A DNA stretch of 64,000 nucleotides, taken from positions 156,612,001 to 156,676,000 of the forward strand of contig OX597815.1 in the NCBI GenBank assembly GCA_951406725.2, given 5' to 3'. The translations under genes were made by a program, and so were the position numbers. Shown here piece by piece: positions 1 to 64,000 of this stretch. The notes beneath the pieces are model-generated. The model was not told the origin of the DNA and ran no database searches. It saw only the letters and a program-made list of their open reading frames with translations. How positions within the stretch are numbered: the first letter of the stretch is position 1; the number at the start of each line of letters is the position of its first letter. The DNA is from Octopus vulgaris (Eukaryota).

Positions 1-52
1 ACCAAAGCCTTGTGAGTGGATTTGGTAGACGGAAACTGAAAGAAGCCCTTCG

Positions 53-150
<98 letters not shown>

Positions 151-365
151 TGTATGTTTGTGTGCCTGTGTTTGTCCCCCCAACATCGCTTGACAACCGA
201 TGCTGGTGTGTTTACGTCACCGTAACTTAGCGGTTCGGCAAGGAGACCGATAGAATAAGTACTAGGCTTCCAAAGAATAAGTCCTGTGGTCGATTTGCTC
301 GACTAAAGGCGGTGCTCCAGCATGGCCACTGTCAAATGACTGAAACAAGTAAAAGAGTAAAAGAA
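1..365 (+). mobile_element. tRNA-derived SINE family A, 5' end cut by window edge, with internal (TA)n/(TATG)n tract
   Basis: Matches the full copy at 61731-62130 and ends in an (AGTAAAAG)n tail. Confidence 0.9.
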
Positions 366-429
366 AGAGTAATCAAATTTATCTAAAAGTCAATGAAATA
401 AATTAGATTGACACGTAACCAAAATTAAT

Positions 430-1200
430 TCACCTCAATGAGGTCTATACTTCTCAGTGAAATCGGTTTATCTACTTTTCCAGTGTTGTTCAGATGTTTC
501 CTCTCTACATTGATACAATGTAAGTATTTTAAAAATTACTCGCTTATTCGTTGCAGATATATTTATATGTTCATACAGAAATATTTTTCTGTGCCTGATA
601 GAGAGTATTTGTTCTGTATGAGTAGCACATTTTTCTTGATGGCATTCCAGCTTATCGCATATAATTTTCTCCAAATCCTGAATAAGACCAGGTGTAAACA
701 TTCTTTATTCTGGAATACTATCTTTGCTTAAAGCGAAATTCTAAATCTTTACACTAGTGAAGACGAGTCCATATTTGAATTGCCCACACATTTTTACTGT
801 AGTATAATTCAACATCTGCTAATATCATCATTAGTCATTGTGCTTGTCTTCAACTTTTTGTAATTGTATGTCTTTGTGGAACTCAATTTATCCAGGCGTC
901 TTTTTTCTGCAATCGGCACATTTTGAAAAATACTACTTTAGGCTTTGTTGATGCTCAGATTGGAAGTTAAAACATAAGGTAAAACTTCCAATCTTCATAT
1001 TTACCTCTCTTACCATGTGGACATCACTTGCCTTGATTCGTTGTATCTCATCATCTATTAAGGATGGTAAATAATATCTGCCACTGAGTACATCTTTAAG
1101 TTCTTGGAGTCGTATATCGCGCGTATTTGTATGGGGCACAACCATTTTGGCTAAATTGCAAAGAATTCTTTTGTTGTGTTTTGGATAACACGAATTAACA
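430..1200 (-). pseudogene. Degenerate Penelope-like retroelement fragment (RT C-terminus to GIY-YIG region)
   Basis: Minus-strand peptides (HNKRILCNLAK..., LQELKDVLSGRYYLPSLID, FKILTLYQC) resemble PLE thumb and endonuclease C-terminus and the copy at 30622-30960. Confidence 0.6.
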
Positions 1201-1259
1201 ATTAGTTATTGCTTGGAGTTAGTGTGTTTGTAACTGTTATAATCCTTAAAATGTTGGAT

Positions 1260-1427
1260 TGTTATAAGGCCCACTTCAGTATACCGTGTACCAGTAAAGA
1301 CTCGACTATCTCTGACCGCCTACTACGTACTCTGATACTTCACGTACATCTCTTTACTTATAGTGACTACGCCATTCCATTCATCACATGGGAGGAGTGT
1401 ACTATTATTAGTAAATTCCCTGCAACA
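1260..1427 (-). mobile_element. Putative 3' LTR (168 bp) of a Gypsy retrotransposon
   Basis: Minus strand reads TGTTGCA...TATAACA (TG..CA termini), immediately preceded by polypurine tract AAAAGGGGAGA (1428-1438) and downstream of the integrase remnant. Confidence 0.7.
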
Positions 1428-1429
1428 TC

Positions 1430-2385
1430 TCCCCTTTTAAGTTTTCCTTAGGAAGTGTCATTTTATTTAGCAATATTTTTTTTAATCACTCCACCTCCAT
1501 TTTTGTTGGGGGGGGGTCGTACAATTTAATACTTTTTGCGTTTGGCATCTATTCTCAGGAACTCTGTATGTGTTCTTTTCCTCTCACTTTTATGCCTGGG
1601 GTGAATCACATACAGTGGCGTTGGTACATGGAACGTATCGTACAACCATTCCATCCGTTCTTCCAACTTCTTTGGTTCGCTTTCCCCGAATCTCTTTTTT
1701 AGTTGGTTCCTGTCTCTTTCGTACGCCTTTTCTACGTTTTATCCAATACATAATTTTACCTAAACATTTGGTAATTACGCCATCTGCCCAACTCTTCTTT
1801 CCATTCTTGCGTGCCCTCATACACACCTTTTCACTATCTTTAAAGAATCTTGCTATGTGTTCCCTGACACTTATCTTTTCCTGCCAGACAGCAATTTATC
1901 AAAGACTGATTTTACTTTCCTTGCAAACATCAGCTCCACTTGTGAGCTACCTGCTGGTGTATTTGGATTTGGTGTCACACGGTACACGCTTAAAAGCTGT
2001 TGTAGAACTACCTCATCTGTGTCTTCCTTAACTGGCTTTCTTAGGGCTCTTTTGAAAGTACCGACAAAGCGTTCTGCCTGATTCTTAGATCTGGGATGGT
2101 ATGGCGCAGTAGTTATCTGTTCCACTGTGAACGTTCCACAATTTCTCTTTTATTTCACTAGACATAAATTATGTTCCATTGTTTAGACACTATCTTGTCT
2201 CGGATGCCAAATCTTGCAAGCAATTCGTGAAAAAGAATTAATCACAGTTAAGGAGGTCGGGTTTTTACATTTGCGAATTTCAGGCCATTTCGAAAAAACT
2301 ATCAACTACCACTGAGTAGTAAGAACCATTTAAAGGACCAGCGAAATCGATGTGCAATTTTGACCAAGGAACATCTACTTTTGAA
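1430..2385 (-). pseudogene. Gypsy/Ty3 integrase remnant
   Basis: Frameshifted motifs LHIDFAGPLNGSYYSVVVDSF..KWPE and TTAPYHPRSKNQAERFVGTFKRAL...YRVTPN (rve domain). Confidence 0.85.
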
Positions 2386-3019
2386 CAATGTTTACTTTAT
2401 ATCGAAGGCAATTTTTAATTTTGTTGTGCCTTACATACAAGTATTTCACTCAGATATACTGCAATTTCTTGTTTCAGTCCCTCAGACGCATTCGAACCTT
2501 CGACTGAACCGACTAAATTCAGAGTGGGTTACCATTATTATTAATTCCCTACAACTGTAACGTATGTCTGTCTCAATTTGTTGACTTCCATTCTTAAAGC
2601 ATTTAAAAATGGTAGTTTCTCTTGTCTATTCAAATACGAACTGAATGTTCAGTTGTATTTTGAATTCATATACTTCCTCTATGCTTTCATTCCAAAGAAT
2701 GAAGTCATTATCTGCAGATCTTCTCCAGTTGTCTCTTAAATATTGATTTGAAGAATTTTCGCATTTCATTTAAGAATCTCTACACATCGTAATTTTCATA
2801 TTTCTCACAGGTAAATTTGTATAAACTGGGGCTATTTGGTGCTCTTCTCAAATTTTGAGTTTTAGTAGTAGGCATCAAATATGAAACAGTTTGTTTGGAG
2901 AATATATTGTAATCTTTGTGCTTCACTTATTATTGTAATTTGTAAGGTTTTGAGTAAGCCATAGGGAAGTCTGGACTAGTTTTACGTTTATATTTAGTTA
3001 TGTAATCATATACTTATCA

Positions 3020-3461
3020 ATCCTTTTCGGTTTACGTACAACACTGTTGTTAGGCAGTTATGTTAAAAACATAATTTCTAGGTAACTAAAAAATTTAAAA
3101 CTTCATATACTGGTAGAATGTGTTTATAAAACATCTTTTTCTCTTGCCTTTATTGAGAAAATTCTATAGTTTGTAAGATATTTGTTGCTTTTTTCTTCAA
3201 TTTCTGCAATTTCAACCAATCAATTACGCCCATTGAGGTAAAAAAAAACATTCTGTGCCGTATGAATATATCCCTCGTTTAAGAAAAAGATTGGGTTTAT
3301 TTACATTTGTGAAGAAAAAAAAAGATACCCTTCCCCCCACCCCTAACAAACCCTAACCCTAAAACATAGAAATGCAATAAATCGATACTAGGGTCATAAT
3401 TATGGGTGACAATTTCATATGATACCGCTGGAAAAAACTGCCGTTCAAACCGAAAAGATCC
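3020..3461. mobile_element. MITE-like element with short TIRs and internal CCCTAA repeats
   Basis: Left end ATCCTTTTCGGTTT; right end AAACCGAAAAGATCC (inverted match); CCCTAACAAACCCTAACCCTAA at about 3340-3362. Confidence 0.55.
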
Positions 3462-3886
3462 CATGCATCGTCTTCTAGCAGAGATAAAACAAAATTTCTA
3501 AATATATTCAGTATCCATCAATATAAACAGTTGATCTTTCATCTGTGTCTTTAACCGTCAATTCATCCTTATTTTTCAGTTCAGTTATGCTCTCCTATTC
3601 CGTGATGATGAATGTTTCGCGTAAAATCCAGATTATCTACGATATTAGAGTGAAAATTTAGAATTGTAGCCAGAGAAGTCACCAAGTGTTTTAAGGACGC
3701 TTGTTCCGTCACCATTATTCCTCTTATCTCATAACAATTGTTCTTTGAGTTGCAATTTAATTTCATTGTATTCAGATCTGTCTTGGGAATTGAAGGTAAA
3801 TTTTATGTCGATTTGTTGTATTTCTGATGTTTTCGTTGAAATATTAATTACGATTGGTTTTTCCAAACGTGCATAGTATCCTATGT

Positions 3887-4193
3887 CGTTGTGAGTGTTT
3901 ATTGAGCGAAAACACCTAAAGCTCCACGAGGCTCCGGCAGGGGATGGTGGTGATCCCTGCTGTACTCTTTCACCACAACTTTCTCTCACTCTTACTTCCT
4001 GTTTCTGTTGTACCTGTATTTCAAAGGGCCGGCTTTGTCACTCTCTGTGTCACGCTGAATATCCCCGAGAACTACGCTAAGGGTACACGTGTCTGTGGAG
4101 TGCTCAGCCACTTACACGTTAATTTCACGAGCAGGCTGTTCCGTTGATACGGATCAACCGGAACCCTCGTCGCCGTAATCGACGGAGTGCTTC
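3887..4193 (+). mobile_element. SINE family C, 5'-truncated, with perfect 15-bp TSD
   Basis: Near-identical to the reverse complement of 34007-34390; CATAGTATCCTATGT at 3872-3886 and 4194-4208. Confidence 0.92.
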
Positions 4194-4266
4194 CATAGTA
4201 TCCTATGTGATAATCGGGAACGTGAAATTCGATAACGAGATTATAGCCAGCTGTTATATACATATA

Positions 4267-4480
4267 TACTCTTTTACTCTTTTACTTGTTTCAGTCATTT
4301 GACTGCGGCCATGCTGGAGCACCGCCTCTAGTTGAGCAAATCGACCCCAGGACTTGTTCTTTGTAAGCCTAGTACTTATTCTATCGGTCTTTTTTGCCGA
4401 ACCGCTAAGTTACGGGGACGTAAACACACCAGCATCGGTTGTCAAGCGATGTTGGAGGACAAACACATACACACACACAC
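4267..4480 (-). mobile_element. SINE family A, 3' half
   Basis: Reverse complement of the family A tail half, ending at the internal (CA)n tract. Confidence 0.9.
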
Positions 4481-4631
4481 GGACTTATGCCTCGGAGGGT
4501 TACTTTCTAGGTGCAATCCCATGGTCATTCATGACCGAAGGGGGTCTCCTCCTATAGTGTGATTGTTGGAATTATGAATAGCTATTTACGTAACCTCTCT
4601 GTTCCTATCTTCCTTTCTTTCTTCCTTTCTT

Positions 4632-4679
<48 letters not shown>

Positions 4680-4736
4680 TCTCACACACATACACACACA
4701 CACACACACGTACTTATACAAATAGACGCACTGATA

Positions 4737-5270
4737 CGAGGTGGTATCAAAAAGCTCTAGGACTAGTTATGTTTAATATAAAATCATTTACCTCAGTATT
4801 AACATCATCTCCTTCGAAATAGTCACCTTGCACAACAGGACACCCATCCCAGCTTTCCTGACACTTTAAGAATCCGGTCTGGAACTCGTTTTACATGAGC
4901 GAGTGGAGAACATTCTGTGATTTGATCTGGGTCTCGACAGCGGTGTCAAAATGGTGACCTTTGAGCTGCAATTTCATCTTGAGGAACTGACAGAAGTCCG
5001 CAGGTGCTAAATCTGATGCCATGTTTTTTTTCAGATTTACCACCTGCGGAAACTATGCCATGTTGTTTTCGGCAAGAGTTCCTCGGGAGACGAAAGCTCG
5101 ATGACAGGATGCACTGTCGTGATTCCTGTTCTTCGAGCTCTACAAATCCGGTCGCCTTCGTCGAATGTCCTCTCTTAAACGTTTCAAGTATTGGCTCTTT
5201 GTTCCTCTCCATGACAAAATCGCAGACCATAGCATACACATGATCACAAAAACACAAAATTTCACTTGCA
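4737..5270 (-). mobile_element. Internally deleted mariner remnant
   Basis: TA-CGAGGTGGTATCAAAAAG TIR-like end; minus-strand APADFCQFLKMKLQLKGHHF resembles the mariner YSPDLAPxDF..KGxxF region. Confidence 0.7.
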
Positions 5271-5332
5271 AAAAAATACAACGATGTCACTGGGAGCATT
5301 CCTTCATGAAGGTCACATATATTTATACACAC

Positions 5333-5869
<537 letters not shown>

Positions 5870-6064
5870 TATGAATTTGTGTTGCAAGATTCCAGATGTG
5901 AAACCGTGTGTTGAAGCAGACACTGTTATATTTCGGGACGGTAGTATTTTTATTTTGCCAAATAAACACACTCTCTTAATATCTGTTCTTCACTCCTTTA
6001 TTATTATTATTATTTCATCTTATGTCCATTGTTTGGACATGGACTTATGATAGAAGAAGAGCAA

Positions 6065-6164
<100 letters not shown>

Positions 6165-6235
6165 GCACACATACACACAGATATATATATATATACATCC
6201 ACCAATACACGCACTCACACAAATGTGTGTGTGTG

Positions 6236-6281
<46 letters not shown>

Positions 6282-7435
6282 TCAAAACATAACGAACGAT
6301 ATGTATACTTGAGACACTTCTATCCGTCGTTGTTTTCCCGCTATGTGCTACTGGTCACTCGCAGTTACTCCTCTTTGTCCATTTATTTTGAGCCAAACGC
6401 ACACACACACACACACAAACACACACATAGGTTCGTATACATGCTTAAAAACCAAATCCTAAACGCCTGACCAAATTCTTTGGAATATGTAGTTACTTCC
6501 CTTTAGACTGTTTTTTTTTATATATATAGTTCACATCTATGAAAAAAGAGCAATAATTTGAATGCACCACTTGTTGTACACAAGAATTCTCGCGCTAGTG
6601 AATGTTATGGTGAACAGCTAAAACATATTTAGTAAAATATAAACTAAGCAACGAGTGATATACTTAATTTAACATCTGTTTATTGACAGAACAGCATCTG
6701 AAGGTAATCGAAAATATTCAAGGGACATAACTTGTGTCAGCTTATTGAATAAACAAATACATTTTCCTATTGATAAAGCCGATTATGAAAATATTTCAAT
6801 GAGAAGGTTACTTTTCTCGTGGTATATCTCATATAAATATGAAGAAATAGTCTCAGACGTTTCATAACCCTACCTCGTCCTTCTCTAATATTTTCAATAG
6901 TTTTCAATATTAGTTAAAATCATATTAAAATTTATTAGGCAGGATTGTGTAAGGAGAAATGTAGAGCGTGCGAATTACAGACTATGGAAAATAAATTGAA
7001 AGAAGCTCGCAAAGGTCCTTTGTAAATATGTTAAAAAAAAAAAAAAAGTGTTATATCCAAATAAAAAAAATTACCAAGAAAAATTCCTATCCCTTCAAGC
7101 TCACGCCATCTCTATAGCCCTTCTCGTGGTCCCTGCATTCATGGTGTCCCAGTAAAATTTGCTGTCTTTTTTGTGAGTTCACAACGCCATCGAAGGGATC
7201 CAATAGCTCGGGTTAAAAACGATTGATTTAGCCTCACACGCAGAAAGAAATAAACAAGAAAAATGCAAAGAAAGTTAGTTATTGAGAAAGTATTTTAGGA
7301 TATGAGTGACAACAACCATTGTGGCTTCAAAACTGCCAAACTGAAACAGAGTATGCAAGTTGGTTGTGATTATACGAAAGGTAATATTACACTGTTTATC
7401 AGCATGCATTATCGCTCATGGAGGTGGGACTTATC

Positions 7436-7671
7436 TCTTTCTTTTATTACCCACAAGGGGCTAAACATAGAGGGGACAAACAAGGGCAGACAAATGGATT
7501 AAGTCGAGTACATCGACCCCAGTGCGTAACTGGTACTTAATTTATCGACCCCGAAAGGATAAGAGGCAAAGTCGACCTCGGCGGAATTTTGAACTCACAA
7601 AGTAACGGCAGACGAAATACGGCTATGCATTTCGCCCGGCGTGCTAACGGTTCTGCCAGCTCCACCGCCTT
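7436..7671 (-). mobile_element. SINE family B with 17-bp TSD
   Basis: Head GGCGGTGGAGCTGGCAGAA..GAGTTCAAA and central CCTTTCGGGGTCGATAAATTAAGTACCAG; TSD TGGAGGTGG(G/C)ACTTATC at 7419-7435 and 7672-7688. Confidence 0.9.
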
Positions 7672-7968
7672 TGGAGGTGGCACTTATCGTAGAGCTAAGT
7701 GAATGGGGCTCTTCAGATTTAAATACCATACCCATGAGACCTGCTAACGATAACTAGATAGATAGAGACAGATAGACAGTTAGACAGACAGAAAGCGAGA
7801 TAAACGCCGTATATATTGAAATATGATTGGTTGAGACATCTTTTTCATACACGAACGAATACGTTGGTTATTAAAATTATGATAATTATAACATACTCAT
7901 TTTCAATTGTATAAGTATGACATTGGGAGTTATAGTAATTATAGATAACTAACTATTCGCCCCTTTAC

Positions 7969-8028
<60 letters not shown>

Positions 8029-8035
8029 CACACAT

Positions 8036-8093
<58 letters not shown>

Positions 8094-9660
8094 GTGTGTG
8101 TGTGTATGTATGAATACATAAATATATATATGTGTCTGTGTGTGTGTGTGTTTATGTATGTATATATGGTAACAACCTAGCCTTTAGAATAATTGCTTAC
8201 ATTTCCTTAAACTCATTTATATATGGCTACCTTTTTGTTCAGAGTTTTTACCAGCACCTGTGTTCCCATGTTCCTTCAAGTGTAAAAACGAAAATTATGC
8301 ACATATATTTCCACTGTCTATTTAGTTTCTAATTGAATTAAACAGCATAGCAGAAAAACAAAACGCCATGTTTGTTGTTGTTGTTGTTGGTATTATATCG
8401 CCTCTTGTCAACCTTTAAAAACTAAGCTTTTTATCAAATGTTGTCCATCCGTGATCATGCAGTCTTTTGAGGTTTATGTATGATTACAATAATCCCATAC
8501 TCCCTTTTCCATTTTAAGACATCAGTGCGTGTGTTGAAGAAAATTTGACTGCAATTTCTGGTTTACCGACGGTCTGTCTAAGGCTGTTTGTATAATTGTA
8601 AGCTTACAAAGCAGAGTAGAGTCAATGCTGCTTTTTCGTTTTCTAGGCGAAACCATAAGTTTTTAATTTAGTGACAAAACAGGTGAATTTTTAATCATTC
8701 CAATTAAACTATTTGGTAAGCGAATGCACATCAAAATTTTGAAGTCTGTCGTTAAATATGAGGCTTTGCTATTCTTTTCTAATTCTGACAAGACAAAATA
8801 AAATTTTAAAATAGCTGAACAGAGACTTCTGGTAGCTACGTGACATAAGACGTGGTTTGTGTATTTCACAAATGACGTTGTTACATAATTGAAGCAAAAG
8901 TTGATAATGGATTCACCGGAAATTTATCAATCTGCTAAATATAACCTCCTCCGATTATACAACAATGACGTATATATGAACACGCGAAACATTCTTTCAA
9001 ATGTATACAAAGTTAGTGAGAAATAAACACAATCACACAGAGAAGACAGTGTGCATGGCGTGTGCGTCTGAGTGCGTGTCAGGTAGCACATAATCTAGTC
9101 AAATAAATAATTCAATAAAAGTGCTTATATTTAGTCTCCGTAGAAATATTGTAGTTACTGTTGAAAAGAGAGAGGAAACAGGCTGCCTATGGGCTAGAAA
9201 TAATCATGGAACAGTGAGATAAATGTTTTAAAATGACAGGAATTTAATTACAATAACAGCAGTATATCACAATCCGCTTCTATAATAGCGAATAATTCTA
9301 AAGAATACTTCAAGCGCCAACGTTCGTGAGTAGGGGGAAAAAAACAACCTTAAAATCGTGAAGAGTTACTTCCCCTAGAAAGGTTTAATTTTATGGACGT
9401 GTTCTGTAATGAGCTCTACTTCGTACGTCATTGCATTCGATCATTCCGTACCAAATGGGAGGTCCTCATCTCACTCTCTCTCTCTCTCTCTCTCCACACA
9501 CACACACACATATATATACACACATGTCTACATGCTTAAATATATACATATATGTGTATGTCTGTCTGTATAAAAATATATATATATACATATATTTTTA
9601 TATATCCATATATATTTCCATATATATATATATATATTTAAACACATTTACATATATATA

Positions 9661-10013
9661 TTCTTTTACTAGTTTAAGTCATTTTGATTGCGGCCATGCT
9701 GGAGCACCGCCTTTAGTCGAGCAAGTCGGCCCCAGGACTTATTTTTTGTAAGCCTAGTATTTATTCTATCGGTCTCTTTGCCGAACAGCTAGTTAACGGG
9801 GACGTAAGCACACCAACATCAGTTATCATATACACACACACACATATAGATATACGACGGGCTTCTTTCAGTTTCCGTCAACAAATCCACTCACAAGGCT
9901 GGTTGGTCCAAGGCTATTGTAGAAGACACATGCCCAAGGTGTCACGCAGTGGGACTGAAGGCTGAACCATGTGGTTGGTAAGCAAAATACTTACCACACA
10001 GCCACTCCTGCGC
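9661..10013 (-). mobile_element. SINE family A
   Basis: Same head, CORE-like body and tail as the other family A copies. Confidence 0.9.
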
Positions 10014-10102
10014 ATCTCTTTCTCTCTCTCTTTCTCTCTCTACCTCTCTCTATATATGTATATGTATGTATGAGTGTGTGTGTATATATGTATGTATGTA
10101 TG

Positions 10103-10163
<61 letters not shown>

Positions 10164-11035
10164 AAACACACACATATATATATAATAAATAATAAAGGAC
10201 ACGAAATACGTAAACAACAAAAATAAGATGGAAAACAGGACAAATAAACACACATATTTATATTTATGTACACAAGCACAAATACATATATAACTATATA
10301 TGCATCTCTCTCTCTCTCTCTCACTCTCTTTCTCTCTATCTTCCTATATATATGTATATAATTTATATATAAATTAATATATATATAAATTAATAATAAA
10401 AGGGTAAAATTTTTCAGTTAAATTAATTAATTGATCAATCAATTGATTAATAATTTTACCAAGTTTAACTCCTATTTCGAAATTCGGTATGTTGTGAAGC
10501 AATTAGCTGAACCTTAATTATAATTATAATTATGATATACATACATACATACATACATACATACATACGTAAGTACGTACGTACGTACGTACACACACAC
10601 ATACATACATACATACATACATACATACATACATACATACATACATACATACATACATACATACATACATACATACATACATACATACATAGATTATTGT
10701 TTAAAGCAGTTTCATTCTGTTGTATGCAACTTGAAGTTTCGTGGGCGAAAATTGAAGTCGCATTCAGCAAAATCAGGTTGTTCCAAAGAATAGAACATGT
10801 GACTCTCACCTAATATGTTGAGTGTCATTCTCTTTTGTTTGTCCACTCACTTGTATATACATACATGTGTGTGTGTGTGTGAATGTTTGTGAATGTGTGT
10901 GAATGTGTGTGCGTGTGTGTGTTTGTGTGAGTGAGTGTGTATACTCACACACACATACACCCACACACTTTCAACCCAGAATTAATATTTTCTCTAATCA
11001 TTGGCTCGCGCTCGATATATATACATATATATATA

Positions 11036-12323
11036 CGAGGGCCGTTCAAAAAGTAATGCCCCTGACCCACTTCCCATAGCAGTAGAGCAACGAAACTTGG
11101 CACAGTTATTAGTCTTTTTCTACATAGGAACCACCCAGAGTTACGCATCTCTCCCATTGTTTAATGCAGCTCTGGAGACCGTTTTTGTAGAAGATCCCAG
11201 CTTGGTCCTCCAACCTGAACGTGACTTCAGAAATCAAGGCTGCATCATCTGGGAAACGCTTTCCTTTCAAAAACAACTTCATGGCTGGGAAGAGGTGAAA
11301 ATCAGAAAGTGCAAGGTCAGGAAAGTAGGGGGATGGGGGAGGAGTTCATAGCCATACGCCTGTGCTTCTGATCTGGCGAAAAGCCAGTTGTGGACCGGAG
11401 CGTTGTCCTGCAGGAGGAGAATGTCTTTGCTGATCTTGCCCCGCCTCTTGATTTTGATAACTTCTCTGAATTTCCTCAAAAGTGAAGCATAATAGGCTCC
11501 TGCAATTGTGGTACCCTTTGCCAGGAAATCTGTCATCACTACTCCGTCCTGGTCCCAGAAGACTGTGAGCATGACCTTGCCAGCGGAGGGCTGCACCCTT
11601 GCCTTCTTTGGAGGGGTGAGTCACGGTGCTTCCACTGCATTGACTGGGCTTTGGTCTCTGGATCATCGTGATGGACCCAGGTTTCATCCTGTGTAATCAG
11701 TCTTTTGAAAAATTTTGACTCATCTTCTTGGCACATCTCCAAATTCACCCTCGAGCACTCGACGCGTTCTTGCTTCTGGAAAGGCGTGAGCAACCTGGGA
11801 ATCCATCTGGCAGACACCTTTTGCATATGCAAATGGTCATGAATGATAGTTTCCACAGACCCGGTACTAATCTTGACCTCATGGGCTATTTGCGAATAAT
11901 TATGCGTCGATCTTCCAAAATGGCAGCCTCAACTTGACGGACAGATGCCTCATCAATGGCAGAAGGGGCGAGCAGATATGGGAGCTGTTTCCACAGAGTT
12001 CCGACCATCTTTGAATTCACGATGCCAGCGTTTTACAAGGTCATATGATGGGGCATCATCACCATAAGTTACTTTCATTTCATCAAAAGTCTCCCGTGGT
12101 GTGCGTCCTTTCAAATACAAAAACCGGATCACTGCTCGACACTCAACAGGCTCCATTTCACACTTGACTCGGTTCAAACACCTGTAAATCAGAAACCACA
12201 ATTAATTCAGAGTTGTAATTTGCCACTTACTCTATAGAGATATAAATGATTGCACCTGCAAAATGTCAGCTAGATCAAACAACTGCAAGTGGGTCAGAGG
12301 CATTACTTATTGAACGTCCCTCG
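11036..12323 (-). mobile_element. Full-length mariner (Tc1/mariner, DD34D-type) transposon
   Basis: About 37-bp imperfect TIRs CGAGGG(C/A)CGTTCAA(A/T)AAGTAATGCC(C/T)CTGACCCACTT, TA on both flanks, 1288 bp. Confidence 0.95.
11109..12156 (-). pseudogene. Mariner transposase, frameshifted
   Basis: MEPVECRAVIRFL..., WIPRLL, DETW, QDNAPVH and ...CVTLGGSYVEKD* spread across several frames. Confidence 0.93.
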
Positions 12324-12331
12324 TATATATC

Positions 12332-12544
12332 GGCGAGCTGGCAGAAACGTTAGCACGCTGGGCGAAATGCGTAGCCGTATATCGTCTGCCGTTACGCCCT
12401 GAGTTCAAATTCGAGATTGGCTTTCATCCTTTCGGGGTCGATAAATTAAGTACCAGTTTCGCACTGGGGTCGATATAATCGACTTAATCCGTTTGTCTGT
12501 CCTTGTTTGTCCCCTCTGTGTTTAGCCCCTTGTGGGTAGTAAAG

Positions 12545-12548
<4 letters not shown>
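12332..12548 (+). mobile_element. SINE family B
   Basis: Reverse complement of 7436-7671; lies next to the mariner TIR. Confidence 0.9.
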
Positions 12549-12595
<47 letters not shown>

Positions 12596-12597
12596 AT

Positions 12598-12653
<56 letters not shown>

Positions 12654-12655
12654 AT

Positions 12656-12700
<45 letters not shown>

Positions 12701-12778
12701 TGTATCCATGTATGCATGTATGTATATATATATGTATATATATATATGTGTGTGTGTGTGTGTATGTATGTAATGTAT

Positions 12779-14045
12779 ATGATAAACTTAGATAAACTTA
12801 GATATGTTTCGACCAAAGATTGGTCCAGGCCATGTCTAACTTAATAGCACCACCTGATAGGATTATTTGAATCCTGTTGAAGTCAAGTTTTGTTCATGGT
12901 CCATTCAACTAGTGAGTTCTTGTTGGGTGAGATGTATCCAATTATGGGTGACTATCTGGTATTCTTTGAAGGAATCTATCCAGACTCCGTTTAAAGTTGA
13001 TGGGACCCTTATCCTCTTTGATCTCTTTCGGGACATTGTTAAATTGGCCAGGGCCTGTTGAGGAAAAGAAATTATGTTGCAGTGTACATGTATGCTGTGA
13101 TCTTGATTTGGGCAGGGGACGTATGGCCCGTGGTCCCAGTCTTGGATGAACCTTGAAGCTAATGTTCAGGTCGTTTGGGCAAAGTTGGCAGTATATTCTC
13201 CACATCGTACAAATGATATACCGCTCACGGCGACGCTGGAGAGAGTAGAGTTTCAAGGCTTTAAGGCGATCCCAATAATCGAGAGCAGCCATGCCTTCAA
13301 TTTGTTTAGTGAGTGCCCTCTGGGGTAATTCAATCCTCGAGATGTTTTGTTCTCTGGACCGGTAAGTTCTTAAGGTCTAGGAACTCATCCTACGAGATAT
13401 ATCGACCTTCTTGTTGATGTGTGCACTCCAACTGAGATCGTCATCAACAATTACACCGAGGTCTCTGATATATTAGAGGCTGTGAGCGGTTCCCGTGAAG
13501 GAAGAGAGTATGGCTGTTTTAGTGAGGAATTTCTTCCAAAATGCATCAGCTCAAATTTTCCCTTGTTCAGTTGCATTTTGTTTCTGTCTGCCCATTGACT
13601 CACAGCATATAGATCAGACTGGAGTTGAGTTCGGTCTGCTTTTTCATTGACGATTTGCTGGAGCTTAGTGTCATCAGCAAATATTTTTACTTTGCAGTAA
13701 TGTACGACACTGGAAAGGTCGTTTATGTAAATTATGAAGAGTAGCGGACCCAAGACAGTCCCCTGGGGGACACCGCTGGTGACATTTGCTGGGCTTGAAT
13801 GGACTCCATCAACTACAACATGTTGTGTTCTATTCGCCAGGAAATACTTAATCCAGTGTAGAACTTTTCCACGGATTCCGACATTTGCCAATTTTGAGAG
13901 TAGGATATTATGGTCTACCCTGTCGAACGCTTTACTGAAGTCAAGATATATGACATCAGAGTTCGAACCTGTTCCCAAGGCTTTGAGTACAACTTCAATG
14001 TGGTGTAAGAGCTGTGTTAGACAGTCCCTGCCACAGCGAAAGCCA
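12779..14045 (-). pseudogene. CR1/L2-group LINE, 5'-truncated RT and 3' end
   Basis: YLDFSKAFDRVDH, SGVPQGTVLGPLLF, IFADDTKL and LKLYSLQRRRERY; tandem TAAGTTTATC tail; internal deletion near 13370. Confidence 0.92.
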
Positions 14046-14119
14046 TATATGTATATACATGCATGTATGTTTGCATGTGTGCATATATATCTAGCAAGAT
14101 ATATACACACAAGTGTATA

Positions 14120-14167
<48 letters not shown>

Positions 14168-14539
14168 ATGTGTGTGTGTATGTGGGCGCACACACACACA
14201 CATATACACACTCATAATTAACATGACTATATATTCCTAGTGTTCGAAATGGATCATAATGTCATCCTTGTATTGTCCTTTGTACACTTTGATGATTTTC
14301 CATACAAGGTTTTTGAAATCGAAAATTATGTATTTATCTTTTGTTATTTTAATTTTCTTTGTGAAATGAAACAAATTGTAGAAGATTATGTTAACCAATA
14401 AATCAATTAATTTGTATCCATTAGATCTCTCTGTTTTATAATTCGATAGTAATATTTGATATTTTACGATAATATATTAAACCAGTGTGTCTTCGATGAA
14501 AATATGCCTCCAAGAGGATATTTATATCCTCATTACATG

Positions 14540-14914
14540 GTTCGTTCAAGATATACCACTTGGAAATTCTGCAATGGAGGATACAAATGAATTCTTGAGA
14601 ACAAACCCAACACGAGATTCTCTACACTGACCTTCAGGTAGGCCTCTCCAAAATATAGTATATCCATAAGTAGGTTCATTTGTTGGGTCCTCACAAGACA
14701 ATCGGACTTCAGAAAGTGCAACTATATCAAGAGAATATTTTTTAAGCTCACATGAAATAAGTGCAGTACGCCTTTCTCGCCTCTTGTTGAAATTATCATC
14801 TAGAAGTGTGCACACCTTCCAACAGCCAAAATTCAGAGGTTGCTTATTTGTACTTGTTCTTGAAGATTGTTTGACCACAGTGGCAGGATGACGACCGGGA
14901 GCAGCCTGTGACAC
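14540..14914 (-). pseudogene. RTE-clade LINE apurinic endonuclease fragment
   Basis: GCWKVCTLLD..ERRTALISCELKKYSLDIVALSEVRL..GYTIFWRG..VGFVLKN is typical of the RTE APE N-terminus. Confidence 0.85.
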
Positions 14915-15248
14915 ACTGGGACACCTGCCGAGCGAGACCTATTCTCCTGACATTTCCAAACCTTTTTTGCCATTTAGCGAATCTGTTTGAGACATTCTAG
15001 AGTAAGTTACAAGTGCACTTTTTGGTTTCTACCGACTAACCAATTCAATGATTTTACTAAGATTTGGTGTACAAGAAGTCCCTGTGCAGATGAATTATTT
15101 TTACTGGGTGTAGATTGCACTACACTACCCTAATCATTTGGCCTAGGAAGACTTTCGCCGGTGTGACATGGACATTTTCAAAACCAGAACTTCCAAGGCC
15201 TCAGGTATTATTTTGGAGATTTAAAATTATATATATATATATATATAA

Positions 15249-15393
15249 TTTCCGTCTACCAAATCCACTCAAAAGGCTTGGTTAGCCTAAGACTATAGTA
15301 GAAGGCACTTGCCCAAAGTGCCACAGAGAGAGACTGAACACGGAACCATGTAGCTGCGAAGCAAGCTTCCTACCACACAGCCACTCATGCGCT
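15249..15393 (-). mobile_element. SINE family A, 5' half (diverged)
   Basis: Homologous to the family A head; ends at a (TA)n tract. Confidence 0.8.
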
Positions 15394-15458
15394 TATATTT
15401 AAGTATGTATAGATATACATTGGTTTCAAAGATTTGATGCAAGGTCAGCAATCTCAGT

Positions 15459-15495
15459 TGATGATGATGATGATAATAATAATAATAATGATAAC

Positions 15496-15559
<64 letters not shown>

Positions 15560-15586
15560 GTAATAATAATAATGATGATGATGATG

Positions 15587-15650
<64 letters not shown>
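15459..15650. repeat. (TAA)n/(TGA)n microsatellite, probable LINE target site
   Basis: Read directly; (TAA)n resumes at 17458 after the LINE. Confidence 0.95.
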
Positions 15651-15652
<2 letters not shown>

Positions 15653-17457
15653 TCTGCATAGCCCTAATACCCCTTACAAGTGAATTAAACAGAACAGGGT
15701 ATGGGTATAAAATTGCCAATAAAAAATAAGCCATCTATTTTATATGGATGACTTAAAACTTTATGGTAAAGACAATAATGAACTTGAAGGCCTATTGCGC
15801 ACCGTGAAAGCACTCAGCGATGACATCGGGATGGAGTTTGGACTTGAGAAGTGTGCCAAGGCCACTTTCCAGAAAGGGAAAGTGAAGACCACAAATTCAG
15901 TCGTGTTAGATGTTGACACAGTCATAAGGGAGCTTGAGCAAGAACAAACATACAAATATTTAGGGATAAATGAAGGCTCTGGTATTCAGCATGCAAGCAT
16001 GAAAGAGAAGATCAGGAAGGAATGTTATAGGAGAGTTTGTGCAGTCCTGAAATCTGAACTAAATGCACGTAACAAGGTGTTAGCTATAAATTACTTAGCA
16101 GTTCCAGTTGTTACTTATAGCTACAATGTGTTGAACTGGAATATGAGTGAAGTAAAGGATATAGATAGGAAAATACGCAAGCTGCTGAGTTGTAATAGGA
16201 TGCACCACCCAAAGGCAGACGTAGATCGCCTTTACCTTCCCAGAGCCCAAGGAGGTCGAGGCCTGATCCAATTTGAACTAGCTTACAAAACAACCACAAT
16301 TGGACTGGCCAAATATCTCGAATTATCGAATGACTGGATGCTAAAGCTCGTGGAAAATCACGAGAGACGAAAGAAGCTTCATTCTATCATAAAGGAAAGC
16401 AAAAAAATTGCTATTGATCTCGTGCAGGATACCCAAACTGAACAACCCGAGGGAAGTACGGCAACTATTGTTGCAAAGAAGGTGAAAATGATGGCAATGA
16501 AAAAAGCGCACGAGCAATTGGCTGATAGGTGGGAGGAGAAACCTCTGCACGGCAAATATGTGACCCGCAGCAAACAAGCTGATGTTGACCAGAAGCAAAC
16601 CCATCAGTGGCTACGGAGCTCAGGGCTAAAAGCAGAGAGCGAAGGTTTCATCCTGGCTGCTCAAGATCAAAGCCTATTAACCCGGAACTACCAGGCCAAT
16701 GTGATGAAAAATGGAGCAGACCCAAAATGCCGATTCTGCAATGACATGATTGAAACAGTGGACCACCTAATCTCTGGATGTAAAGTCTTAGCACCAGTGG
16801 AGCATAAATTAAGACATGACAGAGTTGGCCAATATCTCCACTGGCTAATAAGTCGGCATTACAATATCAAAACTGCCGACAAGTGGTATAATCACCACCC
16901 TGAGGCTGTAACTGAAGGAGAAAATGTAACCATTCTGTGGGACTTTCCAGTACATACAGACCGAACCATCAAGGCCAATAAACCAGATATTGTTGTGAAA
17001 GACCAAAATAATAAAGTTTGCTTATTGATCGACATGAGCATCCCCTGTGATCATAATATCTCAGCGAAAGAGTTTGACAAGCTCAGAAAATATAAAGACC
17101 TACTCATTGAAATTGAGAAAATGTGGCATCTCAAGGCGGTTACAATACCAGTGATCGTAGGAGCACTAGGAATGATCAAGAAGGGAACCGAAAATTATAT
17201 GAGAATGATCCCTGGCTTACCAACCCTGCAAGAAGTGCAAAAGATTGTCTTAACTGGTACATCACACGTATTGAGAAGAGCATTGTCGATGTGAGAACTG
17301 TTGCTGCTCATGTATTTTAATTTAACTTAAAAAAAAAAATGAACGAACTATTGAGTTTGGTTTAATGGACTACCAATGTATACTATGAGTTTCTTTGCCC
17401 TAGGAGTCGGGAAAACACTCGGCAAGAAATGGAAGCAAATTTGAAAGAAGAAAAAAG
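15651..17457 (+). mobile_element. R4/Dong-like non-LTR retrotransposon, 5'-truncated, inserted in (TAA)n
   Basis: Begins mid-RT (FCIALIPL), is flanked by TAA repeats on both sides and has a short 3' UTR. Confidence 0.9.
15744..17294 (+). CDS. Uninterrupted C-terminal ORF of the Dong-like LINE: RT (YMDD), CCHC knuckle, restriction-like endonuclease
   Basis: HLFYMDDLKLY, CRFCNDMIETVDHLISGC, RHD and KPDIV..LIDMSIP..KY. The Met is the internal YMDD Met, so this is not a true start. Confidence 0.88.
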   Translation: MDDLKLYGKDNNELEGLLRTVKALSDDIGMEFGLEKCAKATFQKGKVKTTNSVVLDVDTVIRELEQEQTYKYLGINEGSGIQHASMKEKIRKECYRRVCAVLKSELNARNKVLAINYLAVPVVTYSYNVLNWNMSEVKDIDRKIRKLLSCNRMHHPKADVDRLYLPRAQGGRGLIQFELAYKTTTIGLAKYLELSNDWMLKLVENHERRKKLHSIIKESKKIAIDLVQDTQTEQPEGSTATIVAKKVKMMAMKKAHEQLADRWEEKPLHGKYVTRSKQADVDQKQTHQWLRSSGLKAESEGFILAAQDQSLLTRNYQANVMKNGADPKCRFCNDMIETVDHLISGCKVLAPVEHKLRHDRVGQYLHWLISRHYNIKTADKWYNHHPEAVTEGENVTILWDFPVHTDRTIKANKPDIVVKDQNNKVCLLIDMSIPCDHNISAKEFDKLRKYKDLLIEIEKMWHLKAVTIPVIVGALGMIKKGTENYMRMIPGLPTLQEVQKIVLTGTSHVLRRALSM

Positions 17458-17574
17458 TAATAATAATAATAATAATAACAATGAGAGGAGGAGGAGGAGG
17501 AGGAGGAGGAGAAGAAGAAGAAGAAGAAGAAGAAGAAGAAGAAGAAGAAGAAGAAGAAGAAGAAGAAGAAGAAG

Positions 17575-17970
17575 AAAATAGAGCAGTCATAACAATGATA
17601 GACAAAGAAAAACGAAGTTGCTCACTAATTGATCCATTATGTTTGTTTGATTACAGGATTGTAAAGAAAGAGGATGAAAGAAAGAGAGAACAGAATCCCT
17701 TACGATTTGAAATTACAAGAATTTGGAGAATATGCAATCTGTAACAATTTTGCCTGTAATAATTGGTGCATTAGGTAAAGTTACAGAATAGGTTGAAGGA
17801 GATAGGAATAGAATGTCTTGTAGAGCTTCCCTCTTAGTAACAGGAAAGATTATGAGGAGGGTATTCAACACTTGAAAGACTATTGAAAGATTGTGGTTAC
17901 CTAAGGCTGCATACAGTAACCCGCTACCCACATAAATTCTACTATAAATAAGAACGAACTTGAGTCAAAT
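17575..17970 (+). pseudogene. Older R4/Dong-like endonuclease 3' fragment
   Basis: IDKEKRSCSLID..FDYRIVKKE..LRFEITRIW..PVIIGALGKV, following a (GGA)n(GAA)n tract. Confidence 0.7.
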
Positions 17971-18072
17971 CATTAATTAGAAATTGGCTACATTTGAACT
18001 ACATTTGAAGACGGAGTAAAATGTCACTAAGCATTTTGCCCGGTGTGATAACACTTTTTCCACCGCATATAT

Positions 18073-18159
<87 letters not shown>

Positions 18160-18899
18160 TTTAACAGTTAAAATTGTGTTCACAAGATTTAGATTTCAGC
18201 TTTAGATCTTTTGGTTTTGCCAATGTAACATATTCACAACTTTGTTCTTCCACTGTAGTATGAATTCTTTTCGACTTGTTTTCGGTACGCAGAAAAATTT
18301 GCTTGGTTTTTGGATCAAAACTGATAAGAGTAGAAAGTTGGCAAGTCTCAAATTGCCAAAATATAAAAACAAAACAGATAAATGTATACTGGCCACACCG
18401 AAATCTTATTATCGGAACGCACGTGAATACTCCAGCAGCTGTTCACGGACGTTCAATTTGATCCGTGTTAAACACTCATTTAGGAACGTGTTGCAATAAA
18501 AATTATAATTTCATAATTCAGAACACGAGCAAAACAATTGCATTTTACCGAGATATTGAAAAAGTTATGAATGGATGGTAATTTTTATTCAAATTTTGTT
18601 CGATTTTTAAATAACATTCACTACAAAGAAGCTGCAATACTATAATCATTATCACCCTTTGTATACACAACAATAGACACTACTGTTATAGACACTACTG
18701 TTAGGGAAAAGTAAATATCCATGTAAATACTCCCCTAGAAATTCATTGTGATTATTGTTGCCCCAAGATGATAGTATCGTGTAAATGCCAAAACTGTGAA
18801 AATCTGTGTATGTTGATCTATTAGGGAACTATGGCTTCTATAAATGAATAGCACGATTAAAAAGATCGAAATCATTGTCTTATGCCCTCGTCAAATCAT

Positions 18900-20330
18900 G
18901 CAGCATGAAGAAGAAACAAGCGCGAAGAAATTGGTAAACAAGATTCTTCAGAATCATTATTAGATGTCATGCTTAAGGGCGTTAACAAGAAAGTACAGGT
19001 GACATTTAACACATCTATTCAGGAAGAAACTATATGCAGTAGGAAACGGCATAAGAACCACCTTGAAGAACCACATAGTAAAGTTAAATAGGAGATTATA
19101 CATGCAGGTTCAAAGTACAGCCATTGGTGTCAGTGTGGCTGGAGATGTGGCCGACTCCTTCATGACCTGGTGGGACAGAAAACTTAAACAATCCTTAGCG
19201 GAACAATCCACAACTGTTTTGCTTTACTGTAGGTATGTCGATGACATTAATATTCTAATAGGACAAGCTTTAGTAACTGTAATGTAGAAACAGAGAGGAG
19301 CATAATGGAATGCGTCCAGCACGTAGCTAACTCCATCCACTAAAGTATCAAGGTAACTTTAGATTACACCACTAGGCACCCTAACAATAGACTCCCTGTC
19401 CTAATACTAAATTTGGTTAGAGACTGTGAGCAACAGAGTGCAGCTCCTCCATTCCTATTACATGAAACCTATAGCTTTTAAATATGTTGTTCATAAGAAC
19501 TCAACTTTGTCACACAACATGGGAATCAACATACTGATTGCAGACTGAGAATAATTAACAAAGTGACCCATTATGCAAAGCCTATGAAACAAAGAAACAT
19601 GTAGAGAACTTCATGCACCGCATGCAATTTTCTGGATACGATCAGAAAGATAGGGTTCGGGTATACGGGGGAGCAAGAAAGAAGTTAGATAACATTATAT
19701 GTAACGAAGCCGGTGGTAACTGCCCTAGATATAGAAGTAAGGGTTGGAAGAGGATACAAAGAGTTTGTAACAAAGCAAAGAGGGTGAACACGTAGTACAA
19801 AACCGACAAATATCAAGGAGGGGTGTTTATAGAGGCCACATCCCATGGAGAACTAGCCCGAAGATTTAGGAAAAGTCTGAAGGAGGCCATATTCAACATT
19901 ATGATTGTTGAAAAGCCAATGACCTCCATCAGATCACAACTATGAAGTACGTATGCCTTCGAGAATACCGCATGCACCAATGATAACTGCATGGTATGTA
20001 AGATTACCAAGATTAACCCTCGCATTAACTGTAGATCTAGAAATGTAGTATACAGCATATCGTGCATAGAGGGTGCTTATAAAGACAAGAACATGATATA
20101 CATAGGTGTGACATGTAGAAACATTGCGGAGAGACTAAATAGACACTTAAGACAATATGACGACAAAGCAGTCCTCTATACTCTACCAACATGCCAAAGA
20201 TCAACATGGAGGTATACTGGGTCAATTTGACATGCGCATTTTACCCATGCACCCGAAGTACCCAGTAATGAGACAAATACAGGAGTACGTCCCCATACAT
20301 GAAACACCCTCCCAGGAAATATATGTAGAA
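18900..20330 (+). pseudogene. Penelope-like element, degenerate RT plus GIY-YIG endonuclease
   Basis: LYMQVQSTAIGVSVAGDVADSFM, YCRYVDDINI and CRSRNVVYSISC..YIGVTCRNIAERLNRH. Confidence 0.88.
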
Positions 20331-20398
20331 GGTAGTCATACCCTAATACCCACAGTTTATACATACACAAGTAGAGTTGCTACTAGGCTGTTACCTGC

Positions 20399-20438
<40 letters not shown>

Positions 20439-20766
20439 GTGTAGGTAGGTAGGTAGGTATAGGTAGATATGTAAGTAAACAGATAGATAAACAGATGTAT
20501 AGATACATACGGGCAGAAAAGCACACACACATACACACATACATACAAGCACACGCACGCACACATACAAATACACAAACATGAACATACAAATATATGA
20601 ATATGCAGAATACATACATACATACATGCATACTTACACGTGTATCCACATGCACACTGGTACCCATATATGCTTATATACATATATATATACATATATA
20701 TGTATGTATGCATATATGCATATATATATATACACACACACACACATATATATATATATAATATAT

Positions 20767-20814
<48 letters not shown>

Positions 20815-21498
20815 GAGTGTATTTTTACCTTGTTAACTCCATTTTTTATTCATATATATATATATATATATTAATCAATGTATTTAAACCTAGATTCACT
20901 CTTTGTCGTTCATTCAGATTTCTTTTATTTAACCTCACATGAATGTTTTATGTATGGTGTTGTCGGTTTTATCATTCTTCTGTCCAATAAGAAACAAATG
21001 TTATTTCAAATACACACACATACATGAAATGTGTGTGTGTGTGTGCGGGGGGGGGGGTGCGAGGGGGGGAGCGCGCGTGCACGTGTGTGTACTTACGTGT
21101 ATGTAACACAAGAGTGACTGGTCGAACGTAAGTGACACGCAACTATTTTAAACACTAGTTTGACTCGGTTCGCTAATCTGAGTTTCATGGGTGTGTAGGA
21201 CGCGTATATTTCAGATATCAGGAGAAGAATGAGAGACAAATTCAATGTAGCTATTTCAAGATGGGTTCTAGATGTTAGGCCTCTATTGATAATTTATGTT
21301 CACACTGCGTTAATTCCGTGGAAGTGGTACCAGCTGTTTGTTTTGTTACTAAGCCCGCATGCTCGAACAGGACGTTAGCAGAATGTTGTCGATTTGGCGG
21401 AAGGCTGCGGTATAGTGTAATTAGCGACGTCAGTTTGCGGCATCGGTTACCGCGCATGGTAGAGTAGGATGCTGGCATTCAGTGGAGTGGCAGGCAGT

Positions 21499-21730
21499 CT
21501 TGTTTGTCCCCTCTGTGTTTAGTTCCTTGTGTGTAGTAAAGAAATAGGTATTTCGTCTGCCATTACGTTCTGAGTTCAAATTCCACCAAGGTCAACTTTG
21601 CCTTTCATCCTTTCGGGGTCGATAAATTAAGTACCAGTTTATGCACTGGGGTCGATATAATCGACTTAATCCGTTTGTCTGTCCTTGTTTGTCCTCTCTG
21701 TGTTTAGCCCCTTGTGGGTAGTAAAGAAAT
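21499..21730 (+). mobile_element. SINE family B, headless tail-body-tail arrangement
   Basis: Tail segment 21499-21547 is repeated at about 21684-21730; the tRNA A box is absent. Confidence 0.85.
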
Positions 21731-21838
21731 GGAGAATAACAAATGTTACAATGGAAGCTGGATTACATGCGGCTGGGATTAAATACTCTGTCTGAGTGTA
21801 GTACAGCGAAACCCAGAGTAGTATTCTCTTTCTCTTTT

Positions 21839-22238
21839 TCTCTTTTACTTGTTTCAGTCATTTGACTGCGGCCATGCTGGAGCACCGCCCTTTTAGTCGA
21901 GCAAATCGACCCCGGGACTTATTCTTTGTAAGCCCAGTACTTATTCTATCGGTGTCTTTTGCCGAACCGCTAAGTGACGGGGACTTAAACACACCATCAT
22001 CGGTTGTCAAGCAATGCTAGGGGGACAAACACAGACACACAAACACACATACACACATATATATATACATATATACGACAGGCTTCTTTCAGTTTCCGTC
22101 TACCAAATCCACTCACAAGGCATTGGTCGGCCCGGGGCTATAGCAGAAGACACTTGCCCAAGATGCCACGCAGTGGGACTGAACCCGGAACCATGTGGTT
22201 GGTTAGCAAGCTACTTACCACACAGCCACTCCTGCGCC
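21839..22238 (-). mobile_element. SINE family A, full length
   Basis: Complete head, CORE-like segment, internal microsatellite and tail. Confidence 0.92.
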
Positions 22239-22537
22239 TGGATTGTCCAGTATATCTGGATTGTCAGTTGCGTGTGGCTTAATTAATATTCACTAACAGG
22301 GTGTATGTCTGGTAGCAACAATAAGATAGTTTATTCTTCCTATTGCTGGATAACTGCAAGTTAGTTGAATATTTTGTCTCAAATCTCTTAATCTTCTAAT
22401 ATCTGATGAAAAAGACTTGGTCTTACACGCCCACGAGATTGTAAGTCGTACAGAGTTGAGTCAAATTGATATTACACGCGCGCGCGCGCGCATATATATA
22501 TGTTTGTATATATATATATGTATGTATTTATCACCCT

Positions 22538-22827
22538 TGCCAGAGCACGTTCCGGGGACTGTGCCTCTGCTCTCTCTCTCTCCTCGCACCCTCCCCACCG
22601 TTGTCCGTCTCCCGCTTCCCCTCACCTACCACCCCTCCAACGCATGGCTCTCCGAGCCTTCCGGCAACTCCAGTCCAATCCCTCCACTTTGCACATCTTC
22701 CCTAACCTACCCCTTCCCTCTTAGTCCCGCTAACCCCACCTCCCATCCTGGTTCGTTCCCCTGCTCCCGCCCACGTTGCCACACTTACCCCTACCTCTCC
22801 AACACCACCATCCTCAAAGGCAACTAA
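22538..22827 (+). pseudogene. Penelope-like fragment (linker and Cys motif before GIY-YIG)
   Basis: RLPLPLTYHP and PGSFPCSRPRCHTYPYL resemble PLE 'PLVLTYHP' and 'GxxPCxxxRCxxC' motifs. Confidence 0.65.
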
Positions 22828-22869
22828 CTACATTCTTCACAGACACACACACAAACACACATACATACA

Positions 22870-22913
<44 letters not shown>

Positions 22914-23444
22914 GTGATAAATCATAGGACTCAGTACAGATGGAGAGCATTTTTAATACATTATAACTGAAAGGTTCCGATTTTCAGTAGTACTCAGAGT
23001 TATTGGTTTCCGATCACCAGATGTTAAACCGAACCTGGTTTTCTTTTGAATATACAATGTTTTAAATATTTTCTGAAAAAATGAAGTTGAAGTTTGAAGG
23101 AAACGCTTATCGCTTTCGTTTAAAAAGCCTCTGTGAAGGACACATGCGAAACTGCTACTTCAAGCTCACGATTTTTTTGATTTAATTACTAGTTTTCCTG
23201 GCAGTATTTTATAAACGTCATAAACTCAATACTATCGAAGTCATGAAACCGCATTGCTGTTTAAGCATTGTTCTAAAACAATTATTTCAATTAAATTTTT
23301 AAATTAATGTTTTTTAAAAAAAAAATAGTGTGTATTCTGGGTTAAATGATGTATGCGCCTGTGCAGACGCATACATACGTATATTCATATGAACACACAG
23401 TCACATATTCATGCACAGACTTCTATATTCATATTTATATATAC

Positions 23445-23487
<43 letters not shown>

Positions 23488-23532
23488 AGTGTGTGTGTGT
23501 ACATATATATATATATTTATATATATATATAA

Positions 23533-23597
23533 ATACAACAAGAGGCTTCTAAATAGGAAAGCATAAGGCTTTCCTATTTGGAAGCCTCTTGTTGTAT
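23533..23597. repeat. Near-perfect hairpin (30-bp arms, 5-nt loop)
   Basis: ATACAACAAGAGGCTTCTAAATAGGAAAGC / GCTTTCCTATTTGGAAGCCTCTTGTTGTAT. Confidence 0.9.
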
Positions 23598-23677
23598 ATC
23601 TATGGGAATAATAGTCTAATGACTAATTCATTTTTTATGCTAGGCCACTGGCAATAATAATTTCTTATCCCCCTATT

Positions 23678-23761
<84 letters not shown>

Positions 23762-23829
23762 CGCCATGATAGATCGGTAGCCACTTCACACATTTTTTCT
23801 CTCCTTCTTGTTTTTTTTTTTCTGTGTCC

Positions 23830-23865
23830 CTTTCTGTAGAAGAGCGTAGGCTCGGAACGTAAAAG
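23830..23865 (+). ncRNA. Degenerate minimal hammerhead-like motif
   Basis: CTTT-CTGTAGA-A-GAGC gtag GCTC-GGAAC-GTA-AAAG; two core mismatches. Confidence 0.45.
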
Positions 23866-24368
23866 ACTTTTTCAATTCCTGAGTGTTATACTGTTTGTTT
23901 TGTACACCACCTGTCTTCGTCTTTTGTTGTTTTTTTTTTTTTTTCGTGAACTCTCCCTATATATATATATATGAGAAAAAGTGAGTTCAAAAAGTACAAT
24001 TCAAACTTTTGTGGGAATCCAAAAAGAGAGAAAAAAATGATTTTCAATAAAGATTAATCATATTCATAAAAAAACAGCCAGAGCAAGTAATAAGAATATG
24101 AAAATAATATTTGAGGGGTTTCGTTATAAAGAAGTATAAAAATCTGGAGAAAAAGTGTTGAATCAGAAATAGATTTATTACAAAATTGGATTCAATGCAC
24201 ACGTACTTTTCGAAAAACAATGCAAATGCGTTTATGTATTTATTTATTCATTTATTTATGTTCTTATCATATTCTTAGATATTTTGAGTATGGATATCTT
24301 CTATGTGTGTGCATGTATGTATGTGAACCTGTGTGGCTATGTTTATGCACTTGTATCCTTGGGTATAA

Positions 24369-24425
<57 letters not shown>

Positions 24426-24529
24426 AATTTCGTGGTACTGGTCATGCTTTGGCTCGCTCTGACACTGAGTTGAGATAATGCCTTCTAGTATCTCAAAATT
24501 TAATATACAATTATTCATAATTGTGGTAT

Positions 24530-24621
24530 CCTGCGCCGATGAGAAAAGAAGTTTCGGTAAAGTAGAATTTTCTAATTCTTATGCTCTCCTAAAACTTGAT
24601 TTCGAAACGGACGTCCGTAGG
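24530..24621 (+). ncRNA. Type I hammerhead ribozyme motif, copy 1 (CCGAUGA core)
   Basis: Stem I CCTGCG/CGTAGG; core CCGATGA; stem II GAAAAGAAGTTT/AAACTTGATTTC; GAAAC-ggac-GTC; predicted cut after C24615. Confidence 0.72.
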
Positions 24622-25117
24622 TAACTTAAAATTGCATGATGGATTGCCGTCATTTCATTCTTTCTTTCTTACCTGTCTGTGTTTGCCTTTCAAGTGCTGT
24701 GTTTTTACTGAGATACCCCTTTTAGTAGAAGGAATAGCTATATCTCTTTGACTGCTATTTCTAAATTCGGTGTGTTGGTGAGGCAATTCGTTGCTAAACC
24801 CTTAATTACTTAGTATTACTTAAATTTTCCTCGAATGGGGCTTTTACATGCCGAAATCTACTTGGTGTAATTGATAATTATTCCAAATTAATTAATTTCA
24901 CCCTTTATTATTACTGATAATGATATTTTATCCCAGTAAATGACGGCAGCATTTTGTCTTGGCTACACGCGGGTGGAAGGGGGCTGGTGACACAAACTTT
25001 CATTCAAACTTTGAATTTCGTGGTACTGGTCATGCTTTGGCTCGCTCTGACACTGAGTTGAGATAATGCCTTCTAGTATCTCAAAATTTAATATACAATT
25101 ATTCATAATTGTGGTAT

Positions 25118-25209
25118 CCTGCGCCGATGAGAAAAGAAGTTTCGGTAAAGTAGAATTTTCTAATTCTTATGCTCTCCTAAAACTTGATTTCGAAACGGAC
25201 GTCCGTAGG
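25118..25209 (+). ncRNA. Type I hammerhead ribozyme motif, copy 2
   Basis: Identical to copy 1; predicted cut after C25203. Confidence 0.72.
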
Positions 25210-25445
25210 TAACTTAAAATTGCATGATGGATTGCCGTCATTTCATTCTTTCTTTCTTACCTGTCTGTGTTTGCCTTTCAAGTGCTGTGTTTTTACTGAG
25301 ATCCCCCTTTTAGTAGAAGGAATAGCTATATCTCTTTGACTGCTATTTCTAAATTCGGTGTGTTGGTGAGGCAATTCGTTGCTAAACCCTTAATTACTTA
25401 GTATGTATATGTATATGTATATATATATATATGCATATATATATA

Positions 25446-25520
<75 letters not shown>

Positions 25521-25922
25521 CATATCTGCCTCTTTTTCATACACATTTTAAAAAATACTTCTTTCTTCTACCTTAATATATGTCAATCATGTAATCAACT
25601 ATATGTCGAGTTTTTTTTTCTTTTATATAAAATTTTTAAAAAACCCATTATAACGGAAAATGGCAAGGATCTTTATTTAACACAACGATCGTTTTGACCC
25701 ATCCTGCATCTGTCCCTTACGAGTGGGATATAATGCAGCTAGTTGTGTTGCATCCATCAGTATAAGGCTGCATCTCATCAGGTGCCTCGTTTTAAAAGGC
25801 AGACCTATCTATCGGTTAAAACCCCGAAAACGCTTCCATACTCTGTCAGTATAGCCAACATCCTACGGGCGACCACGACAAACCAAGAGAAATTCAGTAT
25901 ATGTAGCGAAGTGTCTTATTTA

Positions 25923-26160
25923 AAACAAGAGCACTCGGAGAGCGCAAACTTCCGACAATGCAACAAGAACGTCCTCTCAACGATTAACCAGAGATGACTT
26001 TTAAAATGGGATTATCTGAAATAGACTCGACTGCTCTCACAAACGTGAATACTAAAAATGAATCCGAACGCTCCCAAAAATTAAATAAAAAGAATATGAA
26101 AAATAATTCAGAATCCTTGTCCGATACCGGATCGATCCTAAAATCTAATAAGTCCAAATA
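25923..26160 (-). mobile_element. Possible non-autonomous Helitron/Helentron-like 3' end
   Basis: Minus strand ends in hairpin GCGCTCTCCGAGTGC followed by TCTTGTTT. Confidence 0.4.
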
Positions 26161-26164
26161 GTTA

Positions 26165-26281
<117 letters not shown>

Positions 26282-26757
26282 GTATTTATGTATGTATATA
26301 TGTATATATATATAGGTCTGCTCGCTTAGCCAGCGGGGTGGCGTCATTTGAAGGCTAAAACAATGCGAAGCGCATTGTGACCAGCGATGTGTAGCAACAG
26401 CTGATAGCCTGGTCGGTCACGTGATCACGTGATACATACATATATACTTTTGGGTGACATATTCACGCACAGGAACGTCTTAGATATCGGGGAAACGTTT
26501 GTCAGACCTGCTGAGCTTAGAAAATGGTCTTACTCAGTCACGAGTTGTCACCCACCAGGTATGTGTAATAAACATTTGTTCAATATGTATGTGTGCATAT
26601 ATATTCAGTTATTAAAATCCTGTTATGCTTGACAAGTTCTGGTTCATGAAAACCATTGATCCACATATGTTACATCACAAGTTATTGACAATATCATCTG
26701 CTTTATATACACACACACGCAAATGCACACACCCACACCCACACTCACAGACACACA

Positions 26758-26829
<72 letters not shown>

Positions 26830-27010
26830 CAAAAATTGTATAGTTATGAGCATAATTATAATTAGGGTTCAGCAAGATTTGCTTCACCACATACTGAAAT
26901 TTAGAAATAGTAGTTAAAATACTATTCGACAACCATAAGCCAGACAGCAATACTCAACAACTCACGTAGATAAAGAGAAAAAAATAACGAATCCACTCGG
27001 CTCTGATTAA

Positions 27011-27092
27011 CTGTATACGCGTTTCGGTGTTAGAGAGATGTAAAAAATGTAAAATTCATATTCCAACTTACTCATTCCCTTCATGAGTACAG
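27011..27092 (-). ncRNA. Degenerate type I hammerhead motif
   Basis: Minus strand: CTGTA-CTCATGA-AGG...CC-GAAAC-GC-GTA-TACAG; G5 is mutated and stem II is weak. Confidence 0.5.
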
Positions 27093-27546
27093 TATTTAAA
27101 ATTTTAAATTTGAGAGTACTGATAATTAACATACGTATTTATTATATATATGTGAGTGTGTATGTGTGTGGGTGTGTGCGTGGGTGTGTGCGTGTGTGTG
27201 CATATTATTAACCGAATCACCTAAGACTTAGTAAATTATGCAAGAGCGATATATAAAAATACAAAGAGAATTAGTGAAGCAGGAAGATCCTGCAGAAGTT
27301 ATATTTTTTGAGGTTCATTATTCCCAATAATCAATTTTGTAGAGCGATGCGTGAAAAATCTAGCAACCAAGTGAAAGAAAAGATAGTTGGTAATTTTACA
27401 GGGATATAATTTTTTATAGATTCCTGATTAGCTTCAATAATCTAGAATCATCGATCTTATTTTGTTTATCTGTTTAACTTATTTTAACGCATTTATATAC
27501 TTCTTAATTAGAATTTGTTGGATGTTAATTCATCTTTATAAAATTA

Positions 27547-28051
27547 CTAGCTATTTTGACCCGTGCTTCGCTCGGGTTTTGGTGGTGTTGTTGTTTTGTG
27601 CGTGTTGTCTCCTTTTCCCTTTCTTCTCTTTTTCGTCTTCTTTGCCTGGTTCTTTTAATGCCCTCCTCTTTTTCTTCTTCTTCGTCTTTATCTTCTTTTT
27701 CTTTTTTCTCTTCTTCCACTCTTTCTTTTCTCCTTATCATCTCCATAGCTGATGTCCCCAAATTTTTACACCCACAATTAAAGTTAAGCACTTCTAGCCC
27801 CTGCAGCAACACGAAAAGCCACCATTATTCAAACAGCGCAACCTGTCTATCGCATAAAACTCAATTTTCCCCCATATTCCTCACCATGGCAACCAAACGG
27901 TAGCCCCGAGCGACTTGCAACCCTCCTCACGCCATTTACCCCCCCAGTGTAAATTTTGGCGCCAATTCGACCCCATTTACCGCCCCCTAAAACGTTCCCA
28001 TCCAAAAATGAGACAAACAACTTTTTCGCACTTCAGCTTTATAGATATTGA
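27547..28051 (-). mobile_element. Non-autonomous Helitron
   Basis: Minus strand starts TC(AATATCTATAAAGCTGAAG), ends with hairpin ACCCGAGCGAAGCACGGGT then CTAG, and sits between A and T. Confidence 0.75.
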
Positions 28052-28142
28052 TTTGGCCATCTTTTCTTTTTTTTTTTAGTTACTTTAAGTTGTTCTATTA
28101 CAGTTGTTATATACATTATTACGGTTGTTGTTGTTTTTGTGG

Positions 28143-28189
<47 letters not shown>

Positions 28190-28195
28190 AGAAAG

Positions 28196-28625
28196 ACGGT
28201 GAGCTGGTAGAATTGTTAGCACACAGGACAAAATGCTTAGTTCCGTTTCTTCCGGCTTTACGTTCTGAATTCAAATTCCACAGATGCCATCCATCCTTAA
28301 GAGGTCGATAAAATAAGTACCAGCCGAGCACCGAGGTCAATGTAATTCGACTTGCTCCTCCCCACCTATTTTATGCCTTGCGTCAATAGTAGAAAGAATT
28401 GTTATTAACATGGTGGACAAGTAGAATCGCTAAAGCGTCGAACAAAATACTTTGCAGAATTTCTTCCGTTTTTTTCTTTTTTGCGTTCCGATATCAAATG
28501 CTATCGAGACCAACTGTCTTTCGTCGTTTCGGAGTCGATAAAAAAAAAGTACCAGTCATATCCTTGAGTCCATGTAATCGACAAACTCCATCCCACTAAA
28601 AACTACTGGCCTTGTACTAAATTGT
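28196..28625 (+). mobile_element. Two tandem diverged SINE family B-related copies
   Basis: Each has a GxxTGGxAGAATxGxTA head and a GTCGATAAAAxAAGTACCAG core. Confidence 0.75.
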
Positions 28626-29217
28626 GAAACATTTAAAGCACACAAGCTGTTATCTGCAACGTCTCCCATCTTTCATCCTGCTTCCTTTTGGCTTGGTAAT
28701 TGTTCCTTACGTAGAACAAACTTTATTGACCTACATAAATACTTTCAATTTCTGTTTTTCTTCATCCTCTCCCTTTTCTTTCTCTCTCTTTCTTTCTGTC
28801 TCTCTCTCTCTCATTGTCGTGGATTCTGTCACATTTAAATGTATCGCCATTAAAAAAATATTTTTACATGTTTTCTTTTTATTTCTTTACATAGGTTTAT
28901 CCATACATCTATCTATCCTTTTAAATGTATGCAGATAAACTTTGATCTTGATCCACTTCTCGGAGGGGGCTTCTCCTCCTCAGACTCCTAACTTCCTTTT
29001 CTAAATAAGTTTATGCTTATCACATTGGTTATGTTTTTCTATATGTACATATATCTATGTATGTATGTATGTATGTATGTATGTATGTATGTATGTATGT
29101 ATGTATGTATGTATGTATGTATGTATGTATGTTTGTTTGTATGTATGTATGTATGCATGTATGTATGTATGTATGTATGTATGTATGTATGTATGTATGT
29201 ATGTATGTATGTATGTA

Positions 29218-29431
29218 TAATCCAAACATGAAAACACAAAGAGAAAACACAACAACGCGAGGACGTGGAACAAGTATAGTATTACTGGACGCTCAGGAAA
29301 GAAAGAAAGAAGGAAAGAAGGAAGGGTTAACGTTTCGAGCGGAGCTCTTCGTCAGAAACATAGGAAAGGAAAGATCCAAAGAAGGGAAGACGGAGGAAAA
29401 AAATCGCCAACTGTACACACGCGATCACATT
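29218..29431 (-). mobile_element. Short hammerhead-bearing repeat, copy 1 (motif 29326-29359)
   Basis: Minus strand GTTT-CTGACGA-A-GAGC tcc GCTC-GAAAC-GTT-AAC; homologous to 29677-29878. Confidence 0.7.
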
Positions 29432-29589
29432 TTGTATGTATATATATATATACATATAAATAAGGATGAGATCCATATTTAAATACCGATTTTATCAGGT
29501 GCTGTGTGAGCATTTAATGTGGTTTTTAGACTCAAGTTTTGTCGGCTATTTCCAGCGAGGGAGTATCTCTTAGATACCCTAAATTATAA

Positions 29590-29651
<62 letters not shown>

Positions 29652-29676
29652 GGCTAGAAAGAGAGAGAGAGAGAGT

Positions 29677-29873
29677 TAATCCAAAGAGGAAAGCACAAAA
29701 AAACACAACAACGCAAGGACGTGGAACAAATATAGTATTATTGGACGCTCAGGAAAGAAGGAAAGAAAGGGGGTTTAACGTTTCGAGCGGAGCTCTTCGT
29801 CGGAAACATAGGAGAAGGAAAGATCCAGAGAAGGGGAGACAGAGGAAAAAATCGCCAACGGTACACACGCGGT

Positions 29874-29878
<5 letters not shown>
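29677..29878 (-). mobile_element. Short hammerhead-bearing repeat, copy 2 (motif 29773-29807)
   Basis: Minus strand GTTT-CCGACGA-A-GAGC tcc GCTC-GAAAC-GTT-AAAC. Confidence 0.7.
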
Positions 29879-29904
<26 letters not shown>

Positions 29905-29932
29905 CCTTCTTTATATATATACATATATTTAC

Positions 29933-30005
<73 letters not shown>

Positions 30006-30621
30006 TCAATAAATGGTGGGGTTGTGTTGACCGCACGTGGAGAAATGATAAGTAAGGAAACATTTTTTATAAAAATTGCAGAATGCTCAAATGAAAGAAA
30101 ATTTTAATAAAATGAGAAAATGATAAAATATATAAATATATATTTATTCAACCGGTTTTCGTCGAGGTGTTAAGATCCAAAGGGATTAAGAGCATGTGTT
30201 GTGTTGTGTTGTTAAATTCAGCATGTTTGCAGGACAGGAAGTAGTAGTAATTGTGGTCCTGGTTCTTCAGTTCCTGTGTTGTGAGTAAGGGGAGACAACT
30301 CTTTTGAGTTCTTCAATAAAACCCAAATTATAAAACTATCATTTTAGCTTCATTTGCATTATCTTTTTTATATAATTGCTTGTTAACTTAACTTTCAGAT
30401 TTTAACACTTTATTTATATTATTTTCTAATAATATAAATCTGCATAGACAATTGCATTTCAAATTGTCATATCATTTATAATAAAAATGATAGTAATAAC
30501 AACAATAGTAAAAATGATATTTAAAGAATATAAGTTTTAGCTTGAAGTGATGAATGCATGGTATCTTTATATATTTGTGTTAGTCCATCCATGAAAAGTG
30601 AGGTAGAGAAAGGAAGTTTGA

Positions 30622-30985
30622 TCAACTTGGAGTTTGCATATTAAGTTGTGTTTGGAATTTTTCAATAAAGAGATTCTCCTTGTTAATTCTCTCCTGTGTG
30701 GTGATCCCGTCTTTACATTGGTAGAAGGGGAATATATAGAATTTGGGGTTTAAGTCTTTAGCACATGAGTCTAAGTGGTCACTCAGTGGAATTTGTCGGT
30801 ATTCCGGGAGATTTATTTGTTCTTTATGCACCGTTACTCGTTTACGTAACGGGAGACTCGTTTGTCCAACATAATTATGTTGGCAACCAGCGCATGTGAG
30901 AACGTAGATAAGGTTCTCGGAGGAACAGGAGAAGTTAGTCTTGATTTTAAACTTCGTACCTTGTTTGAAGGTAAATTCAATTTTT
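30622..30985 (-). pseudogene. Penelope-like GIY-YIG endonuclease 3' fragment
   Basis: [58 protein letters not shown]; 5'-truncated at a (TA)n tract. Confidence 0.88.
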
Positions 30986-30990
30986 CCTTA

Positions 30991-31097
<107 letters not shown>

Positions 31098-32531
31098 TTT
31101 ACTTTACTTCCTCTCGTTGTTCACACGTGACCTCCGTCCATCTTTCTTTTCCTCACTTGATCTTCACTCTGTCGCACAGACCAGACGCATTCTTATATGT
31201 CTCCTCTCGTATCTTTTCTCTTCTCAAAGAATAATCCTCCAGCGTCCGCTACCTTACCCAGTCTGGCCTAACGGCCCTCCATGTTTGTTTTCGTTTGGTT
31301 TGTTCAATGTTTCCACTCTCCTGTTTTTTGTTACCAAATTTGACGCTTCACAAATCCCAAATCTTATTTTTGTTCACGTGAGTAACTGTTTTTCGAAGCC
31401 TCATATTGTCGTGAATTGTTCGAAATATAGAGTTCATGAACAGCCGACAACTGATGAAGGGTCGTTCTTTATGTTACTTGTTTTGTTTTCCACTTGTTTC
31501 TCTTGTTGTCCGCATACCCAAGTTGCCTTTGTATTCCATGTTGGTTACCTTTTGTGACGTCCTGTACCCATATATGCAAGTATGTACATATATGTATGTA
31601 TATATGTATGTATGTATGCATATACATACATACATACATACACTCTCATTTCTAGCAATGCCGGTACCAGTTAGTATTCTCAGTCACTTGAATGACGTCT
31701 ATAAATTTGTCTTTAGGTTGTTGAATTGCTAATAAGCCACCCATATTATTTATAGTTTTCACTTTTATCGTCTTTAACATCAGCGTACGAGTTTAGCGGT
31801 GGCTTTCTTATAAACCGACAAGGTGAGCTGATCCACCGATGATAATTAAGATGCTCTACATGAAAATGCTATGTCCGCAAAGGGAGCTTATGTCCTTTGT
31901 CCGTCATTAAGATAGTGCTCTTGTGGCTAGTGAGTCGGTTTGACTTATTTCTAGCAATAAGAAACCTCATGATTACAGACAGGTCAAGAGGCCTAAGGGG
32001 ATTAATAGCTGAGGTAGAGAAATCAATAGTTATACTTTAAGCATGTATTACATAATCAATATCGACTGTTTATCAACAGATCGCTCTGTTTATAGACACA
32101 AATTTTAGATTGCATAATATAAGTAATATGAATAATGCAGATTCTACACTTGTTACTATATCCCCTATATAGTCTAGCGTCCTAAGCCATGGACCATCCA
32201 TCTCTGTCATGGATTAGCCTTGACAGAGATGTACAATTAGTCCTAACCTTAGAACGAAAGCTAGAAAGGTGGTACTGAAATCTCACCTTGAAAGCGGTAC
32301 TGCGCACACCAACACAAGCAAATCAAGATTGATCTGTAGAAAACGTGCACTTATACTCAATATACTTAGCAAAACATTTATTTTCAAAAGAGCAGGAGGC
32401 ACGGTGTTTGCTGTTACATTGTTTCGTCGCAGGCGTTATAGGAATATTAAAAGAAATACCTGCTCCTAAGGCTATATGTGTATTAAAGAGGCTGCATGTT
32501 CTAGTCTCATGAGGTACTGCGACCGTAGTAG

Positions 32532-32734
32532 TGAGTGTGCTATAAGTATAATTTAAGTGATAGTTGCTATCACCTCCAATAACGTCCACTCCATTATACA
32601 TATCCGGAATGTAAGGAGTAGAACAGGTAAAGCATGAGCTACAATTGTTTTATATCAAACTGAAGTTTGTAGATAACGGAGTGGACGACATGGGAGATGA
32701 CAGCAACTATCACTTAAATTATACGGATAGCACA

Positions 32735-32738
<4 letters not shown>
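32532..32738. repeat. Imperfect inverted repeat, 66-bp arms (32532-32597, 32673-32738)
   Basis: Arms pair by eye with several mismatches; the same peptide appears on both strands of the ORF track. Confidence 0.85.
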
Positions 32739-32806
<68 letters not shown>

Positions 32807-32809
32807 AGT

Positions 32810-33095
32810 GCATGTGCCCTAGTGATTAGGGAGAGGCACACGCGACCGCAGTTTCAATTCCTGGCTCGAGTGGTGCGTGGTGATCTTGAGCAAAGACACT
32901 TCATCTCATGTTGCTCTTCGACATCTGATATGTGATGCAACGTGCACATGTTCAGGCAACGTCGATTTGATAGCGGGGGTGAGCGAATGGCGAGCACATA
33001 CATCTCAATAAGAGATCTCAATAAGCAGATCGTTCGTGCAGGTCCTTCAGGATAAAACAAAATACTCATGCGACGTTTTCGACGGGAGATTCCAT
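32810..33095 (+). mobile_element. Diverged tRNA/CORE-type SINE
   Basis: Degenerate A and B boxes followed by TCTTGAGCAAAGACACTTCATCTCATGTTGCTC. Confidence 0.6.
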
Positions 33096-33161
33096 CATAT
33101 ACATGCACACAGATGTGCACGTGGATATATATATATATATATATATATGTATACTGTTTCA

Positions 33162-33700
33162 TCTTTTACTTCTTTGAGCCATTAGAACACGGCCCTGCTG
33201 GGGCACCGCCTGGAAGAATTTTTAGTCGAAAGGATCGACCCTTGTACCTATATCTTTGAAGCTTGGTACTTATTATATCGGGGTCTTTTACTGAGCTGCT
33301 AAGTTACTAAGACTTAAGTACACCAGCACCTGTTGCCAGCGGTGTTGGAGGAACAAACACAGACACACAGACACACATACACACATACACACACACACAC
33401 ATACACACATACATACTTACTTACATACATTCATACATACATACATACGTACATACATACATACATACACACATGCATACATACATACATACATACATAC
33501 ATACATAGATACATATACACATGCATACATACATACATACATACATACATACATACATACATACATACATACATGCATACATACATACAAACGTCTACCA
33601 AATCCATGCACAAGGTTCTGGTCGGCCCGAGGCTATAGAAGACACTTGTCCAAGGAGTCGTGCAATAGAACTAAACCAACAACCCTGTGGTATTGAAGTA
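33162..33700 (-). mobile_element. Old SINE family A copy with internal (TACA)n
   Basis: Diverged tail and head halves flank the microsatellite. Confidence 0.75.
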
Positions 33701-34006
33701 AACTTCTTTGTGGGGGGGGGGCGTGCATGCGCGCGTGCAAACATAAGACCGTAAGCGAATACAAACGATCATTACACAAAAATATTATGTAAACAAATTA
33801 AACAATTGAGTTGCAACTGGTGGAAAGAGGAAAAGCTATACTACAGCTGGACTGATAGCTTATCTACGGACCACGAAGTGTTGAACAGCGAGGTTGCTCT
33901 CGGCTGGATTTTAATTCGGAATGCAGAGAGCTGGAACAGATTTTGTAAGCATTCTAGCCGATCTTTTAACAACTTTGTGTATCGACTATATATATATGTA
34001 TATGGA

Positions 34007-34390
34007 TGGAAGCACTCCGTCGGTTACGACGACGACGGTTCCGGCTGATCCGAATCAACGGAACAGCCTGCTCGTGAAATTAACGTGTAAGTGGCTGAGC
34101 ACTCCACAGACACGTGTACCCTTAACGTAGTTCTCGGGGATATTCAGCGTGACACAGAGAGTGACAAGGCCGGCCCTTTGAAATACAGGCACAACAGAAA
34201 CATGAAGGAAGAGTGAGAGAAAGTTGTGGTGAAAGATTACAGCAGGGATCACCACCATCCCCTGCCGGAGCCTCGTGGAGCTTTAGGTGTTTTCGCTCAA
34301 TAAACACTCACAACGCCCGGTCTGGGAATCGAAACCGCGATCCTATGACCGCGAGTCCGTTGCCCTAACCACTGGGCCATTGCGCCTCCA
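34007..34390 (-). mobile_element. SINE family C, full length with tRNA-like head
   Basis: Minus strand TGGAGGCGCAATGGCCCAGTGGTTAGG...GGTTTCGATTCCC (A and B boxes); body matches 3887-4193. Confidence 0.92.
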
Positions 34391-34401
34391 CTTATATATA
34401 T

Positions 34402-34444
<43 letters not shown>

Positions 34445-35037
34445 AAGAGACTTGCTAGTCAGATAAGCTAGATAAGCTGATGGATATATAGAAGATTAGA
34501 GAGATAGGCAGAGATAGATAGAAAATGCTTCTCTATGTAGAGATGCCTTCTTCTAAAATTAAACTCGCAACCAATACTTATGAGTCATTTATAAAAGTTA
34601 ATTTCATTGACTTTAGGAAGTTAACCGATAATTACTAAAATATAGGTCAGCGTTTTCATATCAGCTAAAACGAAATAAGAAAAAGTCTGTGAACTCTTTG
34701 TTGATATAAATGGAATTGTGTATAATTATTTTAATTTAAATTCTGAATTTAAGATATGTGTTCCGTTATTAAAGCTGTGTTTATGTTTAGACGACAAATT
34801 TTATATAGAAAATCAATGAATTATACTCATCGTGCAATCGATTTTTACCACTCTTTGCAGCCGATGGGCAATAATGTGATGCAAATTGCAAACAGTAGTA
34901 CTAGCTGCTTCATAACATTTGATTTTAGATTTCGTCATATGTTCAAATTACACCGAGGCCGTCTGTATTTATCCTGAATGATGTGCTCCGGGATATATCA
35001 AATATATTTGTGTTTATTTAATTAGTTTCGTTGAGGT

Positions 35038-35255
35038 CGGCGAGCTGGTAGAATCATTAGCACATAGGGAAAAAATGTTTTGCAGCACTTCTGATTCCTT
35101 TACTTTCTGAATTCAAATCTGCCGAGTTCGACTTTGTCTTTCATCCTTCCGTGGTCGATAAAATGAATACCAGTCTAGTACTGAAATTAATGAAATCGAT
35201 GTAATCAACCTACCCTTCCCATCAAAACTGCTGACTTGTACCAAAATTAGAAACA
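35038..35255 (+). mobile_element. SINE family B-related copy
   Basis: GGCGAGCTGGTAGAATC head and TTTCATCCTTCCGTGGTCGATAAAATGAATACCAG core. Confidence 0.8.
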
Positions 35256-35857
35256 AAGATATTTGCTCAACTCTAAATATTGTATTTGGCTTATAAATTT
35301 CATCATGATGCCTGTCGTCTCAACTGTAACAAATATCCTCTCCACAGCTCTCTTTACACATTCACGTATAAACACACCTCTATATGCATATTTCTACACA
35401 TATTCATCATTTATACACAATTAACAATTCTTTGTTGGATGTCTAGAAAAATTATGATTTTTCTAGAAAACTCTTCTCACGTTCTTTCAAATACTTTGTT
35501 ATTAATTTGCTGGTGTTTCCGACATTCTTTCCAATGCAACCAAACAACATTATGCTTATAAATTCTTTTATCCGCCTTTAGCTGGTAATAAATGTATTTT
35601 GTTGTGTCAATTTCAGATTAGTATGTGCTAAAATTGTCTTGGCGAGTCTTGTATTTCCGTTTTTATCAATTCGGCCATCACCCAGTCTATTATATTGACA
35701 CTATTTATATTCATAACGCCGGTGTAAATTTATTAATATCCACAATATTGTTTCTGATAATAAACTAGATTCTAATAACCTAATCTAAAGCGCATATGAA
35801 TCTATTTATAGATTTTTCGCCCCTCCACGATTCCTATCTCATACCGTGTTTAATACA

Positions 35858-35900
<43 letters not shown>

Positions 35901-37883
35901 GCTCTCCCCCTTTCTCTCTCTCTCTCTTTCTCTCTCTCTCTAACACACACGCGCGAGCATATAGCTTTGATTTATTGTAACTAAATATGTTATTATTTAA
36001 AGACCATCATTGAAGAAGACTGTGATATATTCATAATACTACGCCATGCTTCACTTTCCCTTTCTGATATTACCTTGTTTATCAATAGACTTTTAGAGAT
36101 ATAGATAAACCTTAGAGCGATAATCGTTTCTCCGACATCTCTTTTGTTCATAAAGCAATATAACACTATCTACTAAGTGTGTATTTGTCTTTCCGAGAGC
36201 ATATTGATTTGATATTTGTATTGAAAGTGAACAGACAAGCGCAATGCCAATAATTCTGATGGGTTTTTGTGCTTCATATTCAAACATTACAGCTGTTTTC
36301 TCCACCGTAAGTTATTCTAAATCTTAATAGTGTTAAACTGTCTTGCCGATAATGACAAGTGCCTCTAGCAGGTATTCTTTATTTCATCAAGATTTCATGT
36401 ACTTATATTTACCTAACTTTGTATTGAAGCATTTCTCACTCTATTGATGCATTGGCGCGATATTTAAATAATTCTTCTTCTTACCATTATCCTTACTACA
36501 AAAGTTTCGTAAACCCAATGGAATTTTTTTAGTGGAAGATAGATTGTTTGTAATTTCATTATGATAAACAAACATTATGATAAACAAACATTATGATAAA
36601 CAAATAAAAATAGTAAAACTACATGGATAAGCGAAAATATATAAAAATTGGAATGATTTTTAACACAGTAACAAAAATCTCACAGAAAATGAGAGTGAAA
36701 CAGTTGATTATTTCGATCTTAGTACTTAACACTGATTATTTTATCGACCATGGCAAAATTAAAAGTAAAGTTAATGTCAGTGACATTTAAACTCAGAACA
36801 GAAATAATAGTAATCTGAATATCAAAACATGAGGATGCCTCGACTCAGTCGCTCGACTTGTTAAAAATAACATTCACATCTCAAAACTCTCACCGCACCT
36901 TTTTAGAAAAGAGAATTGACAAATGTTGTCCTAGGATTTCTGTGCGTAGGAAAAGGACGAAATATGTCACAACTATCTTGCTTTTGATTGTAGGTCTGTT
37001 CGAATAGGGGTAGTCTGGGGTTAAACAAAAATAACCACAGGATAAATCTACCTGATGTCATCTATTCTTGCTAATCACCTTCCTTATATAAGTATTGTAA
37101 TATACGTGGTTGTTTAGCGACGAGCCTAGAACATTACAATGGCATCGCTCTATGACAATGCCTTTCCAAATTAGTCAAACCGATGCATTCTCGGTGTTAG
37201 CTGCATTAACAAGTTTACAAAAATATAGAGCACAGTAAATAATACAACAGGTCAAGTCTCTCGCTCTGTACCCCATATGATAACAACACTGAACGTCAAA
37301 ATGTGTCATGGTATTCAACTAGACGGAGATGTACATTGGAAGAATAGTTATGTGGGTCGGATTTAGTCGTTCAGCCGACAACCTGCTTACTAGATGACTG
37401 CTTAATCAAAGATAATCTGACAATGAACAACATAATAAAATTATACATTTATGAAAATGCCTTTGTTTTAAATTGAATAGTAATAGACACAATACTCTAA
37501 TAAGGATACAGGCATTGCCTACGAGCTTTGTTTGCTATTTCCATATTGTGCATTTCCTGCAACATCAATATAACAATGTATTTTCCCAAATGTATTCGTC
37601 AGAATTCAAATCAGTAACAGACACCGGGGATTTTGTTGTTTTTTACATGTCTCATTTCTAAAATAATTTGCAAATTCTTAATTATATATCATCCTATGAA
37701 CAATAGAGTCATACCATGGATCAGACATCGTGATTCATTGCATTTACGATAAAGTGATAAGAAAGTGTCTTTGCAATTCGGACGAAATTGATAGCACAAA
37801 GTGTTTTTAATAGAAAACATTTGCTAATCGAAAACGTCTGCTAATAGAAAACATTTGCTAATATGCACATACACACTCACACA

Positions 37884-37942
<59 letters not shown>

Positions 37943-38099
37943 ACATAGACACACTCACTCACATCCACGCACACACACGCATATTCTCCAAAAGACATGG
38001 AGTCACTCAGAGACAATATGTAAGTATGTTATCTTGGGTCAGCTTGGAAGCATGATAACTTCGTCAACGACCTCAGATCTCTAGACATAAATATGTTGG

Positions 38100-39120
38100 A
38101 CAGTGCTGGAATGCACCAACTCACACTTATTTTGACGACCACAGGGTGTAGTCAAAAAATGTGATGCGGTAGTGTAGCACCGCTTTTCCAGAACGAATTC
38201 GGTCTAGAAGTACAGACAATCTCCGAGGATCAGACTGTAAGTCGGTTGTACAAGATATAGACGATAGTAAAAGCAGTGCTTTTAGAAACAGAGCAGTTAG
38301 ATTTCTCTAGACATCTAAAAACGTACTTATCTATAGCTGCTTTTTAATACAAGTGTAGAAGTGGAATTGTTTTTTAGACGAGCGATGGAATAGTATGGTG
38401 ATAACCCATAGGAAACGGGAATTAAAAAGCCTCGAAAACCTACTCAGACGATTCAGACTTTGAATTTCCATCATATTTCAGTGTGGACGTAAAGCAACCG
38501 CAGTGACCCATTCTGATTGTAACAAGGTACAAAATAGAGTGTTTGTTATAGTAACGGGTACAGATAGAGTTGGGTGTCCATAATCTAATCTAGTCGGGTA
38601 CCCAATCCATAAATTTATATACAGAGACTTAGATATGACTTGCAAAAAGGGTCTTAGTAATTGACATTTGAACTCATCTTTCCTGGCATGCAAAGATTAC
38701 AGGGACCGGATTAACATACTAGTCAAGGAACAGTTATCAGGCATAGTGGTCAACACCGATAGTGGAGCGTCTTGAAAAGGGTGATTAGATATGAGTCAAC
38801 GCATTTCGTAAAGTGCTGATGAGTGTCTATTCAGCAACACTTTATTTAACTTTTCGAAGCAAGCAATTGTTATAAGCTTCAGTGCCGACCACTATAGCCT
38901 GCTGTGGCTGAATGCCGAAGATGCGAGATACTGTGACTGGCCAATATCGGTAACTGAGACCAGGGAGTTAGTGAGCAGTTGCGCAAAGGACAAATCACCT
39001 GCTTTAAATGAGCTGCTCAATGAGTTTTGTGGTTATATGCCGGATTTGCCTGGCAAGTTAATGGCCATTGTCTACTGCAACTGGCAGCAGAACGAGGAAA
39101 TTCCAGTTTTGTGAACCGGG
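38100..39120 (+). pseudogene. Degenerate L1/Tx1-like ORF2 fragment
   Basis: KDKSPALNELLNEFCGYMPDLPGKLMAIVYCNWQQNEEIP resembles the KSPGxDGLPxEFY pre-RT region; left boundary uncertain. Confidence 0.5.
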
Positions 39121-39129
39121 AGAAGATTA

Positions 39130-41900
39130 GTTTCTAACTCCTATAATTTCTGTTGTACCTTCTTCATCTTTCTCATAATTTGTTAGCCATTTTAGCTATG
39201 CTTCGAATGTGTTGACTTTCTTGAAGACAGTTTTTGTGTGTTTTATTCTTGTCTTGTAGCTATTTGAATTAATTTCCCATGGTTCTCTATAGCATATTTT
39301 TATAGTTCTGCAGTGGATATTTTATGATAGTTTTCTATTTGCCAAAAAGTTCTACTTCCTCGAAATGGTAATCTTCCTGGATCTGAACTTGTGATGTATT
39401 GTTAACAGTGAAACGTTGCTTATTTTTCAGTCTAGTCCGCCAGTTCAGTTAGTATCCAGTTGAAAATAAACTCATTACTAAGACATCTATTGTAATGATG
39501 CCTATTATCTTACTTCGTACACATAGCTCGGTTTTACGTAATAATCTAATTTATCTATAATATTCTTTACTAATCTTTTCTTTCATTTGTTTGTGTTGTA
39601 ACCTGTCCTGTTCTTTGAATCCTAAGTATCTCTGTTTGTTTCTTTGTTGTTATTCTTTTATTTCTATTTTTGCATCAAGCATGATATTTGTGTTCTTAAT
39701 TAATGATAATCCCATCAAAGGTGTATTTTTCTAATCAATCTATGTCCTGTCGGTATCAGACTTTTAACTGCAGCATAATGCCTGGTGTCATCCTTATACA
39801 AAAGATGGCTGATTGTCCTCCCATACCATTTATATACGAGTTCAGTCATGTTTAACATATCGATTAGACCGCTTGAGATAGGAAGTGAAGGGAAGGGTTC
39901 TCTCAGAATATTTGCCTTCTAATGTGGATGCTGTTTAGTTCTGATTAATATGACTTTTGTTCCAATCTGTTACATTTTTTTTGCCATTTCTTTACCATTG
40001 CATGTTTAATGACTCGGTTTATTACTGGCGTCAAGAATAGTTAAAGTTTCCAGAATACACGCGCAATGAACACTGCCCAAAGTCTTCTGGTAACAATCCA
40101 TGCTATTCTGAGAGCTTTATTTCTTCTCATCCAACTTTATATTCTGACTTTATTGACTAGTGGCAATATCTATAGCGACATGAACCTGTACAGTATTCCT
40201 TCAGTTTTTCTAAAAACAGGTTGGTTTTCTTTTGTTCTTTGCTCAGATATTTATTTATTCCGTAATAATACTGCAAACTCGGTTTTGTAGACTGAGATGG
40301 CAGGTTAGAGTCTTGTAGTTTTCAGGGTTTGCTGTTCCTTCAGTTTTGGTGGTTAACAAAGTTTTCCATACAGTGCTCTTACTTGACTCACTCTATTATG
40401 TTGTTGTTTGCTCCGTAATCTATATACCTTTGTAGAACCTTATGTGTCTCTGTCAGGTATTTTGACAAAACGTTTGTGATCTCATCTGAACTGTTCCTTG
40501 AGCCTCTATAGTCTCCCAAGATTGTTCATGTGCTGTGTTCGTTGCTTTCTACAAACGCATTTTAGGGAACTAATCAACTACCTATACTCTTTTCTATAAT
40601 TTTCTATATTTCTTCTTGTGGCTGCATTAAGTTCTATTTTAGTTTTCCTATTCGGTGATAGAATTATTTTGAGTTAGAATCTAATGATGCTTTTTTTTTT
40701 GCTCAAAATATCGCGGTCGCTTTTCATACCAACAGATTCTTTGCGATCAAGTGACGTTCGAAAGTTTCAGGAGTCCTTTGGTTTTGATGACTACAATAAT
40801 GTAACAACCTGACAGAAGGTATTTGTTTATCCTTTAGGTTTTCAGTAGTTATTAGGTTATTGATTCCATTGAAGGATTGTGAGATATTTTCCCTTATTTC
40901 CCATCTTCTTCAGTACATTATTTCTCCATGCCTTTTGCTTGCATTTTTAAATTTCTGTAAATGTAGATCTGAGAAAATATTCATTTCCATTTATACATAA
41001 AATGGTTGTTGTGTAGATTATTTCGTTTAACTTTGGCACAATGTTGTTCATGTCATTTTTCGTTTTTCGAAAGCATAAAACTGCTAGTTTGGGGCTTTTT
41101 ATTTGTTATCGTCGAATTTTATCTATAGGACTCATTTTCGTTGCTCCATAAAAATTATTTGTTTTTATTTTTAATTCTTTACTTCCACCTTTGGAAAGTT
41201 AAGTCCACGATATCCCCCTTTGGGAGTTTTTATTTTTATTTTTATCCCATAATTCTTTTTATTTGCATTGTTTTAGCTTGGGTTTTGATGGTCAAAGTTC
41301 TGTAGGGATAGCAGAATGTGTTTTATTATGCTGAGTTTCGTTTTATTCCAGATTGTTACGTAAATATTTGAAATCTCCGAACAAAATATCTTTATTTTTG
41401 TTATTTGTTTTGTGTTCATCGCATGCGTTTTCGTTGTGTACTGTTTCTTTCAAATGTTATATTTCCATTTCGTATACATTGAAGGTCTTGTGAATGCATT
41501 ATTTTAAGTTAGCTGATCGGATGGGTTCCATCGTTATGTTAAAATCCGGGTTATTTTCTCTCCATTTTGTTATACATATACATTGTTGTAGTTTCATTTA
41601 TGAGTATTACTATAAAATATACGCGTGGAGAAAAAACATATTCATCTTGTTCCCTTGCGGGACTTCTGTCGATAAATAATATAACAGTCTTGGATAATAG
41701 ACTTGTACAGACCATTGTTAAAGCGTCAGACTGTTTGTTTTGTTTTGTAGTGTTAGTTCCGGATATTTGCATTTTTATATCATATCCTGCCATGGTTTCC
41801 TTGACTAGTGGACTTAATCTGTCGCTCAGTTTAATACCACCACAGATTCTTTGAGAGTGATTAGCGGAATTTAATTTGTTTTAAGTATTCCGGTCACTCT
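39130..41900 (-). pseudogene. Highly decayed R4/Dong-like LINE
   Basis: Minus-strand remnants TISHLLYKDD (about 39790-39820) and an AWID/KAFDSV-like segment (about 40070-40120); boundaries approximate. Confidence 0.55.
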
Positions 41901-42214
41901 TCTTACTACAATATGGAGCCCTCATCACCATCATCATCATCGCCACCAAACGGCCTTGAATTGGTCGAGTATCGATTTATTTGCTTCTATTCCAATCTCC
42001 TTCAAACAAACTCACATCAAAATCGCTGATCTTGTGTCTAAATTAACAAAGAAATGTTAGTTGCATTCTTATTTCAACTTCTTCTGTGGGGGGAGTGGAC
42101 CTTACTTTATCGATCTCAAAAGAATGAAAGGTAAAATACCAGTGAAATATTGGAGTAGATAGTATCGACTAAGAGACTACTCTCAAAAACTGCTGGGTTT
42201 GTGACTAAAAGAGG

Positions 42215-42372
42215 CGGCAAGGTGGCAGAATCGTTAGAACGTCAGCGAAAATGCTTTGTGGCATTTCTTCCAGCTCTTTACATTCTAAGATCAAATCCTC
42301 GTGGAGGTCAGTTTTGACTTTTCATCTTTTCCGTGTCAGTAAAATAAAGAACTGTTTTCGCACTGGGGTCGA
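42215..42372 (+). mobile_element. SINE family B-related copy
   Basis: GGCGGCAAGGTGGCAGAATCGTTAG head and CACTGGGGTCGATG. Confidence 0.7.
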
Positions 42373-42649
42373 TGGCTTTGTACCTAAATTAGAGAGATTA
42401 TTATTTTTAGTGTTTTTTGATTTAACTCAGGTTCGGTCTTATTTGTGACAAGATTTATGTGGGTAGTGGGTTACTACTTGTAAATTAAGTATCCCTAGCT
42501 TTTAATAGGCTTTCAAGTGCTTAGAATCTTCCTGATAAACTTTCCTACCTCTAAGAGGCAAACTTTCTGTAGAAGCTCTACAGGACATTCTAATCCAATC
42601 TCCTTCAACCATTTGTTTATATCTTTATTATCATTAATATTATTATGTA

Positions 42650-45135
42650 TTGTCTTTGCACAGCTTCTAACGCTGGAGACGTACAACGGTGCCAGCTGTT
42701 CACTACCAGTGAACTAAATTAACACCCCTTATTTTTCGAGCACCATCCAGAGTATCAGAGCGGTTCCAAGCAGTGGTTTTCTGCAAATGCTCCACCCTTA
42801 TTGCAGCCCTTATTTCTACCATGTACTTCTCAAGGTTTTTACTCACTGTTCCCAGGACTCCGACAATTATTGGTACTACTACCACCTTTTTCAGCGACCA
42901 CAGTTGCTTAACCTCCCAAGCTAACATGTCATATCTATCGACTTTTCTTTCTTCCTTATCGCTTACCTTGTTGTCAGCTGGGCATGCTATATCTATGATC
43001 CAGCATCGTTTGCTTTCTTTCTCAATTAACACTATGTCTGGCTTTCTATTCTCTATCCCATGTTTGCATTGAATCATAAAATCCCATAGGATCTTTGCAT
43101 TATCATTTTCGATGGTGCCAACTTTTTTTCTCTGTCAAGTCCATACTTGTGGCAAAGTGTCCAAAGGACAATCCTCGCTATATTGTCAAGACGTCTCTTA
43201 AAAGTTTTGTGGGCTTGGGGTGTACATTGACTGGTAATATGCCCTAAGGTTTCACCATTTTCTTCACAAGTTCTATACTTATTACTGTCCGATGTGTTGT
43301 CTATTCTATATTTGATGTAATTCATTCTTAGTGCTTGTTCTTGGGCAGCACAGATTAGAGCCTCCGTTTTTGGTTTTAAATAACTTTTAGTCATCCATAG
43401 CCATCTTTTTTCTCTGTCCGTCTTATCTTCAACATCCCTATCAAATTTTCCATGCATTCTTTTCTTTATCCACCTATTTTCAGTTTCATTGCTTCTCTAG
43501 TGCTTGTACAATGCTTTATTTTTGCACTCTTCCATCTCACATAAGCCTGAACTTCTTACTTCCAAAGATAGTGGTTCTGTGGCATTTTTTACATACCATG
43601 TTTTCTTCTGCTCTAATGCTGTGTTTGCATCCAATCAGTCCTTATCCTCCTCTTCTTTAGGTACATACAGTCTGTCTGTCACTTTTTTGGTGGAGTATCC
43701 CATATCTAGTCAGCGACTTCTTTGTCTTTTTGCCTAAGCAGTTTAGTTTGTTTACTGTCCATGCGATCACCCCTGCTCTATATCTAAGGAGTGAAACAGC
43801 CCAGGTGTTGATAGCTTCAATCTTATTCCGCCCGTTTAATTTCGACTTAAGTATCAGTCTCAGGCCGCACAAGTACTCCACCTTAATTTTTTTCTGTCAT
43901 TTCTTTCTCCATCAATTTATCCATTTCCAATAACTTCAAATTCTTATAGCCCATCTCTTCTATCTGCTTCAGAACCTCCCCCGATAGTATCTCTAGCCCA
44001 TCCACACATTTGATTTTGCCACTCGTCAAGACTAGCACACCACGCTTTTTCAGTTCGAATTCCATTCTGACATCAACACTGAAAGTATACACCGCATCAA
44101 CGAGGCTACTGACTTGGGATTCATCTTTACTATAAAGTTTGAGGTCATCCATGAATAACAAGTGGCTGATTTTTGTTGGCGGTTCTTGAATACATACTCA
44201 GCCTTTGCTTTCCTCAGAATCAGTGTTAGTGGTATCATGCACAGAACAAAGATCAGTGGGGACAGGCAGTCCCCTTGGAAGATGCCTCTCCTGATTTCTA
44301 TTGTCCCTAAACTTCTTCCATATGCTGTCAGTTCCGTCCTCCACTTCGCCATACTTTTTCCAAGCAATCGCTCAACATTCGATGCAATAACAAATAGGTT
44401 CATACATTCCATAATCCAAGAATGTGGGATCATATCGTTACGCCTTACGATCCATGACATGGCTTAGTTAGTTTTCCTCCTCTTGCAGTCTATAAGTACA
44501 GTTCTGTCTACCAGGAGTTGATACTTGGTACCTCTGCACTTACGCTTGCAACCCTTCTGCTCATGTGGCAGGACTCCATTTTTTCCCATATCTCCGTACA
44601 TTTACTCTGCGACTATTCTAGTCAATAATTTCCATATAAGTGGCAAGCAGGATGTCGGCGTTTAATTGTTTACCGTATTGCCTTTTTTGATGTTCTTCAA
44701 GCACAGCAGTGTCCTACCTACTGTTAACCACTCTGGCGTTTCTTGGTTGGCATTAAACAAGGTGTTGAGTTGTGCAGCTTTTCGTGCATGACATTCACCA
44801 AATCTTTTGATCCAGTAGCCTTGAATTCTATCTGGTCCCAGGGCTTTTCTGTTGCCTATTTTTTGCTGATTTCCTTCACTTCCCTAACTGAAATGACTAG
44901 TTCTACCTGTTTTGAACAGACTCCTGTTTGTTTCAGTTCTTGTAACCATTCAGCATCCTTCTTGTGCTCTTTGTCTTTGCACCAGATGTCACACCAAAAC
45001 CTTCGTCTTTCAATGGTATCTGGTTTCAACTTTTCATCCGTAAACTCTTCATTTATTTCTTTGTTGAATCTCTTCTCATCTAGTCTGAATAACCTATTGT
45101 GCTGGTATCCTGGTATCCTGGTATCCCTTCATCTT
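42650..45135 (-). pseudogene. R4/Dong-like LINE, degenerate RT plus RLE
   Basis: IPHSWI, RRGIFQGDCLSPLIF, LFMDDLKLY, TEALICAAQEQAL and RKPDIVLI..IIDIACP, with many frameshifts. Confidence 0.9.
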
Positions 45136-45179
45136 TTGGTCGTGTCTTACCAGCTTTGCTTCCTTTGCAACGAGGCGCT

Positions 45180-46308
45180 GTTTTAGTTCCTCCATTACCA
45201 CTTTCAATGGTTTCATTTTGTTGTTTGCATGTTGAGCTACTGCCGTTCTTAAATATGTTGACCTGGTAACTCCTTGTTGGTAGGCATTGATCTTGGGCTG
45301 CGATGATAAAACCTTCCGTTTCTGAGTTTGAGCCAGAAGACACTAACCATTAATGGGTAAGGGCTTTGTCGACATCGGCATTATTAGCTCCCTTTGAGTA
45401 TTTGCCATTGAGAGCTTTTTCTTACCATTTATCAGTAAGAATATCTATAGCAGCAGTTTTAGCACGGGTTTTCATACGCTTGGCTTTTTCGTGCATGTTT
45501 CCAGTAGTCTAATTCTAGAATTTGTTGTATTTGGAATTCACTTAGATATTCCTTTGCCTGTTTTATGTATAATGTTTTCTTGTGTTCATGCTTTAAGACA
45601 AGTTTTAACATCCAGTTGTCAGAGTTTTTGAGGTAGAGGTTTAGGCCAAGTGTGGAAATCTCCATTGTTAAATCCAGTTGTAAAAGTCCACGGCCACCCG
45701 GCAGGTAAAGTCGTTCTATATCTGCCTTAGGGTGGTGCTTTCTATGCATTGTCAAGAACTTTCGCATTTTTCTGTCAAGATTACATAGTTCAGTAATTGA
45801 TCAGTTAATGATATTGAAACCGTAAGTCACGACCGCTGTGGCTAATGTATTGATCGCTTAAATCCTGTTTCTTGGATTCAGCTTTGTCTTGAATATTGCT
45901 CTTACCCTTCGATAATATTCTTTTCTGATCCTTTCCCACATCACTGAATCTTTGATTCCATCACCTTCAAATACCCCTAGGTATTTGTAGATCTCCGCTA
46001 TGACATTTTGCTCCGATATGACATTCTGCTGGTCAAGATTAACGTTGGACGTTTCTATCATTTCTCCTTTGATAAAGTAACTTTTGCATATTTATCAAGG
46101 CCAGATTACATCCTGATACCATCACTGAATTACTTAACAATTGCTAGTAAGCCCTGTAGTTGTTGGCCATTTTTTGCAAAGAACTTTAAATCATCCATGT
46201 AAAAGAGATGATTTATATTTTTATCAAACATTTTATAGCCATAATGTTCAGCATCGAGCAATTTCGAGAGAGGTATTAAGGCTAGACGAAAGAGGATTGG
46301 TGATAGAA
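45180..46308 (-). pseudogene. Second R4/Dong-like LINE fragment, related to 15651-17457
   Basis: LSPILFRLALIPL, HLFYMDDLKFF, HHPKADIERLYLP and ETEGFIIAAQDQCL. Confidence 0.88.
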
Positions 46309-46898
46309 AGTCACAAGGCGCAAATTCTGAACAGTAGAGATGCTCGTCCCTGAGACCCCTGAGAACAAGCCTCGTACAACCTTTGTGCATATTCAGATCT
46401 TCATGAATAATTTTGTGTACAGTTGCCACATCAACTCCAAAATTGTATGCATACTGTCTTTAAAAGTACCCGACGGTCTTCATCTAGAAAATTGTAAATT
46501 TTCTAAACCAGCTCTGATGTTTTAACGTCCCCCTTCTTTCCACAATTCCCAACGTCACTCCCTACCTTCCCACCGTCCTTGAAACTCTTGTGCCAGCGGA
46601 AATTTTAATTCATAAACGGCCTAGAGCATTTCATAAGTTTTTGTATTGTTTTTGCCCAATTTCACACGATACGAGCTTCCAAACGTCCCAACGGCATTCT
46701 GCAAACTAGTCAGCTGAGACAAACAGTATTGAAGATTCTGTTACAACCATCTCCTTCAATCTGGAATAACAAAAATTAGAAGGCCAGCCCATCAGATGTA
46801 TAGTAGCAACGCACTGAAATTGCAATAATCTAGACCAGTCATAACTGGCTCTCCTAAAATGGCCTCAAATGGTCTCAAAGCTTCTGTAATGCACCCTG
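46309..46898 (-). mobile_element. Mariner 5' portion, internally deleted
   Basis: TA-CAGGGTGC TIR-like end at 46898; KLGKNNTKTYEML, RWHKSFKDG, VHKIIHEDLNMHK and FAPCDF. Confidence 0.75.
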
Positions 46899-48689
46899 TA
46901 TAGGAAGAAAATATTAGGAGTCTCAAACAACCAAACTATAACCATAAATATAAATTATGTTTTTGCATTTTCCATATTTTGTTTTTTCTGTCCGTCTGAG
47001 TAGTAGGAGTTAAAATCGCTGAGTAGAGGGAAATAAACGATATACTAACTTTGATTTGATTTCACAAATGTCAATAACCAGATAACTCTAAAAGCCCAGA
47101 TTAACGTCTTTATATGGATAGTAAAAACGTCGGCTTTTCTCTATTGGTGTGCAATTGTAGTAAGCGACGGTGTTGATAATAATGATGATAATGATCATAA
47201 TAGCGAATACAGTGATTTTACTGATGATCATGATGTTGATGTTGTTAGTTTTAACGATAGTAGTTGTAGTGGTGATGTTGGTAGCAATATTATGTTATCT
47301 TCATAGAATCTCAGTTAAAGTTGTTTACGCGTGGATTGCACTACATACACGAAACAAAACACAAATGATGGTTGTTATTAGAGATAACGAGATACAAAAG
47401 GAAAAAAAGCAATTCTTCATCTTCTTTATCTTCACTTTTGTCTTCTACTCTCTATTTCTCCATTTCCTTCTCCACCGATATTTCATCCATTCTTTTTTCT
47501 GCCATCTACTTCACTGCTTTCATGTTCGTCTCTTTATATTTTTCATCACATTATGTATTATACACACCAGAACCTGAGGTAAAATACCTTCCTAGATTTT
47601 GTTAAGTCCATTTACTTTCTAGCTTATAAATCACATCTCAGTGAACATTGTATTTTCGATTTCCGGTTGAAGGTAATTAATTTCCAGTTCGCTGGAAATG
47701 CCCTGTAAAAAGGATGAACATTACCACAGAATCTCAGTCCCTCTTCAATAAATATGTAGCCATATTTTTCATTGCATTGTAAAGTTCGTGGACATTAAAT
47801 CCAATAATCCTAACTCTCTGAAATTTGGAAAAATTTCAAAAAATTTTGAACCTCCATCTATTTTAGTTGGGTGTTACCTTAAGAAAAATAAGTAAATTTG
47901 TAATTCAAACACATTTTCTTTCTCTCGAATTTGAAAACTGATGTTTAAAGAATTGACTTCAATTTACAAAACAAAAGATTCAATGTCTATTCGATTATTT
48001 TTAGTCATAAATGTATAAAGGTTTATATTAACGACGAGTATTTGTCAATTATTACCAATAAATCGTTTCAGAAGTAATGAGTTGGGTTTTCTCTTTATCT
48101 AAGGATATTACCAATATCATTTTATACTGAGTAAACTCATAAGGAAACCGGACTGTAATTTACAGCTGAGTCAATAAAGATGTGATAGTTCATATTAAGT
48201 TCTACATAATTGTTTCATAGACGTGAAAATAAAAGTATATCTGTGAAAAAGGATAAAGCTCAGTATGTGGTCGATATTATGAACAAGAGCTTCCCAACAG
48301 CTGCCAATCTTCAAAGATACGCATAAAACTCTGGAATTACATCACTAAACCCTGGTCAATATGTTACAATAAAATATTACTTCGTTTCTTATGTGTTGTC
48401 CACTGCTTTCCACTAATAAACCAGAATCAGCTTTAATCGTCAGCGACGAATTAAATCTTGATTGGCATTGATTTAATCGGCACCACCTAGCGTTCTCTCT
48501 TCCTTTCATACTGCATGTGTATGTGAACGTATGTCTTTAAATATAAATTATCCCATTGTTATGCACTTTTAAGATATTCTTATACTTGCTTAAGTTATTG
48601 TCTGCGGTCATGCAGGAGTATAGCCATGAAGGATTTAGTCGATCAATAAACCCTGCTCCAGTACTTCTTTTATAAGTCTGGTACTTACT

Positions 48690-48742
<53 letters not shown>

Positions 48743-49417
48743 ACTTTCTCTCTCTCCCCTCCTCTCTCTCTCTATATATATATGTTTGTGTGTGTGTATA
48801 TATATTTATATGTATATATATATGTATATGTATATGTCTCTATGTGTGTATGTGTGTGTATGCACACACACACATACACAGATATATATATTTATATATA
48901 TTATTGATAACACCTAGGAATAGGTGTTTCTTGTCTACTCACCAAAGAGGACATAACTATGACCAGGAGGAAGGGATATCATCGGACAGGAACATCGGCC
49001 GTTTCATCCCTGAACCCTAACATCATCTCGCTGTGTCAGCAGAGATGGCTGAATCATTGCTCATAATCTCCAGTTAGCTTCTAGTTTAAGTCTTCCCTCT
49101 TGCTGCATAACCAATTAGAGGCTCTTCCCGATACCGGTTCCATCCTCTTTCCTCTCGTTCCAGTGACAATAAGCAGCCTCCATACCTACTGACCAGGAAG
49201 TCCCCTACGGTCATCCTCGAGTTCGAAAAGCCCATATATATATATATATATATATACGTAGCTGAGAAATGATTAGTAAGTATTAAATAAATGAAATTAA
49301 AATTCTTTTATATGGTGGGATGACGAGGACTACTATCTCTAAATAACATATATTTCCTCATTGAGAATAATTTGAACCCCTGTGATGCCGGAATTTTTAT
49401 TCCCTAATAAATAAAAT

Positions 49418-49467
<50 letters not shown>

Positions 49468-49474
49468 CATACAC

Positions 49475-49547
<73 letters not shown>

Positions 49548-49576
49548 CATATACACATATATATATATATGTATAC

Positions 49577-49629
<53 letters not shown>

Positions 49630-49640
49630 CATATACATAC

Positions 49641-49721
<81 letters not shown>

Positions 49722-49749
49722 TACATATATATTTATATATCCTCACACA

Positions 49750-49890
49750 ATTTCCCTCTACTAAATTTACTCAAAAGGCTTTAATCGGTCCCAGGTTATA
49801 CTACAAGTCATTTGCTCGAGATGTCACGCAGGGTACTGATTCCGGAAACAATGACGTTGGAAGCAAGCCTCTTTTCATACACGGCAGATT
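49750..49890 (-). mobile_element. Old SINE family A 5' half
   Basis: Diverged match (TCTACTAAATTTACTCAAAAGGCTTT...). Confidence 0.6.
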
Positions 49891-50004
49891 TTACTCATCT
49901 CCGTCAACCAGTTTCACCCACAACCTTACGAGGAATTTGTCGGCTTATGTTTCTGCTAGAAGTCACTTACCCAAGATGTTGCGCTGTAGAGTTGAACCCG
50001 AATC

Positions 50005-50057
<53 letters not shown>

Positions 50058-50379
50058 CTATCTATCCATCTATCTATCTATCTATCTATCTATCTGTTTG
50101 TCTGTCTGTTTCTCTTTCCGTGTCTTACATGGAATCGAATCAAGAAAATACAATGCACGTATTTGGCTTAGCATAAATATTATATTATATCAATATCAAT
50201 ATCAGTCAAGTAGATTTAGTTCTCTAATTACCTTCCCGCAAAAATGTTGGCCGCGTGCCCTACTTCATATATACATAATGAATTCTATGCAGGAGGTTAT
50301 ATTTTATTGTACTTTAACATGGACTTATTTCTATATAACATAACTGATCTTGATTATTGGTCATTGAAAACTTATTGTC

Positions 50380-50822
50380 TCTAACGCCGACGTGAGCACT
50401 ACCTGATTTGCACTACGTGGAGAACATAGCATCATCATTGCTCAAACGACCTTTACATCAAATTCAGAATGCATTCAGAAAGGATGGAGCCACATGTCAT
50501 ACACTATTCATTCACTCAACACATAAATACACTGCAACATAATCTTCCCTAACAGGTCCTGCTCTATTTAACATTACCCCAGAATAAATCAAAGAAGGAA
50601 AATATTTCACTATCTTCAAACGATATCTGGACAGGTTTCTTCAAGATACACCAGACAACCCACTTATATCAGCATAAATTTCAGTCAACAACTCCCTACT
50701 AGAATGGGCCATGATGTCACAAAACTTGACTTAAAAATTACAACTGAGTCTGTCAGATTATGCTATTAAGTTAGATATGACCGGAACCAATTTTTGGCCG
50801 AAACATATTCAAGTTTATCCAA
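50380..50822 (+). mobile_element. CR1/L2-group LINE 3' end
   Basis: Homologous to 12779-13300, including CCAATTTTTGGCCGAAACATAT..AAGTTTATC. Confidence 0.75.
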
Positions 50823-50907
50823 CATAGTATCTCCGACTAAAGCTTATTCTGACGAAACGTGTTTAGCTGATAGTTGCTGTGCCAAACGAATAACAATTTA
50901 TTATATA

Positions 50908-51287
50908 CCAGCAGCATCGCCCGACGTTGCTCGGGTTTGCTTCGACCCTTTTGTAATTTTTGAAAAGTAAACATTTTGCATTATGTAGCTTGTTATTGTC
51001 TTTAAGTGAACATTTTTCTGGTTGAAATACACCGAAAAATGGCGACACAGCAGTCAAAAAATCGTAAAAAATAGGGATTTTCATAGAAAAAAATGCACCT
51101 TTTTGATGTAAATAATGTTTGGTGTTAACATGGTCCGATTTGAATTTTTTCTTCTACGGAAGCCTTTTTCTATCATACTCTCAATTTTGGTCAACTTGCA
51201 CCGCAGGGTCTCGGAGGAGATAGTGTTAGTTGAAGGCTACCAAACCTGCCATATACGGACAACTTCAGATTTATATATAGAGAGAGA
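50908..51287 (-). mobile_element. Non-autonomous Helitron
   Basis: Minus strand starts TCTC..TATATATAAATCTGAAG and ends with hairpin CCCGAGCAACGTCGGG then CTGG-T; termini resemble 27547-28051. Confidence 0.72.
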
Positions 51288-52201
51288 TTTCGTTTTCCTA
51301 TGGAACCTTTTGTCGTACTTAATTTTTGTCGAAACTCTGAACAGTATGCATGAGGTAATCGGCGGTATTAACACATGTTTTCAGGTGATCTATACTTTTC
51401 TGTGAATACTATATATACAATACTATTCATCGTATATTAACATGGTGGTTCATTTCAAATCATAATGAACATTTTCGCAGTAATCAACACCGACCAAGAT
51501 ATTAAGCTGCCATAAATCATATAATCCATATAAATATATGAAATAATACGTATAGATTAACGAATAAAAAACAATAGGTACCGAAACCTTTTCGAATCAT
51601 TTATTCTTTAAGCTTTTATATTTTCTTATGGCAACCCGAGTACTATCGTGTATATATGTTTAATGTTTGTGTTATCACTACGTCAGCAAATACAGTAATG
51701 AATATATTTGAATAATGAAGTTAAAATAAAAGAGAAAGCTCTTTTCTCCCTCACTGCCTAACTACATTCCTAGCGGTAAATAGGTTACAATTCACATTCC
51801 ATAGTAAACTTTATCTTCACAAACAACGCACAGTGCACAATAACTGAATTAGCTCTTCTGAGAATTACAAGGAGAAGAATGATAAACTAATAAAAAAAGA
51901 AACTACTTTGATAATTAACACACATAGAAGAAACTGCATGACAGTTTTTCCAACAGTGTAGACGATTCAAGTTTATTGCTTGGTTGCGCTGAAGTTTTCC
52001 TTGGGCTTTTGTGAATAAAGCTATGAATGGGTCGGCTTAAACAAGAGGATTGGACTTGTGGCTTTCTAAATAAAACGTAGTGGCCAAAGGGACCCATCTG
52101 AAAAGTTTACTTTAAATTAAATAACGTTCTTAGACTCATTTGATTCCTTATTATGTTTGACACCAAAATGTATATTTTGCTTGTTATTAAGATAGATAGA
52201 C

Positions 52202-52252
<51 letters not shown>

Positions 52253-52253
52253 C

Positions 52254-52373
<120 letters not shown>

Positions 52374-52522
52374 TGTTTCTTTATTAGCCACACAGGGCTA
52401 CACACAGACGGGACAGATTACAAAGTAGAGCTTTTCTTTATGGGGAGAAAAGAAGAAAAAGGTGGGGTAGGTTTTAGCGTAAAAGGGACAGAAAAAAAGA
52501 AAGAAAAGAAAAAAAGGAAAAA

Positions 52523-52556
<34 letters not shown>

Positions 52557-52799
52557 TGTATGGTCGTACCTATCATATAGACCTTCACTTTTAGCTACGA
52601 TATTCAAATCATCACTCTCTACATTCGAAGAAACAATAAGTGCTTTAGCAGAAATAAAGAGACATTGGACTTTAGTATATGTGCAGATATGTTTTATATT
52701 TTCAATTATTAAACAATCTTATAAATAAAACCACTTTAGTGGTAATAATATGAATACACTCTTCATAATTAATTATTTTCTACCGTCAATATTTCTTTC

Positions 52800-53005
52800 T
52801 AATTTAGGTAAAGGACGGCAATTTTGAGGGTTAACAGGAAAGCGATTACGTCGACCCCTGTACTTGATTTGTACTTTATTTCATCGACCCCAAAGGGACA
52901 AAAAGTAAAGTTGACTCCGGCACGATTTGAACTCGGTATGGCAAGAGTAGGGAGACTGAGAGCAATTTGTTTGACGTATTGACAATTCTACCAGCTTGCC
53001 ACTTC
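52800..53005 (-). mobile_element. Diverged SINE family B-related copy
   Basis: TCGACCCC...AAAGTTGACTCCGGCACGATTTGAACTC...TTCTACCAGCTTGCC. Confidence 0.7.
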
Positions 53006-54582
53006 AGATACCAACTGTAAATGAAAAAGTCTATTTTTTAGTTACTTCTTTTAACGTGTAAATGCATTTTGATAGGCCTTGACAAATATCTTCGCCAAGG
53101 CTTTCAACAAATTTTTATAGAAGAATTTGATTAAACATTTTATACAGAGGTTAATTATCAAACTGTGACTGATGTTTATGTGGAATCTATAATTCATGCA
53201 AAATCATATTTATCAGGAACTAAGTAACCACACCTGAGTGGTATAGACACTTAACAAAAACAACTTTATTAGTCGCCTGAAGATTGGAACTAGTATCTCC
53301 GGGTAGCGACTACTTTAATTCAATTCAACTCTGAGTCAATATTACATTACACAAACGCACACACAAGACGAGAAAACGTTTAAGGTCTCCTTTAACTTTC
53401 GGCTTAAGTGGAATAATGACACTGCGAATAGATACCAAACTTGCTTCCGCATATAACTACTTTATAAATCTATAATGCAACTGTTTAGCACTTAAAGCAG
53501 ACAATTAGATAACAGCTTTCCAAAGCATCTAAGAGATCCAGTTAAACTGACTGCAACAAAGTTGTATGAATTATAGCTACATCGCCATCGTGATATTCCG
53601 CTGTCGAACTAGTTCAAGTTTTAACTATAAGTTATAACCAGACACACACATACACTCATATGTCTTCAGGTGTTTGTGCCCACCTGTGCTCATATATGAT
53701 GATAATTGTTTACGTATTTGTCATCTACACTGTTTACAGCAATACCTTACTGCCGTGGGGAAAATTCCGAAGTTTGAGAGAGGAGAAGCTTAACACTACC
53801 TCTAGAGTAAAATCAAAAACATTCTATATCTAACGACAGTCATTTTAAAACATTTGCATGAGATGATTTCTTCGTTGTAATTTACAGATTCAAAGAAAAA
53901 GTTTCAGTTAATTCTAAACCAATTTTCTACGTCATTCGACAGTGAGGAGACCATGTGTTCCGCGCTTCCTTTGTATCGTACAAGTTATAGCTATACAAGA
54001 TTACAGCTTCAGAAATTCAATGCATTGAGTTTTACTATACTTTATAATTTGCTTTAGTATTTGTCTTTGAATCTGTTTTTCTTTATGCATATTACTGTTA
54101 AATGTTTAAGGGATTAAACAGTATACAGTTGTATACGTCAAGTTTTTTCTTTCGATCAGTGTTTTCAGAATATATCCTTATCTGTAAATATCACCCACAA
54201 TATTCATGGTAGTTATGCAATTTATTTATGAATAAAATGCAATTTCTCCACATTTTTTATTACTTTTTTTTATTGACAGCGTACTGCCATGCGAGATATA
54301 TTTTGAAGTTTTAAAGAGAAAAATGTTTGTGTATATCCCCTACGAAGGAAGCCTAACTCGATGAGTGGGGTTTTGTAGCTCGCAATGACAGAGCTAGTGC
54401 ATATGTAAGTGTGTGCTTGGTCTTCGAAAGTGAAGACGAAGTTGATTGAATTGCCAAGATAATGCACCAAACATTTGTCCACAGGCTTGTCTTCGTAATA
54501 CATGGGAAATATATCGGGATGTTAATCTTTGGATTGTCATGAACTTTGAAGTACACTATGGCCAGGTTGTCAGCGCCTAGAT

Positions 54583-54765
54583 CAGGGGTCTCCAAAGTGG
54601 TTGATATCGACCCCTGGGGGTCGATGGGACAATTCAAGGAGGTCGATAAATGCACATATATTTAATTATTACTATTAATTTATTTTCATGTACATTCCAG
54701 GGACTCTATGAGGGGTCAAGGTTTCCATGAACGAGTCGATGGCCTGAAATCTTTGGGGACTCCTG
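54583..54765. mobile_element. hAT (Charlie-like) MITE with 8-bp TSD
   Basis: TIRs CAGGGGTCTCCAAAG / CTTTGGGGACTCCTG; TSD GCCTAGAT (54575-54582) and GTCTAGAT (54766-54773). Confidence 0.88.
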
Positions 54766-54972
54766 GTCTAGATGATCAAAAAAGATATTTAATCAGGTTG
54801 GGTCTCCATAGGCATTCGGGTTTTTATTATTCATGAATATCACAAGTCTATACAGGTATGCTTCATGAGAGGTGCAAAGAGGTAAACAATATGACAGGGA
54901 GATGGTCAAGACAGATATCCCAACTGTTACATATGTGAAAGTTGCACATGTCCTTCTGCTCTGAAGATCAAA

Positions 54973-55005
<33 letters not shown>

Positions 55006-55510
55006 TACAGACTAACAGACAGACAAACAGACAGGCAGTGAGAAAATCGTAATAGCGTAAAAAGAACCTAGATGCTATTGTTTCTAAAAATACTATCAGT
55101 TGCACCTTCGAAAAGACTCGCCACACCTTCAGTGCCAAAACCGAGAAACAAACGACGAGAAGTGGAGGACCAAAAGTCTGAGACAAGTTTTCTTGCAAGT
55201 AATACCAGCCTTTCATCATGTGACATTGGTTAACCATTGGTATATGGAGAGTGTAACACACCCTTGGAGAGATAGGAAAAAAATAAAAAAGAAGACAGAG
55301 CTAATGATCCAAATGTTTGGTGTACAAAACACATGAAAGGAACCACATCCAGCCACGGGACATGAGACGCACAGACATACGAAACGTTAGTGGACTTAGG
55401 AACAGTATGGCTCCAAACTCAACATTTGGTAATGTAAACAGGAAGAATAATAAAAAAAAATTCAAACTCGATGACAGTCGTGTCTTAAATTTTGAAGATA
55501 TATATACGTA

Positions 55511-56345
55511 CAGGTGGGGAAGTGAAACTTGGAATGTTTTGGAAGTCTTATTTTTCTCATATTACTGAGTGTAAATACTAAAATATTGTTTTCTATTTCA
55601 GGGTGGAGGTATATAGAGTTAATTCAAGCGGAGATTCTAGTTATACAGTCAAGCATGTCCGCTCATGAAACCAAGAGACAACGCATTGCAGATTTACTTT
55701 TTGCCGGGGTTGCAATTAGACGTATTACCGAGACTGTCAGGGCATCTGTGAGCACTGTTTACAAAGTTAAGAAGTGAATGCTGGACATGGGAGGCATCAA
55801 GAGAAAGCCAGGAAGTAGATGACATAAATGAAATCTATAATAATGCATTTCTTACATAATTTAAAGCCAAAATTTCGAAAGACCCAACAGCAGCCATGAG
55901 AAAACTGTTATTATGGACATGAAAGTTGATCGAAAGACCATCAGAACTACTGTACACACTGATTTACAGTTGGGGGTCATACGTGAGAACCCCGAGACAA
56001 CCATTGACCTATGCAATGAAAGGTAAAAGGCATGAACAGGCCAAAAAATGTGTTGCGATATCTGAAGCACAATGGAAAAAAAGATGCCCCTTCATTTTTT
56101 TTCAAGTGTGGGGAAAAGGTGGGGGCTGAAGTTTATTATAAAGTCTTGCAGTTTAAGGTTTTACTTTGGCTGAAGTCTAACTACCTCAACGGTAAATATG
56201 TGTGTACCAAAGATGTTGCTCCTACTTATACGTTGAAGGAATTGTAGAAATTCTGCGAAGACAACTTCACCGACTTTTTGGCCTGCCAACTTTTGGTTTT
56301 CTTCCAGCTCAGACTTGAAACCCCTGGACTAAGCCGTATGGGGAA
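55511..56345 (+). mobile_element. Tc1/mariner superfamily (maT/DD37D-like) transposon remnant
   Basis: TA-CAGGTG start; MSAHETKRQRIADLL..VSTVYKVKK HTH; KVGAEVYYKVL..WLK..DVAPTYT and a SSDLKPLD*AVWG motif. Confidence 0.75.
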
Positions 56346-56346
56346 A

Positions 56347-56400
<54 letters not shown>

Positions 56401-56410
56401 CGTGTGCGTA

Positions 56411-56623
56411 TGGAGGCGCATGGCTCAGTGGTTAGAGCTCCGGCAGTAGGTAATGGTGAACTTCTGCTGACTCTTTCGCCACAACTTTCTCTCACTCTTT
56501 CTTCCTGCATCTTGCAGCTCACCTGCGACGGACCGGCGTACCGTCCAGGTGGCGAACCTTTACGCCAAGGAAACCGGGAAACCGGCCCTTATGAGCAAGG
56601 CATGGCTCGATAAGGAACAAACA

Positions 56624-56625
<2 letters not shown>
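56411..56625 (+). mobile_element. Chimeric SINE: family C-like head and body with V-domain-like tail
   Basis: TGGAGGCGCATGGCTCAGTGGTTAG; CCACAACTTTCTCTCACTCTT shared with family C; then CCTGCGACGGACCGGCGTACCGTCCAGG and (AAAC)n. Confidence 0.7.
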
Positions 56626-56701
<76 letters not shown>

Positions 56702-56937
56702 TATACATAATAGAAATATTAAAATTACTAAGTCTCTCTAAAAGATAAAAAGGCAGCGTTCCCGGAAAATAATAGTTATCGCCATACTAATATGGCATTC
56801 TTATAAAAATAAGAATAAAGCTGTCCGCTTATTAGCTCCATGAGGCCATCGCCTTAAGTTAGCTATTTGATACACAAACTGTATCCATATAACCTTCGAA
56901 CAAGGGAGGTCAGTCGCTCCACACTACTTGACCGACA

Positions 56938-56979
56938 GCTACAGACGCGTTTCGGGGTATTGCCGATTTTCAATGTAGC
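56938..56979 (-). ncRNA. Minimal hammerhead motif, inverted copy with weakened stem II
   Basis: Minus strand GCTACA-TTGAAAA-TCGG caata CCCC-GAAAC-GC-GTC-TGTAGC. Confidence 0.6.
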
Positions 56980-57208
56980 GTAGTCAGACCAGTAGGTGTC
57001 GCTTCCGACAATCTCTATTCGAAGGTTTTATTTACCTAGTATGGCGATAACTATTATTTTCCGGGAACGCTGCCGTGTTCTCTTTTAGAGAGACTTAGTA
57101 ATTTTAATATTTCTATTATTGAAAACAAGTGGATGTATTCCACCGAAACTAGGTAAATAAAACCTTCGAACAGAGATTGTCGGAAGCGACACCTACTGGT
57201 CTGACTAC

Positions 57209-57250
57209 GCTACATTGAAAAGGGGCAATACCCCGAAACGCGTCTGTAGC
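57209..57250 (+). ncRNA. Minimal type I hammerhead ribozyme with U3-A8 core
   Basis: GCTACA-TTGAAAA-GGGG caata CCCC-GAAAC-GC-GTC-TGTAGC; perfect stems I and II and palindromic ACGCGT stem III; predicted cut after C57244. Confidence 0.78.
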
Positions 57251-58224
57251 TGTCGGTCAAGTAGTGTGGAGCGACTGACCTCCTTGTTCGAAGGTTATAT
57301 GGATACAGTTTGTGTATCAAATAGCTAACTTAAGGCGATGGCCTCATGGAGCTAATAAGCGGACAGCTTTATTCTTATTTTTATAAGAATGCCATATTAG
57401 TATGGCGATAACTATTATATATACATATATATATATATATTCGTAGATATATTCATTCAGAAATATAATGAAAGAGAGGTAGGGGAAAATAATAAATAAT
57501 ACACGAATCCAATTAAGATTGCTAATATAAACTGAGTTGGAAAGAAGTATTGTCATGAAGTTTTCGAAACGTACAGATTTTTCCATATTCTTCCTGATGG
57601 AACGTGCAATATGAATTAATATTTCAACTGTGTTGCATTTGAGTTGGGTGAGAAGCATAAAGAAACGAATGGCGAATATATAAAGGTAGACAGCATTGCC
57701 CAATCCACAAACATAATTTAGCATCAAAAGCCCAAATGTATACTCTATCTACTACCATTAACATGTTAACGGCTTCCATACCGACGGTTGTCGAATGAAT
57801 CAACACGGTGACTATGATGGTTTATCAAAGGATTGTTAGTCGGGTACCATCTCTACAAATTTTATGACTATACATTTCATTCCGCTGCATTTCTATACAT
57901 TTATTCATGATATTCATGATCATTAACAGATATCATTATACTGTGTGGCTTTCTCTACATTTAGTTTCCATACAAAAGCCTATAACATATTCATTCTTCG
58001 CGGGGATGGGGTCAGAATATAAGGGAGATATACGCCAAGTCGTCTTTCGAAAGTAAAACCAGTCACTGAAAAGTAAAAATGTATTTGCTTGCCCACATAC
58101 ATATATATATATATATATATATATGTATATGTATATATACATATATATATGTATATGTATATATATACATATATATGTGTATATATATATAGATATAGAT
58201 ATATATATGTATATATATATATAC

Positions 58225-58278
<54 letters not shown>

Positions 58279-58445
58279 TTCTACCAAATATATACGTTTT
58301 ATTTTTAATTTATTATTTTGCACATTATTTAATCATTGGTATCTGTTTTATCTTATGTTTAATCTTTCTATAAGATGTAATTTTTCTAAATGGTATAATT
58401 TCATTTTTCCCATTATTGAATTGATAAAAGGTGTTTTTTTTTCTA

Positions 58446-58514
<69 letters not shown>

Positions 58515-58518
58515 CGCT

Positions 58519-58571
<53 letters not shown>

Positions 58572-58597
58572 GTGTGTGTGTGTGAGTGTATGTATGT

Positions 58598-58645
<48 letters not shown>

Positions 58646-58768
58646 CGCGTATGTATGTATGCATGTACGAATGTATATATAATTAATGGAACGACAGGTG
58701 GAAAATGTCAAGAAGCATATTTAAAAATTTCAATAAATATTCTCCATCACACTTTCAAACTATTCAAT

Positions 58769-58807
<39 letters not shown>

Positions 58808-59141
58808 TATAGATATATATAATGGTACGTATAAAACATTGACTTCATTTCTACATGTCATTCGACATTCTGTTATATTTATGTATTATCACTCTGAGAT
58901 ATGAATTATACTTTGTGAAAGCTTTTACACAAAACAATACTCTCATTACGTCTATAAAATATTTAATAAGTCTGACTATTATTGCAAGCACACGCCTTTA
59001 TATCTATGTGTGTGCATTTCTGTGTGTGTCTATGTGTGTATACAGGTGAGCACAAAAGTGCAAAATACGGTGGAGATAATTGTACTCGAATACGGAGGAT
59101 AGAGTAATTTGCTTTTAGTAAAGCTGCAAAATTATCACAGA

Positions 59142-59180
59142 GTTGTTATCAGAGTTTCACGTTCCCGTTCGTCAGACAGT
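59142..59180 (-). ncRNA. Degenerate hammerhead motif
   Basis: Minus strand CTGT-CTGACGA-ACG ggaa CGT-GAAAC; the 3' side (triplet, stem I) is imperfect. Confidence 0.45.
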
Positions 59181-59294
59181 TGTGTTGGAAATATATATAT
59201 ATATATATATATACAATGAAACCTCGGTTGTCGAACAACTCTGTTTACGAATAAATCGTACTTTATCTCCTGTCTTTCTCGTATTCATTTGATA

Positions 59295-59548
<254 letters not shown>

Positions 59549-59553
59549 GCCTG

Positions 59554-59609
<56 letters not shown>

Positions 59610-59785
59610 TATGCGTGTATGTATGTATATACATATGTATGTATGAATGTATGTATGTATGCATGTATGTATGTATACACCAGTCACTTGTAATCGTACA
59701 CACACACACTCACACACACACCGCTCTGAGACTTTTTTCCCGTTTTATAAATTTCTCTGTAGTTCATCTACACGACCGTTTCCTT

Positions 59786-59836
<51 letters not shown>

Positions 59837-60373
59837 TCTCTATCTTTGTTCTCCTTTGAAATCCTTTTCTAGTCCCCTGTGCCATATTTTCGTTATTCTT
59901 TATTGCAGCGCTACGTAAGTTTTCCCCAGTCGCCATGTTCCTTATCATTCGACAACTGCTCTCTTTTAATTTCTTTATCTAATTCAGCTATTTATTTAAT
60001 TAATTATTTATTCATTTATCGTTTTTCGTATCAACACACCTTTTTAAAGTTTTCTCTTGATACCTACATTTCCAATCTTTATTCTATTTACCTAACTATC
60101 CTTGTTTGTATCTATCTTCCTATAGTTATATGTTTCTTACACATCTTTTCATCTCTGTATTTATCATATTTCTAGTTTTCTGTCTATATTTGTTTCGATT
60201 GTCTCTAGACGGTGCTTTTTCTCCCCACTCCAGTTACACCTTCTTCTACCTCCATCTGACAAGATGTCACAAGGCCACCCCTCCTTCTTTCTCATGCTGC
60301 TAATTCTTTTTCGAACTGACTGTTCACCTGATCAGTCACTTCTTTTTGCAGCTTCTGCTATATTTCAACGCTT

Positions 60374-60700
60374 AGGTCGCATGGCTCAGTTGGTAAAGCA
60401 TCAGGCTCGCAATCATGAGGTAGTGGGTTCGATTCTTGCATGGGGTTGTGTTCTTAAGCAAGATATTTTACTTCACGTTGCTCAAGTTCACTCAGCTGTA
60501 GAAATGAGTTGCAGCGTCGCTGGTGCCAAGCTGTACTGGCCTTTACCTTTCTCTTGGAAAATATCGGTTGCGAGGAGAAGGGAAGCTAGTATGGATGCGC
60601 AACTACTAGCCTTCCATAAAACAACATTGCCCAGACTTGTGCCTTGAAAGGTAACTTTCTAGGTGTAATCCCATGCTCTTTCATGATTGAAGGGAGTCCT
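60374..60700 (+). mobile_element. tRNA-derived CORE-type SINE (family D)
   Basis: TGGCTCAGTTGG (A box), GGTTCGATTC (B box), GTGTTCTTAAGCAAGAT..CACTCAGCTGTAGAAATG; its tail also occurs at 4484-4548. Confidence 0.8.
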
Positions 60701-61730
60701 TACTTTTTCACATATCTTCTTCTACAAGGTTGAAAGGTACACTACATTTCCTACGAGCATTACTTCGCACAATGTCTTCAGTTTATCACTTAGTCCAAAG
60801 TCATCCTACGTATATGTTTGGACGTTGTCTCATCCTGTATTTTTCCCATTTTCTTTACAACTTATCCATTTTTATCGTTCGGTCTTCCGACGTTATTTGT
60901 TCAATAACTGTTCTTGAGATATTTTCTCTTACTTTTTTATTGCGCCGTTCGTTTATCTCCCTACAACATTCGTAGTTGAGACCCCAAAAATTCACAATAT
61001 TATCGAAAAGTGCCAAAATGATATTAGATCGACTGATGACGGATGGAGCGGGCGTATGTCCGTTTGTGATATATACGTGTGCGCGCGCGCGTGTGCGTGT
61101 GTATATACAGAGATTAGTGTGTGGGTGTGTGTGTGTTAAGGAAAACTGCGGTTTATTACACTTTATTTTTCAGCTGGAAAGTTATTATCAATCGGAATAC
61201 GATTTCAAGTTGCTTCCAGAAACCCTTGAAACCCTCATGGTGCACAAGTTTTCTCTTTCCAAATTTGGCAAAAGTTAATAACCCCCGCGCGAGCACACAC
61301 ACACAGTAATCTGCGTGTCGATGTATGTCCTTGTGTGAACGTTAATAAATCTGCATGATGGAAAGTTTTATGTACGATAAAAGCCATTCTAACCCTCTTG
61401 ATAGGATCATAGCAAGGCCACGACTTCTAAACAAAACATGGCTGTTTTAGAATAATGAATCTCATCGTCGAACCGGTAGTTTAACCATTGGTAGGTGTTA
61501 AAACCTACTAACTAGAAATACACCAGCAGTGGCATGACTATGTCAAGTGATTCGAGCCGTTTAACATGGAACCGCTTTAATCTTTTATCCTTAGTGTACC
61601 TGCTTTGTAAACCGAAGCTGGAACAAACGAACAATAATGACAGCACCCAATTTACACTTTGGTTGTTGTTTAGCACCAGCTAAGCCCTGGAATTACGTGC
61701 AAAGACCTGATATGACAATCCAGACATTAA

Positions 61731-62130
61731 GGCAGGAGTGGCTGTGTGGTAAGTAGCTTGCTTACCAACCACATGGTTCCGGGTTCAGTCCCACTGCGTG
61801 GCACCTTGGGCAAGTGTCTTCTACTATAGCCTCGTCCCGACCAAAGCCTTGTGAGTGGATCTCGTAGACGGAAACTGAAAGAAGCCCGTTGTATATATAT
61901 GTTTGTGTGTGTGTGTGTGTGTGTGTGTTTGTGTTTGTCCCCCCAACATCGCTTGACAACCGATGCTGGTGCGTTTACGTCCCAGTAACTTAGCGGTTCG
62001 GCAAAATAGACCGATAGAATAAGTACTATGCTTACAAAGAATAAGTCCTGAGGTCGATTTGCTCGACTAAAGGCGGTGATCTAGCATGGCCGCAGTCAAA
62101 TGACTGAAACAAGTAAAAGAGTAAAAGAGT
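61731..62130 (+). mobile_element. SINE family A, full length
   Basis: GGCAGGAGTGGCTGTGTGG..GGTTCAGTCCC head, CACCTTGGGCAAGTG, internal (TG)n and (AGTAAAAG)n tail. Confidence 0.92.
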
Positions 62131-62311
62131 AAAATACCAAATATATAAAAAAAAAACTATATCTAAAGATTTACAGAGATGTACCTGCATAGCAAGTGAT
62201 TTGATCTGAGATCGTGTGCTGAAACGAAAACAATTGCAGCGTGGAAGGTGTTTGTAAGCCATTTAAGAAACACACAAAAGCCGTTCGATTCGCTTCAACA
62301 TTTCAGTTTAA

Positions 62312-62362
62312 TTTGTCAAAATATTTTCGTCGCTTTAAGACCGCGACCTGTTCACTGACAAA
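62312..62362 (-). ncRNA. Minimal type I hammerhead-like motif with G3-C8 core
   Basis: Minus strand TTTGTCA-GTGAACA-G-GTCGC ggtcttaaa GCGAC-GAAAA-TA-TTT-TGACAAA; 7-bp stem I, 5-bp stem II, palindromic AATATT. Confidence 0.68.
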
Positions 62363-63042
62363 AATCCGTGCAGCATCTGAGAAAGTAACAGTTAGTTCAT
62401 TATATATATGTACGTATGTATGTGTGTATGTATGCACGCATGTATGTATGTATGCATGTATGTATGTATGTACACCTGTGCGCCTGTGTGTATGTATGTA
62501 TGTATGAATGTATGTATGTATGTATATGCACGCATCAGAAAATATTATTTTTTTAAGCATAGAACAATAAATATTTAAGGAAGTAAATATTCTTTCGCAA
62601 ATAAAAAGCATTTGAAACCAAGTGAATGAGCCCGTAAATAGTTTAGCTGTCTCATTTTCTCTACAGCGAATTTACTTTATCAAAATGATAGTCGCTTTAC
62701 GACTAATTTTAATTTTCGTTCGAATTATCTTCACTTGTGAGTTCTTTTGATACTATGTTATTCAATTAAGTAAAATTAATTTGCAATAATAATTATAAAT
62801 ATCAAAACAGAAATTCTGAATCTCATAGAATATTTTCCATAAAATTTATTAATCCTTGAGAAATTTTTTTTTTTTTATCAGTCTACTTGACTTCCGTAAA
62901 ATTCGTTTTCATAATGTCTTAGAAAGTCAGAAGCACTGTCAGCTGTCATTCATGATGTTAATGTTAGTCTCCAGGGTTACACGAATGTTGTTTACAGTTT
63001 GTATTGAAAGAATTTATTTCAGAATGTCATTCAGTATGTGTG

Positions 63043-63114
<72 letters not shown>

Positions 63115-63313
63115 TATATATACATATATATATAAATACATACATATATATGCATATATATATACATATATATATACACACATATATATATAATATATAT
63201 ATATATACATATATATCCATATATATACATATATATGTACTTTTAAACATCACCTATACATGTGCATATATGTGTGCCCGTGCGCGCGCGCGTGTGTGCG
63301 TGCGTGAGTTTGT

Positions 63314-63352
<39 letters not shown>

Positions 63353-64000
63353 TGTGTGTGTGTGTGTGTCTTTTCTGTTTTCCTTCAACTGATGTAAATT
63401 TTATACAGTTTCCAAAAAGGGATACGACAAAATTAATGTAATATATGAAGTTTCCAAAAGCATGTTAATATGGCCAATAGCTAAATTTTTCAGAGTTGCA
63501 ATACAGTGGTTTCGAGCTATAAATACGTACTCTGGATTACAAGCGTTTATTGATGGAAAATATTCACTGATTTATAACTGATTTCTATAACTGGTATAAC
63601 TGATTTCTAGTAAAGGCCCAAGGCCATGAATTTTGCGTAGTCATGCAGTCGTTTAAATTGATTTTGTATTAGAAGGCTATTTTATTTTATCGACCATCGG
63701 AAGGACAAAGAGCAAAGTCCAACCGAGGTGGAATTAGAAGGCAGAATATGAAGGAACGTAACTATATACTGTAGTATTTTGTCCATCGCCCTATCATTTG
63801 TCAATCCAGCATCCTTATAGCAAATTTATTGGCTTGTAAGATTTGGAATATTGAATTTAACTCCTCAGCAATCCTGACGAAAGTAAATTGAAGCTGTAAT
63901 AAAGTAGAAAATAAATTCCTTACATGTCGCGTTTAACTTTGCCAGTAGATTACGGCCTGGATTATCATTACTGTTTGTAATTGATACTTTATGAGCATCG

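Follow-up and report, generated by a model that had tools for sequence, protein, structure and literature searches.

A probable non-autonomous retrozyme of Penelope-like dependence, built from a 588-bp hammerhead unit, in a contig of Octopus vulgaris

The insertion described here is best explained as a non-autonomous retrozyme. It is a non-coding tandem of a 588-bp unit that is present in multiple copies, and the reverse transcriptase (RT) and GIY-YIG endonuclease of a Penelope-like element (PLE) probably copied it to its site in a (TA)n tract. A rough probability of 75% is given to this reading. The insertion lies in a 64,000-nucleotide stretch of contig OX597815.1, defined here as the window, and all coordinates count from its first letter. 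Like animal genomic DNA, the window is rich in microsatellites, with several fragments of RT and one of GIY-YIG. No tRNA gene was found within it. The features are listed in Table 1.

Table 1. Position and strand of the insertion, its hammerhead motifs and related features of the window.
Feature	Coordinates	Strand	Remark
(TA)n tract, left part of likely insertion target	24364..24422	.	period 2, 29.5 copies
Whole insertion, 983 bp	24422..25404	+	1.67 head-to-tail 588-bp units, from repeat comparison
Repeat copy 1, 395 bp	24422..24816	+	24715 A unlike copy 2 and nearly all public contigs
Hammerhead motif 1, type I	24530..24621	+	predicted cut after 24615
Motif 1, stem I (CCTGCG/CGTAGG), 6 bp	24530-24535/24616-24621	+
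Motif 1, core CCGATGA	24536-24542	+	U4C at 24537
Motif 1, domain II, 61 nt	24543-24603	+	closed by GAAA/TTTC
Motif 1, GAAA	24604-24607	+
Motif 1, stem III octamer	24607-24614	+
Single-copy part of unit, 193 bp	24817..25009	+	second family 3' end near 24915-24919 (loose contig ends into (TA)n)
Repeat copy 2, 395 bp	25010..25404	+	ends at the family's first 3' terminus (unit coordinate 24816)
Hammerhead motif 2, type I, identical to motif 1	25118..25209	+	core at 25124; predicted cut after 25203
Predicted 588-nt monomer between cut sites	24616..25203	+	prediction
TATGTA/(TA)n tract, right part of likely target	25402..25448	.	followed by (TAT)n at 25446-25520
Diverged, decayed relative	26850..27160	-	same 3' terminus, then (TA)n; 1.5 kb from element
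Hammerhead of this relative	27093-27010	-	stem I ACTGTA/TACAGT; core CTCATGA (G5C); 55-nt domain II; palindrome ACGCGT
Short 3'-terminal remnant of related subfamily	10464..10520	+	E 5.6e-8; beside (ATAC)n
PLE GIY-YIG fragment, C-terminal domain	30622-30987	-	long relatives carry RT and Cys linker

The two direct repeats recur with a period of 588 nucleotides and differ at a single position (24715 A, 25303 C). The unit has a GC content of 36.6%. Its longest ATG-initiated ORF, read on a circle, is 48 amino acids, the longest stop-free frame is 67 codons, and no coding remnant was found in six frames. A target-site duplication cannot be read at the insertion because TA-type microsatellite borders it on either side. 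Neither the window nor the public contigs showed two complete units or a longer array. The sequence-only reading had described near-identical repeats, the lack of an ORF and (TA)n-type tracts on both sides, and each of these descriptions holds.

Each repeat contains one hammerhead motif, which is of type I since stem I is the open helix. Downstream of GAAAC, both motifs have a 6-nucleotide loop region and then GTC. A scan requiring at least 6 bp in stem I and at least 4 bp in stem II returned these two matches in the window and none in each of 12 dinucleotide shuffles, so the motifs are not attributed to chance. A search of Rfam returned no hammerhead at the gathering score and none among the 24 matches listed at E ≤ 10. 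Stem III is just 2 bp long in the monomer and is absent from the predicted ensemble (p 0.00). Predicted cuts 588 nucleotides apart and a non-canonical core had both been proposed from sequence alone, and both were recovered. A GT-AG intron look-alike at 24621-24694 was rejected; no such joint occurs among the three listed, and family members differ at both splice letters.

The stretch is present, whole or in part, in 20 of the 24 public sequencing runs listed, which come from 8 studies and carry 2 organism labels. Contigs of 4 runs (4 studies, 2 organism labels) were aligned to one unit (24422-25009) at a threshold of 82%, and 1970, 1675, 80, and 41 contigs aligned, respectively. Two of the 4 runs are DNA, and no run with the stretch is listed as RNA; runs guessed to be RNA contain the family, and contigs cannot show ends, strand or circles. 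The joint between the end and the start of the unit (25009 to 24422) was found in all 4. For the two DNA runs its shorter side is 27 and 28 letters long, under the caution line of 30; for the other two it is 55 and 87 letters. Position 24816/24817 is bridged by 4 of the 32 pieces listed, from 3 runs, with at least 31 letters on each side. Because both junctions occur in public contigs, the repeat-unique-repeat arrangement comes from circularly permuting one closed 588-bp unit, which also occurs beyond this locus. An assembly artefact, which the sequence-only reading had allowed for, does not agree with junctions in independent runs.

One 108-nucleotide contig that covers the whole hammerhead has a depth of 3803, compared with 23 to 307 in the other seven pieces listed from that run. 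Summed contig depth is not copy number, and this value suggests tens to hundreds of near-identical copies. None of the aligned contigs continues into unlike sequence in either DNA run. Contigs with loose ends running into (TA)n define family termini at 24816 (at least 2 contigs), 24915 (at least 1), and 24919 (at least 8). The copies thus have two fixed 3' termini that abut (TA)n. In public contigs, sequences other than the unit also join upstream of 24723-24724, over up to 255 nucleotides, and one public contig passes over 24446-24745. Further families, possibly with the helper PLE among them, may have the terminal 200 bp in common.

The family varies within the hammerhead. The canonical U4 accounts for 34%, 75%, 12%, and 79% of depth in the 4 runs, and C4 is therefore a trait of an amplified subfamily and not a private defect of this copy. 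In the two DNA runs, C4 makes up as much as 66% and 25% of the depth. The family letter at 24610 is T, with about 100% of the depth in each of the 4 runs, which gives stem III the perfect palindrome ACGUACGU. An A-to-G variant at 24611 retains the self-pairing of stem III by wobble. The change of G to A at 24533 converts a G-U pair of stem I to A-U; its share of depth in the two DNA runs is 60% and 73%. A frequent G-to-A change at 24621 disrupts the outer pair of stem I, unless a partner change is among the roughly 60 variants beyond those listed.

Two relatives were identified in the window (Table 1). They have opposite orientations, and both stop at the first 3' end of the element beside microsatellites. 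The diverged relative aligns with the element at a score of 213, against 136 ± 9 with a maximum of 164 in 300 shuffles, and its hammerhead part alone scores 106 against 74 ± 6. All 6 of its stem I pairs are kept through 3 two-sided (compensatory) changes and 1 one-sided change. These pairs were counted from the hammerhead scan, because the MAFFT alignment of the two hammerheads had their 3' halves wrongly paired. An inverted tail in the AT-rich sequence upstream of the short remnant (10385-10470) scored 76 against a shuffle maximum of 82 and was not accepted.

Stem I covariation and a stem III palindrome kept across subfamilies indicate that the hammerhead fold is probably under selection. A single-locus duplication without covariation had been named as a possible objection; what was found is a multi-copy family whose homologues covary in stem I. 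Outside stem I, the family variants do not significantly respect the predicted circle. Among the 40 of about 100 variants that were listed, 13 keep a predicted pair, 11 break one, and 16 are unpaired, where 14.7 ± 2.3 breaks are expected by chance (P 0.08). One clear compensatory pair is present in the unit at 24512/24519.

A second hammerhead-like motif lies on the minus strand at 25786-25678, in the sequence that adjoins the element (25521-26165). It has a core of CTGATGA at 25781, a 79-nucleotide domain II, and the perfect palindrome ACGATCGT. Its G12 is replaced by A, its stem I is a weak 5 bp, and it lies about 160 nucleotides upstream of a (TAT)n tract. The motif was first spotted by eye and then by a relaxed scan with 4 matches in the window and 0.15 per shuffle. 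It is unrelated in sequence to the element (score 104 against 120 ± 8) and is possibly the decayed end of another PLE-type family.

The proposed cycle takes its RNA steps from published retrozymes, as described in PMC7229834 and PMC4209133. A source of at least two units would be transcribed, and two hammerheads would pair through their palindromic stem III, cut as a dimer, and release the 588-nucleotide monomer. A host ligase would then circularise the monomer. In this highly paired circle the single hammerhead would be unable to dimerise and would stay uncut. A PLE protein would nick AT-rich DNA and start reverse transcription within the RNA, presumably at either of two fixed positions that lie about 200 and 300 nucleotides downstream of the cut site. 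At this locus copying would have passed both cut sites, for 983 nucleotides or 1.67 rounds. A template read through both cut sites is either a circle or an uncut multimer, and the data do not separate the two. The predicted fold of the circular monomer is -151.3 kcal/mol, compared with -121.7 ± 5.6 kcal/mol in 60 shuffles (z -5.2). That the family makes RNA circles is considered slightly favoured, by analogy with known retrozymes. Of the retrozyme interpretation offered from the sequence alone, the multi-copy, non-coding, head-to-tail hammerhead element with PLE-type hallmarks stands, and its circular RNA is a predicted step.

The copy in the window is likely a weak or silent ribozyme. Both of its repeats have G at 24610/25198, a U-to-G change that is nearly absent from the family and breaks the palindrome. 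With this G the octamer's self-duplex is predicted at a weaker -6.7 kcal/mol instead of -9.8 kcal/mol, and in the predicted circle the G pairs with core C3 (p 0.99). A U4C core has been reported to show considerably lower activity in vitro, with viroid infectivity still possible (PMC3088659). The copy is probably a poor ribozyme because it combines the C4 core with G24610/G25198, which are predicted to trap the core. In the 983-nucleotide RNA, the double-hammerhead fold is -247.9 kcal/mol and two single folds are -245.0 kcal/mol, a gain of 2.9 kcal/mol. The minimum-energy fold is -261.0 kcal/mol, and the active double fold thus lies 13 kcal/mol above it. On these models, efficient cutting by this copy seems unlikely.

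The copy carries the minority letter at about 9 places per unit (in the best DNA run), against 1 difference in 395 between its repeats. This pattern suggests a single template for both repeats and an insertion that may be young. The same low divergence could also come from gene conversion, polishing or a different host species. The youth claimed by the sequence-only reading is thus suggested by the near-identity of the repeats and shared with these other causes.

The strongest alternative differs from the retrozyme reading in the RNA step alone. Here a PLE-dependent element would spread through uncut linear tandem transcripts, the hammerhead would be a passenger inherited from a pseudo-LTR or would act with the aid of protein, and circles would be rare or absent. 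It is a substantial possibility, although not the favoured one. The amplified C4 subfamily agrees with it, as do the two repeats that carry a predicted-damaging G yet were copied through both cut sites. The lizard PLE PAc, as described in PMC11167929, inserts in vitro without hammerhead cleavage, which is protein-assisted, and gave no reads that end at the hammerhead cut site. In addition, 8 of 9 Xenopus retrozyme dimers were inactive in vitro (bioRxiv 10.64898/2026.07.22.740005). Against linear transcripts are the stem I covariation and stem III palindrome, which imply selection on the fold, the stability of the circular monomer far beyond that of shuffles, and the accumulation of coral, mussel, and axolotl retrozymes as circles (PMC7229834).

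The PLE part of the retrozyme reading concerns insertion marks and a possible partner. PAc is reported to begin reverse transcription internally in vitro, at two sites downstream of its hammerhead, and to target AT-rich DNA (PMC11167929). Several PLE clades are described with a preference for (TA)n, partial tandems, and a tail at one end (PMC8557442). The window itself contains a 5'-truncated PLE (30004-30990, minus strand), which consists of the GIY-YIG C-terminus and a 3' region of about 600 bp between (TA)n tracts. Near 30155 this PLE has GAA followed by the palindrome AACCGGTT, and scans returned no intact hammerhead in it. EN+ PLEs have been present in this genome, and the name Neptune for their type is inferred from PMC8557442.

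Comparison of the element with the 3' region of this GIY-YIG fragment gave a score of 206 against 212 ± 10, which is no similarity. Nor did it match at E ≤ 0.5 in 74 PLE loci of other organisms, taken from metagenomes. These loci contain 44 hammerhead motifs, compared with 0 to 1 in 3 shuffles. Four motifs, either antisense or inside an ORF, were set aside, and the remaining 40 come from 28 loci, many of one assembly. All 40 are on the sense strand with a palindromic stem III, a domain II of 8 to 19 nucleotides, and no C4 core. The palindrome filter tolerated up to 2 unpaired letters, and 39 of the 40 had none. Two loci each have two different minimal hammerheads about 290 nucleotides apart downstream of the PLE ORFs (L046 at 5419 and 5708, L068 at 2219 and 2514). 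A U3-A8 core covariation (TTGANAA) is common among the PLE hammerheads of loci L041, L042, L044, L046, L047, L051, L062, L063, L065, L068, and L070.

Other searches for a partner gave no match within their scope. Four 12-nucleotide motifs of the element had no matches in the supplement of PMC8557442, where line breaks and divergence may hide some, and by eye neither of two octopus Naiad consensus sequences in that supplement had a 3' end resembling the element. An exact 22-nucleotide terminal motif had no matches in metagenome and viral contigs, and a 21-nucleotide hammerhead motif had none in prokaryote genomes. In a word-index search of the GIY-YIG fragment against longer proteins, 0 of 63 candidates scored, and in a PLE search of viral contigs, 0 of 83 were confirmed. 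Mobilisation by a Penelope-like RT, as first proposed, keeps its support from the PLE-type hallmarks and gains none from sequence similarity to the window fragment or the 74 PLE loci.

Other mobile-element remnants are present in the window. RT-bearing LINE fragments were identified by Pfam RVT_1 at 15723-17294 (plus strand) and 13451-14236 (minus strand), and a third at 42703-44463 (minus strand) by look alone. The sequence at 11539-11928 (minus strand) is presumed by resemblance to be a mariner-like transposase fragment and has no Pfam match.

A second alternative is that the stretch belongs to an autonomous PLE, as its non-coding end (pseudo-LTR and tail), with the ORF lost at the locus or in the assembly. 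This is improbable. The PLE-type hammerhead, fixed ends, and target would fit such an origin, as would 170 loose contig ends beyond those listed and the 255-nucleotide unlike sequence that joins before 24723 in one run, by which other families may share the terminal 200 bp. Yet the unit is self-closing, with both junctions in public contigs and one of them at a depth of 3690; no aligned contig of the DNA runs leaves it for unlike sequence, and six frames hold no coding remnant. A DNA-level satellite, local duplication or mis-assembly with a chance hammerhead look-alike, consistent with the lack of an Rfam hammerhead and with family-rare changes shared by the repeats (which gene conversion or polishing could also cause), is very improbable and already largely refuted by the public-contig junctions across 4 studies and the hammerhead scan with its shuffles, along with the compensatory stem I changes and the relatives, which are dispersed, lie in both orientations and share one 3' end.

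The retrozyme reading also bears on novelty. A literature search (retrozymes in cephalopods, hammerheads in octopus, long stem II, U4C) returned no description of this family, with octopus hammerhead titles judged among those listed, and the supplements of a 2026 preprint may list related families. A term search of the main text of an octopus repeat annotation (PMC13282606) found no mention of ribozymes. A more ambitious claim would be a PLE-dependent retrozyme lineage with a new hammerhead architecture (a domain II of 55 to 80 nucleotides that escapes Rfam and short-stem descriptors), abundant in its host, in which subfamilies crippled by U4C amplify beside canonical ones. This claim is doubtful as a whole. 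If true, the lineage would be a natural test of whether Penelope-type retrotransposition needs hammerhead cleavage and RNA circles. The paired U4 and C4 subfamilies could test what PLE hammerheads are for. The family is in addition a tidy example, in an invertebrate-like genome, of the marks that PLE insertion leaves (fixed ends, a target of (TA)n, and a more-than-unit copy), and has a long-domain-II hammerhead that standard searches miss.

Among known systems, the element can be compared with animal non-LTR retrozymes, with EN+ PLE pseudo-LTRs, and with plant LTR retrozymes. It resembles animal non-LTR retrozymes (PMC7229834; bioRxiv 10.64898/2026.07.22.740005) in several ways: the units are non-coding, run head to tail and carry a single type I hammerhead, the GC content is low, the copies are many, the predicted circle is highly self-paired, and a PLE is the proposed helper. 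Its weak helix III is suited to dimer cleavage, as in the axolotl retrozyme. The 588-bp unit exceeds the 150 to 450 bp of animal retrozymes given by Cervera and de la Pena (2020, PMC7229834), and is within the 51 to 972 bp of Li, Clavereau and Pollet (2026, bioRxiv 10.64898/2026.07.22.740005), who argue for a PLE origin of animal retrozymes and report cleavage by 1 of 9 tested Xenopus dimers. Domain II is 61 nucleotides here and a 4-bp helix with a small loop in animal retrozymes. Also unlike them are the amplified U4C subfamily and a microsatellite target that masks any target-site duplication, and the element's RNA is a predicted one. From its domain II and the lack of an Rfam match, it does not belong to the canonical-hammerhead subtype of coral and axolotl, which has a 4-bp helix II, a short loop 2, and contacts of loop 1 with loop 2.

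The hammerheads of EN+ PLE pseudo-LTRs (PMC4209133, PMC8557442, PMC11167929) are likewise of type I, with a palindromic helix III, in sense orientation and upstream of a fixed 3' end. The optional further 3' end, partial-tandem insertion, and (TA)n target are shared as well. The two 3' ends of the element are about 100 nucleotides apart, whereas the published PLE tail is 30 to 40 bp, and its domain II far exceeds that of the 40 motifs from PLE loci. A spike-moss PLE motif has a domain II of about 53 nucleotides (Craig et al. 2021 supplement, PMC8557442), so the long domain II is unusual, not unique. Unlike EN+ PLEs, the element has no RT-GIY-YIG ORF and no sequence link was found to an autonomous family; judged by this ORF content, it is not an autonomous PLE.

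The repeat-unique-repeat order, the repeats of about 400 bp, and a monomer of about 600 nucleotides recall plant LTR retrozymes. Those have type III hammerheads, PBS/PPT, 4-bp target-site duplications, and Gypsy dependence. Here the motif is of type I, and what look like LTRs result from circular permutation of one unit. The element is not a plant LTR retrozyme. The feature expected of a PLE-derived non-autonomous element is present, namely a hammerhead with a palindromic helix III (imperfect in this copy) upstream of fixed 3' ends at AT-rich targets. Both animal retrozymes and their connection with PLEs are already published, and this family is a further member of a class that comes as no surprise.

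Follow-up and report, generated by a model that had tools for sequence, protein, structure and literature searches.

A 361-nt repeat with a U3-A8 hammerhead-shaped motif and a Penelope-type insertion pattern in Octopus vulgaris

Two head-to-head copies of a 361-nt non-coding unit lie within the window, by which we mean the whole 64,000-nt stretch of Octopus vulgaris contig OX597815.1 that was analyzed here (positions 156,612,001 to 156,676,000). The unit carries a type I hammerhead-shaped motif, HH1, in which both partners of the core 3-8 pair are exchanged, and it is a high-copy animal family. We consider it probable that the unit is a non-autonomous, retrozyme-like passenger, and that a Penelope enzyme copied its tandem or circular RNA into (TA)n. 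No further copy of the unit is present in the 64-kb window, and the genome around is AT-rich and dense in microsatellites.

Alignment bears out the arrangement that a first-pass annotation of this DNA had described, namely a period of 361 nt with an identical 21 nt at both ends of the plus-strand block, and a reverse-complement copy head-to-head upstream of it (Table 1). The direct block opens with the last 83 nt of one unit (57037-57119), continues with 299 nt of the unit that comes after it, and stops 62 nt before the common 3' end of the family. Its length supports the further suggestion of the annotation that an RNA longer than one unit was retroposed. The inverted copy, read from 57040 to 56707, corresponds to unit positions 57148-57418 running straight into 57058-57119, reads through the 21-nt stretch without a break, and ends at the equivalent of 57119, the common 3' end; because only 334 of 361 nt align, it is 27 nt shorter than a full unit. 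Relative to the direct block it shows six substitutions, at the equivalents of 57075, 57077, 57080, 57171, 57222, and 57223, together with an additional C that follows the equivalent of 57281. Both arms carry the minority alleles T57253 and A57212 and therefore come from one subfamily. The outer ends of both blocks run into TA-rich microsatellite, where a 6-nt match between the right tract and the end of the left flank is a candidate target-site duplication that is indistinguishable from the microsatellite.

Table 1. Positions in the window of the insertion, its flanks, and its hammerhead-shaped motifs.
Feature	Position	Strand	Basis or remark
Target tract, left part, (TA)n/(TACATA)n	56628-56706	.	
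Inverted copy, 5'-truncated, 334 of 361 nt	56707-57040	-	alignment and family ends
HH1 of inverted copy	56932-56987	-	helix II broken by two private changes
Direct block, 1.06 units (382 nt = 361 + 21)	57037-57418	+	alignment
4-nt overlap (microhomology) at head-to-head junction	57037-57040	.	shared by both blocks
21-nt duplication, first copy	57037-57057	+	ordinary internal stretch of unit
HH2, degenerate hammerhead-like fold (U3 at 57119)	57114-57159	+	fold prediction
HH1, type I hammerhead-shaped motif	57201-57256	+	fold prediction and family variation
HH1 distal helix, 5 bp	57201-57205/57252-57256	+	
HH1 3-nt bulge	57206-57208	+	
HH1 helix I, 6 bp	57209-57214/57245-57250	+	
HH1 core, U3, A8, G10.1, C11.1	57215, 57220, 57222, 57234	+	
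HH1 helix II, 4 bp, 5-nt loop	57222-57225/57231-57234	+	
HH1 core, G12-A15.1, U16.1, C17	57235-57238, 57243, 57244	+	
HH1 palindromic (self-complementary) helix III, 6 nt	57238-57243	+	
HH1 predicted cut	after 57244	+	
HH1 unpaired U1.7	57251	+	
21-nt duplication, second copy	57398-57418	+	right end of insertion
Target tract, right part, TA-rich	57419-57441	.	

The hammerhead numbering fitted onto HH1 is the one that we take to be conventional. Compared with the core CUGANGA...GAAA...UH, only positions 3 and 8 differ, with U3 and A8 in place of C3 and G8; the resulting heptamer, UUGAAAA, retains the 3-8 pairing, and under a strict consensus-core test for a canonical type I hammerhead HH1 fails at this pair only. 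The annotation had reported perfect stems around this core. This holds for the plus copy, where helices I and II are perfect and pair with a probability of 0.94 or higher in the local ensemble, but not for the inverted copy, in which two changes at the equivalents of 57222-57223 break helix II. Those changes are absent from the family differences at 5% or more, and on the modeled fold the HH1 of the inverted copy is likely inactive. The 25-nt HH1 motif had no match in 100 shuffles of the window. Beyond the core, HH1 has an A-rich loop 2, an unpaired U1.7, and a bulge that presumably resembles that of the Schistosoma motif and is altered by A57207G in 27% of X1 depth. A tertiary contact is described for U1.7 in other hammerheads (PMC11875169), and the helix sizes of HH1 are those given for canonical type I hammerheads in PMC4209133, with 6 bp in helix I, 4 bp in helix II, and 1 to 2 bp plus a palindromic loop of 2 to 4 nt in helix III.

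Helix III has a pair probability of 0 in the monomer, and its palindromic form suggests, as far as the model goes, that HH1 pairs would act as dimers. In axolotl, the form with one base pair closed by a palindromic tetraloop needed dimers (PMC7229834), so dimer action can fairly be expected for HH1. The earlier description as a dimer-acting minimal hammerhead is thus right as to the palindromic helix III but not as to size, the 6- and 4-bp helices being canonical rather than minimal. A good fold does not guarantee activity, however, because eight of nine Xenopus retrozyme dimers are reported as uncleaved in vitro (bioRxiv 10.64898/2026.07.22.740005).

Part of the stretch is contained in 20 of the 24 public sequencing runs listed (12 studies, seven organisms), with no RNA run named as such among those that contain it, although X11 may be one. 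The right flank of the insertion has no coverage in X1 or X11, a gap that carries no weight for or against its presence in other animals. Contigs of four runs from three organisms (X1, X10, X11, and X13) were aligned to 57037-57560 at 80% likeness, with differences recorded from 5% upward; this gave 4103, 545, 33, and 7 contigs, respectively, an aligned depth that is not a copy number. Throughout 57213-57252, which spans the core, helices II and III, and the 3' strand of helix I, none of the four runs has a difference at or above the 5% threshold. The U3-A8 pair is therefore a family state and not a private change, and the expectation that homologues conserve the 3-8 pairing is upheld; with the core invariant, no 3-8 covariation is visible inside the family in these runs. 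At the distal pair 57204-57253, in turn, the two window copies have A-U where most of the family has G-C: T57253C reaches 94% in X1, 95% in X10, and 77% in X11, and A57204G reaches 88% in X10, 96% in X11, and 63% in X13, with just 3.5% in X1 at low aligned depth. From the arithmetic of the difference table, X11 contig 23 carries both changes. A57212G (63 to 100%) yields a fold-keeping G.U pair. T57165A, at 64% in X1, disrupts the predicted pairing to A57292, where no partner change is listed. Judged from these sequence comparisons, an unchanging core together with a compensated pair speaks for selection acting on the fold. A diverged subfamily, about 87% similar, is represented by X10 contig 13 and X11 contig 22 over 57130-57228, from HH2 to HH1.

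As the annotation had foreseen for searches that rely on the consensus, three Rfam scans returned no hammerhead here: the whole window had no match at the gathering score, 56600-57500 had 13 matches at E ≤ 10 (long-hairpin miRNA models and microsatellite), and 57185-57275 had none. The exact HH1 motif was found in no viral contig and no prokaryote genome. A degenerate U3-A8 motif scan gave 1 viral and 17 metagenome loci; none of these 18 forms both helices or is similar to the 361-nt unit, and they are therefore regarded as chance matches.

A weaker second fold had been noted at about 57113-57160. The fold exists (HH2), but with three departures from a working hammerhead. There is an additional base at 2.1, A9 is followed by two bases, and A.C replaces G10.1-C11.1. 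Its helix III is non-palindromic, 27% of X1 depth has G in place of A15.1, and its hammerhead fold reaches -1.5 kcal/mol against -13.2 kcal/mol for the best fold, a penalty of about 12. A relaxed descriptor, written after the fold was seen, matched in 26 of 20,000 shuffles of the unit and at one other place on the two strands of the window. Rfam reported only one chance group I intron piece across 57095-57175. In form HH2 is similar to the minimal hammerhead of Penelope-like elements (PLEs) but for the A.C at 10.1-11.1 and the extra base at 2.1, and it is likely a relic. The recurrent 3' end of the family (57115-57120) coincides with the start of the HH2 core, and the 5' end of the inverted copy (57148-57152) falls in HH2 helix III. 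Cleavage by HH2 was rejected as the source of that 5' end, the copy reaching 4 to 8 nt beyond the predicted cut after 57155. An analogy with Terminons was also set aside: their target-pairing stretch sits downstream of the hammerhead (PMC6431247), whereas the HH2 core begins downstream of the family end.

The unit as a whole resembles the non-LTR retrozymes of metazoans. It is short, low in GC (40%), free of long open reading frames in all six frames, and equipped with one canonical-sized type I hammerhead, and its length agrees with the 150 to 450 bp of metazoan retrozymes and is close to the 350 to 390 bp of those in mussel (PMC7229834; Cervera and de la Peña 2020). Folded as a closed monomer it reaches -119.7 kcal/mol, against -79.6 ± 5.4 kcal/mol in 100 shuffles, none of which was as good (z = -7.4). 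In this circular fold 62% of the bases are paired, helices I and II form, and HH1 is left exposed at one end, the stable, self-paired circle with a free hammerhead being a further retrozyme trait, as are high copy number and copies of more than one unit. Retrozymes, on the other hand, come as at least two consecutive hammerhead-bearing units, and the locus holds only 1.06 units in tandem. It also differs from them in the dispersal of the unit as an inverted plus partial-tandem insertion and in the second, degenerate fold, and U3-A8 as a family state is not described for retrozymes in the text available. Neither the unit nor the six frames of the window provide a Penelope enzyme: the former has no open reading frame for a reverse transcriptase or GIY-YIG endonuclease, and a motif scan of the latter gave no Penelope-like reverse-transcriptase or GIY-YIG motif.

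The anatomy of the insertion, by contrast, is that of PLEs, for which partial tandems, an adjacent inverted and 5'-truncated copy, a tail at one end, and a bias toward microsatellites are described (PMC8557442; Craig et al. 2021). All four features are found at the locus, and the earlier attribution of the inverted 5' segment to a Penelope-type insertion is supported by its position beside a partial tandem and a tail. Further parallels come from a purified Penelope-like protein (PMC11167929; Frangieh et al. 2024). At AT-rich DNA this enzyme nicks both strands and extends each of them; it initiates inside the RNA, at two positions downstream of the hammerhead, and accepts templates that are still uncut. 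The AT-rich target, the extension of both strands, and the two internal starts are thus shared with Penelope/Poseidon. The distances differ: there the tail is 30 to 40 nt and the starts lie about 85 to 92 nt past the hammerhead cut, whereas here the two ends are offset by 62 nt and lie 174 and 236 nt past the predicted cut. Moreover, the 361-nt unit has no enzyme gene.

The ends of other family members place the boundary of the unit. Loose ends were judged from 24 of the 173 in the table, those near 57411-57449 being left out as repeat. At least 39 X1 contigs leave the unit behind 57119 and at least 14 behind 57116, both groups into (AT)n; at least four X11 contigs do so at 57115-57119 and at least one X13 contig at 57120. 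For X10, none of the six loose ends listed is at 57115-57120, and two X10 pieces stop at 57119-57120. Because this recurrent 3' end is also that of the left copy, the natural frame of the unit runs from 57120 round to 57119, and in this frame the inverted copy is a plain 5'-truncated monomer. Contig 4 of X1 and contig 12 of X10 bridge 57119/57120 with at least 31 nt on each side, so that read-through into a next unit is not peculiar to this locus. Three other opposite-strand joints were found in X1, at 57067/57299, 57069/57368, and 57260/57346. The annotation had proposed start points permuted around a circle and had named fixed linear ends as the contrary outcome. The proposal is only partly borne out: the 3' ends cluster at 57115-57120 with (AT)n, and the fixed end in the X1 contigs counted above goes part of the way toward that contrary outcome. 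Priming by TA microhomology was rejected as a sufficient cause of the ends: the TA-like stretches 57300-57305 and 57383-57385 match the TA repeat as well or better, and their absence among the 3' ends listed argues for a defined start site and not microhomology alone. No array with two same-strand HH1 motifs was seen among the contigs; those that bridge the unit boundary are shorter than would be needed to span two hammerheads.

For the origin of the insertion we infer transcription, cleavage, circularization, and the action of a Penelope enzyme. A tandem source elsewhere in the genome would be transcribed, HH1 pairs would cleave as dimers through helix III, and the monomers would perhaps be ligated into circles. 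A Penelope enzyme would then nick both strands of an AT-rich target and begin reverse transcription at internal RNA sites, the equivalents of 57119 (common) and 57418. Both cDNAs would pass 57244/57245 on a template that is ligated or uncut, and their two ends would join through the 4-nt overlap into the head-to-head structure. Because both copies cross 57244/57245, a cut linear monomer is excluded, and the template is, to judge from the two copies, a ligated circle or an uncut tandem. One X11 contig also crosses this site, which is compatible with DNA, uncut RNA, or a circle alike. The present copy is probably a dead end. With one HH1 on each strand, one of them broken, the locus alone would be unable to release a monomer, and transcription through it would give an RNA that folds into a hairpin of 272 bp.

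Within this explanation a stricter version can be set out, in which cleavage and ligation by HH1 yield a covalently closed 361-nt monomer and both arms are cDNA copies of it. We regard it as a tentative possibility. A cDNA of 382 nt made on a unit of 361 nt, the predicted cut site crossed by both arms, and the strong closed fold with its exposed hammerhead all fit a circle, and mussel, coral, and axolotl retrozymes accumulate in circular form (PMC7229834). An uncut tandem transcript would, however, give identical cDNA, and uncut RNA is the dominant template of the Penelope-like protein in vitro (PMC11167929); the ends, among those listed, cluster rather than spread round a circle. The arms also differ at an indel that is polymorphic in the family, the additional C at 57281 being present in 35% of X1 depth. 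This difference leans slightly toward two template units over one circle, although a homopolymer slip after insertion may account for it. A still more specific proposal, that this is an abundant family of retrozyme circles with U3-A8 cores throughout, missed by Rfam and by CUGANGA screens, in which HH1 makes the circle and the PLE-type HH2 fold marks a fixed entry site for the Penelope reverse transcriptase, we consider doubtful. If it were true, the dispersed insertions would directly record how Penelope enzymes copy the retrozyme circles of animals, and counts of retrozymes that rely on the standard core would overlook whole families.

Other readings dispense with a retrozyme-like passenger. 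The unit could be the pseudo-LTR of an autonomous PLE and the locus a heavily truncated insertion of it, as opposite-strand hammerhead pairs 100 to 700 bp apart are described as truncated PLEs in Schistosoma and a U3-A8 family is tied there to Cercyon elements (PMC4209133). In X11, contigs 18 and 19 (680 and 1237 nt) match only 57042-57118, about the last 75 bases of the unit, with other sequence upstream; these may represent either truncated copies within host transcripts or members of a related, possibly autonomous, family that shares the 3' end. We nevertheless think a pseudo-LTR unlikely, given that the direct block re-enters the 361-nt unit after its 3' end with no long open reading frame in six frames, and that HH1 differs from the minimal PLE consensus in its canonical 6- and 4-bp helices and in having nothing inserted after A9. 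Alternatively, the repeat could be SINE-like and mobilized by a LINE, with the hammerhead as a passive fossil. LINE reverse-transcriptase remnants do lie in the window, a recurrent 3' end that passes into simple repeat is in keeping with a SINE, and twin priming, which produces inverted 5' segments, would account for the inversion. Against this, the right end of the insertion lies inside the unit, 62 nt ahead of the common end, the block reads through into a second unit, and the core is invariant beside a compensated pair, all of which makes this reading quite improbable. Foldback duplication and misassembly both readily affect long inverted repeats in microsatellite DNA, and none of the contigs of the four runs spans the locus; even so, we judge either origin very improbable. 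Seven differences and a shift in unit phase separate the arms. The left arm stops at the recurrent 3' end of the family, its 62 nt past the join of 57418 to 57058 are not creatable by simple foldback of the direct block, and other copies invert at other points.

With a retrozyme-like passenger of a Penelope enzyme as the preferred reading, what is known of Penelope elements and retrozymes accounts for most of the finding. The U3-A8 core itself is not new: several scattered natural hammerheads with the identical compensated pair are called active in vitro (PMC3088659; Perreault et al. 2011), and about 1,300 U3-A8 motifs are counted in Schistosoma PLEs (PMC4209133; Cervera and de la Peña 2014). 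Figure S3 of the latter includes, in S. mansoni(4), a UUGAAAA heptamer identical to that of HH1, and the Cercyon family shares with the present locus a palindromic helix III and opposite-strand pairs a few hundred bases apart. Cercyon hammerheads are minimal, however, with a longer helix II, a short helix I, an extra base after A9, and little or no helix III. HH1 has neither the long helix II nor the short helix I, nor an extra base between 9 and 10.1, and it has a distal bulged helix; the Cercyon repeats flank an open reading frame for a reverse transcriptase and endonuclease, which the HH1 unit does not contain. Both the exchanged core pair and the inverted arrangement have published precedents.

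Apparently unpublished is the combination of a canonical-sized type I motif, a fixed U3-A8 pair, a retrozyme-sized non-coding unit, and a PLE-type insertion with a recurrent internal end, which we did not find in the literature on U3-A8 (C3U-G8A) hammerheads or on octopus hammerheads; Lünse et al. 2017, Arkhipova et al. 2017, and supplements may hold cases. By analogy, the unit would work like a retrozyme moved by a PLE and yet be a member of neither family, since the locus has neither two hammerheads in tandem nor an open reading frame. The enzyme that moves animal retrozymes is an open question in the field: a 2020 review describes their repeats as having no motif that names the mobilizing partner (PMC7761336), and the recent proposal that they derive from PLEs (bioRxiv 10.64898/2026.07.22.740005; Li et al. 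2026) argues for such a partner, in the text available, from co-occurrence and trees only. A retrozyme-sized unit with full Penelope insertion anatomy and a recurrent internal start offers a concrete substrate for in vitro Penelope assays. It also illustrates that a high-copy family can fix a U3-A8 core and escape Rfam.

Several other elements are found in the window. A decayed transposase with stops and frameshifts lies at 55655-56350 on the plus strand and is presumably Tc1/mariner-like, going by motifs recognized in its translation. It is followed on the same strand by a tRNA-like SINE with an A-box-like start (56412-56630), whose short simple-repeat tail runs into the target microsatellite and of which partial copies occur at 3931-4001 and 34201-34271. 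Two LINE reverse-transcriptase remnants match Pfam RVT_1, one at 13451-14236 on the minus strand and one at 15723-17294 on the plus strand, the latter of which we take to be R4/Dong-like.
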